Shown: positions 1-64,000 of the stretch, one piece after another
Layout of the letters: each line of letters starts with the position of its first letter
Position numbering within the stretch: the first letter of the stretch is position 1
From: Candidatus Krumholzibacteriia bacterium
Lineage (GTDB): Bacteria > Krumholzibacteriota > Krumholzibacteriia > JAJRXK01
Direction: 5' to 3'
NCBI GenBank assembly: GCA_041484665.1
Contig: JBGPIA010000003.1
Span: forward strand, 250,414 to 314,413
DNA length: 64,000 nt
Made by a program: the position numbers and the translations under genes
Notes under the pieces: generated by a model
What the model was told of the DNA's origin: nothing
Database searches by the model: none
What the model saw: the letters and a program-made list of their open reading frames with translations, nothing else

Positions 1-821
1 AAGAGCGGGTAGTAGCCGTACCGTCCCCACCAGCCCGAGTACCAGCCCCAGTCGTAGTGAACCGACACCTGCGTGCAGGTGTCCACGTACGGGTGGACGG
101 TGCGCCCGTCGTCACCGTGGCACTGGGAGCAAGCGTAGCGCGGGTAGTCGACCCGGCTGTCGACATACACGTGACTCCAGTCGGTAACGATATAGTCGAC
201 GTCCTGCTCGAGGCCGGTGATGGCATAGTTCACGTCGTTCACGGCCAGGAACGGGTCCCCCGCGACTTTGTGTCGGTAGTGCTCCTGCTCATCGGGATCG
301 AACGCGAAGTCGATCGCGAGGTTGCGCAGGTCGAATGGATAGCGGCTGGCGAGCGCCTCGACGTACTCGACACCCTTGCTGAGGCTGGCGTGCAGGCGAT
401 GCGTGGCGCCCGCGGGCGGCAGCGTGTAGGCGTGTCCGCCGTACACGAAGCCGTCGTTGTAGCGGGTGGCCGGCCAGAGCACCTCGGCCACGCCGTCTGC
501 GTCAATGCGGTAGACGACGACGTAGGCGTCGGCATTGGTGCGGAAGTGGAAGCCAATGGCCTCCCCGCGCTGGTAGACTTCGTCCTCACCCTTGTCGTGC
601 CAGACCTGGATGCGCAGATCCCGGTCCGCGCCCGCCTCTGCCGTGCTCGCCTCGGCCTTGCTGGCCGCCGCCTTTGCGGTGTCCTGGTCGGCCGCGCGAT
701 CCTCCCCCTGCACCCAGAGGGCAGCCAGGTCCACGCGCGCAGTGTCCGCCCACGCGAGGGCCGGGACAAACGGGAGGACGGCGAGGAGGACGCCGATCGA
801 AACGTGTAGCTTCGCGCTCAT
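1..821 (-). CDS. Secreted DUF4384-like protein with a CxxCH motif (partial; runs off the left edge)
   Basis: Not in the ORF track (no stop in the window). ATG at 821 overlaps the upstream TGA (ATGA), with a GGAGG RBS. Manual translation: MSAKLHVSIGVLLAVLPFVPALA (signal peptide) ... IQVWHDKGEDEVYQRGEAIGFHFRTNADAYVVVYRIDADGVAEVLWP (DUF4384-like) ... YACSQCH ... then a W/G/Y-rich stretch. Confidence 0.75.
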   Translation of the reverse strand, partial: MSAKLHVSIGVLLAVLPFVPALAWADTARVDLAALWVQGEDRAADQDTAKAAASKAEASTAEAGADRDLRIQVWHDKGEDEVYQRGEAIGFHFRTNADAYVVVYRIDADGVAEVLWPATRYNDGFVYGGHAYTLPPAGATHRLHASLSKGVEYVEALASRYPFDLRNLAIDFAFDPDEQEHYRHKVAGDPFLAVNDVNYAITGLEQDVDYIVTDWSHVYVDSRVDYPRYACSQCHGDDGRTVHPYVDTCTQVSVHYDWGWYSGWWGRYGYYPL

Positions 822-1783
822 CGCGACCCCTCCTCGGGTGTCGGCACGACCTTGCCTCCGCTTGGGACGGACAGCTCGATCAGGCCAGGCACCGGTTGAT
901 ACGCCCAGTAGACGCCGACGTAGTCGGGAGTCCGCTCCACGACGGTGATCTTGGCGTAGTTGTGGTCTCCGGACAGAGCCGGGGATTGGAAGATCTTGAT
1001 CGCGTACGTGTGGTCCACGACCGCTTCGACTTTGCCGGCGATGGACCAGCCGCTCGTGGGCGCCAGGCTCAGGTCGTCGAAGGAGGCCAGGCCGAAGTCC
1101 TGGATCTGCACGCGATCGGGATTTGCGTAAAAGTAGCCGACCCGCTGAGCGCCGACCAACTCGGAGCCGAACCACAGGTCGGTGCTCGACAGCGAGTAGA
1201 GCTGCGCCTGATCCGACAGGCTGCTGAAGTCGTAGCCTGAGAACTGCGCGTTCTGGAGGGACAGGGCCTGGTCGTAGAGCTTGAGCGCGCTCTGCACCTG
1301 CTCGGGGCGCGGCGTGTCCACGACGTAGTCCAAGCTCAGGCCGCTCTCGTTGTTGGTGTGGTCGAACGCGCTCACGGCGTAGTAGTAGTCCACCCCGTTG
1401 GTCAGCCCGGTGTCCGCGTACTCGACGAAATCATCGCCGGGCGCGCTGGTCGCGCCAGGCTGCAGGTGATCGATGGCCGTGATCTCGGCGATCATCGTGA
1501 ATTTGCTGCTGCCGTCGGTGTTGCTGAAGATCCGGTAGCCAGCGAGGTCCGGCTCGCGGTCGGGGATCCAGCGCAAGTAGATCGCATGGTCGCCTGTAAT
1601 GCTGTGCACGCCGCCAGGTATGGCCGGTGGCGTCGCGTCCACGAAACCCTTCTCGTGATCGTTGCAGCCACCCAGGGTCGCGATCGCCAGCGCCCCGAGC
1701 GCGGCGGCGAGCGTCCGTGACCCGGCTGAGACTTTGAGCGTGGCTCTTCGCGAGCCAAAGACACTGCTGCTGTGCCTACGCAT
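818..1783 (-). CDS. Putative lipoprotein with an FN3-like domain
   Basis: ATG at 1783 with a GGAGGAGG RBS; lipobox ATLGG-C; FN3-like PPAIP..LRW..DLAGYRIF..YYYAVSAFD..NES. The ORF-track start at 2239 is over-extended. Confidence 0.8.
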   Translation of the reverse strand: MRRHSSSVFGSRRATLKVSAGSRTLAAALGALAIATLGGCNDHEKGFVDATPPAIPGGVHSITGDHAIYLRWIPDREPDLAGYRIFSNTDGSSKFTMIAEITAIDHLQPGATSAPGDDFVEYADTGLTNGVDYYYAVSAFDHTNNESGLSLDYVVDTPRPEQVQSALKLYDQALSLQNAQFSGYDFSSLSDQAQLYSLSSTDLWFGSELVGAQRVGYFYANPDRVQIQDFGLASFDDLSLAPTSGWSIAGKVEAVVDHTYAIKIFQSPALSGDHNYAKITVVERTPDYVGVYWAYQPVPGLIELSVPSGGKVVPTPEEGSR

Positions 1784-1842
1784 CGTGGACCTCCTCCCTG
1801 CAGGTCTCGTGACCTTCGGCCGACCACCCTGCTGGTGCACAA

Positions 1843-1859
1843 GGCACCGCCCGTGCCAG
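1843..1859 (-). promoter_or_regulatory. Sigma54 (-24/-12) promoter of the lipoprotein-DUF4384 operon
   Basis: Minus strand CTGGCACGGGCGGTGCC has GG-N10-GC and a TGGCACG match, about 60 bp upstream of the ATG. Confidence 0.7.
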
Positions 1860-1919
1860 GCTGCGCCGCGCGGGAGACGGGGCGGGGCACCCTGGGTGCC
1901 AGACCCCCCACGCGATCCC

Positions 1920-1932
1920 CAACTCGTTGAAA
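1920..1932 (-). promoter_or_regulatory. IHF-like binding site
   Basis: TTTCAACGAGTTG differs from WATCAANNNNTTR at one position, lies in an AT-rich patch, and sits upstream of the -24 box. Confidence 0.5.
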
Positions 1933-2137
1933 AGAAGCGAATTGCCAGCACGCGGGGACTGGTGCTGGTGGCGGCGGCGCTGCGGCCGGGGCCCGGCTGT
2001 ACGCGCCCCGCAGCCCCGTACGTGCCCCGCGGGGGACAGCCCCCTGTCCTCTGGCTGGGACAGCCGGGAGCGCGAGCCTGCGCAACCATGGCCGGGGCGG
2101 CGGGGCGCTTCGGTGGTAGCGGTGCGCGGCCGGCCGC

Positions 2138-2170
2138 AGAAGCAAAGGGCCGCCCCGGAGGAGGCGGCCC
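2138..2170 (-). terminator. Intrinsic terminator ending the putative ncRNA
   Basis: Minus strand GGGCCGCCTC-CTCC-GGGGCGGCCC followed by TTTGCTTCT. Confidence 0.7.
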
Positions 2171-2522
2171 TCGCACAAATGAGAGAGGGTGCGCAGTACC
2201 GGGAACCGCCCCAGTCGTGCCGCTCCTGGATCTCGCCATTCCAAGAGGGCGAAAGCGGCTCCTATGTTGGTGTCAGCGCACCCTTCTCGCCTGATGCGGA
2301 GGATTTCGAAGGATGGTCAGGAACGGATGCCTTCCTTCACTCCACCGCGCTCAACCCTGTGACCCCACCTCACAAGACAAGCGTGGTAGACCCAACTTGG
2401 AAGGGTCTCCTCATACAGCCGGTTAACCGAGAGGAGCCGCTCCCTTCCATCCTTCGAAACTCTCGAGCCCTCACGGGCTGCTTTGGACGACCGGACCACG
2501 ACTGCCAGTAGTGCCCGGCGCT
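2138..2522 (-). ncRNA. Putative novel, large structured ncRNA (~385 nt) transcribed by sigma54
   Basis: Bounded by a sigma54 promoter (predicted +1 about 2522) and a terminator. Helices seen: 5'/3' closing stem 2497-2518 with 2199-2219; perfect 13-bp helix 2447-2459 with 2304-2316; 10-bp helix 2432-2441 with 2254-2263; 9-bp helix 2276-2284 with 2186-2194; a GNRA hairpin AGCCC-GTGA-GGGCT; other local hairpins. No credible ORF. Confidence 0.7.
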
Positions 2523-2532
2523 GGATCTCCAG

Positions 2533-2549
2533 TGCAGCCAACGTGCCAG
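2533..2549 (-). promoter_or_regulatory. Sigma54 (-24/-12) promoter of the putative ncRNA
   Basis: Minus strand CTGGCACGTTGGCTGCA is close to the consensus YTGGCACGNNNNTTGCW. Confidence 0.8.
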
Positions 2550-2586
2550 GGAGGTCGTCCGCTAGCAGGTTCGTAAGTGCAATATG

Positions 2587-2599
2587 TTTCAACAAGTTC
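2587..2599 (+). promoter_or_regulatory. IHF-like binding site
   Basis: TTTCAACAAGTTC (two mismatches to WATCAANNNNTTR) in an AT-rich patch between the enhancer-like sites and the -24 box. Confidence 0.45.
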
Positions 2600-2649
2600 T
2601 GGAGGCGGACGCCGACCGGCGATCGTCTGCCGACGGGCGCCCCGGAGCG

Positions 2650-2668
2650 CTAGCAAACACCTTGATAG
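2650..2668. promoter_or_regulatory. Putative enhancer (UAS) site 1 for a bacterial enhancer-binding protein
   Basis: CTAGCAAACACCTTGATAG, an imperfect palindrome (CTAKCAA-N5-TTGMTAG), repeated at 2721-2739. Confidence 0.65.
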
Positions 2669-2720
2669 GGCGCTCATCGGGGGAACCAGGCAGCCCCTTG
2701 CTGCGGAAGGGGTTATCGGC

Positions 2721-2739
2721 CTAGCAAATGATTTGATAG
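2721..2739. promoter_or_regulatory. Putative enhancer (UAS) site 2
   Basis: CTAGCAAATGATTTGATAG has arms identical to site 1 and lies 71 bp away. Confidence 0.65.
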
Positions 2740-2751
2740 CGGGCGGTCGTG

Positions 2752-5700
2752 CTATGCCGGCGCGTGTAGACCGTAAAGCTTGATCTTCTGGAGCAGCGTG
2801 GGATAGCTGATGCACAGCCTTCGCGAGACCTCAGCGCGGTTCCAGCCGGTGATGGCGAGGGCCTCCGCCAGGACTCTACGTTCCAGTTCGGCCACCTGAG
2901 CGCGCAGCGGCAAGGGCCCGCCGGCTTCGCTGGACGCGCCGTCCTCCGCCTCGCTGCCGAGCGCGTCCTCGCGCAGCCGCGGCGGGAGGTGCACCATGCG
3001 CAGCTGCAGCTCGCCCGCGGCCAGGATCACCGTGCGCCTGATCGCCTTCTCCAGCTCACGCACATTGCCGGGCCACGCGTACGCGCGCAGGCACTCGGCG
3101 AAGCTGCGCGTCATCGTCGGCAGCGGGCGGCCGAGCTCGGCGCAGGTCTGCGCGATGAAGTGCTCGGCCAAGAGCAGCACGTCCTCCGGACGCTCGCGCA
3201 GTGGCGGCACGTGCACTGGGAAATCGAGCATGCGGTAGTACAGGTCCTCCAGGAATTCGTCGCGCTCGACCATCGCGCGGAGGTCCTGCTTGCTCGCGCA
3301 CAGGATCCGCACGTCGACGGCCCGCTCGACCGTGCCACCGACCGGCCGCACCAGCTTGGTGTCGAGGAAGTGGAGGAGCTTGGCCTGCATCGGCAGGCTC
3401 ATCTTTCCCACCTCGTCGAGGAACAGCGTACCGCGCTCGGTGCCCACGATCAGGCCCGGTTTGTCCCTGTCCGCTCCAGTGAACGCACCGCGCACGTAGC
3501 CGAAGAGCTCGCTTTCCAGCAGCGTGTCCGGGATCGCTGCGCAGTTGACCGTGAGGAACGTGCGGTCGCGGCGCGCGCTGAGCTCGTGTACGGCGCGGGC
3601 GAACAGGCCCTTGCCGGTGCCCGTCTCGCCGGTGAACAGCACGGTGTACGGCGAGTCGGCCACCTTTGCGCAGAGCTCGAGAACTTCGAGGATCTTGTCG
3701 CTGTGGGTGAGGATGTCCTTGAAGGCCTCTTCGGAGCGGGGAGACGGCGCCGACGCCGCGGGAGCGTCCAGGGCCGTAGCGGTGTCCAGCAGCGCGGGCC
3801 GCAGCAGATTCACGTAGGTCGAGGCCACGGCCAGCGCCTCGGAGCTCAGCGGCTGCGGCTCCCCGGTGCGCTCAAAGTAGACGATCCCGCGCAGGCCTTC
3901 CCCGGCGCGCAGCGGGAAGGCCACGGCCACCGAGACCTCGCCGATGTCCACGCCCAGAGCCTCACGCCACGCGGGCTCTGCCTGCGGGCGCGTCCAGACG
4001 CGCGGCCCGTCACACGCCGCGCAGCTGGGGAGCTGGGACAGCACGTGGGCCGCGGTGCGCCGCGCGCGGGCGCGGGCCATGCGCGACGCAGCCACCAGCT
4101 GCACGCGTCCTCCGGGTCCGCGCAGTGCCACCAGGCCGCGCTCGCCGCCCATACGCTCCATGACCGCCGAGAGCATGGCCGAGGCGCTCTGGGCCAGCCC
4201 TTCGCCTCCCTGCAGCAGCGGATCGCCCAGGTTGGCCAGCTCCTGGTAACGGGTAGTGGCGACGCGTGCATGGGAGGACATGGCCGCCTCGATGCGAGCG
4301 CGCAGCTCCTCGATGTCACCGGTGACGCCCTCGACGCCCAGGCAGCTCATGCGCTCCACCTCGAACAACGCGAGCAGCGCCTCGTCGTGGTTTCCCAGCT
4401 CGAGCTCCACGCGAGCCAGCGCGAGCTGCAACCGGCACGGCGCAGTGTCGGCGTCGGCGGCCGCCAGATCGACCGCTTCGCGCAACAACCCGCGCGCCGC
4501 GAGCAGCTGCGTCCGCCCGCCGTGCTGCACGTGGAGATCCGCCAGCAACTCCAGCGTCACGCCGATCTCGACCGGCAGCCGGTAGGCGCGGAAGCGGTTG
4601 AGGGCCTCTTGCAGAGCGGAGCCCGCCTCCTCCACGCGCCCGCAGGCCAGCAGCGCCTGGCCGCGCACACGCTCGAGAAACCCCAGCTCGTACTGCTCGC
4701 CGCAACCGCGGCCCACCGCGGTTCCTGCGGCGGCCAACTGGGTGGCGGCCAGGGCATCGCCGCGCTGCAGGGCCAGTTGCGCCTGGCGCCGCAACACCTC
4801 GGCCAGCACGTCGTTTCCGCCGGAGATCTCGCGCGCGCGGGTCTCGGCGATGCCATAGTTGAGCTCCGCCTCGTCGAAGCGGCCCCGGGCCGCCATCAGA
4901 TCGCCGAGGAACTCATCGGCCAGGGCGGTCTCGCGCAGCGAGCCATTACGCTCGGCGAGAACGCGCGCTTCGAGCAGATTGCGCTCCGCGTCGGCGAACT
5001 TGCCTTCCTCGATCTGGAGCTGCGCGTGGAGCAGGCGCAGCTTGGTGATCAGCCCCTGGTCGCCCAGGCTGCGCGCCATCTCACTGCCGCGCAGCACGCA
5101 AGCCAGCGCGTCGGCGCGCCGGCCCATCTTGCGGTAGAGCACCGCCTTGTTGAGGTGCAACGCGCCCAGCTCGTGCGCGGAGCCTACCGCGCGCATCAGC
5201 TCCTCGGCCCGGTCGAAGAGCTGGATCGCGCGCGACCAGCGGCAGGCGTTCTTGGCCAGCAGCGCGAGGTTGCTCAACACCTGGGCCTGGCCGGTCACGT
5301 GCTCGATGCGCCGGTAGGTGGCCAGCGCGTCCTGGTAGAACTCCTCCGCCTTCTCGGCCCGGCCCAGGCGGAACCAGCAGCCCCCGAGAATGGTCTGGGC
5401 GTTGCCCACCTCGACGTGCGCATCGGTCGTCGCGAGTGTGGCGAACGCGTCGCGCGCAAGCTCGGCGGCTTCCTCGTAACGCGCCATGCGGTAGAGCAGC
5501 AGGGCGCGACGCACCTGGACGGGGGCCTGCAGCTGTGGCGTGGAGCCGGCCAGCAGGTCCGCCGCAGCGTCGAGCTGCGCCGCGCATTCCTCGAGGCGGC
5601 CCTGCTGCAGCAGGCAGTCAGCGAGCTTGCGGTGGAGCACGGCAAGGGGCTCCACGCTGATGCCAGCCGGTCCGGATTCCGGCACGAGGCCGCGCAGCGC

Positions 5701-5856
5701 AGCGCGGTAGTACTCGATCGCAGAGGAGTAAGCGGCAGCGCGATAGTGGAGGTCCCCGACCTCTTCCAGTCGGGGCGCACCGGAACCCTCGGGCTTACGC
5801 CTCGGCGTCTCCGGAGAGGACCACGGCCTCTCGTCTCCGTCACGGAACTCGTCCAT
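2752..5856 (-). CDS. TPR-repeat / GAF-like / sigma54-interacting AAA+ / Fis-HTH transcriptional activator
   Basis: Long N-terminal TPR array; GAF-like segment (AFPLRAGEGLRGIVYFER); Walker A GETGTGK; ESELFG..GAFTGA; Walker B TLFLDEV; WPGNVREL; C-terminal HTH. Start placed at MDEFRD (5856). Confidence 0.9.
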   Translation of the reverse strand: MDEFRDGDERPWSSPETPRRKPEGSGAPRLEEVGDLHYRAAAYSSAIEYYRAALRGLVPESGPAGISVEPLAVLHRKLADCLLQQGRLEECAAQLDAAADLLAGSTPQLQAPVQVRRALLLYRMARYEEAAELARDAFATLATTDAHVEVGNAQTILGGCWFRLGRAEKAEEFYQDALATYRRIEHVTGQAQVLSNLALLAKNACRWSRAIQLFDRAEELMRAVGSAHELGALHLNKAVLYRKMGRRADALACVLRGSEMARSLGDQGLITKLRLLHAQLQIEEGKFADAERNLLEARVLAERNGSLRETALADEFLGDLMAARGRFDEAELNYGIAETRAREISGGNDVLAEVLRRQAQLALQRGDALAATQLAAAGTAVGRGCGEQYELGFLERVRGQALLACGRVEEAGSALQEALNRFRAYRLPVEIGVTLELLADLHVQHGGRTQLLAARGLLREAVDLAAADADTAPCRLQLALARVELELGNHDEALLALFEVERMSCLGVEGVTGDIEELRARIEAAMSSHARVATTRYQELANLGDPLLQGGEGLAQSASAMLSAVMERMGGERGLVALRGPGGRVQLVAASRMARARARRTAAHVLSQLPSCAACDGPRVWTRPQAEPAWREALGVDIGEVSVAVAFPLRAGEGLRGIVYFERTGEPQPLSSEALAVASTYVNLLRPALLDTATALDAPAASAPSPRSEEAFKDILTHSDKILEVLELCAKVADSPYTVLFTGETGTGKGLFARAVHELSARRDRTFLTVNCAAIPDTLLESELFGYVRGAFTGADRDKPGLIVGTERGTLFLDEVGKMSLPMQAKLLHFLDTKLVRPVGGTVERAVDVRILCASKQDLRAMVERDEFLEDLYYRMLDFPVHVPPLRERPEDVLLLAEHFIAQTCAELGRPLPTMTRSFAECLRAYAWPGNVRELEKAIRRTVILAAGELQLRMVHLPPRLREDALGSEAEDGASSEAGGPLPLRAQVAELERRVLAEALAITGWNRAEVSRRLCISYPTLLQKIKLYGLHAPA

Positions 5857-5969
5857 CAGGCATCCCTTGGGCGAGAAGTTCTGACAAGGTTGCCGACATC
5901 GACCGGCTCGATCGTGCGCTGTGGCCGCGCAGCCCCCCACGACTGCGGGGAGCGCGAGGCCCCTTCCTC

Positions 5970-6314
5970 CTATCGGACGAGCAGCAAGGTGAAGCCGCGC
6001 TCGTACAGGAATCCCATCAGGCGGATGATCCGCGAGGGCGGCGGAAGCATCGCCGCGGTGGCGCGCACCGTCGGGCCCCTCACGTTGTTGCCACCCAGGA
6101 TGTCATCGGGATCGCCATCCAGGCTCGAGCCGGGCCCAGGCCCGCCGGGATCCCCACCGGCCGGAGGCGTCCAGGAAGACAGGGTCGCGGTAGCGCCCGA
6201 GCCGGTACTGGGCGGGCGCACGCCCACCGACTTGGCCAGCGCAGCAGGCTGAGCCCACAGGCTCACGACGACCGCGAACGCCACGGCAAGGAGCAACGCG
6301 TGGCTGGTCTTCAT
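5970..6314 (-). CDS. Small secreted Gly/Pro/Ser-rich protein (candidate signalling pre-propeptide, 114 aa)
   Basis: ATG at 6314 with a GAGGAG RBS; Sec signal MKTSHALLLAVAFAVVVSLWAQPAALA; GGDPGG and DGDPDD motifs; hydrophobic and basic C-terminus. Confidence 0.75.
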   Translation of the reverse strand: MKTSHALLLAVAFAVVVSLWAQPAALAKSVGVRPPSTGSGATATLSSWTPPAGGDPGGPGPGSSLDGDPDDILGGNNVRGPTVRATAAMLPPPSRIIRLMGFLYERGFTLLLVR

Positions 6315-6433
6315 CGTGATCCATCTCCTCAATCTCGGGTGGTTCCGGACCCGCGCGGGGACGCGCCCCGGATCCGTGGACCCGGAACCGCTGGGTAGAC
6401 CGTCCCCCGGGTGGGACGGTGGCTACGCCTAAA

Positions 6434-6463
6434 ACGATACGAACCCCACCCCTCCGCTGTCAA
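6434..6463 (-). promoter_or_regulatory. Sigma70-type promoter for the pre-peptide and TPR-activator unit
   Basis: Minus strand TTGACA-N18-TATCGT. Confidence 0.55.
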
Positions 6464-6542
6464 ACCCCAGCAATCGGCCGGATGTCTCGTGCGGCCGGCC
6501 CGGCGCGGCCCGCCAGGGCGGGGTCCGCCCCGGGCGGGGCGT

Positions 6543-7919
6543 CTAGCCCCCTTCGGAGGAGGTCCGCAACCCGTACTTCTGGATCTTCTTGTAGAGATTG
6601 CTGCGCTGCATCTGGATCTCGTCGGCCGTCCGGCTCACGTTGTAACCGAACTCGCGCAGCTTCTGCTGTAGGTAGGCGGCCTCGCTGGCCGCCTTGAATT
6701 CCTGGAAGGTCGGAGCAGCCAGGAACTCGGCCGCTCCGCGGTCGGCCTCGCGCCCTCCCAGCGCTGCTGGGAGATCGGACGCCGCGATGGTGTCCGCAGC
6801 CACCACGATCGCCAGCCGCTCCGCCAGGTTGCGCAGCTCCCGGACGTTGCCCGGCCACGCGTAGCGGGCCAGGCGCTCGATCACGCCCGGGCCGATCTGC
6901 TTGGGCGGCTGCTTCATCTCGCGGGCAACCGCGTCGAGGAAGTGGGCGAACAGCGGCTCGATGTCGTCGACGCGCTCGCGCAGCGGCGGCAGGTGGATCT
7001 GGATCACGTTGAGGCGGAAGTAGAGGTCCTGGCGAAAGGCAAGGTTGGCGTCCTGCAGATCGCGATTGGTGGCGGCGATTACCCGCACGTCCACGCTGAC
7101 CTGGTCCTGCCCACCGACCCGCTCGAAGCGGCCGTCCTCCAGCGCCCGGAGCACCTTGGCCTGGGCCGCCACGCTCATGTCCCCGACCTCGTCCAGGAAG
7201 AGGGTGCCACCATGGGCCCGCTCGAACTTGCCGCGGCGGCGCGCCAGCGCTCCCGTGAACGCGCCGCGCTCGTGGCCGAACAGCTCGCTCTCGATCAGCT
7301 CGTCGGGAATCGCCGCGCAGTTCACCTCCACGAAGGGCTGGTCGGCGCGCCGGCTGTGGGCGTGGATCGCCCGCGCCACCACCTCCTTGCCCGTGCCGTT
7401 CTCGCCGGTGATCAGCACCCGCGCCGGGGTGGGCGCCACCTTCTCCGCCAGCTCCCGGATGCGCCCGATGGCCGCGCTGCGGCCGATCAGCTCGCCGCGC
7501 CGGCCGGTCTCCTCCGCCAGCTCGCGGTTGACGGTGCGCAAGCGTCCGTGCTCCACGGCGTTCTGGAGACGGACGAGCAGCTCCTCCTTCTTGAACGGCT
7601 TCTCGAGGAAGTCGTAGGCACCGCGCTTGATCGCCTCGACGGCGTTGGCCACGGCGTCGTGGCCGGAGATGACCACGGTGGGCACTTCGAGGCCCTCGGC
7701 CTTCAGGCCGGCCATGACCTCGAACCCGTCCATGCCGGGCATCTTGACGTCCAGCAGCAACGCGTCGATGCCGCCGCGCCGCAGCTGTTCGAGGGCGCTG
7801 GGCCCGTCCACCGCGTCGGCGACCTCGTAGCCCTCGTAACGCAGGATCGCGCCGACGCTCTGGCGGATCGCCGCCTCGTCGTCGGCGATGAGCACGCGTG
7901 CCCGGGCCACGGCCGTCAC
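6543..7919 (-). CDS. NtrC/NtrX-family sigma54-dependent response regulator
   Basis: Receiver domain (ADDE, LLDVKMP, FLEKP), GENGTGKE, GAFTGA, WPGNVREL and C-terminal HTH. Confidence 0.92.
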   Translation of the reverse strand: MTAVARARVLIADDEAAIRQSVGAILRYEGYEVADAVDGPSALEQLRRGGIDALLLDVKMPGMDGFEVMAGLKAEGLEVPTVVISGHDAVANAVEAIKRGAYDFLEKPFKKEELLVRLQNAVEHGRLRTVNRELAEETGRRGELIGRSAAIGRIRELAEKVAPTPARVLITGENGTGKEVVARAIHAHSRRADQPFVEVNCAAIPDELIESELFGHERGAFTGALARRRGKFERAHGGTLFLDEVGDMSVAAQAKVLRALEDGRFERVGGQDQVSVDVRVIAATNRDLQDANLAFRQDLYFRLNVIQIHLPPLRERVDDIEPLFAHFLDAVAREMKQPPKQIGPGVIERLARYAWPGNVRELRNLAERLAIVVAADTIAASDLPAALGGREADRGAAEFLAAPTFQEFKAASEAAYLQQKLREFGYNVSRTADEIQMQRSNLYKKIQKYGLRTSSEGG

Positions 7920-7944
7920 GAGCCGCCCGCTCCGCCGCGCGGTG

Positions 7945-8445
7945 TCACAGCAGAAAGTCCTCCATGCTCGCCGGCGAAGGCATTGGCTGCGCCGGCGACA
8001 GCTGGGACGGCGTCATGGGCGGCGCCTTGGGCGGGCCGGGCGCCTCCCCCGCGCGCTGCGGCGGAAGGCCCAGCGGCGGAAGGCCCAGTGAGTGACGCAG
8101 CACGAAGACGAGCTCGGCCGCCGGTCCGCCCGCTGCAGGAGCGGCCCAGCGGTAGAAACGGTGGCGGCCCCTGGCCTCGACGCTGACCAGACCGGCATCG
8201 CGCAGGACGGCGAGGTGGTGCGACGCGCGGGGCTGGCCCAGTCGCAGCCGGGCGCAGATCTCGTGGACCGCCATCGGCTCGCGCAATAACGACAGGATGC
8301 GCAAGCGTACGGGATCGGCGGCCGCGGACAGCTGCTCCAACAGCCGGCGCTCGTCGGGCGAGAGCGGCGCAGCTATACTTGGGTCCGCCTGGAGCTGACC
8401 CGACTCGGCCTGCGCGAGCGCCAGAGGTTCCGTTTGCGTCTGCAT
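7945..8445 (-). CDS. ArsR/SmtB-family winged-HTH regulator with a Pro-rich tail
   Basis: ADPVRLRILSLL..MAVHEI..GQPRASHHLAVLRDAGLV..GRHRFY. The start codon is uncertain. Confidence 0.75.
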   Translation of the reverse strand: MQTQTEPLALAQAESGQLQADPSIAAPLSPDERRLLEQLSAAADPVRLRILSLLREPMAVHEICARLRLGQPRASHHLAVLRDAGLVSVEARGRHRFYRWAAPAAGGPAAELVFVLRHSLGLPPLGLPPQRAGEAPGPPKAPPMTPSQLSPAQPMPSPASMEDFLL

Positions 8446-8597
8446 GACCTGCCGATGCACTCTGATGCTCACTGGGGTTCGCGGCGCCACATGCGCAAGA
8501 CCGAGCGCAGGCAGCGCGCCCCACGTTCGCGCAGCGCGCCTTTGCATGTCAAGCGCCGCCGGATCCGGCGCCGGCCCGGCCGGCCCCCACGACAACG

Positions 8598-9656
8598 ATG
8601 TCCGTACGCACCCTGCACGATCATTCACCCGCCGAGCTGGAGCAGCTCGTGCGCGGCCTCGGCGAGCCATCCTATCGCGGGCGGCAGCTGGCGCGCGGGT
8701 TGTTCGCTCGCGCGGTCGCCGACCTGGCCGAGCTCACCGACCTGCCCGTGGCTCTGCGATCGGAGCTGGCCAGCCGCCACGGGCTCACCATCCTGCGCGC
8801 AGCGGAGCGCCAGCATGCCGCCGACGGCTCGGTGAAGTATCTGTTCGAGCTGCACGACGGCGCCCGGATCGAGGCGGTGGCGATCGCGCGCGATGCAGGC
8901 GAGCAGACCCTGTGCCTCTCCAGCCAGGTCGGCTGCCGCATGGCCTGCGTGTTCTGCGCCACGGCGCGCATGGGCCTGCTGCGCAATCTGGCCGCCGGGG
9001 AAATCGTGGCCCAGGTGCTCGAGCTGCGGCGCCGCCACCCCACCGACCGGCATCCCAACCTGGTGTTCATGGGCATGGGTGAGCCCTTGGACAACTTCGA
9101 TGAGCTGGCCCGCGCGCTGGCCATCCTCACCGATCCCGGCGCCGTCGGGCTGGGGGCGCGCCACATCACCGTGAGCACGTCGGGTGTGGTCGCTGGAATC
9201 CGCCGGCTGCAGGAGCTGGGTAAGCCCTACGGGCTGGCGATCTCGGTGACGACCGCGCACCCGGGCGAGCGTCGCAACCTGATGCCCGTGGCCGGCGCGG
9301 TCTCGCTGGAAGAGCTGCTGGCCGCCGGCGCGGCCTACGGCCGGGCGACGCGGCGCAAGGTCACGTTGGAATGCGCCCTCATCGCTGGGGTCAATGACCG
9401 TGAGGAGGACGCGCGGAGGCTGCTGCGTCTGGCCAGCAGCGGCCCATTCAAGGTCAACCTCATCCCGCTCAATCCCATCGAGGGCTACGCGGGCGGTCGC
9501 CCACAGCCGGCCGCCGTCGACCGCTTCGTGCGGCTCTTCTGGGACGCCGGAATCGTCGCAACGGTGCGCGAAAGCGCCGGGCGCGAGGTGGGTGCGGCCT
9601 GCGGCCAACTGGTGCAACGGCGCACGCGCCGGGGCGCTCCGCCCGCCACCACCTGA
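8598..9656 (+). CDS. rlmN: Dual-specificity RNA methyltransferase RlmN (radical SAM)
   Basis: CLSSQVGCRMACVFC, FMGMGEP, NLIPLN and AACGQL motifs. Confidence 0.92.
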   Translation: MSVRTLHDHSPAELEQLVRGLGEPSYRGRQLARGLFARAVADLAELTDLPVALRSELASRHGLTILRAAERQHAADGSVKYLFELHDGARIEAVAIARDAGEQTLCLSSQVGCRMACVFCATARMGLLRNLAAGEIVAQVLELRRRHPTDRHPNLVFMGMGEPLDNFDELARALAILTDPGAVGLGARHITVSTSGVVAGIRRLQELGKPYGLAISVTTAHPGERRNLMPVAGAVSLEELLAAGAAYGRATRRKVTLECALIAGVNDREEDARRLLRLASSGPFKVNLIPLNPIEGYAGGRPQPAAVDRFVRLFWDAGIVATVRESAGREVGAACGQLVQRRTRRGAPPATT

Positions 9657-9690
9657 CCCGCTCACCCGCGCGGGTGCGCTTGCGGCGGCT

Positions 9691-10710
9691 CTACTTGAGC
9701 AACAGCATGGAGCCAACGCGGCATTCGCCGCCGGCCCAGACGCGGAAGAGATAGCGGCCCGAGGCCACCGGCTGTCCGCGCGCATCGGTGCCGTCCCAGC
9801 GCGCGGCGATCTGCGGTGCCGCCGGCATCGGCGGCAGACGCATGACCAGGCGCCCGCGCAGATCCAGCACCTCGATCTGCACGCTCGTGCTGGTGGTGAC
9901 CAGATCGTCGCGCAGCTGGGCGCGGATCGTCGTGCTCGGATTGAACGGATTGGGAAAGTTGGCGACCCACTGGATGCGCGGCGCCGCCTGGAAGCGGCCC
10001 AGCAGCACGTCCGCCATGAACGCGCGCAAGCCGGCGACGCCGGCCGGAGCGGGCAGATCGGGATTCTCGATGGTTCCGCTGTAGGTCGCCAGCGGGCCAC
10101 CGAACAGCGCCCGAAAGTCCTCGGCGAAGACCTCGGCCGGCCGGTCGCGGTGGATGGCCCGCTCGTTGTAGCGGGTGCCATCGGTCAGTCCGCGCAGCGC
10201 GAGGTAGCGATCCCATCCGGCCTCGCCCGGCGCCGGCAGGCGCACGTGCTGCACCACGTGCCCCAGCTCGTGGACGACGGTGTACGCCGCGACCCGCGGA
10301 GAGATCTCGCCCACCGCCGCGGCGAGGAAGATCTCGTGGCCCGCCGTGAAGCTCGCGCCCTGCAGCTGCGGGAGCCCCGGCAGGCAGTAGATCGTAACGG
10401 CCAGATCGGGTCCTGGAAGTTCGGCCACTTCGGCGAGCGCCGCCGCGACCAGCTCCGCGGTGAAGGGGTGGAAGGTGCCGTCCCACGCGGGATTGGTGAT
10501 GGCGGCCGCGCTCGGATCGACGACCACGCCCAGCGGCTGCCCCGCGTCGCTGATGAAGCGAAGAGCGCCGGGCGCGTCGGCGGGAGCGCCGTGCCCGCTG
10601 ACCCACTCCGCGCTGCGGACGTCGACTTGAACCGATGCCCGCGCGGTCGAAGGTGCCGCGGAGCACAGCAGGGCGCAAGCGAGCAGTACGGGTGTGATGA
10701 CGGTGCGCAC
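9691..10710 (-). CDS. Secreted zinc metallopeptidase-like protein with a C-terminal FlgD-Ig/sorting-type domain
   Basis: Signal peptide; HELGH plus EVFAE; C-terminal NFPNPFNPSTTI..DLRGRLV..WDGTDARGQPVASGRYLFRV. Confidence 0.8.
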   Translation of the reverse strand: MRTVITPVLLACALLCSAAPSTARASVQVDVRSAEWVSGHGAPADAPGALRFISDAGQPLGVVVDPSAAAITNPAWDGTFHPFTAELVAAALAEVAELPGPDLAVTIYCLPGLPQLQGASFTAGHEIFLAAAVGEISPRVAAYTVVHELGHVVQHVRLPAPGEAGWDRYLALRGLTDGTRYNERAIHRDRPAEVFAEDFRALFGGPLATYSGTIENPDLPAPAGVAGLRAFMADVLLGRFQAAPRIQWVANFPNPFNPSTTIRAQLRDDLVTTSTSVQIEVLDLRGRLVMRLPPMPAAPQIAARWDGTDARGQPVASGRYLFRVWAGGECRVGSMLLLK

Positions 10711-10877
10711 GCGGCGGCCCCAGCAGGCGTCTGTCCCCCTCCATGAGGATAGCAGAGGCGCAGGCCGTGGCGGAAGCGGCTCGTTGCCAGGCGGCGGGCG
10801 GATCAGGAACGCGCCAGCGGCGGATCAACCGCGAGCGCCCGAACAGGGCAGCCCGCGGAGCGGCGCGCCACGACGGG

Positions 10878-12650
10878 TCATCCTGCAGACGCGGCGGGCT
10901 CAGGAGAGGAAGCGGCCACGCTGGCCAGAGGGCGCAGCAGTCGGCGAGCCCCCGCGCGGGTGGCGAGCACGGCCCCGAAGCCGATGCAGATCAGGAGCAG
11001 CTTGAGCGCCGCATCGACCAGCTGGAGCAGCGCTGCCGTCCCCGCCAACGCGGGGGCGGCCGAGAGGGCCACCGCCAGGAGTCCGGGAATCTCCGCCAGG
11101 GCCAGGCCGGTGAGCGCGGCCCGCAGCGGCGCCGGCGCGGGTCCGCCGCGCGCGACGCGCAGCAGCCGCGTCCCGAGCACCTGGCAGGTGACGAAGTACG
11201 CCGTCAGCAGCAGCGCCGCGTACCCAAGCGCGAGCACGACCACGATCGGGATCCCGATCACGGTGATCGCGAGCGCGACCGTGGCGACGGCGAACGCCAA
11301 GAGGCCGATCAGGAACCACAGCGCACCCTTGAGCACGGCAGCGAGCGCGCTCTGCCGCAGCCGCTCGGCCATCACGGTCATGCGGTCGCCCATCAGCCCG
11401 GCCCCCAGGAACAGCAGCAGGACGACGAGTACGATCCGCACCGCGTAGGCGGCGAAGGCCCAGCGTGGGGACGCGCCTCCACCCAGCCCCGCCAGTCCCA
11501 GCGCCGGCCAGCGGTGTCCGATGTCGTAGATCGCACCGTGGATCGCCGGCTGACCGCTGGTGATCATGGCGCCCCCGACGTGGATGGCGTCCTTGCCGAT
11601 CGAGGCGCCGTCTTCCAACACGAGATCGCCGAACACGACGACCGCGTTCCCCAGGATCTCGCCCTCGACGTGCAGGTCGCCTCCGACGACGACCACGTCA
11701 CCTTGCACAATCTCGTTGGCGGCGACGGTGAATCCGTCGTGGACCTTGACGACCGGGCCGGTGATCACCTTGCGCTTGGGCTCGGGAAGCCCTTTGAGCA
11801 GGTCACCGAGCCGGGGGAACCCTCTGAACACCGGCCCCCGCGGAGCCGGAGGATGCACGGCATGGTCCCGGTGCACCGCCGCGCTGTCGGCAAGTGCGGC
11901 GTTGAGCTCCTGTTGCACTGCCTGGAAGCCCTCTTTGATGCTCTGCCGGAGCTCCTGGGGGATTGCGATCACGACCCGGTCGCCGGTGCGCCGGTCGCCC
12001 AACCGGATGCGCTCCGGCCCGACCTCCACGTCGAGGTCGCCCAGCCGCTCGCCGAGCTGGTCGAGCCCCTTCTGCAAGCCTCCCAGGCTCTGGTTGAGCT
12101 GCCGCGACAGCTCCTCCCAATCCACATTCTCGCCGCCGCGCTGCAGATCGTGGGCGAGGCGCTCCAGCTCGCGCCGCGACGTCGCCGAGTCTGCCTCGCC
12201 GTCGCCGCGCGCGCGGCGGAGCTCCCGGATCTGTCCCAGCAGCCGCGCGCGAGCGGCCAGCAGGCTGTCGCGCGCCGCCTGCCGGTGCGCCCGGGCGATG
12301 CGCATCTGGGTCTCGAAGAGCTGTTGATAGAGCCGCTCGGTCGCGGTGGTGCTCGCGGACGGCTCCGCGGCCGGCGCGATCGCAGAGTCGGGCTCGGCAG
12401 GAGTGGTCACCGCGGGGGCGGCGGGCGGAGCCGCAGGCGGCGCGTCGGCAGGGACGGCCGAACTGGCGAACGCCGTGCTGCCGGCGACAGCGGCCATCAG
12501 CGCAGCGCCGATCCAGGGAACGAGGGCGACGCTCGCGTTCATCGTCGTGAGCGTCAGAGCGGCCGCCAGCGCGCGTGCGGCGCTCGGCCGGCCTGCCGTC
12601 GTTCGCGGCGCGTGGATGCGCAAGTGTCGCAGTGCGGAGGGATCACACAT
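10878..12650 (-). CDS. Membrane protein with a coiled coil, bactofilin-like beta-helix repeats and a multi-TM C-terminus
   Basis: VQGDVVVVGGDLHVEGEILGNAVVVFGDL repeats followed by several TM helices. Start uncertain (12650 or 12542); overlaps the anti-sigma stop. Confidence 0.7.
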   Translation of the reverse strand: MCDPSALRHLRIHAPRTTAGRPSAARALAAALTLTTMNASVALVPWIGAALMAAVAGSTAFASSAVPADAPPAAPPAAPAVTTPAEPDSAIAPAAEPSASTTATERLYQQLFETQMRIARAHRQAARDSLLAARARLLGQIRELRRARGDGEADSATSRRELERLAHDLQRGGENVDWEELSRQLNQSLGGLQKGLDQLGERLGDLDVEVGPERIRLGDRRTGDRVVIAIPQELRQSIKEGFQAVQQELNAALADSAAVHRDHAVHPPAPRGPVFRGFPRLGDLLKGLPEPKRKVITGPVVKVHDGFTVAANEIVQGDVVVVGGDLHVEGEILGNAVVVFGDLVLEDGASIGKDAIHVGGAMITSGQPAIHGAIYDIGHRWPALGLAGLGGGASPRWAFAAYAVRIVLVVLLLFLGAGLMGDRMTVMAERLRQSALAAVLKGALWFLIGLLAFAVATVALAITVIGIPIVVVLALGYAALLLTAYFVTCQVLGTRLLRVARGGPAPAPLRAALTGLALAEIPGLLAVALSAAPALAGTAALLQLVDAALKLLLICIGFGAVLATRAGARRLLRPLASVAASSPEPAASAG

Positions 12651-13296
12651 GGGATCTGCCGGGATCCTCGCGACGCCGCAGGCCGACGACGGCCAGGACC
12701 ACCAGCAGGGCCACCACGAGCCCGACGGCAAGGGTCGTCCCCGCGCTCCCCAGCGTCGCGTGCACCGCAGAGATCGCGCCGAGGCCAATCTCGTAGATGC
12801 GCTGGAGCGCGGTTAAGAGCGCCGCGAGCACGGGAACATCGTGCGTGCGCGCCGCCAGGTCCGCCAGAGCGTTTCCCACGACCGCGGCCGCCGTCCGGGC
12901 ACCCCGGGCGAGCAGACTATGGCTCACCAGCAGGAAGAGCCCGTAGGCCGCGCCAGCGGCGACCGCCCAGCCGCGCAGCGGCGCGAGCCGGCGCGCCACC
13001 GAGGGTGCAGGCGACCCGATCTGCAGCACCGGGGCCGGGCGCTGTGGCAGCGATCGGTAGTAATCGTACGGGACGCGGGTGAGCACCGCGCGGTCGAGCG
13101 CCGCCGGAGGCTCCGCTCGCGGGAGCGCGTCCAGCTGGCCGAACAGGGTCCGGTACCCGTCCAGCTCCGCGCGCAGCGCTGGATCCCGCTCGGCCTGCAG
13201 GAAGAGCTCGACCGCGGCCCGGCGCGGCAGCGTGCCGTCCAGGTAGGCCTGCAGACGCTCGTCACGCGCTCGCGGCTGTCCGGTCTCGTCGCTCAT
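12643..13296 (-). CDS. Putative membrane anti-sigma factor
   Basis: ERLQAYLDGTL (ASD-like, no HxxxCxxC motif), two TM segments, GGAAGGAG RBS, directly downstream of an ECF sigma gene. Confidence 0.7.
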   Translation of the reverse strand: MSDETGQPRARDERLQAYLDGTLPRRAAVELFLQAERDPALRAELDGYRTLFGQLDALPRAEPPAALDRAVLTRVPYDYYRSLPQRPAPVLQIGSPAPSVARRLAPLRGWAVAAGAAYGLFLLVSHSLLARGARTAAAVVGNALADLAARTHDVPVLAALLTALQRIYEIGLGAISAVHATLGSAGTTLAVGLVVALLVVLAVVGLRRREDPGRSHV

Positions 13297-13583
13297 GCCC
13301 AAGGCTCCTTCCGCGGCCGCCGGCCGCGCCCCCTCGAGATTCTACTGCCACTCGCGGGACGCGGCGACTCCCAGTCCCAGGCCGGCGGGGCGGCGGCCCA
13401 AGACGTCCAAGCTGCGGCCCGCGGCTGACTGCGCGGCCCGCAGCGTCCGATTTGTGGGAAGCGGCCCGACCACGAGGCCACAGGCCAGGCGACCGTGGCC
13501 GCTCCCCCCACGGCGGATGGAACATCCCCCGACGTTTTTTTCCCATCCACCGTGCCTCACCCGGGGGCTGGCGTGCCGCCCCC

Positions 13584-14174
13584 TCAGTCCTTGAGATACG
13601 ACTCGAACCCGGCGTGCCGGCGCAGCAGCTTCTCCTTCATCATTGCCCGGGCGCGATGGATGCGCGCCTTCACGGTGCCCAGCGGCAGGTCCATGAGCTC
13701 GGCGATCTCTTCGTAGGCCAGGTGCTCCTGGTGCCGCAGCACGATCATCGACCGGTAGTGCGGCGGCAGCTCGTCGGTGATCGCCAGCAGCACCTTGGAG
13801 ATCTCGTCGGCCTGCACCGTGTCCTCGGGCGTGGGCGCCTCGTCCTTGAGCTGGCGCTCGATCTCCTCCCCCTTGTACTCGACCGGCTCGTCGAGCCGCA
13901 GGAGCTTCACGCGGTTCTTCCGGATGAAGTCGATGCATTGGTTCGCCGCGATCTTGAACAGCCAGCTGCGGAATGCGTACTGCTCATCGTAACGATCGAG
14001 CATGGAGAAGACCTTGATGAAGACGTCCTGGGCGACATCCTGGGCATCCTCGCGGTTGCGCAGCATCCGCACGCAGAGGTTGTACACCGCACTGCGGTAG
14101 CGCCGCAGGAGCTCGGCGAAGGCCTCCTCCTCGCCCGCCCGCGCGCGCGCGATGACCAGGCTGTCGCTCTGCAC
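13584..14174 (-). CDS. ECF RNA polymerase sigma factor (SigW/RpoE-like)
   Basis: DAQDVAQDVFIKV, FRSWLFKIAAN and YEEIAELMDLPLGTVKARIHRAR. Confidence 0.92.
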   Translation of the reverse strand: MQSDSLVIARARAGEEEAFAELLRRYRSAVYNLCVRMLRNREDAQDVAQDVFIKVFSMLDRYDEQYAFRSWLFKIAANQCIDFIRKNRVKLLRLDEPVEYKGEEIERQLKDEAPTPEDTVQADEISKVLLAITDELPPHYRSMIVLRHQEHLAYEEIAELMDLPLGTVKARIHRARAMMKEKLLRRHAGFESYLKD

Positions 14175-14270
14175 CTTGGCCCTCCATCCCGGGCGAGCCT
14201 TCCCACGCCCGGGGCGGTTCCGCCCGGGCCAAAGCCGCTGCGGTCCGGAGGTCCACGTGCCAACCGGACC

Positions 14271-14297
14271 TACGCCCGTGCCGCGCCGCAGGTTTCA
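14271..14297 (-). promoter_or_regulatory. SigW-type ECF autoregulatory promoter
   Basis: Minus strand TGAAAC-N17-CGTA, about 100 bp upstream of the ECF gene. Confidence 0.6.
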
Positions 14298-14356
14298 CCG
14301 AATCAGGACGGCCGCAGCAGGCTGCCCGGTCCGGATGGTAACCGAAGGCATCCTAA

Positions 14357-15765
<1,409 letters not shown>

Positions 15766-15766
<1 letters not shown>

Positions 15767-16131
15767 TGTACCTGCGCGCAAAGGTGGGCAAGGAAGACAT
15801 CGGGACCGGCGCGCGCCGCACGCTGTGGCTGCTGGCCGCGGCGACGGTGGTCTACGGGCTGGTGCTGGGCGAAGGCGGCGTGGTGCGCATCCGCCGCCTG
15901 GAGCGGGAGAACGCGCGCCTGGCGCAGGACATCGCCGCGCTGCACCAGCAGCAGGCGCAGCTGCAGGGTGAGGCGTCCGATCTCGCGCTGCCGGGGAGCT
16001 TCGCGCTCGAGAAGGTGGCGCGCGAGCGCTACGGACTGACCCGGGACGGTGAGCGGGTGCTCCACGTCCTGGGCGCCGAGGCGCCGCCGGCGGCCCCCGG
16101 CGCCACGAGCGCGCCGCTGCCCGCCCCTTGA
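15766..16131 (+). CDS. ftsB: Septum formation initiator (FtsB/DivIC family)
   Basis: TM helix, coiled coil and LEKVARERYGL; the eno-ftsB gene order is conserved. Confidence 0.75.
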
Positions 16132-16156
16132 CAGGTCGGACGGGCGTCTCTAGCTT
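16128..16156 (+). promoter_or_regulatory. Sigma70 promoter of tRNA-fMet
   Basis: TTGACA-N17-TAGCTT just upstream of the tRNA. Confidence 0.65.
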
Positions 16157-16171
16157 CTGCGGCGTACTTGA

Positions 16172-17883
<1,712 letters not shown>

Positions 17884-17971
17884 AGCCTACGCTGCGGATC
17901 GACCTCCAGCGCGCCGGGCGGCAGGAGCGCCCGCTCCCCCGCCCGGCGCAACGCCAACGCGGAGGCCATCC

Positions 17972-20900
17972 ATGGCCGCACCATCCCAGCGATTCCTGAG
18001 CGACGCCTATCGCCAGACCGGCACCCCGTACGCCGGCTTCGACAGCCTGATGCCCCACCGCGCCCACGACATCCTGGTGGTCGCCAGCGATTACGACGCC
18101 TTCGTGATCGAGGAGGGTGGGCGGCTCACGGAACTCATCCTCGGCGAGTTCGTGAGCCTCAACCTCCACACCGCGCCCAGCATCACGCGCGTGGCTACCG
18201 CCGAGCAGGCCCTCGAGCTGCTGCACCAGCGCCGGTTCGATCTGGTGCTGACCATGCTGTGGGCGGGCGAAGTGGACGCCTTCACCTTCGGCCGGCGTGT
18301 GAAGTCCATCGACCCGCGCGTGCCGGTGGTGGTGCTCGCCTTCGACACCCGCGAGCTGGCCCGGCTGCAGCCGGTCTCGCCCCGCGACGGCGTCGACGAG
18401 ACGTTCATCTGGTGGGGTGACGCCCGCCTGTTCATGGCGATCCTGAAGCTGTTCGAAGACCGCTGGAATGCCGACCACGACGCGCGCGTGGCCAGCGTGC
18501 GAACCATCCTCTTGATCGAGGACTCGGTGCGCTTCACCTCGCTGTACCTGCCGCTCTTGTACACCGAGCTGATGGACCAGACGCAGTCGCTCATGGACGA
18601 GGGGGTCAACGTCACCCACCGCGTGCTGCGCATGCGGGCGCGGCCCAAGATCCTGCTGGCGCGCAGCTACGAGCAAGCGGTCGAGCTGTACGCCCGCTAC
18701 CGCCCTTACATGCTGGGCGTGATCTGCGACCTGTCCTTCCCGCGCGAGGGCAAGGTCGATCCCGGCGCGGGCGCCACGTTCGTGCGCCGCGTCAAGGAGG
18801 ACGACCCCACCTTGCCCGTGCTGCTGCAATCCTCCGAGGACCGGGCAGCGCAGCTGGCGGAGCAGCTGGGGGCCTCGTTCATCCACAAGCGCTCGCGCAG
18901 CCTTCTGGCCGACCTGCGGCGTTTCATCCAGGGGCGGCTGGGTTTCGGCGATTTCGTCTTCCTGCTGCCCGACGGCGCGACCGGGGTGGAGGGAGCGACC
19001 GAAGTGGACCGCGCGAGCGATCTGCGGTCGATGGAGGAGACCCTGGCGCGGGTGCCGGACGCTTCGCTCCTGTGGCACGCGAATCGGAACGACTTCTCCA
19101 ACTGGCTGCGTGCGCGCACCGAATTCGAGCTCGCCGCGCGCCTGCGCCCGCGCCGCGTGAGCGAGTTCAGTTCCATCGGCGACCTGCGCGCCTACCTGAT
19201 CCGCACCTTGAGCGCCCACCGGGCCGAGACGCGCCGCGGCGTGGTGGCGGACTACTCGCCACGGCAGTTCGACGCCGGCAGTGCGTTCGTGCGCATCGGG
19301 CGGGGCTCGCTGGGGGGCAAGGGGCGCGGTCTGGCCTTCGCCAACCACCTGCTGCTGCGCAGCGGCATCGCTGAGCTGTTCGATGGCGTGCGCATCGCCG
19401 TTCCGCCCACCGCAGTGATCGGGACCGACGTCTTCGACGCCCTGCTGGACGACGTCCGGCTGCGCGAGATCGCCTACGGTTCCGCCCTCGACGAGGAGAT
19501 CACCCGCGCGTTCCTCGCCGCGCGGCTGCCCGAAGACGTGCGCGAGGACCTGGCCACCTTCCTCGAGCGCGTGACGTATCCGCTGGCCGTGCGATCCTCG
19601 AGCCTGCTGGAGGACTCGCAGCTGCAACCCTTCGCCGGCATCTACCGCACCTACATGCTGCCCAACAACCACCCGCGCCGGGAGGTGCGGCTGCGCCAGC
19701 TCGAGCGCGCCGTGAAGCTCGTCTACGCCTCCACCTTCTCGCTGGCCTCGCGCGCCTACATCGAGTCCACGCCCTACCGCATGGAGGACGAGAAGATGGC
19801 GGTGGTGCTCCAGCAGCTGGTCGGCTCCGCCTACGGGACGCGCTTCTATCCCACGCTGTCGGGTGTCATCCGCTCGTACAATTTCTACCCCATCGCGCCC
19901 TTACGCGCAGAGGACGGCATCGCCGTGCTCGCGCTGGGCTTCGGGCGGCAGGTGGTGCTGGGCTTCGACGCACTGCGCTTCTCGCCGGTCCACCCGCACC
20001 ACTTCGCGCAGTTCGCCACCGTGGCCGACACGGTGCGCAACTCGCAGCACCATTTCTTCGCGCTGGACCTCTCTCATCCCGACGCGATGTCAGATGTGGC
20101 CGAGGACTCCAACATGTTGCGGCTGGGGCTGCCGGCGGCGCTGGCCGACGGCACCATGACCTGGCTGGCATCCACCTACTCGCCACAGAACGACTGCGTC
20201 TACGACGGGCTGCGCGAGGATGGGACGCCACTGGTCACCTTCTCCCCCATCCTGAAGTCGGAGGCATATCCCCTGGCAGAGATCCTGCGCACGCTCGAGG
20301 CGCTCGCCCGCGACGGCCTGGGCGCGCCCGTCGAGATCGAGTTCGCCATGGACCTGACGCGCCAGCCTGCCTTCTTCGGCTTCCTGCAGACGCGCCGCAT
20401 GGTGATCGGGCGGGAGCCCGATGAGGCGCCCCTGGAGGAGGACGCGCTGCGCAGGCCGGTGTGCTTGAGCCTGAGCGCGCTGGGCAATGGCACGCTGCCC
20501 AACATCCACGATATCGTGTACGTGCGGCCGGAGCAGTTCGACCCGTCGCGCACGCCGCAGATCGCCGGCGAGGTAGGCCGGATCAACGCGCAGTTGCGGG
20601 CGGAGAAGCGCCCCTACGTGCTCATCGGACCCGGACGCTGGGGCTCGGCCGATCCGTGGCTGGGGATTCCCGTGGGCTGGGAGCAGATTTCGGGCGCCCG
20701 TACCATCGTCGAGGCGGCGCTGCCCGACTTCAAAGTGGCGCCGTCGCAAGGCACGCATTTCCTGCAGAACCTCACTAGCCTGGGCGTGGGCTACTTCACC
20801 GTGGATGCCGCGACCGGAGATGGTATGGTGGACTGGCCATGGCTGGCGGCGCAGCCGGAGATCACGGCCACGGAGTATGTCCGCCACATTCGGACGGAGC

Positions 20901-21058
20901 GCGCCCTGAAGGTGAGGATCGAGGGACAGACGGGGCGCGGGATCATCCTGCCACCCACGGAACCGGCGGAGTCCCGGCCACAGTCCGAACACCCCGCGCA
21001 CCTGCCTGAGCCGGAGCAGCCGCAGCGCGGGGAGCCGCGGGAGCGCGCGGAGCCCTGA
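17972..21058 (+). CDS. Receiver-domain-fused PEP/pyruvate-binding (PPDK_N, ATP-grasp) protein
   Basis: Two receiver-like modules; SLGGKGRGL, AVRSSSLLEDS, EKMAVVLQ, VEIEFA; C-terminal IGPGRWGS and SQGTHF; no PEP-binding TIM barrel. Confidence 0.85.
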   Translation: MAAPSQRFLSDAYRQTGTPYAGFDSLMPHRAHDILVVASDYDAFVIEEGGRLTELILGEFVSLNLHTAPSITRVATAEQALELLHQRRFDLVLTMLWAGEVDAFTFGRRVKSIDPRVPVVVLAFDTRELARLQPVSPRDGVDETFIWWGDARLFMAILKLFEDRWNADHDARVASVRTILLIEDSVRFTSLYLPLLYTELMDQTQSLMDEGVNVTHRVLRMRARPKILLARSYEQAVELYARYRPYMLGVICDLSFPREGKVDPGAGATFVRRVKEDDPTLPVLLQSSEDRAAQLAEQLGASFIHKRSRSLLADLRRFIQGRLGFGDFVFLLPDGATGVEGATEVDRASDLRSMEETLARVPDASLLWHANRNDFSNWLRARTEFELAARLRPRRVSEFSSIGDLRAYLIRTLSAHRAETRRGVVADYSPRQFDAGSAFVRIGRGSLGGKGRGLAFANHLLLRSGIAELFDGVRIAVPPTAVIGTDVFDALLDDVRLREIAYGSALDEEITRAFLAARLPEDVREDLATFLERVTYPLAVRSSSLLEDSQLQPFAGIYRTYMLPNNHPRREVRLRQLERAVKLVYASTFSLASRAYIESTPYRMEDEKMAVVLQQLVGSAYGTRFYPTLSGVIRSYNFYPIAPLRAEDGIAVLALGFGRQVVLGFDALRFSPVHPHHFAQFATVADTVRNSQHHFFALDLSHPDAMSDVAEDSNMLRLGLPAALADGTMTWLASTYSPQNDCVYDGLREDGTPLVTFSPILKSEAYPLAEILRTLEALARDGLGAPVEIEFAMDLTRQPAFFGFLQTRRMVIGREPDEAPLEEDALRRPVCLSLSALGNGTLPNIHDIVYVRPEQFDPSRTPQIAGEVGRINAQLRAEKRPYVLIGPGRWGSADPWLGIPVGWEQISGARTIVEAALPDFKVAPSQGTHFLQNLTSLGVGYFTVDAATGDGMVDWPWLAAQPEITATEYVRHIRTERALKVRIEGQTGRGIILPPTEPAESRPQSEHPAHLPEPEQPQRGEPRERAEP

Positions 21059-21111
21059 CCACCCCGCGCACGGCACGGCGGCCGCGGAGCACCGATCGCC
21101 CGGCGCATGAG

Positions 21112-22917
21112 GTGGCATCCGCGGAGCACCGACCATCCAGCGCAGAGCATACGTACCAAGAAGGAGGGCGGGACGTGAAGCACATCGATCTGGATCTCAC
21201 GATCTCCTTCGCGCGCCAGGAGATCGCCGGCACGGCGGTCCACCACCTGCGGGGCAAGGCGTCGGCGCCGCGCCGGCTGGCCCTGGACACGCGCGAGCTC
21301 GCCATCGCCCGCGTGCGGGCGGGGGCGGGCGCCAAGCTCGTGGAGGTGCCCTTCGCATTCCTGCCGGAGGTGCGCTTCGAGGGCCGCAAGTTGCAGATCG
21401 ACCTGCCGCGGGGCGCCGACCGCGTGGAGGTCACCTACCGCACCGCGCCCTCGGCGTCGGGCCTGCAGTGGCTGGCACCGTCGCAGACGGCTGGGCGCCG
21501 CCAGCCCTTCCTGTACTCGCAGTCGCAGGCGATCCACGCGCGTTCGTGGGTGCCCTGCATCGACGAGCCGCACGTGCGCACGACCTTTTCCGCCGTGGTG
21601 CGCGTGGAGGAGAGGCTGCGCGCGGTGATGGGCGCCGAGGATCGCAGCCGCGCCGACGAAGCGGGCGTCTACCGGTTCCACATGCCGCAGCCCATTCCGA
21701 GCTACCTGCTCGCACTGGGAGTGGGCGACCTGGCATTCCGCTCCATCGGCGCTCGCTCGGGAGTCTGGGCCGAGCCCGCGGTCGTGGACAAGGCCGCCCA
21801 CGAGTTCGCCGACACGGAGAAGATGATGGAGGCCGCCGAGCGGCTGTACGGCCCCTACCGCTGGGGGCGCTATGACATCCTGGTGCTGCCGCCGGCGTTC
21901 CCCATGGGAGGCATGGAGAATCCGCGGCTCACCTTCGCCACGCCAACCGTGATCGCCGGGGACCGGTCGCTGGTGGCGCTGGTGGCCCACGAGCTTTCGC
22001 ACTCCTGGAGCGGCAATCTCGCGACCAACGCCACCTGGAACGACTTCTGGCTCAACGAGGGCTTCACGGTGTACTTCGAGCGCCGCATCCAGGAGGCGCT
22101 GTACGGCCGCGCGCGCGCCGAGATGGAGGCTGCGTTGGGGCGGCAGCGGCTGGAGGCGACCGTCGCCGAGCTGGGCCCGCGCAGCCGCGACACCTGGCTC
22201 TATATGGATCTGTTGGGGCGCGATCCCGACGACGGCGTCACCGACGTGCCCTACGAGAAGGGATACCTGTTCCTGCGGCTGCTGGAAGAGACCTTCGGCC
22301 GCAAGGCGTTCGACACCTTCCTGCGCCGCCACTTCGATGAGCACGCGTTCCAGTCGCTGACCAGCGCGCAGTTCCTGTCGTACCTGGACGCGCACCTGTT
22401 GTCGAAGGACCGGGCACGGGCAGCGGCGGTGCGCGTGCACGAGTGGGTGTACGGACCGGGCATTCCGGACAACGCACCGCAGGCGCGCAGCGATGCCTTC
22501 GCGCGCGTGGAGCGGACGGCCACCACGTGGCTGGAGGGTGCTGCGGCGCTGAGCGCGGAGGCGACACGGGGCTGGACCGCCCACGAGTGGATCCATTTCC
22601 TGCGCCAGATGCCCCCCGACCTGCCGGCAGAGCGGATGTCTCAATTGGACGAGACCTTCGCGCTGACCCGCAGCGGAAACAGCGAGATCCTGTGCGAGTG
22701 GCTCAAGCTCGCCGTCGCGACGGGCTACTCAAGAGCCCGCGGACGGCTGGAGGATTTCCTGCTGGAGGTCGGCCGGCGTAAGTTCCTCAAGCCGCTCTAC
22801 CAGGAGCTGGCGCGGACCGAGGCGGGCAAGGCGGAGGCGAAGCGCATCTACGCCAAGGCCCGGCCCGGCTATCACGCGATCTCGCGAGCGACGATCGACG
22901 AGATGCTGGGCGCCTGA
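21112..22917 (+). CDS. M1 aminopeptidase (leukotriene A4 hydrolase-like)
   Basis: GGMEN, HELSHSW..WLNEG, PYEKG and C-terminal VGRRKF. Confidence 0.92.
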   Translation: MASAEHRPSSAEHTYQEGGRDVKHIDLDLTISFARQEIAGTAVHHLRGKASAPRRLALDTRELAIARVRAGAGAKLVEVPFAFLPEVRFEGRKLQIDLPRGADRVEVTYRTAPSASGLQWLAPSQTAGRRQPFLYSQSQAIHARSWVPCIDEPHVRTTFSAVVRVEERLRAVMGAEDRSRADEAGVYRFHMPQPIPSYLLALGVGDLAFRSIGARSGVWAEPAVVDKAAHEFADTEKMMEAAERLYGPYRWGRYDILVLPPAFPMGGMENPRLTFATPTVIAGDRSLVALVAHELSHSWSGNLATNATWNDFWLNEGFTVYFERRIQEALYGRARAEMEAALGRQRLEATVAELGPRSRDTWLYMDLLGRDPDDGVTDVPYEKGYLFLRLLEETFGRKAFDTFLRRHFDEHAFQSLTSAQFLSYLDAHLLSKDRARAAAVRVHEWVYGPGIPDNAPQARSDAFARVERTATTWLEGAAALSAEATRGWTAHEWIHFLRQMPPDLPAERMSQLDETFALTRSGNSEILCEWLKLAVATGYSRARGRLEDFLLEVGRRKFLKPLYQELARTEAGKAEAKRIYAKARPGYHAISRATIDEMLGA

Positions 22918-22941
22918 GCCAGAGCCGCTGGGGGTCCGGGT

Positions 22942-23010
22942 GAGCCCCGCTGGGCGCCCGCGCCAGTCGTGCCGGGCGCCCGGGCGAGCCCCGCTGGGCG
23001 CCCGCGCCAG
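22942..23010. repeat. 25-bp direct repeat, two copies
   Basis: GAGCCCCGCTGGGCGCCCGCGCCAG at 22942-22966 and 22986-23010. Confidence 0.85.
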
Positions 23011-23018
23011 AGGAGGAC

Positions 23019-24275
23019 GTGTTGAGCTCCGGTTCCGCCGTCAAGCGCAGGCAGACCCCGACGGTCTGGGTTGCCGGCATCCCGGTCGGGTCGTGCCATC
23101 CGATCGTGGTGCAGAGCATGACCAACACCGACACCGCAGACGCCGCGGCGACCGCCGCGCAGGTGGTGGAGCTGGCGCGAGCGGGCAGCGAGCTGGTGCG
23201 CATCACGGTGAACACTGAGGCGGCCGCGGCCCAGGTCGCCGAGATCCGCAAGCGTATCGAGGACGTGGGCGTGCGCGTTCCGCTCCTGGGCGATTTCCAC
23301 TACAACGGCCACACGCTGCTGCGCCAGTTCCCGGAGTGCGCGCGGGCGCTGGACAAGTACCGCATCAACCCCGGCAACGTCGGGACACGGCGCACCTACG
23401 TCGACAACTTCGTGACGCTGATCGAGATCGCCAAGGACTACGGCCAGCCCGTGCGCATCGGCGTCAACTGGGGCTCGCTGGACCAGCAGCTCCTGACGCG
23501 CCTGATGGATGAGAACGCGCAGCGGGCAGACCCCCTGGACGCGCGCGCGGTCACCATGGAGGCGATCGTGCAGAGCGCCCTGCGCAGCGCCGAGGCGGCC
23601 GAGAAGCTGGGCCTGGCCCACGACCGGATCATCCTCAGCGCGAAGGTCAGTGGCGTGCAGGACCTGATCGAGGTCTACCGCATGCTCGCCGCGCGCTGTG
23701 ACTACCCGCTGCATCTCGGATTGACCGAGGCCGGCATGGGGATCAAGGGCACCGTGGCCAGCACGGCAGGGATCGCGGTGCTGCTGGAGCAAGGCATCGG
23801 TGACACGATCCGCGTGAGCCTGACGCCGGCACCCGGCGGCGACCGCACCGAGGAGGTGCGCATCTGTCAGCAGATCCTGCAGTCAATGGGCCTGCGCAGC
23901 TTCGTGCCGCAGGTCACGGCCTGTCCCGGCTGCGGGCGCACGACGTCCACATTCTTCCAGGAGCTGGCCGAGCAGATCCAGACCTACCTGCGCTGGCGCA
24001 TGCCCGAGTGGAAGGCGCACTACGAGGGCGTCGAGGAGCTGCACGTGGCCGTGATGGGCTGCGTCGTCAATGGCCCCGGCGAGAGCAAGCACGCCGACGT
24101 GGGCATCTCGCTGCCCGGCACGGGGGAGGATCCGCGCGCGCCGGTGTTCGCGGACGGGCAGCTGCGCACCACGCTGAAAGGCCCCACGCTGGTCGAGGAC
24201 TTCACGAAGATCCTCGAGGAGTACGTGGCCGCGCACTACGGCAAGCGCGACGCCGCGGCGAAGAAAGCCTCGTAG
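23019..24275 (+). CDS. ispG: (E)-4-hydroxy-3-methylbut-2-enyl-diphosphate synthase
   Basis: [37 protein letters not shown] and [10 protein letters not shown]. Confidence 0.96.
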
Positions 24276-24386
24276 CGCCGCTCCTCGCGCGATCGGCAGG
24301 TCGGGGTGGGCACCGCTACTCCAATGTCGCCGCTTGGACAAGTCACGAAGTGACACGGTGATACGTGCTGTCCTTGAGGACCGACA

Positions 24387-25961
24387 TCAGGACGGGCGCT
24401 CGCAGACGACCTCGCCGCCAACCACGGTCAGCCGCGTCCGAACCGATCGCCAGGCCTCGGGATCCTCGATCCCCGGATCGTCGAGCGCAGTGAGATCGGC
24501 GAGCTTCCCCGGCGTGATCGAGCCCAACTCGCGCTCGCGGCGCGATCCACACGCCGCCCACAGCGTGTAGCCTAGCATCGCCTCCGTCGCGGTCAGGGCC
24601 TCCTGCGGGTGCCACGGCGCTGCCGCTGGATCGCGGCCGGCGCGCCGCTGGATCGCGCAGTGCACACCCGCGCACGGGTCCAGAGACGCGACGGGCGCGT
24701 CGCTGCCAAGTCCAATCTGAACACCAGCTTGCAGCAACGATCGGAAGGGATACGCAAAGCGTGCTGCCTCTCCCCACGCCGGCAGCAGCGGGATGTCATC
24801 GCTCAGGTGGACGGGCTGCATCGCGCAGTAAATGCCCAGCCGCGCGATCTCCTGCTGCTGCGCCGGCCGCACGCACTGCGCGTGCTCGATCCGGTCCAGC
24901 AGATCGGTGCGCCCGTGGAGTCGGCGAGCAGCGGCGACCGCACGGCACACCAGCGCGACCGTGGCGTCGCCGATGGCGTGCACCGTGCCGGCGATCCGGG
25001 CGCGCCCCGCGCTTGCGAGAATCCCAGTGAGCTCCTCTTCGGTGCGCAGCAGGCGGCCCCGCGAGCCATCCGGGTAGGTGTCCTGCATCCACGCCGACCG
25101 CGAGCCGAGCGAGCCGTCCATGAAGACCTTGACGCCACCCAGCCGGATCCAGGGGTCGTCGCCAGCATAGCTTGCCTCGCCGCGCTCGATGCGCGGGCCC
25201 AGATCCGACAACGGCGTGTGGAAGCAGACGCGCATGCGCAGCTCGCCACGGTCGCGCAGGCGCTCGTAGGTGCGCAGCGCCGCGTCGACCTCCATGCTGT
25301 GGAAGCCCGTGAGGCCGAGTCCGTGGGCGTAGGCGATGGCGTCGTGCACCCAGCGGTCGGCCACCTCCGGCGGCTCGGGGGGACGCGCACTCCAGATCAG
25401 CTCCCAGGCGGTCTCGTAGAGCAGGCCGTCGGGCGCGCCGTCCGGCCGGTGGCCAATCTCGCCTCCGGGGGGCACCGCTGCTTCGGACAGCACCCCCGCC
25501 GCTTCGAGCGCGCGAGTGTTGCACCACATGGTGTGGAAATCGCGACTCTCCAACGCCACGGGGTGATCGGGAAAGACCTCGTCGAGCAAGCGGCGGTCGG
25601 GGCGTCGTGGTCCGGCCAGCAGCGCGGGATCCCAGCCACCACCGCCGACCCACGTCTGCTGCGCGGGCATCCGCTCGCGGTAGGCAAGCAGCAGCGCGCG
25701 GATCGCGGGCAGATTGCAGGCGCCGCCAAGATCGACGCCGGCGCGCCGGCGCGCGAGCTCGTAGAAGTGGGTGTGGGTGTCGGTGAGGCCCGGCAGCAGC
25801 AGACAGCCACGCAGGTCGATGGACAACGCGCTGGGGGCGGCGGGGCGCAGCTCGGTCAGCCCCCCCACCGCCGCGATGCGGCTGTCACGCACCAGCACGG
25901 CATCGCCGCGCACGGCCGGGTCCATGGTCAGCACGCGCCCGCCGTGCAGCAGCAGCTCCAT
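24387..25961 (-). CDS. Amidohydrolase 3 (YtcJ-like)
   Basis: PGLTDTHTH, KVFMDGSLGS, HAIGD, RIEHAQ, GSDAPV and GKLADL. Confidence 0.9.
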   Translation of the reverse strand: MELLLHGGRVLTMDPAVRGDAVLVRDSRIAAVGGLTELRPAAPSALSIDLRGCLLLPGLTDTHTHFYELARRRAGVDLGGACNLPAIRALLLAYRERMPAQQTWVGGGGWDPALLAGPRRPDRRLLDEVFPDHPVALESRDFHTMWCNTRALEAAGVLSEAAVPPGGEIGHRPDGAPDGLLYETAWELIWSARPPEPPEVADRWVHDAIAYAHGLGLTGFHSMEVDAALRTYERLRDRGELRMRVCFHTPLSDLGPRIERGEASYAGDDPWIRLGGVKVFMDGSLGSRSAWMQDTYPDGSRGRLLRTEEELTGILASAGRARIAGTVHAIGDATVALVCRAVAAARRLHGRTDLLDRIEHAQCVRPAQQQEIARLGIYCAMQPVHLSDDIPLLPAWGEAARFAYPFRSLLQAGVQIGLGSDAPVASLDPCAGVHCAIQRRAGRDPAAAPWHPQEALTATEAMLGYTLWAACGSRRERELGSITPGKLADLTALDDPGIEDPEAWRSVRTRLTVVGGEVVCERPS

Positions 25962-25974
25962 CAATCGCCCCCCC

Positions 25975-26523
25975 TCAGTGCAGCCGACCCTTCTGGACGT
26001 TGCGCATCAGCGAGTGGAGCTCGCGGCGGTCGGCCGCGCGGACATCGTAACGCCGGATCACGTCGGCGCGCAGGAACAGGAAGCAGAACAGGGCCGTCCA
26101 GATGGGCTCCAGCGGTGCACCGGTCCACGGCACCGGGCCCAGCAGATGCGCGTAGCTGAGCAGTCCGCCGGCGGCCTCGGCCCCAATAAAGCCCAGGCAC
26201 AACCAGCGGCCGACCGGACGGCGCAGCAGCGCGCCCGCCACGGCGGCGGCCGCGAGCATGATGCGCGCCGCCGGGACTGCGACCGCCGGTAGGCTGGGCT
26301 TGCCGGGCGCCGCCAGGGCCCGCCAGAGGCTCCCGCCCGACAGCGCGGCCACCGCCAGCGCGTCGACCAAAAGCAGGATCAACAGCAGCCGGATCGCGAG
26401 CGGCAGGTAGGGGCGCTCGCTCAGCTGCGCCTGGTCGCGACGTTCGCGCTCGCAGTACGCGCAGCCGTGCTCGGTAGCGGGGATCACCCGGCCACAGACT
26501 TCGCACTTGGTGATGTTCACCAT
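25975..26523 (-). CDS. Membrane protein with an N-terminal Zn-ribbon
   Basis: CEVC..CAYC followed by about four hydrophobic helices. Confidence 0.6.
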   Translation of the reverse strand: MVNITKCEVCGRVIPATEHGCAYCERERRDQAQLSERPYLPLAIRLLLILLLVDALAVAALSGGSLWRALAAPGKPSLPAVAVPAARIMLAAAAVAGALLRRPVGRWLCLGFIGAEAAGGLLSYAHLLGPVPWTGAPLEPIWTALFCFLFLRADVIRRYDVRAADRRELHSLMRNVQKGRLH

Positions 26524-26833
26524 GACGGCACCGGGCGCAGGCCCAAGCGAGCAGGAGAAGGCGCCACCCCCAGGTCGTGTTGCCTATGATGAAAATAGCA
26601 CGCTGCCACGGCAACCGAAATAGCGTGGCGCCCTGCGCTCCGCGCCAGCGCAATCGGTGCGCGCCTCTGCTGCGCGGGTACGCTGCCATGCTGCCGCGCA
26701 ACTGCGGCCCTTGTCTGCGGTTGTGCCGCCGACCGCGGCCAGGTAGGCTTGCCTGCCGCACGCCGTCCCCCTGCCGCCGCGCCGGGTGGCGAGCTTGGTG
26801 CCGCTGTCCTGCAGCCGCGGAGCCGTCCCCCCG

Positions 26834-28645
26834 ATGCCCCAGGTTGAGATCTTCGGTGATCTGCGCTCGTTCCTCGACGCACTGCGCCAGGACGGCGACC
26901 TGATGGAAATCGATGCCGAGGTCGACGCGCATCTGGAGGCGGCCGAGATCCACCGCCGCGTGATCGCGGCCGCGGGCCCCGCCCTGCTGTTCCGGCGCGT
27001 GCGCGGCGCGTCGACGCCGGTGGTGACGAATCTGTTCGGAACGGCCCGGCGTGTGGAGCGCGCGTTCGGCACGCGGCCGCGGCAGCTCGTGGAGGCGATT
27101 GCGGCGCTGCCGCGCGAGCTGATGCCGCCCAGCCTCGGCACGCTGTGGCGGCGACGCAAGCTGGCCGTGCCGCTGCTGGGCCTGGGTACGCGCCGTGCCA
27201 GCGGCGCGCCCGTGCTGCAGCGCACGCAGCGCCCGCCGCGGCTGGACCAGTTGCCGGTGCTCACCACCTGGCCACAAGACGGGGGTCCGTTCCTCACGCT
27301 TCCGCTGGTCTACACCGAGCACCCCGATGGCCTTGGGCACAACCTGGGCATCTACCGCATGCAGCGCTACGACGCGACCACCTGCGGCATGCACTGGCAG
27401 ATCGGCAAGGGCGGCGGATTCCACTATGCGGTCGCCGAAGAGCGCGGGCGGGCGTTGCCGGTGAACGTGTTCCTGGGCGGGCCGCCGGCGCTGCTGTTGG
27501 CGGCGATCGCGCCGCTGCCCGAGAACGTCCCGGAGCTGATGCTCGCGGCGCTGGTGCTGGGACAGAAGGTGAGGCTGGCGGCGAACCCGCATGGCCCACT
27601 GCCGCTGGCCGCCGATGCCGAGCTAGTGCTAGTCGGCCGCGTTCCGCCGCGCGAGCGCCGGCCGGAAGGTCCCTTCGGCGATCACTACGGCTACTACTCG
27701 CTGCGCCACGACTATCCGGTCTTCCACTGCGATGCACTGCTGGCGCGCCGCGACGCGATCTTCCCGGCGACGGTGGTGGGCAAGCCACGGCAGGAGGACT
27801 TCTTCCTGGGTGACTTCCTGCAGGAGCTGTTGGCGCCCGTCTTCCCGCTGGTGATGCCTGCGGTGACCGACCTGTGGAGCTACGGCGAGACCGGTTACCA
27901 CTCACTGGCGGCGGCGGTGGTGCGCCAGCGCTACAAGCGCGAGGCGATGGCCGCAGCCTTCCGGATCTTGGGCGAGGGGCAGCTGTCGTTGACCAAGTTC
28001 CTTCTGGTGCTGGATGCGCCGCGTGACCTGCGAGACTTCCGCGGGACGCTGGCGCAGGTGCTGGAGCGGGCGGACTTCCACAGCGATCTGTACGTCTTCG
28101 GGAATCTGTCGATGGATACGCTGGACTACACCGGCCCTGCGGTGAACGAAGGCAGCAAGGGCGTATTGCTGGGCGTAGGGCCGCCGGTGCGGACTCTGCC
28201 GGCGGAGTTCCGCGGCGAGCCGCCCTCGGAGGTGCGCCGGATACGGGTGTTCTGCCCGGGGTGTCTGGTGATCGAGGCGGCTCCTTACGCGCAGGACCGC
28301 GCCGCTGCCGCGCGGCTTCCGCAGCATCCGGCGTTCGCCGACTGGCCTCTGCTGGTGCTGGCAGACGACGCGGAACAGACCGCGCGCAGCCCGATCAATT
28401 TCCTGTGGACGACATTCACGCGCTTCGAGCCCGCGGCCGACATCCATGGCGCGCAGGTTGAGTTGCAGCGGCTGCACCCCTCATTCACCCCGCCGGTGTT
28501 GATCGACGCGCGAAGGAAGCCGGGGCTCCCCGAGGAGCTGTTCTGCGACGAGCAGACCGCGGCGCAGGTCACGCGGCGCTGGGCGGAGTACTTCCCGCTC
28601 GGCAAGGTCGAGATGGGAGATAGCGGGCGGGGCCACCTGGTCTGA
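26834..28645 (+). CDS. UbiD-family prFMN-dependent decarboxylase (long, menaquinone/futalosine-pathway-like)
   Basis: NLGIYRMQ, EGPFGDHYGYY, GKPRQED and a duplicated C-terminal domain. Confidence 0.88.
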   Translation: MPQVEIFGDLRSFLDALRQDGDLMEIDAEVDAHLEAAEIHRRVIAAAGPALLFRRVRGASTPVVTNLFGTARRVERAFGTRPRQLVEAIAALPRELMPPSLGTLWRRRKLAVPLLGLGTRRASGAPVLQRTQRPPRLDQLPVLTTWPQDGGPFLTLPLVYTEHPDGLGHNLGIYRMQRYDATTCGMHWQIGKGGGFHYAVAEERGRALPVNVFLGGPPALLLAAIAPLPENVPELMLAALVLGQKVRLAANPHGPLPLAADAELVLVGRVPPRERRPEGPFGDHYGYYSLRHDYPVFHCDALLARRDAIFPATVVGKPRQEDFFLGDFLQELLAPVFPLVMPAVTDLWSYGETGYHSLAAAVVRQRYKREAMAAAFRILGEGQLSLTKFLLVLDAPRDLRDFRGTLAQVLERADFHSDLYVFGNLSMDTLDYTGPAVNEGSKGVLLGVGPPVRTLPAEFRGEPPSEVRRIRVFCPGCLVIEAAPYAQDRAAAARLPQHPAFADWPLLVLADDAEQTARSPINFLWTTFTRFEPAADIHGAQVELQRLHPSFTPPVLIDARRKPGLPEELFCDEQTAAQVTRRWAEYFPLGKVEMGDSGRGHLV

Positions 28646-28648
28646 CGC

Positions 28649-29653
28649 TCACCCGATCAGGCGTGCGACGGCGGCCGGATCCGCATTCCCGCCGCTCAGC
28701 ACTACGCCCACCCGCTTTCCCGCCACGTCCACCTTCCCCGCCATCACCCCGGCCAGCGCTACGGCGCCGCTGGGCTCCACTACCTGCTTCATGCGCACCC
28801 AGAGCCAGCGCAGGGCCAGGACGATCTCCTCCTCGGAGACGGTGACGATGTCGTGCACGCGTTCGCGCATCACGGCAAAGTTGCGCTCGCCGACGAAGCG
28901 GGTGCGCAGACCGTCGGCGATGGTGTCGGGTACGTGATCGAGCGTGACGATCCGGCCGTCACGCAACGAGCGGGCCGCATCGTCGGCGATGGCCGGCTCG
29001 ACGCCGATCACGCGCGGCCGGGACCGCGTGTCCTTGAGCCCGGCCGCGAGCGCCGTGCCCGCCAAGAGCCCCCCACCGCCCACGGGCGCGAGTAGCAGAT
29101 CGAGCGGCTCGATCTCCTGCATCAGCTCCAGCGCTGCCGTGCCCTGGCCCGCGATCACGTGGTCGTGGTCGTAGGGCGGGATGACGGCCAGATCGCGCTG
29201 CGCGGCGATGCGCCTGCCCACATTCTCGCGCTCGGCGGCCGGGCAGCAGACGAGCTCGGCGCCGTAGCCGAGCACTGCTGCTCGCTTGATGGGCAGCGCG
29301 GAGTCGGGCATCACCACTGTCGTGCGCACGCCCAACAGCCGCCCGGCCAGCGCCACCGCCGCGGCGTGGTTGCCCGAAGACCAGGTCAGGACGCCGCGGG
29401 CACGCTCCTCGCTCGAGAGGCGCGACAGGGCGTGATAGGCGCCGCGGAACTTGAATGCGCCCACCCGTTGCAGGTGCTCGGCCTTGCAGAAGACCTGCGC
29501 GCCGACGGCGCGATCGAGCTCGCGCGAGGTGAGAACTGGGGTTCGATTGGCCGCGCCCTTCAGGATAGCAGCGGCATCGAGGACAGCCTGGGGCTGCAGG
29601 GCGGACGTCAAGCCGGCCTCGCTGGCGTTGCGCTGCGCATCCGTGGCCGTCAC
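28649..29653 (-). CDS. PLP-dependent Ser/Thr dehydratase (serine racemase-like)
   Basis: GAFKFRGA, SSGNHA, PVGGGGL, VVEPSGA and SGGN. Confidence 0.9.
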   Translation of the reverse strand: MTATDAQRNASEAGLTSALQPQAVLDAAAILKGAANRTPVLTSRELDRAVGAQVFCKAEHLQRVGAFKFRGAYHALSRLSSEERARGVLTWSSGNHAAAVALAGRLLGVRTTVVMPDSALPIKRAAVLGYGAELVCCPAAERENVGRRIAAQRDLAVIPPYDHDHVIAGQGTAALELMQEIEPLDLLLAPVGGGGLLAGTALAAGLKDTRSRPRVIGVEPAIADDAARSLRDGRIVTLDHVPDTIADGLRTRFVGERNFAVMRERVHDIVTVSEEEIVLALRWLWVRMKQVVEPSGAVALAGVMAGKVDVAGKRVGVVLSGGNADPAAVARLIG

Positions 29654-29669
29654 GCCCTCCTGCGGCAGC

Positions 29670-30446
29670 TCAGTGCTTCTCGCGCGCCGGGGTGAAGAGC
29701 GAAGGCGGACCCTTCGGCATGCCGGAGTCCAGATGGATCTTCTCGGGGTTGATGACCGCGGCGATCTGCGGGGCAGCCATCGGGCGGATGTCTCCAGCTC
29801 GCATGCAGGTCAGGTAGCCGGTGCTGGGAGGATCCCAGCTGCCGTGGTCGATCGCCCCCAGGCCAATCGTCACGTCGGTGGCGTCTTTGACCCAGACGAT
29901 GGCCTTGTACTTCGCGAGAATGATCTCGTCCCCGTGCTTGCAGTCCTCACCCAGTCCAACGCGCCAGCTGTCCTCGCTGGCCACGTTGAGTCCGTCCGCT
30001 TTGCGCTCCAACACCGCGATGCGCTTGTCGAGGAGTACGCGCGCCTCCCAGCCCGTCAGGCCACCCTCGGCGTTGCGCGCGACGACGTAGAACTCGAATG
30101 GAGTGTTGGGCTCGACGGAGAGCGAGCGATCCTTGCTCACCAGGTCGAAGATGATCGCCATCGATGCCGCGGGCTTCGCCGCCGCGGCGCCCTCGGCGGT
30201 GTCCGAGACGGCGGATGCGGCAGCCGCCGCCGGCGCGGCCGGCGTCGCCGTTGCCGCGGTGGCCGCCGCAGGCGGGGTCGTGAGGGGAGCCTGGGATGCC
30301 GCGGGGGCCGGCTGCCCGACATCGGCCGCGACCCCCGCCGCGGCAACGACGGCCACGAGCAACGCGCCGGCCGCGCACGCGGCCGCTCGCCTCGCAGGGC
30401 TCGTCAACGCAGCGCGGACAGCCAGCTGGGAAGGGAAAGCAAGCAT
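29670..30446 (-). CDS. Secreted protein with an Ala-rich linker and a beta-sandwich (cohesin-like) domain
   Basis: Signal-like N-terminus, low-complexity linker and a globular beta-rich C-domain; the fold is inferred. Confidence 0.6.
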   Translation of the reverse strand: MLAFPSQLAVRAALTSPARRAAACAAGALLVAVVAAAGVAADVGQPAPAASQAPLTTPPAAATAATATPAAPAAAAASAVSDTAEGAAAAKPAASMAIIFDLVSKDRSLSVEPNTPFEFYVVARNAEGGLTGWEARVLLDKRIAVLERKADGLNVASEDSWRVGLGEDCKHGDEIILAKYKAIVWVKDATDVTIGLGAIDHGSWDPPSTGYLTCMRAGDIRPMAAPQIAAVINPEKIHLDSGMPKGPPSLFTPAREKH

Positions 30447-30487
30447 GGGAAACCTCGTTTGGACGCTTCGGGCGCCAGGGCGCCTGA

Positions 30488-31666
30488 TCAGAGTACTCTG
30501 CCCTGCCGGGCTGCGGCCAGCACCTGGGCGAGCGGCAGGCCGTGGGCGCGGGCGAGCGCGGCGCAGTCCTCGTACTCGGGATGGAGGCGGTCGGTTCCGT
30601 CGAAGACCGTCCGCATGGCGTCGACTTGACCCCACGCGGTCTCGACCCGCACGCGCTCGCGCAGCAGCGCAACGCGGCGCTCCCGCCGCACGCGGCAGCC
30701 CAGGGAGCTGGAGTGCAGGAAGAGCTCGCGCAGCATCTGCTCCTCGCTCTGCGGCGGGGCGAGCACACGGATCAGCGTCGCCGGCCGGTTCTTCTTCATC
30801 TGCGCCGGAGCGAAGACGACGTCCAGGGCGCCCGCGGTCAGCAGACGCTCCTGCAGGAACCCCAGCTCCTCGCCCGCCATATCATCCACGTGGCACTCCA
30901 GCTCGAGTACCAGCTGCTCCTCCCATGCGCCTGGCGCCGGGGCGGGCGTCTCGAGCGCAGTCCCGTAGACCGCTCGCAGGCAGTTGGGCATGGGCAGATC
31001 CCAGCTGCCCGCTCCCCAGCCCACCCGCTCCACCTCCAAGAGCGGCTGCGGGCCGAAGCGCTCGGCGCAGACGGCCAAGATCGCCGCTCCTGTGGGCGTG
31101 CAGAGCTCCCGCTCGACATCACCCGCGTAGCTGGGGATCCCGCGCAACAGCAGGCTGGTGGCCGGGCCCGGGATCGGGATCACGCCGTGCGCGGCGCGCG
31201 TCGTCCCGTGGCCCGTGCGCACCGCCGAGGCACAGACGTGGTCGGCCTCCAGCATCTCCAGCAGCAGGGCAGCGCTGACCACATCCACGATCGAATCGAC
31301 AGCGCCCACCTCGTGGAAATGGACCCGCTCCACGGTCGTGCCATGGACCTGCGCCTCGGCCTCGGCCAGCCTGCGGAAGATCCGCTCCGCCCGCGTCTCG
31401 ACGGCGGAATCGAGCTCGGCCCGCCGGACGATCTCCATCACCTGGGCCAGGCCGCGATGGGCGTGCTGGGGCGGATAGAGGACCTCGGCGTAGAGGGCTG
31501 CGATGCCGTTCTTGAGGACGGGGGCCACGCGCACCTCGAACTCCCCCAGGGGCAACCGAGCGATCTGCGCCCGCCACGCCCGCTCGTCGACGCCCAGGTG
31601 CAGCAGCGCGGCCAGGAACATGTTCCCGCTGATGCCGCTGTAGCAGTCCAGGTAGAGCGCTTTCAC
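30488..31666 (-). CDS. larC: Nickel-pincer cofactor biosynthesis protein LarC
   Basis: LDCYSGISGNM, VHFHEVGAVDSIVD, ELCTPTGAA, MKKNRP and PEYEDC. Confidence 0.93.
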   Translation of the reverse strand: MKALYLDCYSGISGNMFLAALLHLGVDERAWRAQIARLPLGEFEVRVAPVLKNGIAALYAEVLYPPQHAHRGLAQVMEIVRRAELDSAVETRAERIFRRLAEAEAQVHGTTVERVHFHEVGAVDSIVDVVSAALLLEMLEADHVCASAVRTGHGTTRAAHGVIPIPGPATSLLLRGIPSYAGDVERELCTPTGAAILAVCAERFGPQPLLEVERVGWGAGSWDLPMPNCLRAVYGTALETPAPAPGAWEEQLVLELECHVDDMAGEELGFLQERLLTAGALDVVFAPAQMKKNRPATLIRVLAPPQSEEQMLRELFLHSSSLGCRVRRERRVALLRERVRVETAWGQVDAMRTVFDGTDRLHPEYEDCAALARAHGLPLAQVLAAARQGRVL

Positions 31667-32418
31667 CCGTCACCGCCCTGCGCGCACCCGTGTTCGGCGG
31701 ACCCACCACGGGACGTCCCCTCGGGCTCGCCGGCGCGCGCGAGAGCGGCCGCGCGCACCTGCAGCATCTTGGCGGCGCACACGGCCGCCCCGAAGCCATT
31801 GTCGATGTTGACGACGCTGATCCCGGGCGCGCAGCTGGAGAGCATGGCCAGCAGCGGCGCCAGGCCTTGCAGGTGCGCCCCGTAACCGATGCTGGTGGGC
31901 ACGGCGATCACCGGCCCGCGGGCGAGGCCGGCGACGACCGACGGCAAGGCCCCTTCCATTCCCGCGATGCAGATGAGCACATCGGCCGCGGCCAGCCGCT
32001 CGCGGTGCGCCAGCAGGCGGTCGACGCCGGCCACGCCGACGTCGGCGAGCAGCTCGGGAGAAGCGCCCAGGAAGCGGGCCGTCACCAGGGCCTCGGCCGC
32101 GACCGGTTGATCGCTCGTGCCCGCGCAGATCACGAGCAGGTCGCCCGCCAGCGGCGCGCAGCCCTGTGGCGGGTCGCCGACCGCAAGCACCAGGGTGCGC
32201 GCCACCGGGTCGTGCGCGAGCTGCGGGAGCTCGGCAGTCAGCAGCCGCGCTTGGTCCTCGCGCACCCGCGTCGCCAGTCCCGGCAGGCCGCGCTGGCGCC
32301 AGGCCCGGAAAATCTGCAGCAGCTGCTCTGGCGTCTTGCCGAAGGCCAGGGCCGCTTCCGGAATGCCCGTACGCGCGGCGCGCGCGAGATCGAGGCGGAT
32401 CACGGCTGGATCCTCCAT
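31663..32418 (-). CDS. larB: Nickel-pincer cofactor biosynthesis protein LarB
   Basis: RTGIPE, AGTSD.PVA.EA, DVGVAG, AGMEGAL, AVPTSIGYG and VVNIDNGFGA. Confidence 0.93.
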   Translation of the reverse strand: MEDPAVIRLDLARAARTGIPEAALAFGKTPEQLLQIFRAWRQRGLPGLATRVREDQARLLTAELPQLAHDPVARTLVLAVGDPPQGCAPLAGDLLVICAGTSDQPVAAEALVTARFLGASPELLADVGVAGVDRLLAHRERLAAADVLICIAGMEGALPSVVAGLARGPVIAVPTSIGYGAHLQGLAPLLAMLSSCAPGISVVNIDNGFGAAVCAAKMLQVRAAALARAGEPEGTSRGGSAEHGCAQGGDG

Positions 32419-33416
32419 CAGAGGCCGCCTTCCGCGGCGCGCGAGGGGCGCGGCGCGCCGGTGTCGGCCTGGGCGGCGGGCGCGGCCTGGGCGTTGGGAG
32501 CGGTGTGGGCGCCATGATCGTCGCGGGCGGTGGGTGCGCCCGGCGCGCCGGCCGGGTCGGACGCGCCGCGCCGTTTCGGGTCGAGCGCCTCGTGCATGCT
32601 CCCGCTGCGCAGGCCCAGCACGTCGACGGTAGTGTAGGTGAAGCCGATGCGACGCAGCTCGGCGGCGACGTCGTGGGCGTCGCGCGCCAGGAACCGTGGC
32701 AGCTCCGCGAGCGGCAGCTCGAGGCGGGCGATGGCCTCGTGGTGTCGCACGCGGCAGGCCCGGTAGCCCCGGGCGTGGAGCACGCGTTCGGCGGCCTCTA
32801 CCTGCGCCAGACGCTCGCGCGTCACGCGCGTCCCAAACGGCAGCCGCGACGACAGGCACGGTGCCGATGGCTTGTCCACCAGCTCCGCCGGTAGCTGCAG
32901 CCCGGCTGCCGCTGCGCGCACCTGCGCTTTGCGCCAGTGGAGATCCAGGTACGGGCTGCGCACAGCCAGGTCGTGCGCAGCGCGCTGGCCGGGACGGTGC
33001 CCTTCGAGGTCGTCGCGGTGCGTGCCCTCCACCAGCGTGGCAAGGGCGAAGTCCAGCGGCAGCGCGCCGCGCACCCGGTCGAACAGCTCGGTCTTGCAGA
33101 AGAAGCAGCGCTGGGTGGAGTTGGCGGCATAGTCCGCAGAGTCGAGCTCGAAGGTCGCGACCTCCCGGTGCACGAGCCCCAGCCATTGGCAGAGCTGGGC
33201 GGCCTTGCTGCGCTCGGCGGCGGGCAGGCTGGCGGACACACCGGTGACGGCCATGGAGCGCTCACCGTGCGTGCGCTGCGCCGCGGCGGCCAGCACGGCG
33301 CTGTCCACTCCGCCCGAGAGGCACACCACGACCCGTGGATGCTCGCCCAGCCAGGCGCTCAGCTCGCGGAGCAAGGGCGTGGCGTGGTCGTCTGCGTGGG
33401 GGGGCTGCGTCGTCAC
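32418..33416 (-). CDS. larE: ATP-dependent sulfur transferase LarE
   Basis: SGGVDS PP-loop, RCFFCK, RPG, PCLSSR and RVRHH. Confidence 0.92.
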   Translation of the reverse strand: MTTQPPHADDHATPLLRELSAWLGEHPRVVVCLSGGVDSAVLAAAAQRTHGERSMAVTGVSASLPAAERSKAAQLCQWLGLVHREVATFELDSADYAANSTQRCFFCKTELFDRVRGALPLDFALATLVEGTHRDDLEGHRPGQRAAHDLAVRSPYLDLHWRKAQVRAAAAGLQLPAELVDKPSAPCLSSRLPFGTRVTRERLAQVEAAERVLHARGYRACRVRHHEAIARLELPLAELPRFLARDAHDVAAELRRIGFTYTTVDVLGLRSGSMHEALDPKRRGASDPAGAPGAPTARDDHGAHTAPNAQAAPAAQADTGAPRPSRAAEGGL

Positions 33417-33538
33417 GGGCAGTGGGCTCCGGGGAGGCCTGGGCGGCGGCGCTTGGCGGGGGCAGTGCCGGCCGCGCGCAAGTGCAGACAGTCTAGCGGG
33501 ATTCGCAACGCCGACAAGGCGTGATAGGCTGCCGAATC

Positions 33539-35317
33539 ATGCCGCGCCCCGCCTCGTGGCTGCCACCCCTGGCCCTGGTCGCCTTGTCCTTCGCGCTCTA
33601 CGCCAACGCGATGCCGGCCGCGTTCCAGTTCGACGACACGACGTCGATCGTGGACAACCCCGCGATCGCGGCGCTGGATCCCCGCGCGTGGTGGAGCTTC
33701 TGGCCGGGACGGATCCTCGCCTACGGAAGCTTCGCCCTAGACCGCCGCGTACACGGGCTGACGCCCACCGGCTTCCACGTGACCAATGTTCTGGTGCACG
33801 CGGCGGCGAGTCTCGCCGCGTACTGGCTGCTGGTGCAGTTGGCCGCGCAGGCCACCCCTCGGGTCGGGGCGCGCTGGGCGGCTTTGGCCGGCGCCGCCGT
33901 CTTTGCCGCGCACCCGCTGCAGACGCAGGCTGTCACCTACGTCGCGCAGCGCTGCGCATCGTTGTGCGCTGCTCTGTACCTGGCCACGGTGTCCGTCTGG
34001 CTTTACGGTCAGCTTCCGGCGCGGCGCGGGCGGGCGCGCTGGACGCTGCCCGTGGCGCTGTTGCTCGGGCTCGCCACCAACTTCACCAAGGAGCTGGCGA
34101 TCACGCTCCCGCTGGCCGTGTTGCTGGTGGACCGCGTGGCGTTCGCCGGCGAGCGCGGGACGCTGCGGCGAGTCGCGCCGCTCTTGCCGCTCTGCGCGGT
34201 CGTGCCGCTGGTCGCCGCGGTGGGCCACCGCTTCGGCGTGGCGGGCGGCGGGCTCTCGGGCGAGACCACGCTGGTGTCCCGTGGGACGTATGCCCTCACG
34301 CAAATCGATGTCGTGGCGCGGTATCTACGGCTGCTGGTGCTGCCGCTGGGTCAGAATGTCGACCACGATATCGCATGGCGCCATGCGATTGGCGAGGGCT
34401 CGCCGCCGCTGCTGCTGCTCGTGCTGTTACACGCGGCGGTGCTGGCCGCGGCGATTGCGGCCTGGCGTCGCGGGGCGCGGCTGTGGGCGATGGGTCCCTT
34501 GTGGTTCTCGCTGACGCTGCTGCCCGAGTCCAGCGTCTTCCCGATCCGCGACGCGATGTTCGAGCACCGTCTGTACCTGCCGATGCTGGGGCCGGCGCTG
34601 CTGGCCGGGCTGTCGCTGGAGCGGCTGGCGCGCTGGCGCCGGCCCGCCGGTGTGGCGGCGCTGGCCGGCGTGATCCTCCTCCTGGGCGGGCTGACCGTGG
34701 CGCGCAACCGCGTCTGGCGCACGCCGGAGACGCTGTGGCGCGACGCGGTCGCGAAGTCGCCCGGCAAGGCGCGCCCGTGGCTGGGGCTGGGCGCCGCGCT
34801 CGGGCGCGCCGGCGCCACGGGGGAGGCCTCGCGCTGCCTGGAGCGCGCGCTGGCGCTGCGCCCTGACTACGAAGAGGCCTGGACCAACCTCGGCAACGTT
34901 CGATTACGCGCGGGCGACCTGCCGGCGGCGATCACAGCGTACCATCGCGCCATCGAGGTGAAGCGCGACCACGTCGCGGCGTGGTACAACCTCGGGGTGG
35001 CGCTGGATCGCGCTGCGGACCTGGAGGGCGCGGCGCAGGCCTACAGCCAGGCGCTGCGGCTGCGCACGGATGACGCCGCTTCGCTCAACGGCCTGGCGGG
35101 CGTTCGCCTCAAGCAGGGTCGCGCCGAGGAGGCGCTGCCCTTGGCGCGCCACGCGGCTGCCCTCGGCGGCGCCGCGCCGCGCCTGTTGCAGGAGATCGAG
35201 CGCGCGCTGGCCAGCGGCCTGCCTTCCGCGCAGCGATTGCAGTCCCCGCAATCCCAGCAGCCCCCACAGTCCCCCCCGCTCCGCAAGCCCCCATCCCCGG
35301 AGCCGCGATCACCATGA
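33539..35317 (+). CDS. TMTC-like GT-C membrane glycosyltransferase with C-terminal TPRs
   Basis: FQFDD, GFHVTNVLVH, FAAHPLQTQAVTY, TKE, EHRLYLP, RNRVW and TPRs. Confidence 0.85.
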   Translation: MPRPASWLPPLALVALSFALYANAMPAAFQFDDTTSIVDNPAIAALDPRAWWSFWPGRILAYGSFALDRRVHGLTPTGFHVTNVLVHAAASLAAYWLLVQLAAQATPRVGARWAALAGAAVFAAHPLQTQAVTYVAQRCASLCAALYLATVSVWLYGQLPARRGRARWTLPVALLLGLATNFTKELAITLPLAVLLVDRVAFAGERGTLRRVAPLLPLCAVVPLVAAVGHRFGVAGGGLSGETTLVSRGTYALTQIDVVARYLRLLVLPLGQNVDHDIAWRHAIGEGSPPLLLLVLLHAAVLAAAIAAWRRGARLWAMGPLWFSLTLLPESSVFPIRDAMFEHRLYLPMLGPALLAGLSLERLARWRRPAGVAALAGVILLLGGLTVARNRVWRTPETLWRDAVAKSPGKARPWLGLGAALGRAGATGEASRCLERALALRPDYEEAWTNLGNVRLRAGDLPAAITAYHRAIEVKRDHVAAWYNLGVALDRAADLEGAAQAYSQALRLRTDDAASLNGLAGVRLKQGRAEEALPLARHAAALGGAAPRLLQEIERALASGLPSAQRLQSPQSQQPPQSPPLRKPPSPEPRSP

Positions 35318-36525
35318 GCCAGCCCCCTGCGCACGCGCGCGACGAACTCGCCCACAGCCTGCTCGATCACCTGGAGTGCTCGGCGACGGGCGAGACGTTC
35401 CCCGCCGATGGCCTGCGCAACCTCTCGCCCGCGGGGGAACCGCTTTTGCCCCGCTACCGCCTGGGACCGCATGTCCCGCGGCCGCCCCATCGCGGACCGG
35501 GCGGGATGTGGCGCTACGCGGCGCTGCTGCCGCACCGCGGGACGGTCGTGACCCTGGGTGAAGGCTGGACGCCGCTGTTGCCGGCGCCGCGGCTGGGCGC
35601 GCAGCTCGGACTGCCCTTGCTCTGGGTGAAGGACGAGTCGCAGAACCCCACCGCGTCGTTCAAAGCGCGAGGCATCGCTACGGCGGTGACGATGGCCAAG
35701 GCGCTCGGCGTCATCCGGCTGGCGATCCCCACGGCGGGCCACGCAGGAGGGGCGCTGGCCGCCTACGGCGCGCGTGCGGGGATTGCGGTGGAAGTGTTCA
35801 TGCCGCGCGACACGCCCGAGGCGTTCCAGCTGGAGGCGCGTCTGCACGGAGCACAGGTCCACCTCGTGGACGGTCTGATCTCCGAGTGCGGAAAGCTGGT
35901 GGCGGCCGGGGCGGCGCAGGGGAGGTGGTTCGACTGCAGTACGTTCAAGGAGCCCTACCGCGTCGAGGGCAAGAAGACCATGGGCTACGAGCTTTGGGAG
36001 CAGATGGGGGGCCAGCTGCCCGACGCGATCCTGTATCCGACTGGCGGAGGGACGGGGCTGATCGGCATGTGGAAGGCCTTCGAGGAGTTGGCTCAGCTTG
36101 GCTGGCACACGGGACAGCGCCCGCGCATGGTGGCGGTCCAGGTTGCCGGCTGCGCGCCCGTGGTGCGGGCCTTCCAGGAGGGTGCTGCCCGCACCCGCTT
36201 CTGGGACGAGGCCACGACATTGGCCTACGGCCTGCGCGTGCCAAAGCCCCTGGCCGATGCGCTGATCCTGCGGGCGCTGCGCGAGAGCGCCGGCACCGCT
36301 GTGGCCGTTGCCGAGCTGGAGATGCTCGCCGGCATGCATGAACTCGCTGCGAGCGAGGGGATCTCCAGCGGGCCCGAGACCGGGGCGGTGGTCGCCGCCG
36401 CGGCGCAGCTCGCGCGCGCGGGGTGGCTCACGCCGCAACAAACCGTGGTGCTCTTCAACACCGGCTCGCAGACGAAGTACCCCGATGCGGCTCGCGCCGC
36501 GCTACAACGGGCGCACGCGCCGTGA
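35314..36525 (+). CDS. thrC: Threonine synthase-like PLP enzyme
   Basis: TLGEGWTPL, NPTASFKARG, EPYRVEGKKT, YPTGGG and FNTG. Confidence 0.8.
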   Translation: MSQPPAHARDELAHSLLDHLECSATGETFPADGLRNLSPAGEPLLPRYRLGPHVPRPPHRGPGGMWRYAALLPHRGTVVTLGEGWTPLLPAPRLGAQLGLPLLWVKDESQNPTASFKARGIATAVTMAKALGVIRLAIPTAGHAGGALAAYGARAGIAVEVFMPRDTPEAFQLEARLHGAQVHLVDGLISECGKLVAAGAAQGRWFDCSTFKEPYRVEGKKTMGYELWEQMGGQLPDAILYPTGGGTGLIGMWKAFEELAQLGWHTGQRPRMVAVQVAGCAPVVRAFQEGAARTRFWDEATTLAYGLRVPKPLADALILRALRESAGTAVAVAELEMLAGMHELAASEGISSGPETGAVVAAAAQLARAGWLTPQQTVVLFNTGSQTKYPDAARAALQRAHAP

Positions 36526-36568
36526 TCGTCAAGCGCGACGGACGGCCGCACCGCGGGCGGGCGCCGCA

Positions 36569-37300
36569 TCAGCGCGCAGCGACGTCGGCGGGCTCCATGC
36601 GGATGACGATGACCGAGATGTTGTCGTTGCCGCCGAAATCGTTGGCCATCTGCACGAGCTCGTTCACCAGCACGTCGGGGCGTCGGATGCTCGACACGGC
36701 CTCAAGGATCTGCTCCTCGCGCACCATGTCCGAGAGCCCATCGCTGCACAACAGCAACGCGTCGCCGGGGGCCAGATCCATCTCCAGCAGATCGATCTCG
36801 ACCTGCTCGCGCACGCCGACGCCGCGCGTGAGGACATTGCGGTAGGGATGCTGGCTGGCTTCGTCCTCGGTCAGCTTGCCCTGGTCGATCATGTCCTGCA
36901 CGAAGCGATGGTCGGCGGTCAGCCTGCGGGCGATGCCGCCGCGTGCCATGTACGCGCGGCTGTCGCCCACGTGGGCGAGCCCGAGGTGCTTGCCCACGAT
37001 GGAGGCTGCCGTGCAGGTCGTCCCCATGCGCGCGAGCGCATCCGTACGCGAGCCCAGGCGGAAGATGCGCTCGTTGATCGTGCGCAGCACCGCGACGAGC
37101 TCCTGCGCGGACAGCCCGCTCTCGGTCGAGAGGGCCGCCCGCGCCAGCTCGCCGGTGACGATCTGGCTCGCCACCTTGCCCCCCCGGCTTCCACCCATCC
37201 CATCGGCGACCGCGTACAGCCCGTAGCGGTGCAGCAGCAGGATGCTGTCCTCGTTGGACTGGCGCGCCTGACCGATGTCGGTGGCGCCGGCGACGTTCAT
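36569..37300 (-). CDS. PP2C-type Ser/Thr protein phosphatase (Stp1-like)
   Basis: RQSNED, VADGMGG, MGTT, HVGDSRAY, LCSDGL and GGNDNI. Confidence 0.93.
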   Translation of the reverse strand: MNVAGATDIGQARQSNEDSILLLHRYGLYAVADGMGGSRGGKVASQIVTGELARAALSTESGLSAQELVAVLRTINERIFRLGSRTDALARMGTTCTAASIVGKHLGLAHVGDSRAYMARGGIARRLTADHRFVQDMIDQGKLTEDEASQHPYRNVLTRGVGVREQVEIDLLEMDLAPGDALLLCSDGLSDMVREEQILEAVSSIRRPDVLVNELVQMANDFGGNDNISVIVIRMEPADVAAR

Positions 37301-37503
37301 GACGCGAAGAGCTCGCCTTGGGACCCGGCGCGATAGACCGCCCGCATCGCTCCCGCGACGTCCTCCATCTTCACACTCACCGGGCGCCCGCTGCGCCGCA
37401 GCTCGTCGATCATGGTCTGATAGGAGGGGCCAGCCTTGCGCAACAGCCACCGGCCGTCCCGCGGGGATTCCTGGAGATGACGGTAGAGCACATCCAGTTC
37501 CAT
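37297..37503 (-). CDS. Small hypothetical protein (68 aa) translationally coupled to the PP2C gene
   Basis: Strong AGGAGGAGG RBS, ATGA overlap with the PP2C gene, C-terminal QGELF. Confidence 0.65.
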   Translation of the reverse strand: MELDVLYRHLQESPRDGRWLLRKAGPSYQTMIDELRRSGRPVSVKMEDVAGAMRAVYRAGSQGELFAS

Positions 37504-37614
37504 GGAGCCTCCTCCTTGCTCCATCGACCCTGTCCTGGCGGGTGGGTCCAGGGTGCTCGGTTGGGGCGGACCCTTGCGGGGGGGCCCGCCGGATTGGCGG
37601 TTCGACCAGCCCTC

Positions 37615-37643
37615 TTTCTAGCAAACCGCCGCGCGGCCGACAA
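37615..37643 (-). promoter_or_regulatory. Sigma70-type promoter for the small ORF-PP2C unit
   Basis: Minus strand TTGTCG-N17-TAGAAA with an extended TGn. Confidence 0.45.
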
Positions 37644-37775
37644 CGGTAAAACAAAGCGATTTCGGGGGTTTACGCAATGCCCCCCAGGGGCCTTGCGGGG
37701 AGCTGTGGGCGAGCTGCCCAGGGTCGTTTGGTGTGGCGTCCCACGCCAGTGCCGCGCGGTCGCCGCGGGCGGCCT

Positions 37776-38426
37776 TCAGGGGCCGGCCGCCAGGTCGTTC
37801 GCGACGGCCAAAGCGATCGCCTCCACCACCCCGGGCAGCCAGCCGTGGCCCCCCGGAAGGGTCCGCAACTCCGCGGGCCACCCGGCCGCCTTCAGCCAGA
37901 CGCTGTCGCGCTCGAAGACCGAGCGGGCCAGGCGGGTGTCCTGCTCGCCCCAGAACAGCGTCGCGGGGACGGGCCGGGTCCGCGCGAGCGCCGCGGCGAC
38001 CTCCGGCGGCATCTCCCCTGCGAGCACGAAGAGCCGTCGCACCGGCAGGCGGGACAGAGCCGCCGCACGGTAGGCAGTGGCCGCCCCTTGTGAAAAGCCG
38101 GCGCAGTAGAGCGGGAGCTCGGTGTAGCGCCGTGCGAGCTCTTCCCAGATGGCCTCGAGGAAGGCCACGATCTGGCGGATCTGGTCGCGGCGCTCGTGGC
38201 GGGTCATCCACGAGGCGACCACCTCGTCGCTGCGATAGAAGTGGTGCTGCCCCATGGGCGCGGCCAGAAGGACCTGGGAGAGCCCCGCTTGACGCATCGC
38301 CTGCAGCGCTTGCCTTGGGTGCTCGGCGTAGCCGTGGAAGGCCAGGAGCGTCGCGCGCGGCTGCGGCGGTGCGTCCACCAGCACGTAGGCGCGGGTCGTC
38401 ACGTCGACGGAATGCCAAGTCTCCAT
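37776..38426 (-). CDS. Alpha/beta hydrolase (phospholipase/carboxylesterase)
   Basis: FHGY, GFSQG nucleophile elbow, GEQD and GGH. Confidence 0.85.
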   Translation of the reverse strand: METWHSVDVTTRAYVLVDAPPQPRATLLAFHGYAEHPRQALQAMRQAGLSQVLLAAPMGQHHFYRSDEVVASWMTRHERRDQIRQIVAFLEAIWEELARRYTELPLYCAGFSQGAATAYRAAALSRLPVRRLFVLAGEMPPEVAAALARTRPVPATLFWGEQDTRLARSVFERDSVWLKAAGWPAELRTLPGGHGWLPGVVEAIALAVANDLAAGP

Positions 38427-38514
38427 AGCCCTCCCGCGCGCGCAGCCAGGGACGTTCGCGCGCCGTCGTGTGCGCCGTGGGCCGCTGTCCGTGGACGCCA
38501 GCGCCGAGCGGGCG

Positions 38515-38562
38515 CCGGTCGGCGCGCCCGATCGGTGCGCCCGGTCGGCGCGCCCGATCGGT
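38515..38562. repeat. 22-bp direct repeat, two copies
   Basis: CCGGTCGGCGCGCCCGATCGGT at 38515-38536 and 38541-38562. Confidence 0.85.
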
Positions 38563-39125
38563 CAGCTGCCTGCGGGGAACAGATCGATCTGGGGCGGTGT
38601 GAGCGGCAGCCCCACCGCGCGCAGTACGGCTTCCACCCATCGCTCACGGGCCGTCGCGTCGAGGCGGTGGCACGGCACGCGGAATTCCGCCAGCAACTCG
38701 TCGAGCAGCGTGTCGATCTCGTGCTGGAACGAGATGCTCACATCGCGGGTGCCGTCGAAGGAAGGAGCCTGCAGGACGGGCACCTTGAACAGCCCGTCGT
38801 AGGTCCGCACCCACTCCGCCACCAGGGGGTCGAGGTCGGCGCGCCGGCCGAAGCGGTGGACGAGGTAGGCGTAGTTGTCGATCACCGAGCGGTCACAGAC
38901 CACGGCGCGGAAACGGCTTTGCGCGGCGATCTCCTCGGCGATCTGCGTGTGGAGGATCCAGGCCTGCGCGTCCACGGTCGTGTCCTGGTTGATGGGTAAG
39001 GGGCAGGCGCGCGCGACCTCCTTGACGATGTCCACGCTGAGATCGAGGCGCTTGAGGCGCGCTGCCAGGTCGAAGCACAAGGTCGTCTTGCCCACGCCGT
39101 GGGTGCCGATGAACGCGACCTTCAC
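38562..39125 (-). CDS. AAA_28 (NadR/TTD14-like) P-loop NTPase/kinase
   Basis: GTHGVGKTT, EVAR, CDRSVID and DGTRD. Confidence 0.8.
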   Translation of the reverse strand: MKVAFIGTHGVGKTTLCFDLAARLKRLDLSVDIVKEVARACPLPINQDTTVDAQAWILHTQIAEEIAAQSRFRAVVCDRSVIDNYAYLVHRFGRRADLDPLVAEWVRTYDGLFKVPVLQAPSFDGTRDVSISFQHEIDTLLDELLAEFRVPCHRLDATARERWVEAVLRAVGLPLTPPQIDLFPAGS

Positions 39126-39143
39126 GTGCGGCGCCCTCCCCGG

Positions 39144-40967
39144 TCAGGCCGTGCCGTGGACCTGGTCCAGCTTCTTGCGCGTGTCTTCGTCGGCCGCGCC
39201 GGTCGCCTCGAGGCCCTGGTCGGCCTGGAAGCGCGCCAGCGCTGTGCGCGTGCGCTCGCCCGCCACACCGTCCACGGGGCCCGCGTCGTATCCGAGGTTG
39301 TTCAGGCGCTGCTGCACGCCGCGCATCGTGTCGATCGGATCGAGATGGCCGATCTGCAACCGAAGCTCGTGGCCCTCGATGATCAGAGAGTAGACCCCGA
39401 AGCGCAGCAGCTGTGCGTCGAACTCCTCGTGCAGCTTGCCGCTGCCGTCGGTCTGCCCGGGCTTGGTGAACCCGCCGATCTTGAGCGTATACGGCGTGTT
39501 GCGTAGCGGCTGCCCGTCGCCGTCCTGGAGGACCAGATCGAGCTTCTCCTTGCGGGGCACCTCGACCTTGAGCGTGGTCGGCCCGTCCCCCTGGGACTTC
39601 ATCTTCAGCTCGACCTCGTAGGGGCACGGCGGAATCCACACCTCATCCCCCGCGCACACCACGTTGGGGTCGGGACGCAGCCGGCGTAGCGTCTCGTTGA
39701 GCGGGTGGTCGTAGACATCCTCGGCACCGCGGAAACCGTACGCGCGAGCGATGCTGGCCAGCCACTCCCCTTCCTTGACGACGTGCAGCCGCTCGCGCGC
39801 CGGCAGATCCTTGCCAGAGTCGCGCCGGATCGTAGTGCCCGCCCGCAAGCGCAACACGCAGGTGCTAAACGCCAGCCCCACGGCCTTGATCTTGCCCGCG
39901 GGGTCGGCCGTTCCGTCGCGCTCCTCGCCGTCGAAGCCGAAGATCGTGTACGGCACGCCGGGTACGGCGTGGCCGTCGGGATCCTTCAGCGTGACGTCGA
40001 GGATGTCCCCGACGACCAGGGGGTCGGACACCGCCCGGTAGTCGCCGGCGGATGCGTGGAAGACGAAGCGCGGGCGGCGTCCCTCGTCCTTGCGGTCGTA
40101 CGCGTAGGTCCATGCGGCGCTGGCCCGCCCCTTGGCCACCTTGCCCGTCAGCGTCTTGAGCGCGTCCTGCGGAGCCTCTTCGAACTCGCGGAAGACCTCG
40201 AGCTTCACGGCCGCGCCGTCGGCGATGCATGCGGTATCCACGACCGCCTCGATCTGCTGGTCGACGCCGGCCACGGGCACGCTCCAGTGCGCGGCATGCA
40301 AGCCCTTCAGGCGCAGCCGGCCAACGCCGTGGGGCTGGTTCTCGGCGCGCAGCTTCCCATCGCCGCCCAACTTGCCCGTCTTGATCGTGCCGTCGGGCAG
40401 CAGCAACTCGTACTCCTCGCCCGCGGCGGGCTGGCCCTTGGCGTTGCGGACCACGAACTCGATGAAGTCCTTTTTCTCCTGCGCCGCCGCTTCTGCCTTT
40501 CCTGTCCCACCGCTGCCCCCCTTCTGGGAGCCCTCGGCCGAGCCGCCCGCCTTGGAGCCGGCCTTGCTGGGCGGTCCTTCGATGAACACCGTAGCCGTCG
40601 TGGAGACGATCTGCCCCACGGGCAGGTCGGTGGGATCATTGCAGGTCATGCAGATGTCGCCCATGCGCGCGGCGGGCTTGCCGTCGATGAACACCGTGGC
40701 GCTGCCCATGAAGACCTTGCCCTGCATGCTGGGGGGCTTCTGGAACGGGCCGCCCTGGGGGATGTGCGGCGGGGTGCACATGGCGATGCTGTCGACGGTG
40801 GCGGCAGGCATGCCCTCGATCGTGACGTCGGTGCTGAGCGCCTGGAGAAGCGTGCCGTTGAACGGATGCGGCAGCGGCGTCGGTACGGGGCCGCCCGGCG
40901 TGGGAATCATGATGATGTGGATGTCGACGGCGAGCACCTTGTCGCCTTGTTTCGCGGCCGGGGGCAC
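39144..40967 (-). CDS. PAAR-domain protein fused to Ig-like repeats, LysM and PG_binding_1
   Basis: PAAKQGD..DIH..PLPHPF..GSATVFIDGKPAARMGD; LysM HVVKEGEWLASIA..PDPNVVCAGDEVWIP; PG-binding VQQRLNNLGYDAGPVDG..FQADQGLEATG. Confidence 0.85.
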   Translation of the reverse strand: MPPAAKQGDKVLAVDIHIIMIPTPGGPVPTPLPHPFNGTLLQALSTDVTIEGMPAATVDSIAMCTPPHIPQGGPFQKPPSMQGKVFMGSATVFIDGKPAARMGDICMTCNDPTDLPVGQIVSTTATVFIEGPPSKAGSKAGGSAEGSQKGGSGGTGKAEAAAQEKKDFIEFVVRNAKGQPAAGEEYELLLPDGTIKTGKLGGDGKLRAENQPHGVGRLRLKGLHAAHWSVPVAGVDQQIEAVVDTACIADGAAVKLEVFREFEEAPQDALKTLTGKVAKGRASAAWTYAYDRKDEGRRPRFVFHASAGDYRAVSDPLVVGDILDVTLKDPDGHAVPGVPYTIFGFDGEERDGTADPAGKIKAVGLAFSTCVLRLRAGTTIRRDSGKDLPARERLHVVKEGEWLASIARAYGFRGAEDVYDHPLNETLRRLRPDPNVVCAGDEVWIPPCPYEVELKMKSQGDGPTTLKVEVPRKEKLDLVLQDGDGQPLRNTPYTLKIGGFTKPGQTDGSGKLHEEFDAQLLRFGVYSLIIEGHELRLQIGHLDPIDTMRGVQQRLNNLGYDAGPVDGVAGERTRTALARFQADQGLEATGAADEDTRKKLDQVHGTA

Positions 40968-41071
40968 GGGGACTCCTTCTCCTCTGCGTCGGCGGCCGCG
41001 GGTGCGCGTACGGTCGCGGCTGCGGCGCCAGCGGCGCCGGGCGCGACGTCAGACCGCCCTTGCGCCCACCG

Positions 41072-44000
41072 TCAGACCGCCCTGCGGTACTGTCCGCCCA
41101 CCGCGTAGAGCGCGTGGGTGATCTGGCCCAGGCTGGCCACCTTCACGGTCTCCATCAGCTCCGCAAAGACGTTGCCGCCCTCGGCGGCCACCGTCTGCAG
41201 CCGGGCGAGGGCCGGGGTCGCTTCGGCCCGGCGCGGCGTTTGGAACGCGCGGCAGCCGGCGATCTGGCCCTCCTTCTCCAAGGGCGTGGCGCGGATCAAC
41301 TCGCCGGTCTCCAGCACTCCCTCCGGTCGGTCCGGATCGAGGAACGCGTTCACACCGATGATGGGCAACTCGCCCGAGTGCTTGAGCGTCTCGTAGCGCA
41401 GGCTCTCCTCCTGGATCCGACTGCGCTGGTACTGGGTTTCCATCGAGCCCAGCACACCGCCCCGCTCGCTGAGGCGGTCGAACTCCACCAGCACGGCCTC
41501 CTCCACCAGCTCGGTGAGCTCGTCAATGATCCAGGAGCCCTGCAGCGCGTTCTCATTGCGCGCCATCCCCAGCTCCCGCGTGATGATGAGCTGGATCGCC
41601 ATGGCGCGGCGCACGCTCTCTTCGGTCGGAGTGGTGATGGCCTCATCGTAGGCATTGGTGTGGAGGCTGTTGCAGTTGTCTTGCAGCGCCATGAGCGCCT
41701 GCAGCGTGGTGCGGATGTCGTTGAAAGCGATCTCGCGGGCGTGCAGGCTGCGGCCGCTGGTCTGGATGTGGTACTTGAGCTTCTGGCTCCGCTCGTTGGC
41801 GCCGTACTTGAGCTTCATGGCCGTAGCCCAGATCCGGCGGGCCACGCGCCCGATCACAGCGTACTCGGCATCGAGGCCGTTGCTGAAGAAGAAGCTGAGG
41901 TTGGGAGCCACGTCGTCGATGTGCATCCCACGGCTGCAGTAGTGCTCGACGTACGTGAAGCCGTTGGCCAGCGTGAAAGCGAGTTGGCTGATGGGGTTGG
42001 CGCCGGCCTCGGCGATGTGGTAACCGCTGATCGAGACACTGTAATAATTGCGCACGGCCCGGTCGATGAAGTACTGCTGGATGTCTCCCATCATCTTCAG
42101 GGCAAAATCGATGGAGAAGATGCAGGTGTTCTGCGCCTGGTCCTCTTTGAGGATGTCGGCCTGCACGGTGCCCCGGACGTTCTGCAGCGTCCGCTCGGCG
42201 ATGGCGGCGTAGACCTCGGGTGGCACCACGCGGTCGCCGCTGGTGCCCAGCAGCAGCAGGCCCGAGCCGTCGTGGCCGGGCGGGAGCTCGCCGCGGTACG
42301 CCGGAGGGGGGACGTTGCGCTGGGTGAACCACGCGTCGCGGGCGTGGCGCGCCTCGCCGGCACGGCCGTTCTCCAACAGCCACCGCTCGCACTGCTGGTC
42401 GATCGCAGTGTTGAGGAACATCGCCAGCATCATGGGCGCCGGACCGTTGATCGTCATTGACACGCTGGTGAGAGTATCGAGCAGGTCGAAGCCGCTGTAG
42501 AGACGCTTCAGGTCATCCAGCGTGCAGATGGAGACTCCGCTCTCCCCAACCTTGCCATAGATGTCGGGCTGGTGATCGGGATCCTCGCCGTAGAGAGTCA
42601 CCGAGTCGAAGGCCGTCGAAAGGCGCTTGGCTTGGTCGTGGCGGCACAAGTAGTGGAAGCGGCGGTTGGTGCGCTCGGGCGGTCCCTCGCCGGCGAATTG
42701 GCGGCGCGGATCCTCCTCGGTGCGCTTGAACGGGAACACGCCGGCCGTGAAGGGCCAGCGCCCCGGCAGATTCTCCCGTTGCAGGAAGCGCACGAGCTCG
42801 CCGTGGTCCTGCGTGCGCGGTAGCGCGACGCGCGGCACGCGGGTGCCCGAGAGCGTGGTGCTGGAGAGCTCGCTCACGATCTCGCGGTCGCGCACCTTGA
42901 CCGTCAGCCGGTCACCGGCGTAGTCCGCTACGGTCTTTTCCCACTCCTGCAGGTCGTGCGCCAGCTGCGGGTCGAGGCCGGCGCGGGCCTGCTCGATGAG
43001 CGCGTCGAGCTCCTTGGCTGCGGCCGACCCGTGGGACAGCTCCGCGCGCGCCTGGATCAATCGCTGGAGCCGTGCGGCGCGCCGGGATTGCTCTTGCACG
43101 AGCCCCGCGTGGGTGCGGACCGTCTCGGCGATCTCCGCCAGGTAGCGCACGCGCTGGGGCGGCACGATCTGATCGTGCACGTCGGTGGCCTGGCGCACGG
43201 ACAAGGACAGCGTGCTGGTCCAAGCGACGCCCGTGGTCTCGCCCACGGCGGCGAGCAGGCCCTTGTAAAAGGCGTTGACCCCCAGATCGTTGAAGCGCGA
43301 GGCCATCGTGCCGAACACCGGCAGCTCGCCGTCGGGCGCCGTGGCGGCCAGGCGCCGCTCCCGGCGCAGCTGCTTGCACACGTCCCGGAAGGCATCCTGG
43401 CTACCGCGCCGATCGAACTTGTTGATGACCACGATGCGCGCGTGGTCGAGCATCTCGATCTTCTCCAGTTGCGTCGGCGCGCCGAACTCGCTGGTCATGA
43501 CGTAGATCGGGACGTCGGAGATCTCCACGATCTGGGCGTCCCCCTGGCCGATGCCGCTGGACTCCACCAGCACCAGATCGTAGCCGGCCGCCTTGACCAC
43601 CTCGATCGCGTCGCGGATCGCCGCCGACAGCTCGCGATCGCTGCCGCGCGTGGCCAGACTGCGCATGTAAGCGCGGGCGTGGTGCACCGCGTTCATGCGC
43701 AGGCGGTCGCCCAGCAGCGCCCCGCCGGTCTTGCGCTTGGTCGGGTCCACCGACAGCACGGCCACGGTCTTGTCGGCGAAATCCAGGAGGAATCGGCGCA
43801 CCAGCTCGTCGGCCAGGCAGCTCTTGCCGGCGCCGCCGGTGCCCGTGATCCCCACCACCGGCACGACGTGCGGCGCACGCGCGCGGCGCACGCGGTCCAG
43901 GGCCGCCTGCAGCTCGTCGCGGCGCTGCGCCTGCGACTGCACCCGCTCGGCGAGGCTGATCAGGCGCGCCACCGTCCCCCAGCTCGGCTCTCCGGGCGGC

Positions 44001-44476
44001 ATGCCGTTGACGCTCGGCAGCGGTGTCGCGAAGTCGGTCTGCTCGAGCATGAACGAGACGATACCCTCCAGCCCCATGCTCCGGCCGTCCTGCGGGCTGA
44101 AGATTTTGACCACTCCGTAGCGTTCCAGCGCTCGGATCTCGTCGGGAACGATCACGCCGCCACCGCCCCCGAAGATCTTGATGTGGCCGGCGCCCTTCTG
44201 CTCCAGGAGGTCCTTCATGTACTTGAAGTACTCCATGTGGCCGCCCTGGTAGCTACTGACGGCGATGCCCTGAACGTCCTCCTGCACCGCAGCGTCCACC
44301 ACCTCGACCACCGAGCGGTTGTGACCCAGGTGGATGACCTCGGCACCGCCGCGCTGCAGCAGCCGACGGAAGATATTGATCGCCGCGTCGTGGCCATCGA
44401 AGAGACTGGCCGCCGTCACGAATCGGACGGGATGGGCGGGGCGGTAGATGGAGCCCTTCGTCATGCGCAATTCCAT
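41072..44476 (-). CDS. icmF: Fused isobutyryl-CoA mutase / GTPase chaperone IcmF
   Basis: B12-binding FDGHD..HLGHN, MeaB-like GTGGAGKS and INKFD, mutase RLSTAFDS, ISGYHIAEAG and HIQTSGRS. Confidence 0.95.
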   Translation of the reverse strand: MELRMTKGSIYRPAHPVRFVTAASLFDGHDAAINIFRRLLQRGGAEVIHLGHNRSVVEVVDAAVQEDVQGIAVSSYQGGHMEYFKYMKDLLEQKGAGHIKIFGGGGGVIVPDEIRALERYGVVKIFSPQDGRSMGLEGIVSFMLEQTDFATPLPSVNGMPPGEPSWGTVARLISLAERVQSQAQRRDELQAALDRVRRARAPHVVPVVGITGTGGAGKSCLADELVRRFLLDFADKTVAVLSVDPTKRKTGGALLGDRLRMNAVHHARAYMRSLATRGSDRELSAAIRDAIEVVKAAGYDLVLVESSGIGQGDAQIVEISDVPIYVMTSEFGAPTQLEKIEMLDHARIVVINKFDRRGSQDAFRDVCKQLRRERRLAATAPDGELPVFGTMASRFNDLGVNAFYKGLLAAVGETTGVAWTSTLSLSVRQATDVHDQIVPPQRVRYLAEIAETVRTHAGLVQEQSRRAARLQRLIQARAELSHGSAAAKELDALIEQARAGLDPQLAHDLQEWEKTVADYAGDRLTVKVRDREIVSELSSTTLSGTRVPRVALPRTQDHGELVRFLQRENLPGRWPFTAGVFPFKRTEEDPRRQFAGEGPPERTNRRFHYLCRHDQAKRLSTAFDSVTLYGEDPDHQPDIYGKVGESGVSICTLDDLKRLYSGFDLLDTLTSVSMTINGPAPMMLAMFLNTAIDQQCERWLLENGRAGEARHARDAWFTQRNVPPPAYRGELPPGHDGSGLLLLGTSGDRVVPPEVYAAIAERTLQNVRGTVQADILKEDQAQNTCIFSIDFALKMMGDIQQYFIDRAVRNYYSVSISGYHIAEAGANPISQLAFTLANGFTYVEHYCSRGMHIDDVAPNLSFFFSNGLDAEYAVIGRVARRIWATAMKLKYGANERSQKLKYHIQTSGRSLHAREIAFNDIRTTLQALMALQDNCNSLHTNAYDEAITTPTEESVRRAMAIQLIITRELGMARNENALQGSWIIDELTELVEEAVLVEFDRLSERGGVLGSMETQYQRSRIQEESLRYETLKHSGELPIIGVNAFLDPDRPEGVLETGELIRATPLEKEGQIAGCRAFQTPRRAEATPALARLQTVAAEGGNVFAELMETVKVASLGQITHALYAVGGQYRRAV

Positions 44477-44662
44477 GAAGGAGAAGGGGTTGAGCGAATC
44501 AGGGCGACTCGTACCCTGGCAGTCTAGTGCCTGGACGCGCCCCTGGCAACGGGACAGGCTCGCACCGGACCGGTCCCGCGGTGCGTGCGCGATCCTCTGC
44601 GCGGCGCGGTCCGCGCGGTGCGGTCGCAGTGACGCCGATGGCCGCCGCGGCGCGCCTCACCC

Positions 44663-45829
44663 CTACAGGAGGGTGGGGAGCTTTCGCGCGAGCTTGCGGG
44701 CGGCGGCGGTCAGCCCCAGCGCCTGCGCGTCGTCGAGTGTGGCCCAGCGCAGGTCGCCCCCGCGCGTCACGGTGCTGCGACCGCCGGCCACCGTCACGCG
44801 GTGGCCCACCACCGTCACGCGATGGCGTGTGATGGAATGGTAGATCGTGGCCAACGGCTCTCCCACCGTCCAGCGCGCGCCGAGCTCCCGGGACAGCTCC
44901 GCGAGCGTGCGTTGCGCGTGCGCCGGGTCGGCCGGGCCAGCGTGCCAGGCAGTGGTGGGCAGCTCCCAGAGCCCGGCGTTGTGGGCGCTCTGCGGGCGGC
45001 GGCGCCACAACAGCGCGTCGCCCTCACGCAGGACGGCCGCGTAGCAGGCGACTGCAATGGACGGCGGGCGTGGCGGTCGCCGCGGAAATGTCTCGGGCAC
45101 GCCGCTGCGGCGCGCGACACAGCTGCGCGCCCAGGGACACACCCCGCAGCGCGGCGCCCGCGGGGTGCACACGCGCGCGCCAAGCTCCATCAGGGCCTGG
45201 TTGAGCACGCTGGGACGCGCGTGCGCGAGCAGCGCTGCGGCGGCCGCGCGCACCGCGGCGGCGGCACCGCCGCGGGACGGATCGCTGTCGAGGGCGAGCA
45301 GACGGCTCAGGACGCGCTCGACGTTGCCGTCGATGGCCGCAACGGCCTCGTCGAAGGCGATGCTCGCCACGGCCCCCGCCGTATACGCCCCGAAGCCCGG
45401 AAGCAGGCGCAGGCCGGCCGCCGAGCCCGGGAGCCGTCCGCCGTGGCGGGTCGCGATCTGCTGCGCGGCCGAGTGCAGCGAGCGCGCGCGCCGGTAGTAG
45501 CCCAGGCCCGCCCAGGCTGCCAGCACGTCAGCGGGGGTCGCACGCGCCAGGTCGGCCAGCGTGGGGAAGCGCGTGAGGAACTCCTCGTAGCGCCGGGCCA
45601 CCACCTCCACGCGCGTCTGCTGGAGCATGATCTCGCTCACCCAGATCGCGTAGGGGTCGCGGCGCCGCCGCCACGGCAGGTCGCGCGCGTTCGCTTCGTA
45701 CCACGCAGCGAGCGCCCGTGCGAGCGCCTGCGCCCGGCGGCCGGCGAGGCTGCCCTCAGGGTGCCCGCGCAGGCTCCCGGCCCGGGTGCCACGGCGGCTG
45801 CCCACGAGGCGGCTAGCGCGGCGGCCCAT
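44663..45829 (-). CDS. mutY: A/G-specific adenine glycosylase MutY
   Basis: RDLPWR, SEIMLQQT, WAGLGYY, LPGFGAYTAGA, DGNV, Fe-S motif CTPRAPRCGVCPWARSC and a NUDIX-like C-terminus. Confidence 0.92.
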   Translation of the reverse strand: MGRRASRLVGSRRGTRAGSLRGHPEGSLAGRRAQALARALAAWYEANARDLPWRRRRDPYAIWVSEIMLQQTRVEVVARRYEEFLTRFPTLADLARATPADVLAAWAGLGYYRRARSLHSAAQQIATRHGGRLPGSAAGLRLLPGFGAYTAGAVASIAFDEAVAAIDGNVERVLSRLLALDSDPSRGGAAAAVRAAAAALLAHARPSVLNQALMELGARVCTPRAPRCGVCPWARSCVARRSGVPETFPRRPPRPPSIAVACYAAVLREGDALLWRRRPQSAHNAGLWELPTTAWHAGPADPAHAQRTLAELSRELGARWTVGEPLATIYHSITRHRVTVVGHRVTVAGGRSTVTRGGDLRWATLDDAQALGLTAAARKLARKLPTLL

Positions 45830-46721
45830 CGAACCCGTGCTCCCGTAGCCGTTTGGCCTGCTCGAGCTCCTGCGTCAAGTCGCGCGCCTGCTTGCGGTAG
45901 GAATCGTCGCGCGGCTCGAGGCTGGGCAGGGTGGCGATCTGGCGCAGCTGCGCCAGCGCGTCGCCGATGCGGCCCACCTTCCGCAGGGTGCGCGCGTACT
46001 CGAGATGGTGGTTGATCCGCCCGGGCTCCAGCGCGATGGCCCGCTCGAAATGGACGAGCGCCTGGTCCATGCTCGCTCCCGGCGGCAGCCCGCCGTAGAG
46101 GGCTTTGGCGGCCACCTTCTTCAACAACCCCAGGCTCGCCACCTCGCGATGCCAGCGCGCCAGGAGATGGTGCGCACGCGCGTTCTCGGGGTCCGCCGCA
46201 ACCGCCAACTGAGCTTCCCGCCCGACCGCCTCCGCGAGGTCGATCTTCTCCTTGCCGCCCAGGAACAGTGCCAGCCGACCCAGCGACGCGCCGAGATAGA
46301 CGTGGCCCCAGGCGTCGCGCGGCGCGACCACGGTCGCGCGGCGCGCGAGCGCAATTGCGCTGCGCGCGGCCTGCTCGCGTTGCGCGTCCGCCGGCAGGTC
46401 CAGCGATACGTCGAGGATGGCCATCGCCGCGCCGACGAGGGCCGCAACGCAGGTGCTATCGGGGCGGATGGCACCGACGAAGGCGGCGTACGCCTCGTCG
46501 TAGCGCCCGGCGCGCCAGAGTTCGTTGCCGCGCTGGACGGCCTCCGGCGCGCACGGCTGTGCGGAGTCGGCCGACACCGGGGCGGCGAGGGCGGCAAGGG
46601 CCGCGGAAGCTGCGAGGGTGGAAACGGCGCTGCGGCGCAGCCACAGGCGCGTGCGCAGCCGGCCGCGTGGCACGGGACCTGCGATTGACACCCCGGGAAG
46701 CCCCATGCTACGCAGCTCCAT
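45813..46721 (-). CDS. Secreted TPR-repeat protein
   Basis: Signal-like segment followed by TPR helices; the true start is probably downstream of 46721. Confidence 0.7.
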   Translation of the reverse strand: MELRSMGLPGVSIAGPVPRGRLRTRLWLRRSAVSTLAASAALAALAAPVSADSAQPCAPEAVQRGNELWRAGRYDEAYAAFVGAIRPDSTCVAALVGAAMAILDVSLDLPADAQREQAARSAIALARRATVVAPRDAWGHVYLGASLGRLALFLGGKEKIDLAEAVGREAQLAVAADPENARAHHLLARWHREVASLGLLKKVAAKALYGGLPPGASMDQALVHFERAIALEPGRINHHLEYARTLRKVGRIGDALAQLRQIATLPSLEPRDDSYRKQARDLTQELEQAKRLREHGFDGPPR

Positions 46722-46797
46722 GGGGCGAGCCTACGAGAGCCCCCCGGCCCTGGCAACGCGCCAACCGGGCCGCCACACAGACCCTGGGAGCGACCGC

Positions 46798-48596
<1,799 letters not shown>

Positions 48597-48600
<4 letters not shown>

Positions 48601-49493
48601 GCGCCACGCTTGGCGGCGCGCTGGCCTGTTTCTTCGTGTCCGATTTGCACGGCAGCGCGCATCGCTACGAGGCTCTGTTCCAGACGATCGCGCTGGAGCG
48701 CCCGGCGGCGGTGTTCCTCGGCGGCGACCTGCTGCCCCACGCGCTGGATCGGTCGCAGGCGAGCCCGGCGGCCGACGGCGGACCCCAGCAGGGCTTCGTC
48801 GCCTCAGTCCTGCTGGGCGGCTTCGCGCGGCTGCGCCACGCGCTTGCCGGCCGCTACCCCCGCGTCTTCGTCATCCCGGGCAACGACGATGCGCGCTGCG
48901 ACGAGCCCGTGTTCCTCGAAGGGCAGCGCCGGAACTTGTGGGAGTACGCGCACCAGCGACGGGCGCAGCTGGGGCCGCACGCCGTGTTCGGATACGGCTG
49001 CGTGCCCCCTACTCCGTTTCAGCTCAAGGACTGGGAGCGCTACGACGTGTCGCGCTACGTACCGCCGGGCTGCGTCTCCCCGGAGGAGGGGTGGCACACG
49101 GTGGAGGTGGAGGAGCACGAGTTGCGCACAGCGACGATCCGTGAGGACCTCGAGCGGCTGGTGGGGTGCGAGGACCTGGGCTCGGCCATCCTGCTCATCC
49201 ACACTCCACCCTACGAGACCTGCCTGGACCGCGCAGCGCTCGATGGCCAGAGTGTGGACCACGTGCCCTTGGACCTGCACGTGGGCAGCATCGCGGTGCT
49301 CCGCTTGATCCAGGAGCGCCAACCCCTGCTCACGCTCCACGGCCACGTGCACGAGTCGGCACGCCTCACCGGCGCTTGGAGGCAGCGCATCGGCCCCACC
49401 TGGTGCCTCGGCGCCGCCCACGACAGCCCGCAGTTGGCGCTGGTACGCTTCGACCCCGCCGACCCCGGAGGCGCTACGCGCGCACTGCTGTAA
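48597..49493 (+). CDS. Metallophosphoesterase (Icc-like)
   Basis: SDLHG, GGD, PGNDD, HTPP and LHGHVHE; GTG overlaps the upstream TGA. Confidence 0.88.
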
Positions 49494-49550
49494 GCCCCCA
49501 CGCCACGCGCGCACTGCCGCAGGCCGCTACGCCCCGCGTTCTGCGGTGGG

Positions 49551-52500
49551 TCAGCGCGCTGGCGGTGCCAGTTGCAGCGGCCGGGCCGCGTCGGTCACTG
49601 CCCCGATCTTCACGGCGTAGCTGTTGCCGGCGGCGATGTCGGCATCGGTCACGAAGTGGACGTCGAGAAGCTCGTCGGTGCGGTAGCCCGTGCGCAGGTA
49701 ATTGAGCTCGCCCAGGCACTTGCTCCAGCCCAGAAGCCAGGCGCGCAGCACCTCCCGCTCCCTTGGCGGATCGGTCACATGGACGAGCAAGTCGATGTCG
49801 CTCTTGGGCGCGGCGGAGGCGTTCTTGGTGCTGCCGAACAGGTAGCAGCCCTTGATGCCGAAGCGCCCGACGTCCAGCGCGGCGGCGATCTGCTGCGCCA
49901 TGCGCAGGCGCCACCGCCAGTGATCGCTGGCGGCCGTTGGCAGGGGTTCCAGGGTCTCCGCCGCGGTAGCGGCGCCCGCTCCCGGCGGCGCCAGGAACGC
50001 CACCGCCTCGTCCAGCTCCGCATTCATGAGCACCCGCAGCACCTTGCCGTCGGTCGCCGCAGGAATGTCGACCACGTAGACCGCATGGCGCAGGTGGGCG
50101 AACTCGGGGAGGAGATCGGCGAGCAGATTCGGGGAGCGCGTGAGCAGCGGCTCGTTGAACTCGCACTGCGGGTCGTCGGGGTAGAGCGGCAGGTACCGGA
50201 TCTTCGACTCCACGAGGTCCTGGAAGAAGTGCGTACCGAACGAGACGTCGGGGACATAGTTGCCCTGCTTGCGGGCGATCTCCACCAACATGGCCGTGTT
50301 GTTGATGTCGGAGTAGGTGACGTTGACGCCGAGCCGGATGTCGCCCCGGCTTCCCCACCGTCCCGGGCCCATCAGGATGAACTGGCGTTTGGGCAGCAGC
50401 TTGTTCAGCCGACCGACCGCCCGGGCCACCGCCTGCAGCTCGCCGAGGCTCGAGAGCTCGCTGTACCCGCTGGGACTGACGTAGACGACATGGGTGACAT
50501 CGGGCATGCGCCCGTTGGACACGTAGCGGTTCGCCCGGAAAACCAGCCGATCGCGCGGGATATCCCGGGGGATGGGCGTCGGAGCGCTGGTATCGGAGTA
50601 GCTCTGCGGCCGGCACTGGAGCAGGTAGAGCTCCGTGCCGTCGCTGGCGAATTCGATGTCGACGGGCGTCTCCAGCTCGTCCTGCAGGATCTTGAGCATC
50701 GACTGCATGCGGGGAATGAACGGCGTGTCGGCAACCAACCCTTCGAAGGTCACGACCAGGTTGTTGTCCTGGCGATCGGGGCTGAACCCGATCGGCCGGT
50801 GGATCCGGTCCTGGTCGCACACCGAGACGACCTGATGCAGGCCAGGGTAGCGATCGCCCACCTCGCGCACGAGCTGCGCGAACGGGTGTGTCTCCATGGC
50901 ATTGGTGCTGCGGTTGATCACGTCGACGCTGCGGGGCGAGTAGCGCAGGACCTCGTCCGCCGTGACATTCACGCGCAGCGCCGCCTGCCCCGGAGCGATC
51001 AGCACCGGGTAGTCGTCGCCCAGGCGGTCGACGGCCCGCGTGCCCAGCCCTGGAACCAGGCGAAGCAGCCCGTCCTCTCGCCGGATGCGCGACGACCATC
51101 GGAACTCGTTGTTGCTGAACGCCACTCCGGCAAACGCCGGAAACCAGTAGGGCCCCACCTGCGAGCCCACCACCTCCTCGATCATCACGCCCATCTCCTC
51201 GTGGAGGTCGAGCAGGCCGCGCTCGGCCCGGTACTCGATGGGGTCGGGGTGGAAGATCGAGGCGTAGACCTCTGCGATGGCGTCCAGCAGTGCGGCGAGA
51301 CGTTCCTTCTTGCTGCCCTGATTACCCAGGAAGAGGCTCTTATACTTGCCCGCGAAGGCGGAGCCCATGCGGTCTTCGAGCAGGCTGGAGCTGCGCACGA
51401 TCAGCGGGCGGTTCTCGAAGTCGTCCAGGGCCGCCGACAGCCCGGTGACCAGCTCGGGCGGGAAGTGCGAATGCTTGAAGACCGCGACGATGTGGGGGTA
51501 CTCCTGCCGGATCCGAGCGCTCTCCATGTACTTCCAGTTGTAGACGTCCTCGAGGTTGTTGTAGCGGATGAACTCCAACAGAGCGTCCGACGCCACGTAC
51601 CAGGTCTTCGGCATCCGGATCGAGCCGGCGAGCTGCGGGTCCTTGGTCTGCTTGCGCAGGATCTGGTACGCCAGGAACAGGCCCGCGCTCTTGCCGCCGA
51701 GCTTGCCGTGGCTGCGCTGGGGCAGGACCAGATGCCGTACCAACTCGTAGTAGTCGGACAGCTCGATCTTCTGTTTGGCGATGTTGATGAAGTCCAGATC
51801 ATCGCTGAAGAAGCGCCGCGCGAGCGAAACGCGCATCCCCATCTGCACGGCCCGCGAGAGCTCCGTCTCGCGCATCTCGGAGGACCGGTGCCGCTCCACG
51901 GCCGCGGCGATGTCGGAAAGGGACGCATCCCGGTCCTCGAGCACATTCATGAGAAAGGACGCCTTGTCCTCCTTGATCCACTGCTGGATGTGCCCGATGA
52001 TCTCCTGGTCGCCCAGGTGCTGCGCCGCGATGCGAAACGTCTCCTCGGCGAGGCCCAGCAGCGCCGTGGCGTCCTCCCCGCCGGCGGTGAGGTCGCCCAG
52101 CCACGCACCGTTCTGCGCGGAACGGTCCGGCGAGAAACGGCCCAGCAGCTCCTGCGCCTCCTTCACGTCGTGCCAGCACAAGTGGTTGATCATCCGCCGT
52201 GACAGGCGCAGCAACAGGCTGCGATCGGCGCGCGCCAGGAAATCCAGGATCACCCACCACGCCCGCGCGCCGCTCTCGGCGAGCGCGTTGGTCCCGCCCC
52301 CCGACTCCTGGAACATGGCGTAGATGCGGCGCTCGATGAGGAGGTGGCCCAGCCGCTCGGCGATGGTGTCGATGAGCTTGCGCTCCTCTTTCAGGAACGG
52401 GCCCTCATCCGAGCGAGGCATCTCCTCCATGTAGCACACCTCCACGCTGCCGACGCGGGCGCCCTGCACTTGGATCGCGGCGGACTGCACCCATGGCGTC

Positions 52501-52733
52501 AGCTGGAAGCCCTCCGTGAAGTAGGCGCGTCCTTCCACCGTGATCCGCGCCCGGCAGACAGCCGGGTAGTGCCAGCCCGGCGGCAGCACGGCGACCACCG
52601 CCTGCAGGATCTCGGGGAGCGGCCGGTCGCGGTTCTGCACGAGCTCGTGGACGCGGTACAGGCAATGCAACTCCTTGGTCCGCTCCTGCAAGGAGGTGAG
52701 GATCTCGTTGATCGACCGCTCGGAAGCGTCCAT
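49551..52733 (-). CDS. PPDK_N (ATP-grasp) protein with an N-terminal GAF-like sensor and a C-terminal nucleotidyltransferase domain
   Basis: KLGGKSAGL, IVRSSSLLED, DIEFA, MGPGRWGS, SFGTHF; C-terminal YLFGST..SDIDL (Pol-beta NTase signature). Confidence 0.85.
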   Translation of the reverse strand: MDASERSINEILTSLQERTKELHCLYRVHELVQNRDRPLPEILQAVVAVLPPGWHYPAVCRARITVEGRAYFTEGFQLTPWVQSAAIQVQGARVGSVEVCYMEEMPRSDEGPFLKEERKLIDTIAERLGHLLIERRIYAMFQESGGGTNALAESGARAWWVILDFLARADRSLLLRLSRRMINHLCWHDVKEAQELLGRFSPDRSAQNGAWLGDLTAGGEDATALLGLAEETFRIAAQHLGDQEIIGHIQQWIKEDKASFLMNVLEDRDASLSDIAAAVERHRSSEMRETELSRAVQMGMRVSLARRFFSDDLDFINIAKQKIELSDYYELVRHLVLPQRSHGKLGGKSAGLFLAYQILRKQTKDPQLAGSIRMPKTWYVASDALLEFIRYNNLEDVYNWKYMESARIRQEYPHIVAVFKHSHFPPELVTGLSAALDDFENRPLIVRSSSLLEDRMGSAFAGKYKSLFLGNQGSKKERLAALLDAIAEVYASIFHPDPIEYRAERGLLDLHEEMGVMIEEVVGSQVGPYWFPAFAGVAFSNNEFRWSSRIRREDGLLRLVPGLGTRAVDRLGDDYPVLIAPGQAALRVNVTADEVLRYSPRSVDVINRSTNAMETHPFAQLVREVGDRYPGLHQVVSVCDQDRIHRPIGFSPDRQDNNLVVTFEGLVADTPFIPRMQSMLKILQDELETPVDIEFASDGTELYLLQCRPQSYSDTSAPTPIPRDIPRDRLVFRANRYVSNGRMPDVTHVVYVSPSGYSELSSLGELQAVARAVGRLNKLLPKRQFILMGPGRWGSRGDIRLGVNVTYSDINNTAMLVEIARKQGNYVPDVSFGTHFFQDLVESKIRYLPLYPDDPQCEFNEPLLTRSPNLLADLLPEFAHLRHAVYVVDIPAATDGKVLRVLMNAELDEAVAFLAPPGAGAATAAETLEPLPTAASDHWRWRLRMAQQIAAALDVGRFGIKGCYLFGSTKNASAAPKSDIDLLVHVTDPPREREVLRAWLLGWSKCLGELNYLRTGYRTDELLDVHFVTDADIAAGNSYAVKIGAVTDAARPLQLAPPAR

Positions 52734-52821
52734 GGTCGGCGACCTCGTCTTGCGGTGGCCTGCTCTGGCGGTCAGCGGGCGCCCGCCGCAGTGCGATGGC
52801 CGCGGCGGCGCCTGCGCGCGC

Positions 52822-54579
52822 TCAGCCGCGGCCCCTCCGGATCACACCGCGCCCGCTGCGCCCGTCCACCTTCACTGTGAGCGGAGCGGCCAGACGGACG
52901 TGGCGAACCTGCTCGGTCTCGCGCTCGGCCGGCTGGGCGTCGAGCCAGGCCCAGTCGATCCCATGCTCTCGCCCGTGCTTCACCCAGAAATAGCACACCC
53001 GGAAGCTGGAGAGGTTGTGGAAGAAATGCGAGCCCTGGCTCGCCTCCACGTCCATGTCGGGCAGCGTCGCCTCCACCACCGCCCGGGCGCCGGAGATCTG
53101 TCCCCACTGCACCGGGATCCCCAGCCATGGGTCGGAGCTGCCCCAACGCCCGAAGCCGATGAGCAGGTAGGGTCGCTCCTGATCGAGGAGCAGCTGGTTG
53201 AGGCCCTCCAGCTCGCGAGCGATCGCGGGTGTCAGGCGCGCCTCGAAGCGTTCGGGCCGCACGTAGACGATGTCCTTGATGGTGGCAATCACCCCGTTGC
53301 CCAGGGCCGTCTCCGAGGAGATCACCACGTCGTCCAAGGCGAGCTCGGCCGGATCGACCTCCACCGGCACGTCCGCGACCGCCAGCGGACGCACCTGCAG
53401 GAACCCGAAGCGGTGGCGCTCCCCTTCAGCACGCGCCGGATCCAGCGCAAACTCGATTTCCACAGGGTGGCCCAGCACCTCCTCGCTGATGGCGAGCAGC
53501 GCACGCACCAGGTCGTTCAGCGGCAGCGCGTCGTGGACGAGAATCGGCGCGAAGTTGACGACCCACACGCCGTCCACGCCGACGCCGGCAATCAGGCGGT
53601 CGGCCTGCGGATCGTACGTGGAGGCCACCAAGGCCAGCGTGCCATCCTCCCACGCCGTCTGAAGCTCGTGCCGCGCCAGATACTCCGTCTCGCGGACCGG
53701 ATCGTAGGCCGCAGGCTTGCCCATGTTCACGCACCAGAACTGCAGCTGCGTCTGCCGCAGCAGGTCGCGCGGGGATCCCGCCGGCGGACCCACCCCGGGC
53801 AGTGCCGGGGAGTAGAACCAGACCACGCCGCCGTCCACGATCGACTTTCCGAGGCCGAGCGCGAGGCTCACCACACCGTCCCGTGGGCGCGCCGGACGGA
53901 TGGGATAGTAGTTCCACGAGCGCGCGACGCCGGAGATGGCCGGATAGAAACGCTCGCCGTGTCTGGAGCCCACTACCTCCTGGACGATGACGGCCATTTT
54001 CTCCTGGACGATCGAGCGCCGGGAAGCCTGGACGTACGCCTTGGCCGCCCGGAAAAACGTGGATGCGTAGACGAACTTCACCGCCTCCACGAGTTTCTGG
54101 AAGCGGGCATCGATCGCGGGCTGGTTGTTAGGGATCATCTTGGTGGCGTAGACGCCCGCGAAGGGGTGCTCGAGGGCGTCCTCCAGCAGGCTGGAGGAGC
54201 GCAGCGCCAGCGGCGCGTGCATCCGGGCCACCAGCGCGCGCAGGTCGCCGACCAGCTCGGCGGGCAGCTCGCCCTTCTGGAACGCGTGGGCGATGCGGTC
54301 GTCGGGCTCATCCGAGAGCGCTGCGGACATCAGGCGGTTGCGCTGCAGGAACTCGTCGAAGTGGTCGGTGCCGATGACCGCCATGGTCGGCACGCGGACC
54401 TCGACATCCGACAGGCCGAAAGGGGCCAGGCGCGGGAGCAGCTCGTCCTTGATCGCCAACAGGCCGGCGGCCTTGCCGCCCAGCGCGCCCGTGCCAATGC
54501 GTGTGAACGCGAAGGGAGAATCGAGGAACCTGCGATCGAACTGCGGCAGATCCCCGCGCCCGGATGGTTGGACGGCCAT
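52822..54579 (-). CDS. Stand-alone PPDK_N (ATP-grasp) protein
   Basis: ALGGKAAGL, LRSSSLLED, EKMAVIVQ, VEIEFA, IGFGRWGS and SQGSHF. Confidence 0.85.
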   Translation of the reverse strand: MAVQPSGRGDLPQFDRRFLDSPFAFTRIGTGALGGKAAGLLAIKDELLPRLAPFGLSDVEVRVPTMAVIGTDHFDEFLQRNRLMSAALSDEPDDRIAHAFQKGELPAELVGDLRALVARMHAPLALRSSSLLEDALEHPFAGVYATKMIPNNQPAIDARFQKLVEAVKFVYASTFFRAAKAYVQASRRSIVQEKMAVIVQEVVGSRHGERFYPAISGVARSWNYYPIRPARPRDGVVSLALGLGKSIVDGGVVWFYSPALPGVGPPAGSPRDLLRQTQLQFWCVNMGKPAAYDPVRETEYLARHELQTAWEDGTLALVASTYDPQADRLIAGVGVDGVWVVNFAPILVHDALPLNDLVRALLAISEEVLGHPVEIEFALDPARAEGERHRFGFLQVRPLAVADVPVEVDPAELALDDVVISSETALGNGVIATIKDIVYVRPERFEARLTPAIARELEGLNQLLLDQERPYLLIGFGRWGSSDPWLGIPVQWGQISGARAVVEATLPDMDVEASQGSHFFHNLSSFRVCYFWVKHGREHGIDWAWLDAQPAERETEQVRHVRLAAPLTVKVDGRSGRGVIRRGRG

Positions 54580-54587
54580 CGCCGCCT

Positions 54588-55874
54588 CTAGACCCAGCCC
54601 CGGTCCTTGCAGGCCTGGGCGACGCGGCTGACGGCGATCACGTACGCCGCGTCGCGCATGTACAGGCCCTGTTTGCGGGCCAGCTCGCTTACGGCGATGA
54701 AGGCCGATGTCATCTTGAGGTCCAGCTTGCTCAAGACCTCGTCACGTTCCCAGAAGTAGTTCATATTGCTCTGGACCTGCTCGAAATAGCTGCAGGTCAC
54801 ACCGCCGGCATTCGCCAGCAGGTCGGGGAGCATGAAGATGCCGCGCTCCTTGATCGCCGCGTCCGCCTGCGGCGACGTGGGGCCGTTGGCCCCCTCGGCG
54901 ATCACGCGTACGCGCTTGCCGATCCGACCGGCGTTCTCGGCGGTGATCTGGTTCTCCAGCGCCGCGGGGATCAGGATCTCCACATCCTGCTCGATCCAGG
55001 CATCGCCCGGCAGCACGTCGTAGCCCATCTCGCGCGCCCGGCCCTTGTGGATCCCGCCGAATGCGTCGGTGATGGACAGGAGCGCATCGAGCTCGATCCC
55101 CGAAGGCTTGCGGAACGTGTAGGCTACCTGGTCCTGCTGATCCCAGCAGGCCACCGCAATCACCTTGCCACCGATCTGCTCGTAGAGCCGGATGGCGTAT
55201 TGGGCGACGTTACCGAAGCCCTGGACGCTGGCGCGCGTCTCCTTGGCGGCGATGCCCAGCTCCTTGAGCGCCTCGCGCAGCGTGAAGACCAGGCCGAAGC
55301 CCGTCGCCTCCTTGCGCCCCAGGGAGCCGCCGAGCCCCACCGGCTTGCCCGTGATGAAGCCGGGGAGACGGCCGCCGTGGATCGCCTCGAATTCGTCGAG
55401 CATCCACAGCATGTGCTGGGCGTTGGTCATCACGTCGGGAGCTGGGACATCGTTGACGGGACCCACATTGCGCGCGACCTGGCGGACCCACCCGCGGCAA
55501 ATCCGCTCCTGCTCGCGGTTGCTCAGATTGTGCGGGTCGCACACCACACCGCCCTTCGCTCCACCCAACGGGATGTCCACCACCGCGCACTTCCAGGTCA
55601 TCCACATGGCCAATGCCCGTACCGTGTCTGCGGTCTCCTGGGGATGAAACCGGATGCCCCCCTTGCACGGCCCGCGCGCATCGTTGTGTTGGATGCGAAA
55701 GCCCCGGAATACCTGCACGCTCCCGTCGTCCATGCGCACGGGGATGCCGAAGTGGTACTCGCGCAATGGCTCCCTCAGGAGCGCGCGCGTCGCGTCATCC
55801 AGATGCAGGCGATCCGCTACGCGGTCGAACTGGGCCTGGGCCATCTGGTAGGAGTTGTATGCTCTGTCCGCCAC
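54588..55874 (-). CDS. Glu/Leu/Phe/Val dehydrogenase (archaeal/Thermotoga-type GDH)
   Basis: GPCKGGIRFHP, GGAKGG, DVPAPDV, ITGKP..GGSLGR, QGFGNV, EGANGP and NAGGV; GTG start with a GAGGT RBS. Confidence 0.93.
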   Translation of the reverse strand: MADRAYNSYQMAQAQFDRVADRLHLDDATRALLREPLREYHFGIPVRMDDGSVQVFRGFRIQHNDARGPCKGGIRFHPQETADTVRALAMWMTWKCAVVDIPLGGAKGGVVCDPHNLSNREQERICRGWVRQVARNVGPVNDVPAPDVMTNAQHMLWMLDEFEAIHGGRLPGFITGKPVGLGGSLGRKEATGFGLVFTLREALKELGIAAKETRASVQGFGNVAQYAIRLYEQIGGKVIAVACWDQQDQVAYTFRKPSGIELDALLSITDAFGGIHKGRAREMGYDVLPGDAWIEQDVEILIPAALENQITAENAGRIGKRVRVIAEGANGPTSPQADAAIKERGIFMLPDLLANAGGVTCSYFEQVQSNMNYFWERDEVLSKLDLKMTSAFIAVSELARKQGLYMRDAAYVIAVSRVAQACKDRGWV

Positions 55875-56161
55875 GGCTCGCACCTCACCGACGTCACTAC
55901 CCAACGAGCAGCGGCGAAATGCACCGGCCCAGCCGCCTCGCTTCCCCAAACAAGCATATGGAAGGCGAGAACACAAGCCGGGCCCCCCACCGCTGGAGAG
56001 GGCGTCGGCGCCGCCCGCGCCGGGGCGGCGCGGTGGTCCCTTGGCGCGCGGCCGCCCCTCGCCCGCACTGTTCGGCGCCCTTGTGTCCGGCGCGAGCCGC
56101 GGCTAGCCTGCTGGCCAGCGCCCGGGGCGAAGGCCGCACGGGCACGCACGGGAGAGAAGCC

Positions 56162-57520
56162 TTGACCGACAGCCCTCGGCGCCATCCCTTCCCCATCGTC
56201 CTGCCGAGCGCCGCGCAGCGCGTGATCGCACGCTTGCGCGCTGCGGGGCACGAGGCGTACGCCGTCGGCGGCGCGGTGCGCGATGCGCTGCTGGGCAAGG
56301 CCGTCGAGGAGGTGGATGTCACCACCTCGGCCGCGCCTGACCAGGTGATGGGGTTGTTCCACCACTGTTTCTCCACGGGCTACGAGTTCGGTGTCGTGGG
56401 CGTGATCGAGGGCGGGCTCACCGTGGAGGTGGCCACCTTCCGGGAGGACATGCCGTACCTCGACGGCCGTCATCCCAGCGCGGTGCGTTTCGCCGATGTG
56501 GCCACCGACGCGCGGCGCCGTGACTTCACCGTCAACGGGCTCTACTACGATCCCATGAGCCAGGAGGTCCTCGACTTCACCAGCGGGCTCGACGATCTGC
56601 GCAAAGGCCTGCTGCGCGCCATCGGCGAGCCGCGCGAGCGCTTCGAAGAGGACCGGCTGAGATTGCTGCGCTGCGCACGCTTCGCGGCCCAGCTGGGGTT
56701 CTGCATCGAGGCGCGAACATGGGAGGCCCTCGTCACGCTCGCGCCGCGCATCGACGCCGTCAGCGCCGAGCGCGTGCGCGCCGAGCTGGACAAGTTGCTC
56801 ACTGGACCGCGCCCCGGCGTGGGGATGCGCGTACTGCTGTACAGCGGACTGCTGACGGCGCTGTTGCCGGAGGTCGAGGCCATGGTTGGCGTGGAGCAGC
56901 CCCCTGAGTTCCATCCCGAAGGTGACGTGTTCGTGCACACCTGCCTGGTGCTCGAGGCGCTGCAGCGCCGAGACAGCGTCCTGGCCTGGGCGGCATTGCT
57001 GCACGACGTGGGCAAGCCACCCACGTTTCGCGTCGCCGAGCGCATCCGCTTTGACGGCCACGTGGGCGAGGGCATGCGCATGGCCGAGGCGATCCTCACC
57101 CGACTGCGCCACGACCGGCACACCATCGAGCGGGTGGTCGAGCTGGTGCACCTGCACCTCAAATTCGCTGACCTGCGGGAGATGCGCCCCTCGACGCTCA
57201 AACGCTTCCTACGCCTCCCGCACTTCGCCGACCAATTGGAGCTCCACCGCGCCGACTGCCTCGGCAGCCACGGCCAGCTGGACCTGTACGAGTTCTGCCG
57301 CGCGAGGCTTTGCGAGTTGAAGGAGGAGCAGCTGCGCCCGCGGCCCCTGCTGACCGGGCACGACCTGATCGCGCTGGGCTATCCGCCCGGGCCCCTGTTC
57401 GCCGAGATCCTCGACGTGGTCGAGGAGCAGCAGCTCGATGGCGCGCTGTCGACGCGCGATCAAGCGATCGACTGGGTGGTGCAGCGCTGGCCGCTGTCGG
57501 GCGGGTCGGCGTTGGCTTGA
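56162..57520 (+). CDS. cca: CCA-adding tRNA nucleotidyltransferase with an HD domain
   Basis: VGGAVRD, EVATFR, RRDFTVN, EDRLRLLR, SAERV, HPEGDVFVH and LLHDVGK. Confidence 0.88.
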   Translation: MTDSPRRHPFPIVLPSAAQRVIARLRAAGHEAYAVGGAVRDALLGKAVEEVDVTTSAAPDQVMGLFHHCFSTGYEFGVVGVIEGGLTVEVATFREDMPYLDGRHPSAVRFADVATDARRRDFTVNGLYYDPMSQEVLDFTSGLDDLRKGLLRAIGEPRERFEEDRLRLLRCARFAAQLGFCIEARTWEALVTLAPRIDAVSAERVRAELDKLLTGPRPGVGMRVLLYSGLLTALLPEVEAMVGVEQPPEFHPEGDVFVHTCLVLEALQRRDSVLAWAALLHDVGKPPTFRVAERIRFDGHVGEGMRMAEAILTRLRHDRHTIERVVELVHLHLKFADLREMRPSTLKRFLRLPHFADQLELHRADCLGSHGQLDLYEFCRARLCELKEEQLRPRPLLTGHDLIALGYPPGPLFAEILDVVEEQQLDGALSTRDQAIDWVVQRWPLSGGSALA

Positions 57521-57532
57521 AAGATGCCGGAG

Positions 57533-58240
57533 TCACGCCGCGAGCAGCTGTCTTCCCACCTCGATCCCGCCTGCATGGCGAGCAAAGCCCCCACCCAGGA
57601 GATCACCGGCACGCTCGAGCCGCGCGCGCTCGCCATCACACGGCGCGAAGACGATGACCAGCACGCGCTGGGTCGACGCCTGGATGCGTGCGCGGAAGCT
57701 GTCGCTGGTCGGCGAGCCGAACGGCCCGGCGTCGTCCGCGACCGTCAGGCGGCCCTCCAGGTGGACGTCGCCCTTGCGGATCCCTTCATACGACTCGCCG
57801 GGCCGGCCGAGGCGCACGACGGCCTGCTCGCCGGCAAGCGCATCGCGATCGTACAGCCCCAGCGGTAGCAGCGTGGCCAGTGAGACTAGATTGCCCACGT
57901 CCACGACGTTGTCGACGTGGTAGAGGGGCAGTCCCTTGAGAGCACGCCGCAGCAGCGCCTCGTTGGAGGGGCGCGTCTTCGTGGGATCGACGCCAAAGCT
58001 CTGGTACAGCCGCCGCGCCTCGCCGACACCCGGTACGCTGCCGATGCTGTCGCCGGCGTGCCGGGCGGCGTAGCGCCCAGCGCAAGCCAGCAGCTCCTCG
58101 AAGGCCGACCGGCTGTCGGCGACCGCCACATCGTCGAACCACAAGGCGAGCGCGCGCACGCGCTCGCGCACGTCGTCACCGAGCGCGATGCGCGGCCTGG
58201 GCTGCGCTCGTCGCGCAGTGTGCGCTGCAGGGGTTGACAT
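57533..58240 (-). CDS. B3/B4 tRNA-binding/editing domain protein (PheT-related)
   Basis: GVDPTKTRPSNEALLRR, NVVDVGNLVSL and LGLYD. Confidence 0.85.
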   Translation of the reverse strand: MSTPAAHTARRAQPRPRIALGDDVRERVRALALWFDDVAVADSRSAFEELLACAGRYAARHAGDSIGSVPGVGEARRLYQSFGVDPTKTRPSNEALLRRALKGLPLYHVDNVVDVGNLVSLATLLPLGLYDRDALAGEQAVVRLGRPGESYEGIRKGDVHLEGRLTVADDAGPFGSPTSDSFRARIQASTQRVLVIVFAPCDGERARLERAGDLLGGGFARHAGGIEVGRQLLAA

Positions 58241-58483
58241 CTCGAGCACGAGCGCCAATCCTGTTTGAGGGAGCGCTGCGCTCCACCGAGGAGAAGGATC
58301 GCCCCGTGCGCGGCCCGCGTCAAGCGACCCGCAGGGGCGCAGGATCGACGCCTGGTTCAAAGCGGACCCGGGCCGACGAGCAGTCCCGGCCCGCACAGCA
58401 CTCGAAGGGGCGATGGCGCCCGCAGGGCGACGGCGCGCCGCGGGCGCCAGCGCCCGGTTGGCGACGGCGCCCGGTTCACGACA

Positions 58484-60001
58484 ATGATCGACTTCAGCGA
58501 CCGTCACGCGTTCAGCAGCGCCCGCGCCTTCCTGGCGCACTACCGGGGGGATCCCGCGGGTCTGCCCCGCGACGACTTCCGTCACATCGCAGATTATCTG
58601 CTGGCGCGCCAGCGCGGCGAGGAGGAGCTGCTGCTGGAGCTCAGCTCGTGGGAGGACCGCGAGTTGGAGGCGTTCTTGTCGGCGTGCTGGCGCAGCGGTG
58701 CGTACGAGGCGCTCAGCCTCGCCGGGTCGCTGCTGGGCCGGCGGGGCACCGTGGGGCTCACCCATTGGCTGGAGAGCGTGCTCGCCGACGAGGGCGGAGC
58801 GCGCTGGCTGGTGGACGTGCTGGCGGAAGTCTACGACGACGACAGCACGCGGTTGCTGATCCGCCTGCTCGACCATCCTGTCCTGTCGATCCGCCGCCGC
58901 GCAGGCGACGGGCTGTCCTCGCACCGGGGCACCCTCGACCTGCGCTCCTTCCTGCGGCATCTCGCATTCCCGCTGGTGAACAGCCTCTCCCATCCCGACC
59001 CGCTGGCGGCCGTGCGCGCGCTGCACCGCATCGCCGACCCAGCGCTGCCCCCGGATTTCGGCCGCGATGCGGCGCAGCGCGCCGAACGGATCCTGATCCA
59101 GTGCGTGCGCCACGAGCGGCGCAGCCCCGTGCGCGGCGACGCCGTGGCGGCCCTCGGCGAGCTCGGCAGTCGGCGCGCCGTGCACTGCCTGGTCGATCTG
59201 CTGGGGCGCGAGGAGCGTGGCCTGCACCGTGACGTGGTGATCGCGCTGCGCAAGATCCGACCCGAGAAGGCGGTGCTCGCGCTGCTGCAACTCCTGCAGA
59301 GCCCCGACCCGATGATCCGCGAGGAGGCCGCCAATGCCCTCGGTGAGATCGGCGACCGGCAGGCGATCAAGCGGCTGCGCGAGCTGCTGGAGGACCGCAA
59401 CCGCGACGTGCGCCAGGAGGCCGTGCTCGCGCTGGGCAAACTGGGCGGCGGCGACGTGCTGGAGACGCTGGAGGCCGCGCTCGCCGACTCCGACTCGCAG
59501 GTCCGGATGGCAGCATGCGCCGCCCTGGCGGAGAGCCTCGGGCCACTGGCGCAGGGCAGGCTGATCTCGGCGCTGTACGACGGGGCGCCCGAGGTGCGCA
59601 GCGAGGCGGCCTACCAGCTGGGGGATGTCGGCGACGAGCACGCCCGCGTCCACCTGCAGGGGCGCCTGGAGGACCGCGCGCGCGACGCCTTCGGCGATAC
59701 CGTGGCCAGCACGGCGCGGAAATCGCTCAACCGCATCGAGCTCGCGCTGCGCCAAACCGCAGGGCCACAGGACGAGTGCTGCGGGCAGGCACGAACCCGT
59801 GGGAAGGGCAAGGCGCGGGGCCAGGCCCGGGCTCAGGCGCCGGGAGAGGCCCGGGCAGGGGCTCGGGGGCAGGCCCAAGCGGATGCCCGATCCGACGCCC
59901 GGGGTCAGGCGCCGGGACCGGACCAGGACGCGGCGATGGACCCGGCGGACGGCGGCGCGCAGTGCTCGCCCTCGCCGGCGCAGGCGACGCGCAGCGCCTG
60001 A
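58484..60001 (+). CDS. HEAT-repeat protein
   Basis: Repeated VR..A..ALG.(I/L)G units and a low-complexity C-terminus. Confidence 0.8.
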   Translation: MIDFSDRHAFSSARAFLAHYRGDPAGLPRDDFRHIADYLLARQRGEEELLLELSSWEDRELEAFLSACWRSGAYEALSLAGSLLGRRGTVGLTHWLESVLADEGGARWLVDVLAEVYDDDSTRLLIRLLDHPVLSIRRRAGDGLSSHRGTLDLRSFLRHLAFPLVNSLSHPDPLAAVRALHRIADPALPPDFGRDAAQRAERILIQCVRHERRSPVRGDAVAALGELGSRRAVHCLVDLLGREERGLHRDVVIALRKIRPEKAVLALLQLLQSPDPMIREEAANALGEIGDRQAIKRLRELLEDRNRDVRQEAVLALGKLGGGDVLETLEAALADSDSQVRMAACAALAESLGPLAQGRLISALYDGAPEVRSEAAYQLGDVGDEHARVHLQGRLEDRARDAFGDTVASTARKSLNRIELALRQTAGPQDECCGQARTRGKGKARGQARAQAPGEARAGARGQAQADARSDARGQAPGPDQDAAMDPADGGAQCSPSPAQATRSA

Positions 60002-60010
60002 GCCGCGCTC

Positions 60011-61039
60011 TCAACCGCCGTCCCTGTGGCGACCACGCCCGCCGTACATGCGATCGTAGTAGTCGCGGTAGGCGCCAGAGCGGACCTTCTCCCACCACTG
60101 CCGGTTGTCGAGATACCAGCGCACCGTGCGCTGCAGCCCCTCCTCGAACGACACCGAGGGCTGCCAGCCGAGCTCGTGGCGTATCTTGCTCGCGTCGATC
60201 GCGTAACGGCGGTCGTGGCCGGGGCGGTCGGCGACATGGGTGATGAGCGACGCCGGCTTGGCGAGGATCTGCAGCAGCAGCGCGACGACCTGGACATTCT
60301 CCCGCTCGCTGTTGCCACCGATGTTGTACGTCAGGCCCGGCGTGCCCCCATGCAGCACCTTCTGCAACGCGGCGCAGTGGTCGCGCACGTAGAGCCAGTC
60401 GCGTACCTGGCGCCCGTCGCCGTAGACGGGCAGGGGCTTGTCCTCCAGCGCGTTGCTGATCATGAGTGGGATGAGCTTCTCAGGGAACTGGAATGGGCCG
60501 TAGTTGTTGCTGCAGCGGGTGACGATCACCGGTAGCCCGAACGTATGATGGTACGCGCGGCAGAGCAGATCGGCGGCGGCCTTGCTCGCCGAGTACGGGC
60601 TGTTGGGCGCCAGCGGCGAGTGCTCGGTGAACGAGCCCTGGGCGCCCAGGCTACCGTAGACCTCGTCGGTCGAGACCATCACAAAGCGCTTCAGCTTCAC
60701 CTCTCGAGCGCGCTCGAGCAACACCTGAGTGCCCAGGACGTTGGTGCGCACGAAAACGTCGGGCCCCAGCAGCGAGCGGTCGACGTGGCTCTCGGCCGCG
60801 AAGTGGACGACTGCATCGATCCCTTCCGTGAGTACGGCGGCCACGTCCGCGCGGCTGGCCACATCGCCGCGGACGAAGTGGTAGTGCGCGTCGTGAGAGA
60901 TGTCGGTCAGATTGTCGAGATTACCGGCGTAGGTGAGCGCATCGAGATTCACGATCTCGCAATCGCGCTCGCTGGCGAGCATGTGCAGCACGAAGTTGCT
61001 GCCGATGAATCCAGCGCCACCGGTGACAAGGATCTTCAT
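60011..61039 (-). CDS. rfbB: dTDP-glucose 4,6-dehydratase
   Basis: [30 protein letters not shown] and DRPGHDRRY. Confidence 0.96.
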
Positions 61040-61049
61040 CGCAAGCGCC

Positions 61050-61778
61050 TCAGAGCTTGTTCGCGCCAGTCTGGGACACCAGGTTGTTCGCCCGCAGAAG
61101 GGACTCGAAGGTCCCGGCGTCTGTCCACCAGCCCTCGACCTCGCTCCAGGTCATCGCGCCCCGCTCGATGTAGCAGTTGTTGACGTCGGTGATCTCCAGC
61201 TCGCCGCGGCCGCTCGGCTTCAGCGTCTCGATGATATCGAAGACCTCGTTGTCGTACATGTAGACGCCGACAACGGCGTAGTCGCTCTTGGGGTTCTTGG
61301 GCTTCTCTTCGATGCGTATGACCCGGTCGCCTTCGAGCAGCGGCACGCCGAAGCGCTGCGGGTCGGTTACGTGCTTGAGCAGGATGCGCGCGCCCTTGAC
61401 TTGCTTGCGATAGGCTTCGGCGGCGTGGCTGATGCTCCGCTCGAAGATATTGTCGCCGAGGATGACGCAGATTGGCCCGTCGGCGGCGAAGTGCCGCGCC
61501 AGGCGCAGGGCGTCGGCGATACCGCCCTCGCCTTCCTGATAGGTGTAGTTCATCGTGGGCAGCCCGAACTCGCGGCCGTTGCCCAGCAGCTTGAGGAAGT
61601 CGCCGGCGCTGTTGCCGCCGGTGACCACCAGGATGTCGCGGATACCGGCCGACATCAGCGCTTCGATCGGATAGTAGATCATCGGCTTCTGGTAGACCGG
61701 CAACAGGTGCTTATTGGTCACCTTGGTCAACGGGTAGAGACGAGTGCCGAGCCCGCCGGCGAGGATCACACCCTTCAT
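61050..61778 (-). CDS. rfbA: Glucose-1-phosphate thymidylyltransferase (short form)
   Basis: [27 protein letters not shown] and WTDAGT. Confidence 0.88.
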
Positions 61779-61888
61779 GAATCACCTTTCGTGGCTCGTG
61801 GCCGGTAGCTCATGGCACCTGGCGCGCGGCGCGGGGCGGAGGCGGCGGGGGGCGACTGAGCTGCGGCGCTGGGTGCGCAGAGTGTCGG

Positions 61889-62878
61889 TCATGACCGCGT
61901 ACGGCGCGTTCGTGATGCAGGCACGCGATCGCGAGAATGTCTCCGTGCAGCGGTCGCGCGCGGGCGCGACTGCGTTGCGCCCGGTTTCGCTGCGGTACGC
62001 GATTGCCCCGCCGAGGTTTCCTGCGGGCGACCCGTGGAGCGCCCTGCAGCTCGCTCCACGCTCGTCCAAGCGCGGAGCACGGCCTTGGCGCGCGCCGGAT
62101 CGACACCTGCGCCTGCGCGGCCGGCGTGCATCAGCGCACTGCCAATGATGGCACCGTCGACCAGCCGGGCCCACCGCGCGGCGTTGTCCTCGGTCACGCC
62201 ACTGGCGACCAGGAGCGGCGCGTCAGGGAGCGCGGAGCGGATGGGTGCGACCATCCCGAGGTCGGCAGCCTTTGCGGTAGCGGCCCCGGTCAGCAGGATC
62301 GCATCGGCCAGCCCCCGCTCACGCAGGTCCTGCGCCTCGATGGCCAAGGGCCGTTCCACCACCGGTGCGGCGTGCTTCACACGCAGGTCGGCGAGGATGC
62401 GCACATCTGCTCCCAGCGCCGCGCGCAGGCGCAGGGTGCTGGATGCCTTGCCCGTGAGCACGCCCTGATCGGTGGCCATGGCACCAACGTGCACGTTCAC
62501 CCGGAACGCTTGCGCCCCCGCAGCGGCGGCGATCGCGAGTGCCGAGGCCGCGTCGTTGCGTAGGCAGTTCACTGCCAGCACGACGTCGGGGAACCACTCG
62601 TGCAACGTCGCGACTACGCGGGCCATCGCCGCCACCGTGATTGACGGCACGCGGCCGCGATGGAACGGCACGTCGCCGTAGTTCTCCACGACGAGCCCCG
62701 CGAAGCCGGCGCCGACGAGCGCCTGGGCGTCCCCCAGCGCGGCCCGCAGCGGCCGGTCGAAGTCGCCGGCAAACAGCGGGCTACCGGGCAGAGGTTGCAG
62801 GTGGACCATGCCCCAGACCGGTGGTCCCAGCCAGGTGCGCAGTCCTTCGCGCGTGAGCAGTGCAATCGGCGGAGGCAT
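61889..62878 (-). CDS. BtpA/SgcQ-family TIM-barrel protein
   Basis: GMVHL.PLPGSP, ENYGDVPF, NCLRND, TDQG and VKHA. Confidence 0.88.
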   Translation of the reverse strand: MPPPIALLTREGLRTWLGPPVWGMVHLQPLPGSPLFAGDFDRPLRAALGDAQALVGAGFAGLVVENYGDVPFHRGRVPSITVAAMARVVATLHEWFPDVVLAVNCLRNDAASALAIAAAAGAQAFRVNVHVGAMATDQGVLTGKASSTLRLRAALGADVRILADLRVKHAAPVVERPLAIEAQDLRERGLADAILLTGAATAKAADLGMVAPIRSALPDAPLLVASGVTEDNAARWARLVDGAIIGSALMHAGRAGAGVDPARAKAVLRAWTSVERAAGRSTGRPQETSAGQSRTAAKPGATQSRPRATAARRHSRDRVPASRTRRTRS

Positions 62879-63185
62879 CGGCCGCAGAGGCTAGCACACG
62901 CTGCTCGTGCTCGAAACCGCCGCGTGCAAGACCGCCGCGCGCAATCGAACGGGGCAGCGGCAGCGCCCCGGCGCGCGCTGGGTCGTCCCGCCCCAAAACG
63001 GAGGCCCCTTGCCGGCGCGAGCGCTGCGGTCTATCCTCTGCGACCCGGCCAGGAGCGTCGAGTCGGACTCGGCAACTCCCGGACCTAGAACGACTTGCGC
63101 CGTGCTGTGCACCCGGGTGCACAGCGTGCGCCTCCTGCACGTCGCGTCCGCTCCGGATCCTGCGGGCACGCAGCAAGGACCTCCC

Positions 63186-63755
63186 ATGGACCGCCACGCA
63201 GCGAAGGCAGGCTCGATCGAGGTGATCACGGGCGGCATGTTCAGCGGCAAAAGCGAGGAACTCATCCGTCGCCTGCGCCGTGCCGAAATCGCCCGCCAGC
63301 GCGTCCAGATCTTCAAGCCCGGCGTCGACAAGCGCTACGACGAGAACCACATCGTCACCCATAGCGAAATGCGCCTGGCCTCGGTCGCGGTGCAGTCGGC
63401 CGAGGAGCTGCTGCGCAAGGTGGCCGACGACACCGACGTGGTCGGAATCGACGAGGCGCAGTTCTTCGACCCCAAGCTCGTCGACGTCTGCAACGAGCTG
63501 GCCAGCCGGGGCAAGCGTGTGATCGTCGCTGGGCTCGACCTCGACTATCGCGGCAAACCTTTCGAGCCGATGCCGGCCCTGCTGGCCATCGCAGAAGAGA
63601 TCACCAAGCAGCGCGCCATCTGCATGGTGTGTGGCGCGCCAGCCAGCTACACCCAGCGCCTCACCGCGAGCAAGCAGCGCATCGAGGTGGGTGCGAAGGG
63701 CATGTACGAGGCGCGCTGCCGTGCGCACTTCGAGCCTCCGGTCGAGGGGCAGTAG
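63186..63755 (+). CDS. tdk: Thymidine kinase
   Basis: [28 protein letters not shown] and YEARCR. Confidence 0.95.
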
Positions 63756-63923
63756 GCGGGCTTGCCAGGGACGCCCGGACGTCTTCGTGATGGGGCTCCC
63801 TTCGGACTGCAACTTCGTACTGCAGTGTGCCACCGCCGCCGGTGTCCAGCACCCTGCCGTCCCCCGGCCAAGGGGGAGGGCGCCTGTCGTCCGGCGACGA
63901 GACACGCGGTCGGGCATGACCGC

Positions 63924-64000
63924 TCAGGCGCCCGCGCTTTGCCGCGGGCGCCGCGCATCCTTCACGAGGATGGTGTCGCCCCGGTAGATGCGGGCGGGGC
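63924..64000 (-). CDS. 3' end of a gene truncated by the window edge, possibly with a C-terminal LysM
   Basis: Manual translation ..PARIYRGDTILVKDARRPRQSAGA*; IYxGxxI resembles the end of a LysM domain. Confidence 0.4.
   Translation of the reverse strand, partial: PARIYRGDTILVKDARRPRQSAGA

Follow-up and report, generated by a model that had tools for sequence, protein, structure and literature searches.

A conserved locus with two sigma-54 activators, two enhancer palindromes and a structured non-coding RNA in Candidatus Krumholzibacteriota

Relation to described systems

The control of a regulatory RNA by a sigma-54 activator is a known design; in the locus described here, the design appears with a TPR-sensor activator and an RNA family that was not described before. 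In the LuxO/sigma-54/Qrr system, genes for non-coding RNAs are likewise driven by an enhancer-binding protein and sigma-54. The Qrr RNAs measure about 100 nt, depend on Hfq, are controlled by LuxO, a phosphorelay response regulator, and feed back on luxO mRNA. In contrast, the present RNA is ~385 nt long with at least 10 helices, its putative activator carries a TPR and GAF-like sensor, and no Hfq gene was found in this genome (93.65% complete); as to feedback, the sequence suggests that this RNA pairs with the mRNA of its own activator. The GlrR (QseF)/sigma-54/IHF/GlmY system has a similar arrangement of a UAS, an IHF site and a -24/-12 promoter for one small RNA gene but differs in the RNA, in the sensor, which is a two-component system, and in the phylum, with no match in sequence or structure. 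GlmY acts by protein binding, not base pairing, and offers a possible model for the highly folded RNA found here.

The RRNPP systems (Rap, NprR, PlcR, PrgX, AimR) resemble the locus in having a cytoplasmic TPR protein encoded beside a small secreted protein, but the activator described here has neither an XRE-type HTH nor a Rap fold, its output is AAA+/sigma-54, its neighbor is a protein of 96–145 residues, and the phylum is diderm. Control of activators by adjacent partner proteins is established for PspF/PspA and NifA/NifL, and these share with the locus an activator gene paired with an adjacent gene that could set its activity; the neighbor here, a putative partner, differs in having a signal peptide and no known family. 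The large structured bacterial RNAs OLE, the raiA motif, ROOL, GOLLD and HEARO are similar to the RNA in size class, numerous covarying helices, invariant unpaired nucleotides and lineage restriction. The RNA matches none of them in Rfam, and its sigma-54 promoter and activator appear to be dedicated to it, a feature that, to our knowledge and in the part of the literature available to us, is known for none of the five.

Organization of the locus and its two activators

The locus is at the left end of the window, the 64,000-nucleotide stretch of DNA that was analyzed, and all of its parts are on the minus strand. The genome (5.45 Mb) also has rpoN and HU/IHF-family genes. In a detailed comparison, all 20 related loci from the uncultured phylum Candidatus Krumholzibacteriota had a common order: an NtrC-like regulator, a small secreted GDPDD protein, a TPR-GAF-AAA+-HTH activator, two palindromes, an A+T-rich block, a -24/-12 promoter, the ~385-nt unit, a second type of palindrome, a second -24/-12 promoter, a lipoprotein and a DUF4384 protein. 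The recurrence of these parts in the same order across 20 loci is beyond chance and includes the synteny of peptide, activator, UAS, promoter and RNA that an earlier, sequence-only reading of the window had put forward. The features listed in that reading were all found where it had placed them, and nearly all are kept in relatives; what it missed is a second activator and a second, different type of enhancer palindrome in the locus. With moderate confidence in the explanation as a whole, including the RNA, the UAS assignments and the feedback pairing, we view the locus as a conserved pair of sigma-54 circuits.

The first circuit would begin at a sigma70-type promoter, TTGACA-18-TATCGT (positions 6434–6463, minus strand), the sole such site in positions 1–8000, from which both the small GDPDD-family protein and the cytoplasmic TPR activator would be expressed. 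Each of the 19 loci viewed has a TTGACA-N17/18-TAnnnT site 5' of the small gene, in agreement with the promoter first proposed. The small gene (5970–6314 including the stop codon, 5973–6314 without it; minus strand) encodes 114 residues with a signal-peptide-like N terminus, a GDPDD-ILGGN motif and a conserved amphipathic C-terminal helix; within the family motif, GDP/A-D-D/E, the GD core is invariant. A profile search located this gene directly 5' of the activator gene in 52 of 65 loci, and the activator does have the secreted GDPDD neighbor that had been reported for it. The label "pre-peptide" fits less well: the family, for which 96 representatives of 55–145 residues were recovered from 1.84 billion proteins, consists of proteins of 96–145 residues in 95 of the 96 cases, unlike a short pro-peptide. 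No Pfam family was matched by the small protein.

The activator (2752–5856, minus strand) comprises TPR, weak GAF, AAA+ (with a GAFTGA motif) and Fis-type HTH regions, as indicated by the Pfam domains TPR_12, TPR_MalT, Sigma54_activat (E 3.1e-60), AAA_lid_14 and HTH_8. The assignment of the middle part as a weak GAF domain is based on a GAF_2 score of 23.1 bits, below the cut-off of 28.6, and on one orthologue that passes with 30.1 bits. As originally described, therefore, a sigma-54 activator with a TPR sensor is followed directly by UAS sites, by an A+T-rich block and by a -24/-12 promoter. In 34 of 41 related genomes the orthologue is near full-length, and in another two a contig end truncates it; the remaining five, all of family f6, have the AAA+ part only. 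The RNA was matched in none of 10 f6 genomes by two RNA models, which miss families f3, f5 and f6 and half of f2.

The signal for this activator was previously proposed to be a peptide that is processed from the small protein and, after re-import, binds the TPR domain to switch on the RNA in an RRNPP-like form of quorum sensing. Peptide binding is an established property of TPR domains, the genome has three SBP_bac_5 (OppA-like) genes, and the conserved promoter, the position of the small gene, its signal-peptide-like N terminus and its invariant GD core are all compatible with such a scheme. However, the TPR similarity is generic, with the best matches to kinesin-light-chain-like TPRs (1e-15) and values of ~1e-6 for Rap proteins; RRNPP receptors have another domain order and other DNA-binding and output domains; the partner has the length and the conserved C-terminal helix noted above, unlike short pro-peptides; and the GAF-like domain could take a small-molecule signal instead. 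The part of the literature covered by our search held no paper joining RRNPP receptors and sigma-54 activators. The description of the activator as an RRNPP-like receptor was not upheld, and we consider peptide quorum sensing unlikely. A tentative alternative is that the small protein controls the activator without re-import, for example by cytoplasmic binding of its unexported precursor, or of its C-terminal helix, to the TPR domain, as a sensor of secretion or envelope stress. It may also be no more than an envelope protein expressed together with the activator, in which case a metabolite would be sensed through the GAF domain. The conserved bicistronic arrangement, the weak GAF domain, the envelope proteins encoded by the adjoining operon and the precedents of PspF/PspA and NifA/NifL are consistent with such roles.

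Just 3' of the activator gene are two copies of a 19-bp palindrome, CTATCAA-N4-TTTGCTAG, designated UAS1a (2721–2739) and UAS1b (2650–2668), which lie ~190 and ~119 bp 5' of P1, a -24/-12 promoter with the sequence TGGCACGTTGGCTGCA (2533–2548, minus strand); these distances (188/119) are identical in several relatives. An A+T-rich block between UAS1b and P1 (2575–2598) is a putative IHF-like bend site. When a counterpart is defined as 24 nt with an A+T content of 66% or more, located between -110 and -20, 16 of 21 loci have one. A scan of 21 loci identified the equivalent of P1, identically placed, in 19, and the other two have CGGCAT/CGGTAC variants. The paired enhancer-like sites, the IHF-like site and the promoter that had been recognized ahead of the ~385-nt unit are accordingly all present. 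In the proposed mechanism, the activator, given its signal, would bind the two UAS1 palindromes, and the A+T-rich bend would help it to reach sigma-54 RNA polymerase at P1. In the form seen in the window, with up to two changes, UAS1 occurs genome-wide (5.45 Mb) only as UAS1a, UAS1b and one weak match, and the RNA gene would be its sole recognizable target.

The second activator is an NtrC-like response regulator (6543–7919, minus strand) with REC, AAA+ and HTH_8 domains (Pfam Response_reg 8e-30, Sigma54_activat 5.1e-70, HTH_8). Each of the 20 related loci has it in the upstream position. A different palindrome, UAS2 (TGTCC-N8-GGACA, 2045–2062, with a weaker repeat at 2021–2038), is present with at most two changes in 17 of 21 loci, and its sequence is nearly invariant across the phylum. 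It is followed by P2, a -24/-12 promoter with the sequence TGGCACGGGCGGTGCC (1843–1858, minus strand), by a lipoprotein gene with the lipobox LGGC (818–1783, minus strand; no Pfam family; tblastn matches in 19 of 20 related loci) and by a gene for a DUF4384 protein with a CSQCH sequence (1–821, minus strand, running past the window start; E 7.9e-15; 606 residues in total), as the sequence-only reading had it, and then by genes for an FG-GAP protein and a PorV/UPF0164-like protein. A further -24/-12-like palindromic site is located near P2, at 1886–1901.

The basis for assigning activators to sites is parallel conservation. UAS1 varies among lineages, as does the recognition helix of the TPR activator (ISYP[TNS][LM]L[QKSRN]K), whereas UAS2 and the NtrC-like recognition helix (MQRSNLYKK, 21 of 21 sequences) are both invariant. 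From this, and for the TPR activator also from the uniqueness of UAS1 in the genome, we infer that the TPR activator acts at P1 and the NtrC-like regulator at the envelope operon. The second promoter is most probably under the control of the NtrC-like regulator and not of the TPR activator; this regulator would bind UAS2 and drive expression of the lipoprotein, DUF4384, FG-GAP and PorV-like proteins from P2.

Structure and distribution of the ~385-nt RNA

Transcription from P1 is predicted to produce a discrete, terminated non-coding RNA from about position 2523 to about 2138 (minus strand); a search of RNA runs found none that contain this DNA. In an alignment of nine family sequences, 81 pairs are predicted and compensatory changes affect 37 of them. 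In the central domain (2302–2460, minus strand; model R1), a long-range helix surrounds six further helices. Among 27 sequences, 90.5% of its cells are paired and 43 of 50 pairs have changed on both sides, compared with 0 of 500 shuffles as high and 41–54% in slid controls; these shuffle counts overstate the support because the relatives are not independent and the alignment was fitted to the structure of the model. A long-range helix of at least seven pairs, with varying sequence, was found in all 47 sequences scanned; in about six of them the match was not the homologous helix, which was afterwards re-derived. Hairpin A, helix 7 of the central domain, has the invariant loop GGUGGGG (2363–2369, minus strand) and a stem in which eight of nine pairs covary. 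Hairpin B (2221–2249, minus strand) has the invariant loop GGCGAGA (2231–2237); in an ungapped alignment of 40 distinct sequences, fitted to no model, it is 82% paired, 10 of 10 pairs have changed on both sides, and 0 of 500 shuffles reach the covariation score. The 3' domain in low-GC lineages is 94% paired, with changes in 14 of 31 pairs. This pattern of compensation shows the ~385-nt unit to be a genuine structured RNA, as had been claimed, and by comparison with Rfam, in which a search matched no family, it is one not described before.

The presumed intrinsic terminator (2138–2171, minus strand) is a GC hairpin (2146–2171) followed by the U-rich tail UUUGCUUCU. The hairpin and tail of the terminator noted earlier are present, but a simple terminator scan of positions 1–8000 listed none, including this hairpin. 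Clear U runs are found in lower-GC orthologues. In two lineages, the stem closes a conserved three-way junction and thus belongs to the RNA fold. This bears on the possibility that the unit is a cis-acting leader, an attenuator or riboswitch of the lipoprotein/DUF4384 operon, and no separate RNA. The unit is 5' of the operon on the same strand, and its terminator-like end hairpin could be conditional; however, in all loci ~280 nt with UAS2 and the operon's own -24/-12 promoter separate the hairpin from the lipoprotein gene, and in one locus (L054) a 2-kb insertion parts the RNA from the operon and leaves it beside the activator. We regard a leader as very improbable.

Still harder to credit is a coding function of the unit, with a small protein as the product, or a role as a CsrB/Rsm-like sponge that titrates CsrA. 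The GC-rich copy in the window has stop-free stretches of up to 123 codons, but the longest open stretch switches frame and strand among orthologues and is 49–63 codons in low-GC ones, sense-strand ORFs begin within the promoter, and no consistent reading frame was found across orthologues of the unit. A CsrA gene is present in the genome and GGA is mildly enriched in the RNA (mean 10.4, 7.3 expected), yet the conserved loops contain no GGA and the CsrA gene adjoins FliW, the usual protein antagonist, in a flagellar cluster.

The RNA is present as one copy per genome. With strict filters, one or other of the two RNA models matched 72 of 151 sampled genomes of the phylum. Of the 47 loci whose downstream DNA extends far enough, 40 contain both exact loop motifs and four more contain variants.

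Candidate pairing with the activator mRNA

The structured RNA, with its multi-helix fold and two invariant loops, would act in trans. A search by complementarity for a partner of loop GGUGGGG found none, but loop GGCGAGA is complementary to UCUCGCC at 5870–5876 in the translation initiation region of the activator (5854–5876, minus strand), next to the SD sequence AAGGGA (5863–5868) and the AUG codon (5854–5856). Such pairing would provide feedback on activator synthesis, and the complementarity suggests this site as one concrete candidate target. The 385-nt multi-domain fold exceeds the needs of a 7-nt seed, and the main function of the RNA may therefore be something other than loop-seed pairing.

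Short duplexes of the loop with UCUCGCC have predicted energies of -12 to -16 kcal/mol. An unconstrained duplex search with the whole RNA gave no enrichment, with loop B matched in 11 of 34 loci. The duplex shuffle test included 27 A/B loci that were chosen by the motif itself, which makes their result circular; the near invariance of both pairing partners means that true covariation is scarce. CTCGCC is located 1–2 nt 5' of the SD sequence in 30 of 65 loci (background rate, 0.23 per 220 nt), and eight of nine family loci have it inside 20 nt of identical or almost identical sequence with different flanks. Among low-GC lineages, 5 of 18 loci have duplex energies that beat 95% of shuffles, and in four lineages UUUGCCAC is found in place of the UCUCGCC motif.

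Organization of the locus and its two sigma-54 activators

The locus belongs to an assembly of 5.45 Mb in 54 contigs (93.65% complete), and its local G+C content of about 0.63–0.78 drops to 0.60–0.63 across positions 2250–2850. The features picked out by the sequence-only reading, namely a sigma70 promoter, a secreted GDPDD pre-peptide, a TPR-containing sigma-54 activator, enhancer-like palindromes, IHF-like sites, two -24/-12 promoters, a structured non-coding unit and genes for a lipoprotein and a DUF4384/CxxCH protein, were confirmed, each located on the minus strand. The TPR activator (1034 residues; 2752–5856, minus strand) matches the Pfam families TPR_12, TPR_MalT, Sigma54_activat, AAA_lid_14 and HTH_8. 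Its sigma-54 interaction domain is identified by PF00158 (E 3.1e-60), with a GAFTGA loop and the Walker A sequence GETGTGKG in the translation, and a Fis-type HTH lies at the C terminus (HTH_8, 2.8e-07). The GAF domain is weak, scoring 23.1 bits against a cut-off of 28.6, and reaches 30.1 bits in the orthologue P0003. The genome contains a sigma-54 gene (Sigma54_DBD, 219.6 bits, G000:C3:144432-144902). By its sequence, the TPR activator is a bacterial enhancer-binding protein, having an AAA+ domain with GAFTGA, a Fis-type HTH, a putative cognate upstream activating sequence (UAS) and a sigma-54 in the same genome.

The relatives matched by the TPR region of the activator are almost all Candidatus Krumholzibacteriota or Krumholzibacteriia MAGs, and homologous activators in public data have either no name or a generic one. 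Near full-length orthologues (35–53% identity) are present in 34 of 41 related genomes, and in another two the orthologue is truncated at the end of a contig; five genomes, all of family f6 within the phylum, match in the AAA+-HTH part alone. When the synteny check proposed in the earlier reading was run on homologues, the gene for a second, NtrC-like activator was found in 20/20 fetched loci and the lipoprotein and DUF4384 genes each in 19/20, the one locus without matches to either being L059. A gene for an FG-GAP protein comes next in 19/20, and rlmN is upstream in 18/20. The distance from activator to lipoprotein gene is 810–1039 nt in 20 of 21 loci and 3122 nt in L054. In family f3, represented by L054 (genome G021) and L058 (G031), the NtrC-like and small-protein genes are 2.6–2.7 kb apart, with other DNA between them, and in L054 a further 2 kb separates the RNA from the lipoprotein operon; the small protein, activator and RNA remain together in both. 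An ArsR-type HTH gene upstream of the NtrC-like gene (7945–8670, minus strand, next to the divergent rlmN at 8598–9656, plus strand) was seen only in family f1 (8 loci).

The sequence-only reading was right about the architecture and the RNA output but missed the NtrC-like response-regulator activator (6543–7919, minus strand), which has no adjoining histidine kinase. Each promoter is preceded by its own palindromic enhancer. UAS1 consists of two 19-bp palindromes (2721–2739 and 2650–2668) that in the window are at -190 and -119 of P1, the promoter of the RNA (TGGCAC-N5-CTGCA); all loci have two copies at fixed distances of about -188 and -119, with a half-site that depends on lineage (TATCAA, TGTAAA or TATAAA). 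UAS2, TGTCC-N8-GGACA (2045–2062), lies just past the presumed RNA terminator and upstream of P2, the promoter of the lipoprotein operon (TGGCACGGGCGGTGCC, 1843–1858, minus strand), and is nearly identical across lineages, with no more than two changes in 17 of 21 loci. The recognition helices show the same pattern: that of the TPR activator is variable (ISYP[TNS][LM]L[QKSRN]K), and that of the NtrC-like protein, MQRSNLYKK, is the same in 21/21 sequences. Because UAS1 and the TPR activator helix vary while UAS2 and the NtrC-like helix are invariant, we infer that UAS1/P1 is served by the TPR activator and UAS2/P2 by the NtrC-like protein. Apart from one weak match, the rest of the genome lacks the window form of UAS1, so that the RNA appears to be the sole target of the TPR activator. 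An additional palindromic -24/-12-like site, TGGCACCCAGGGTGCC, is present at 1886–1901, 43 nt upstream of P2.

The operon downstream of P2 includes the lipoprotein gene (818–1783, minus strand) and a gene for a 606-residue DUF4384 protein with a CSQCH sequence (starting at 821, minus strand); beyond the start of the window it continues with genes for an FG-GAP protein of about 1300 residues and a PorV/UPF0164-like protein. The RNA might be taken for a leader of this operon, which it precedes in the window, but its position beside the activator in L054, despite the 2-kb gap to the operon, argues against a leader function. The CxxCH of the DUF4384 protein has the context PRYxCxQCH in 15 of 20 orthologues (f1/f2; about 120–170 in the window) and is missing from five deeper ones; it may bind haem c or a metal.

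The structured RNA, its fold and its distribution

P1 (TGGCACGTTGGCTGCA, 2533–2548, minus strand) is separated from UAS1 by an A+T-rich block (2575–2598). In 19 of 21 loci scanned, a -24/-12 site lies 200–330 nt past the activator stop codon, and the remaining two have CGGCAT or CGGTAC variants. Six low-GC loci (L087, L095, L103, L105, L118 and L124) have TTGAT instead of TTGC at -12 of P1 (TGGAAC-N5-TTGAT), which is unusual for sigma-54. The predicted RNA unit is 385 nt long (about 2523 to 2138, minus strand) and ends in a GC hairpin followed by UUUGCUUCU. The sequencing runs listed as containing this stretch comprise 24 DNA runs and no RNA run. A simple terminator scan of 1–8000 listed nothing, the window tail UUUGCUUCU included; orthologues have runs of 6–9 U, and the hairpin is conserved with covariation in the family alignment (columns 368–398). 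A coding function was rejected: there is no ORF shared among the RNA units, sense ORFs have their starts within the promoter, and the frame and strand that hold the longest open stretch (down to 49–63 codons in the low-GC orthologues) differ from one orthologue to another. Comparison with Rfam 15, which includes Qrr, GlmY, 6S, OLE, raiA, ROOL, GOLLD and HEARO, gave one irrelevant match on the other strand (E 0.8) in window positions 1–10000 and no match at E up to 1 in 54.5 kb from seven orthologous loci. The RNA constitutes a new family.

The conserved blocks of the RNA are set apart by covarying helices and comprise hairpin A, with the invariant loop GGUGGGG; hairpin B, with the invariant loop GGCGAGA, which follows after about 120–140 nt; and a long-range helix surrounding hairpin A. 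The sequence of this helix varies freely among lineages (for example UCGGAGGACGG/CCGUCCUCCGA, UUUGGGGAGGGAU/AUCCCUCCCCGAA and AAGCGGAGAGGUACU/GGUAUCUCUCCGUUU); a scan found a helix of at least 7 pairs in 47 of 47 sequences, though in about six the match was not the homologous helix and was re-derived afterwards. RNAalifold analysis of nine family sequences gave 81 pairs, 37 with compensatory changes. With MAFFT and RNAalifold, 27 f1/f2 sequences yielded just 11 pairs because of misalignment, and a model-based alignment was used instead. The model R1 represents the central domain (window 2302–2460, 50 pairs) and has 27 full-length sense matches at E < 2e-5. In the alignment of these, 90.5% of cells are paired and 43 of the 50 pairs are altered on both sides, values reached by 0 of 500 shuffles and compared with 41–54% in slid controls; these figures lean high, the sequences being related and their alignment having been fitted to the model. 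Hairpin B was also assessed in an ungapped alignment of 40 distinct sequences that does not depend on any model: 82% is paired, both members have changed in all 10 pairs, and none of 500 shuffles attains the covariation score. At the 3' end of the RNA in low-GC lineages there is a three-way junction with an outer stem followed by a U run, in which 94% is paired and 14 of 31 pairs are altered on both sides.

A third, nearly invariant hairpin loop, GGA[C/U]AUCCCCUCCG[G/U]UGCU, which contains an anti-Shine-Dalgarno-like CCUCC, was observed in the low-GC lineages (L085:6581-6687 and 19 other loci, alignment A9). It is complementary to GGUGGGG except for one U-U and has no counterpart in the lineage of the window; it may form a tertiary contact or bind a Shine-Dalgarno (SD) sequence.

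R1 has one match in the window's genome and is found in 37 of 151 sampled genomes of the phylum, once in each (f1, 8/8; f2, 28/61). R2, a model of the 3' domain of the low-GC lineages, is found in 41 of the 151 (f4, 26/33; f7, 5/6; f8, 2/9; f9, 1/1; f2, 7/61). Together they cover at least 72 of 151 genomes, a lower bound because filters were stricter once more than 40 genomes were searched and because L054, L057 and L058, although visibly related, went undetected. Of the 47 activator loci whose downstream sequence is long enough, 40 have both exact loop motifs, four have variants of them, two have motif A alone and one has neither. Three genomes, G038, G044 and G070, have two R2 matches, and G038 also has a second TPR activator, 30% identical (G038:C17:33633-36515); these suggest duplicated systems.

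The secreted protein and the question of peptide sensing

The small protein (114 residues; 5973–6314, minus strand) has a signal-peptide-like N terminus and a GDPDD sequence. An ORF is present between the NtrC-like and activator genes in 21/21 loci; the L042 copy (L042:2988-3301) is broken into two overlapping frames by a frameshift or an assembly error. The proteins share a layout: a signal-peptide-like start, a stretch rich in Gly, Ser, Pro and Asp, a motif of the type G-D-[P/A]-x-D and, at the C terminus, a helix that is hydrophobic or amphipathic. With an 18-member profile, such an ORF was detected immediately before the activator in 52 of 65 further loci. Among 1.84 billion proteins the same profile matched 96 representatives, of which 95 have 96–145 residues and one is a 55-residue fragment; none of the 96 is fused to anything else. 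No Pfam family corresponds to the protein, and a Protein Atlas look-up returned unnamed clusters only (0.88, below the 0.9 lead level), hinting at related phyla such as Eisenbacteria. The sigma70-like promoter at 6463–6434 (minus strand) is the sole such site in 1–8000, and a TTGACA-N17/18-TAnnnT promoter precedes the small-protein gene in 19/19 loci viewed. A UAS2-like palindrome, CGTCCCACCCGGGGGACG, at 6401–6418 closely follows the -10 of this promoter, which serves the small-protein and activator genes as a unit, and might act as an operator for whichever activator binds UAS2; similar palindromes occur in relatives with other sequences and at other positions, and conservation is not clear.

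The sequence-only reading proposed that the activator is an RRNPP-like quorum-sensing receptor fused to a sigma-54 activator. A profile of the TPR region compared with PDB sequences matched kinesin-light-chain-like TPRs at 1e-15, AfsR at 1e-10, Rap at 1e-6 to 6e-5 and MalT at 7e-5, and by this comparison the likeness to RRNPP receptors would be a generic TPR likeness. The effector part departs from that class, being an AAA+ domain with a C-terminal Fis-type HTH and not an N-terminal XRE-type HTH or a Rap phosphatase fold. The adjacent secreted protein is conserved in 52 of 65 loci, yet it has 96–145 residues with a conserved C-terminal helix, whereas RRNPP pro-peptides are short and mature to 5–10 residues that are re-imported. 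OppA-like genes in the genome permit peptide import but do not demonstrate it. In a complex prediction of the kind the earlier reading suggested, activator residues 1–650 and small-protein residues 28–114, both with alignments, scored 0.02. The small-protein gene is a real conserved partner, whose product may or may not contact the activator. In literature listings and abstracts, no description was found of this RNA, this type of activator or an RRNPP-sigma-54 fusion.

Candidate targets and functions of the RNA

Of the two invariant loops, one has a consistent complement among the 5' regions of the locus: GGCGAGA, matched by UCUCGCC. In the window it is at 5870–5876 (minus strand), 1 nt 5' of the SD sequence AAGGGA (5863–5868) of the activator, whose AUG is at 5854–5856. 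The match lies in a 20-nt block, CCTTCTCGCCCAAGGGATGCC, that is unchanged or almost unchanged across 8 of 9 family loci, the window copy being more diverged, despite a protein identity of only about 50%. CTCGCC is found at the activator SD in 30 of 65 loci, that is, in all loci of f1, f2 and f3 type, compared with a background of 0.23 per 220 nt. In the low-GC lineages, 10 of 18 loci instead have a small hairpin with the loop UUCGCCG about 31 nt upstream, and four have UUUGCCAC. Duplexes between loop and translation-initiation region (TIR) have energies of -12 to -16 kcal/mol and a median z of -2.9 in the A/B loci, a circular result because these loci were selected by motif; for the 18 loci of low-GC lineages the median z was -1.46, with five beating 95% of shuffles. 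Unconstrained duplexes of the whole RNA with the activator TIR were long, showed no enrichment over shuffles, involved loop B in 11 of 34 loci and were judged uninformative. For the loop GGUGGGG, the 5' regions of four genes (those of the small protein, the activator, the lipoprotein and the NtrC-like protein) yielded no conserved partner. The candidate GGCGAGA/UCUCGCC pairing lends moderate support to feedback of the RNA on activator translation, which we put forward tentatively and would rate as less probable than not. Such feedback would follow a logic like that of Qrr and luxO, in which the RNA is known to act back on its activator.

The circuit follows a known design, a sigma-54 activator driving a regulatory RNA, in a new form, and adds a TPR-GAF input module and an output RNA of about 400 nt to the sigma-54 repertoire. 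Few bacterial RNAs are both large and highly structured, and the majority of these have proved to function as ribozymes, RNP scaffolds or master regulators. Since it belongs to the core of much of the Krumholzibacteriota, in single copy, this RNA probably governs something central, perhaps envelope or surface remodelling. The most far-reaching reading is of an unprecedented device in a diderm uncultured phylum: a TPR-GAF sigma-54 activator that would sense the secreted protein or a peptide and whose only output would be a large, ornate RNA, which would feed back on translation of the activator through one invariant loop and have a second function, such as protein binding or catalysis, in the rest of its fold, in coordination with the adjoining NtrC-controlled envelope operon. 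As a whole we consider this improbable. The biology of the RNA has an unusually clear handle in its dedicated activator with a composite sensor, the conserved partner protein, the defined putative enhancer sites and the candidate pairing with activator mRNA, and the parts of the locus can be rebuilt in a heterologous host, which makes the system testable without culturing the organism.

A sponge for CsrA of the CsrB/Rsm type was also considered. The RNA has a mean of 10.4 GGA trinucleotides, compared with 7.3 expected, and the genome encodes CsrA. The conserved loops, GGUGGGG and GGCGAGA, lack GGA, and CsrA adjoins FliW, and the sponge was rejected on these grounds. No Hfq gene was found in the 93.65% complete genome. 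The FliW-CsrA pair (G000:C2:69762-70565; L163:973-1776) has FlgL-like, FliS-like and FliD-like neighbours and, because it sits in a flagellar gene cluster, the organism is probably flagellated.

Follow-up and report, generated by a model that had tools for sequence, protein, structure and literature searches.

A modular sigma54-associated RNA family of Candidatus Krumholzibacteriota with predicted feedback on a neighboring activator gene

Introduction

The DNA between a gene for a sigma54 enhancer-binding protein and a lipoprotein operon in a Candidatus Krumholzibacteriia genome raises the question of whether it encodes an RNA of its own and, if so, what this RNA acts on. We addressed this question computationally in a window, by which we mean the whole stretch of 64,000 nt analyzed (GCA_041484665.1, contig JBGPIA010000003.1, positions 250,414 to 314,413 of the forward strand), and in homologous loci of other genomes. 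The first-pass annotation of this region had described an unannotated, structured, sigma54-driven ncRNA of no known family, closed by pairing of its ends and folded through two pseudoknots. The former part of this description stands, whereas the closed, doubly pseudoknotted molecule gives way to a row of separate domains. Judging from its conserved loops and their complementarity to the activator leader, the RNA probably acts in trans on its own activator, as a feedback riboregulator that pairs loop to loop.

Gene Context of the RNA

The gene order around the RNA is constant: a candidate secreted-peptide gene is followed by the gene for a TPR-GAF-AAA+ sigma54 activator, the RNA, and a lipoprotein operon with a sigma54 site of its own (Table 1). 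Of the 30 loci first examined, 29 have the activator gene directly 5' of the RNA (the contig of the 30th is cut), and all 30 have the lipoprotein gene after it. The sigma54 consensus that had been read before the RNA is indeed present, and such a site precedes the RNA in 30/30 of these loci and in 59/63 of a larger set (152-186 nt upstream of the apical loop in homologues), while another precedes the lipoprotein gene in 30/30 and 55/58 loci, respectively; rpoN was found in 5/5 genomes tested. Sigma54 and sigma70-like sites were called by consensus words. The terminator proposed earlier was borne out as a hairpin, its U-tract being weak and the consensus terminator scan not listing it. Since the RNA has its own sigma54 site and a terminator-like hairpin, and the next gene has a separate sigma54 site, it does not appear to be a 5' leader or riboswitch and, on sequence grounds, is best read as its own transcription unit.

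Table 1. Features of the RNA locus in the window.
Feature	Position	Strand	Remarks
ncRNA	2522-2138	minus	~380 nt here; about 310-415 nt in homologues
Sigma54 -24/-12 consensus promoter of ncRNA	2548-2534	minus	predicted +1 ~2522
5' domain	2521-2467	minus	local hairpin (2521-2487; GGCA loop conserved) followed by GUGA hairpin (2478-2467)
Central domain	2460-2303	minus	long stem including 13-bp helix, three-way junction, side hairpin, long arm
ACCGGC loop of central side hairpin	2423-2418	minus	
Apical loop GGUGGGG of central long arm	2369-2363	minus	
3' domain	2296-2173	minus	closed by 2284-2276 with 2194-2186; ends in hairpin 2247-2223
Seed loop GGCGAGA of 3' hairpin	2237-2231	minus	
Terminator-like hairpin	2172-2138	minus	G+C-rich, short U-tract, P=0.99
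Sigma54 enhancer-binding protein, 1034 aa	5856-2752	minus	TPR region, weak GAF, AAA+ Sigma54_activat, HTH_8 (Pfam)
Activator leader hairpin	5894-5859	minus	predicted to pair Shine-Dalgarno-like AAGGGA (5868-5863)
UCUCGCC in leader-hairpin loop	5876-5870	minus	predicted target of RNA 3' loop
Two CTATCAA-containing repeats	2739-2725, 2668-2654	minus	candidate activator-binding sites
Candidate peptide-precursor gene, 114 aa	6314-5970	minus	directly 5' of activator gene
Core DGDPDDILGGN (G-D-P-x5-G)	6119-6087	minus	candidate mature signal
Sigma70-like promoter TTGACA-18 nt-TATCGT	6463-6434	minus	precedes peptide gene; read from sequence
Second sigma54 consensus site	1858-1844	minus	for lipoprotein operon
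Predicted lipoprotein, 321 aa	1783-818	minus	first gene of envelope operon

The GAF domain of the activator is supported by a weak GAF_2 match in a homologue (Pfam, E = 0.005). In 26 of 58 homologues, a CTATMAA-type word resembling the putative activator-binding repeats of the window precedes the RNA. Sigma70-like hexamer pairs were read by eye at the peptide gene in 5/5 loci, and the one in the window would drive both the peptide and activator genes. The 321-aa lipoprotein has no Pfam match; it is followed (window positions 821-1; L127:9357-15235 and L128:14707-15669 in homologous loci) by genes for a DUF4384 protein and then a 1300-aa M6-like FG-GAP protein, which carries a T9SS-like C-terminal tail and, in some genomes, is followed by a PorV/PorP-like barrel gene.

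The neighborhood contains further features of interest. An NtrX/NtrC-like response regulator with a sigma54 domain is encoded directly upstream of the peptide gene (7919-6543, minus strand), and such a regulator is encoded at the corresponding position in several families. A GTCC...GGAC inverted repeat (2037-2022), conserved in 36/58 loci, follows the terminator and precedes the second sigma54 site; since it is unlike the repeats 5' of the RNA, each of the two promoters may respond to an activator of its own. An A+T-rich word (2595-2579, minus strand) that resembles an IHF site, with similar words in homologues, separates the putative activator-binding repeats from the sigma54 promoter of the RNA, and a further sigma54-like match is found 43 nt upstream of the lipoprotein promoter (1901-1887, minus strand). 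In one metagenome homologue (L060:700-1200), the terminator is not directly before the lipoprotein gene, an unrelated reading frame standing there instead. Genome G000 encodes a DegP-like protease near the envelope operon and a second lipoprotein homologue on contig C54. The sole Rfam match within the window is a tRNA gene (16172-16245, plus strand).

A Structured RNA Family Without Rfam Match

The RNA has no match at the gathering threshold of Rfam 15, and at E ≤ 10 the one match is a chance match outside the RNA; no Rfam match was obtained in 11 homologous loci either. The earlier reading that the RNA is none of tmRNA, RNase P, SRP or 6S RNA was sustained: canonical copies of the first three are encoded elsewhere in the genome, none at the RNA locus, and the 6S model RF00013 has no match at E ≤ 1 in the whole genome. 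The raiA model RF03072 gives two weak matches elsewhere in the genome and none at the RNA locus. As noted before, G+C content is lower inside the RNA (58-61%) than in the flanking genes (62-79%), and the folding z-score of the RNA is -7.2. Positions 2175-2522 contain three perfect helices of at least 9 bp, a count reached by 0/500 dinucleotide shuffles, 2/500 of which reach a helix of 13 bp; since at least three such long-range helices also occur in 6 of 182 other 348-nt stretches of the window, helix counts alone are weak evidence in G+C-rich DNA.

The claim that no credible ORF is present also held. Two invariant anchors of the central domain are spaced 53-58 nt apart in homologues, a range that covers all three frames and thus marks the RNA as non-coding; no ORF is conserved, and a start codon after an SD-like GAGGU occurs in 2 of 58 homologous RNAs. 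Metatranscriptome runs of two studies (groundwater and freshwater) each contain one contig wholly inside the RNA. These RNA-library contigs of close relatives cover 2289-2511 with 7 differences and 2319-2509 with 9; the 13 changes listed comprise four at unpaired sites, six that keep a pair (two of them forming one G-C to A-U double change) and three that break one. As contigs do not reveal the strand, the ends or the level of a transcript, and the libraries may contain DNA, they are a weak hint of expression. Among the matches listed for both runs, no contig is at least 95% alike over the flanking genes, an absence that is not evidence.

BLAST identified relatives in 7 of 9 genomes of the window's family. 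With a covariance model of the RNA core (R2), which was rebuilt once on 32 sequences, a single copy per genome was detected in 8/8 genomes of family f1 and 55/61 of family f2 of Ca. Krumholzibacteriota, and none in 71 genomes of six other families, where the model missed divergent forms later revealed by synteny. A single match in family f6 (1/10 genomes; G034, E = 0.003) was dropped, since no activator gene is beside it. The same model had no match among 101 genomes from the phylum to which genome G155 belongs, a set with no positive control. Among exact-pattern matches, five of the seven true ones are titled Ca. Krumholzibacteriota or Krumholzibacteriia, while 20 of 27 genome matches, 41 of 44 metagenome matches and the one viral match were judged chance; among viral matches of the 3' loop, the second motif was found in 0/40. 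Loose 12-15-nt patterns proved too noisy for counting across the phylum, and the ESM Atlas gave leads below 0.9 only. We found no description of the RNA or the cassette in the literature searched, which leaves most subscription journals and preprint supplements outside it. Taken together, these results make it almost certain that the RNA represents a genuine and previously undescribed family of structured regulatory RNAs.

Three Domains in a Row

Folding and comparison of homologues resolve the RNA into three domains in a row plus a terminator rather than one closed molecule (Table 1). The 5' domain forms in 11/11 folds of the window's family, while the second family (f2) has a different 5' sequence. 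The three exposed loops are conserved among 59 RNAs (ACCGGC in 51, GGUGGG in 58, GGCGAG in 58), and GGUGGGG is fully open in the fold (P = 0.998). Both the GUGA and GGCGAGA hairpins of the first-pass annotation are present, as is its 13-bp helix, predicted at P = 0.999, for which 10 of 11 modeled pairs show double-sided changes.

The covariation that had been suggested as a check turned out to be strong. In a plain MAFFT alignment of 32 central domains, which was not fitted to a structure, 18 pairs are 82.9% paired and show 105 double-sided cells vs 44.5 in shuffled controls, and sliding the partner strand gives at most 53.8% pairing. In the model-fitted alignment, which leans toward the modeled structure, 46 of 49 pairs of the central domain change on both sides. 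The 3' module of the second family has 12 of 20 pairs changing on both sides at 94% paired.

The four complementarities from which the closed fold had been derived are all present on the minus strand, but they differ in what they form. The helix proposed to join the 5' and 3' ends (2497-2518 with 2199-2219) has P = 0.0 in the window and is not conserved; across 10 homologues, the expected number of pairs made by its 3' strand is 0-2.5 for the 5' end, as against 12.6-27.4 for the adjacent variable strand. One proposed pseudoknot (2432-2441 with 2254-2263) also has P = 0.0, uses bases of two covarying helices and is offered by homologues with 3-8 bp only; in the best fold, the 3' strands of this pseudoknot and of the closing helix form a helix together (2262-2252 with 2212-2202). 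The other was right as a helix (P = 0.995) and wrong as a pseudoknot, being nested and closing the 3' domain. The folding program is unable to model pseudoknots, so the case against them is built on strand competition and homologues. Two further candidate pseudoknots, CCGGU/ACCGG and UCGUC/GGCGA, were rejected, as they are uninformative in the window's family, where they are invariant, and lose their 5' strand in the second family. A second copy of GGCGAGA in the RNA (2291-2285, minus strand) is predicted to be paired in the free RNA, and the stretch around it also matches the start-codon region of the activator.

Fused and Split Modules in Divergent Families

Orthologues of the activator and the lipoprotein occur across the phylum. 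In families f4, f5, f7, f8, and f9, the corresponding position behind a sigma54-like site is occupied by an RNA with a long hairpin whose apical loop is again GGUGGGGU. In four of them (f4, f7, f8, and f9), the GGCGAGA hairpin belongs to a distinct unit of 95 nt in the intergenic region behind the activator gene, with a three-way junction and a TTGAC-type promoter in front; this RNA is highly conserved, carries the loops AUGGCGAGA and CAUCCCCUCC (L230, L231, L238, L225, L226, L227, and L234), and has no Rfam match in those loci scanned. Genome G076 contains a second, similar copy of the 95-nt RNA on another contig (L358). In family f3, both loops are within one unit.

CTCGCC is present in 3/3 f3 activator leaders, and CGCC in 10/18 f4 and 1/3 f7 leaders, while within 60 nt of the activator start CGCC was found in none of the leaders of f8 (0/3), f9 (0/1), f5 (0/3), and f6 (0/1). 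Five loci without a GGCGAG loop all have leaders without CGCC, which fits pairing of the two; however, 13 of 24 loci in four distant families keep the GGCGAG loop without a leader CGCC, which counts against it. A pattern search for a replacement target in f4, f7, f8, and f9 yielded none in the 30 loci examined of about 150 matches.

The splitting of the modules into two transcription units fits a modular regulatory RNA better than a compact fold. A compact, pseudoknotted large ncRNA of the raiA, ROOL or OLE kind with a structural or catalytic role would account for the size, single copy, strong covariation and RNA-library contigs, and the invariant short complementarities within the window's family might belong to such a fold. 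We nevertheless regard it as quite improbable, given that neither the closing helix nor the first of the two original pseudoknots is conserved, that the two further candidates each lose a strand in the second family, and that the modules are split or lost elsewhere.

Predicted Pairing with the Activator Leader

The GGCGAG loop of the RNA is the reverse complement of CUCGCC in the activator leader. Among the 60 leaders with an intact activator 5' end (four cut loci were left out), CTCGCC is positioned directly before the SD-like sequence in 59, the 60th having GTCGCC. It is the most conserved hexamer of these leaders, the next best reaching 30, and a control set of peptide-gene leaders contains it in 0/50. 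GGCGAG/CTCGCC is also the only hexamer pair conserved on both sides (58/59 RNAs and 59/60 leaders; next best 28), in genomes that are kin rather than independent samples.

Formally, the two hexamers are one double-stranded DNA word in opposite orientations, invariant at both places, and might therefore be sites at which a DNA-binding protein is bound. However, both copies are located in hairpin loops with covarying stems that use G-U pairs, which points to RNA rather than a DNA site and makes the latter reading very improbable.

The leader is predicted to present its hexamer for pairing. The pairing probability of the SD exceeds 0.5 in 57/60 activator leaders vs 26/50 peptide-gene leaders, while pairing of the CTCGCC motif is below 0.35 in 45/60 activator leaders, i.e., the motif is predicted to be in a loop. 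The folding energy of the whole leader is not unusual (median z -0.3), and the 5' arm beats shuffled arms at z < -1 in 51 of 58 distinct leaders. On the RNA side, GGCGAG is unpaired with P = 0.72, and when the whole RNA was compared without bias with the activator leader of the window, GGCGAGA/UCUCGCC came out as the best accessible duplex, at -8.5 kcal/mol. Against this pairing, the 7-bp duplex is outscored by 59 of 600 random leaders taken from this genome, mostly via GGUGGGG, and both halves of the seed are invariant, hence no compensatory change is seen. Nor did we find a cognate-specific extension beyond the seed, non-cognate RNAs being better in 45-48% of comparisons, and extended strand exchange with the SD side gave no signal.

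Modeling of the leader brings in a second site. A single kiss alone does not raise SD accessibility (0.12 to 0.07), while blocking both CTCGCC and a YCCRCY word raises it from 0.05 to 0.88. YCCRCY, which matches GGUGGG, is on the anti-SD side in 46/58 leaders, with a purine at its bulge in 45/49 leaders of the second family; its conservation is, however, largely explained by pairing in cis, which counts against a role in trans. For the window's family, the predicted pairing between the RNA arm and the anti-SD side beats shuffled controls in 6/9 cases, which speaks for activation.

The invariance of the loops while their stems drift would also be expected of a protein-binding RNA, whether a sponge, a scaffold or a 6S-like ligand of the sigma54 polymerase or of the TPR domain, in which the loops would be protein contacts and the leader match secondary. 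The fixed 53-58 nt spacing between two loops of the central domain, the lack of a detectable 6S RNA in the genome and the persistence of the GGUGGGG hairpin in families without a known target are consistent with such a role. Yet it leaves the exact reverse complement beside the SD in 59/60 loci unexplained. No Hfq was found in 5/5 genomes, CsrA was found in 2/5 (including one in G000) and is missing in 3/5, and ANGGA words number 0-5 per RNA. We therefore consider a protein-binding RNA unlikely.

A multi-target sRNA or RNA-RNA sponge with its main partners elsewhere, either the C-rich loop of the 95-nt RNA or C-rich mRNA leaders reached via GGUGGGG, appears slightly less likely still. The CAUCCCCUCC loop of the separate unit in f4, f7, f8, and f9 can give six G-C pairs with GGUGGGG, whose open loop is the commonest best seed vs random leaders. 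By contrast, the window's family is without a C-rich loop after the hairpin, and G-rich loops match pyrimidine runs easily. Genome-wide, CCCCACC shows no clear enrichment before starts. This reading and feedback on the activator can hold together. For CTCGCC before start codons, too, enrichment is not clear (42 vs 33 in a control window, second of 30 permutations, with home-made gene starts); a genome-wide CTCGCC regulon was rejected on this ground, and the result counts against the feedback reading.

Candidate Signal Peptide and the TPR Region

The gene upstream of the activator encodes a small protein with a hydrophobic N-terminus, a low-complexity linker, an acidic core and a hydrophobic C-terminal helix, which on this layout is a candidate signaling-peptide precursor. 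A heuristic search found such an ORF of 96-119 aa in 50 of 60 loci, the hydrophobic N-terminus being called by a simple rule. Among 49 aligned peptides (one miscalled ORF was dropped), G67 and D68 are invariant and P69 and G75 are conserved in at least 90%, at a mean column identity of 23%; GD[PAT]DD-like cores were also read in peptide ORFs of other families. The protein has no Pfam or NCBIfam family; a profile of it matches 276 relatives (E ≤ 0.001), and those listed are almost all about 100-115 aa long.

Structure prediction of the core peptide with the TPR region gave a complex score of 0.58 vs 0.01 for the best control, with runs agreeing in at least 66% of contacts and a partner pLDDT of at least 50. 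Of 157 solved pairs, 116 reach the mark for this score, as do 2 of 215 mismatched ones, and passes at or below 0.60 comprise 18 solved pairs and both passing mismatches. The model thus lends weak support to binding of the core peptide by the TPR region of the activator. The best PDB matches of the TPR profile are generic TPRs such as kinesin light chain, with RapF and NprR as weak matches (E about 7e-4).

Proposed Mechanism and Significance

Combining these elements, we propose a feedback circuit in which the activator would switch on the sigma54 polymerase at the observed consensus site, and the RNA would be made from ~2522 to its own terminator. It folds, as covariation shows, into three domains that display the loops ACCGGC, GGUGGGG and GGCGAG. 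The last of these would kiss CUCGCC in the SD-covering hairpin of the activator mRNA, the complementarity and its conservation being observed; such base pairing would be Hfq-independent. The kiss might open the hairpin, giving positive feedback, or clamp it, giving negative feedback. We slightly favor activation, since the SD is predicted to be closed by default, blocking of both sites frees it and YCCRCY matches GGUGGG. As its input, the TPR domain may sense the acidic core of the putatively secreted small protein, in which case the unit may be a peptide-signaling switch for the adjacent envelope operon.

A broader scheme would be phylum-wide peptide quorum sensing, in which a secreted acidic peptide acts on the TPR sigma54 activator and a modular loop-kissing RNA sets activator translation, the modules being either fused or split into a sigma54-transcribed and a sigma70-transcribed RNA with complementary loops. 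We put this forward tentatively, as it seems more doubtful than the feedback at the single locus. If true, it would extend peptide-TPR quorum sensing, described for Firmicutes, to a diderm candidate phylum.

The RNA of this locus enlarges the set of large regulatory RNA families by one that had not been catalogued and that, unlike most large ncRNA classes, has a concrete and testable predicted target. The proposed signaling architecture was not encountered in the literature searched: the sigma54 activator would carry a TPR sensor for a peptide encoded next to it, and RNA feedback would operate without Hfq. Families in which the modules are fused and families in which they are split together provide natural evidence of how a regulatory RNA with several domains is put together.

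Comparison with Known Systems

The RNA would work like Qrr and RNAIII, and the gene pair resembles the RRNPP signature, yet the locus belongs to none of these groups. The raiA motif RNA is a single-copy structured bacterial ncRNA that acts in trans; it is ~200 nt long, closed by helix P1, contains two pseudoknots and occurs in Bacillota and Actinomycetota (PMC12968392). Identity with raiA was rejected, as the locus has no RF03072 match and no conserved 5'-3' stem, and the candidate pseudoknots are unconserved. 6S RNA was set aside likewise, because there is no RF00013 match and the three-domain fold differs from a single ~180-nt rod with a central bubble. A CsrB/RsmZ-type sponge was rejected given the few ANGGA words, three conserved loops none of which is GGA, and CsrA in a minority of the genomes.

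Among NtrC-type sRNA loci, CrcZ of the CbrB/CrcZ system is a several-hundred-nt sigma54-dependent RNA directly behind the activator gene cbrB, and it sponges Hfq-Crc through repeated A-rich motifs. Here, unlike CrcZ, Hfq was not found, and the loops are single-copy and G-rich.

The Qrr sRNAs of Vibrio are ~100 nt long and Hfq-dependent, and their activator LuxO is controlled by phosphorylation. Qrr1-5 are transcribed by sigma54 polymerase with the enhancer-binding protein LuxO (10.1101/2021.07.01.450815) and act back on the mRNA of their own activator (PMC5394107). The present RNA resembles them, at the level of consensus, in its sigma54 site (30/30), adjacent enhancer-binding protein gene and rpoN. 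Pairing with its own activator's mRNA would be a further likeness, the complementarity being conserved but showing no covariation. It differs from them in its length of ~380 nt (310-415 nt), in the lack of a detectable Hfq in 5/5 genomes and in the TPR sensor of its activator, and has no sequence match to them.

RNAIII is driven by the response regulator AgrA, has C-rich loops and encodes a peptide. In Staphylococcus aureus, this large multi-hairpin RNA is the effector of the agr signaling system and by loop-loop pairing represses some mRNAs and opens the RBS hairpin of hla (PMC4691137). A large multi-hairpin RNA with conserved loop seeds is the common point, a resemblance in the way of working only. 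The RNA described here differs in its sigma54 site, G-rich loops, lack of a conserved ORF or Rfam match, and in that its predicted target is the activator itself.

In peptide-sensing TPR systems, the mature peptide is exported, taken up again and bound by the TPR domain; one of the regulators, AimR, acts through the ncRNA AimX. In RRNPP(A) systems (Rap-Phr, NprR, PlcR, and AimR), the gene of a small secreted protein adjoins that of a cytoplasmic TPR regulator, and a five-point signature includes a propeptide of 10-100 aa with a Sec signal, a receptor of 250-500 aa and a Firmicutes host (PMC10075063). The locus shares with them the direct neighborhood of propeptide-like and receptor genes and the TPRs of the receptor. 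However, the receptor here has 1034 aa with a sigma54 AAA+ domain, the host belongs to Ca. Krumholzibacteriota rather than the Firmicutes, and the candidate precursor, at 96-119 aa, carries an internal acidic core and a hydrophobic C-terminus.
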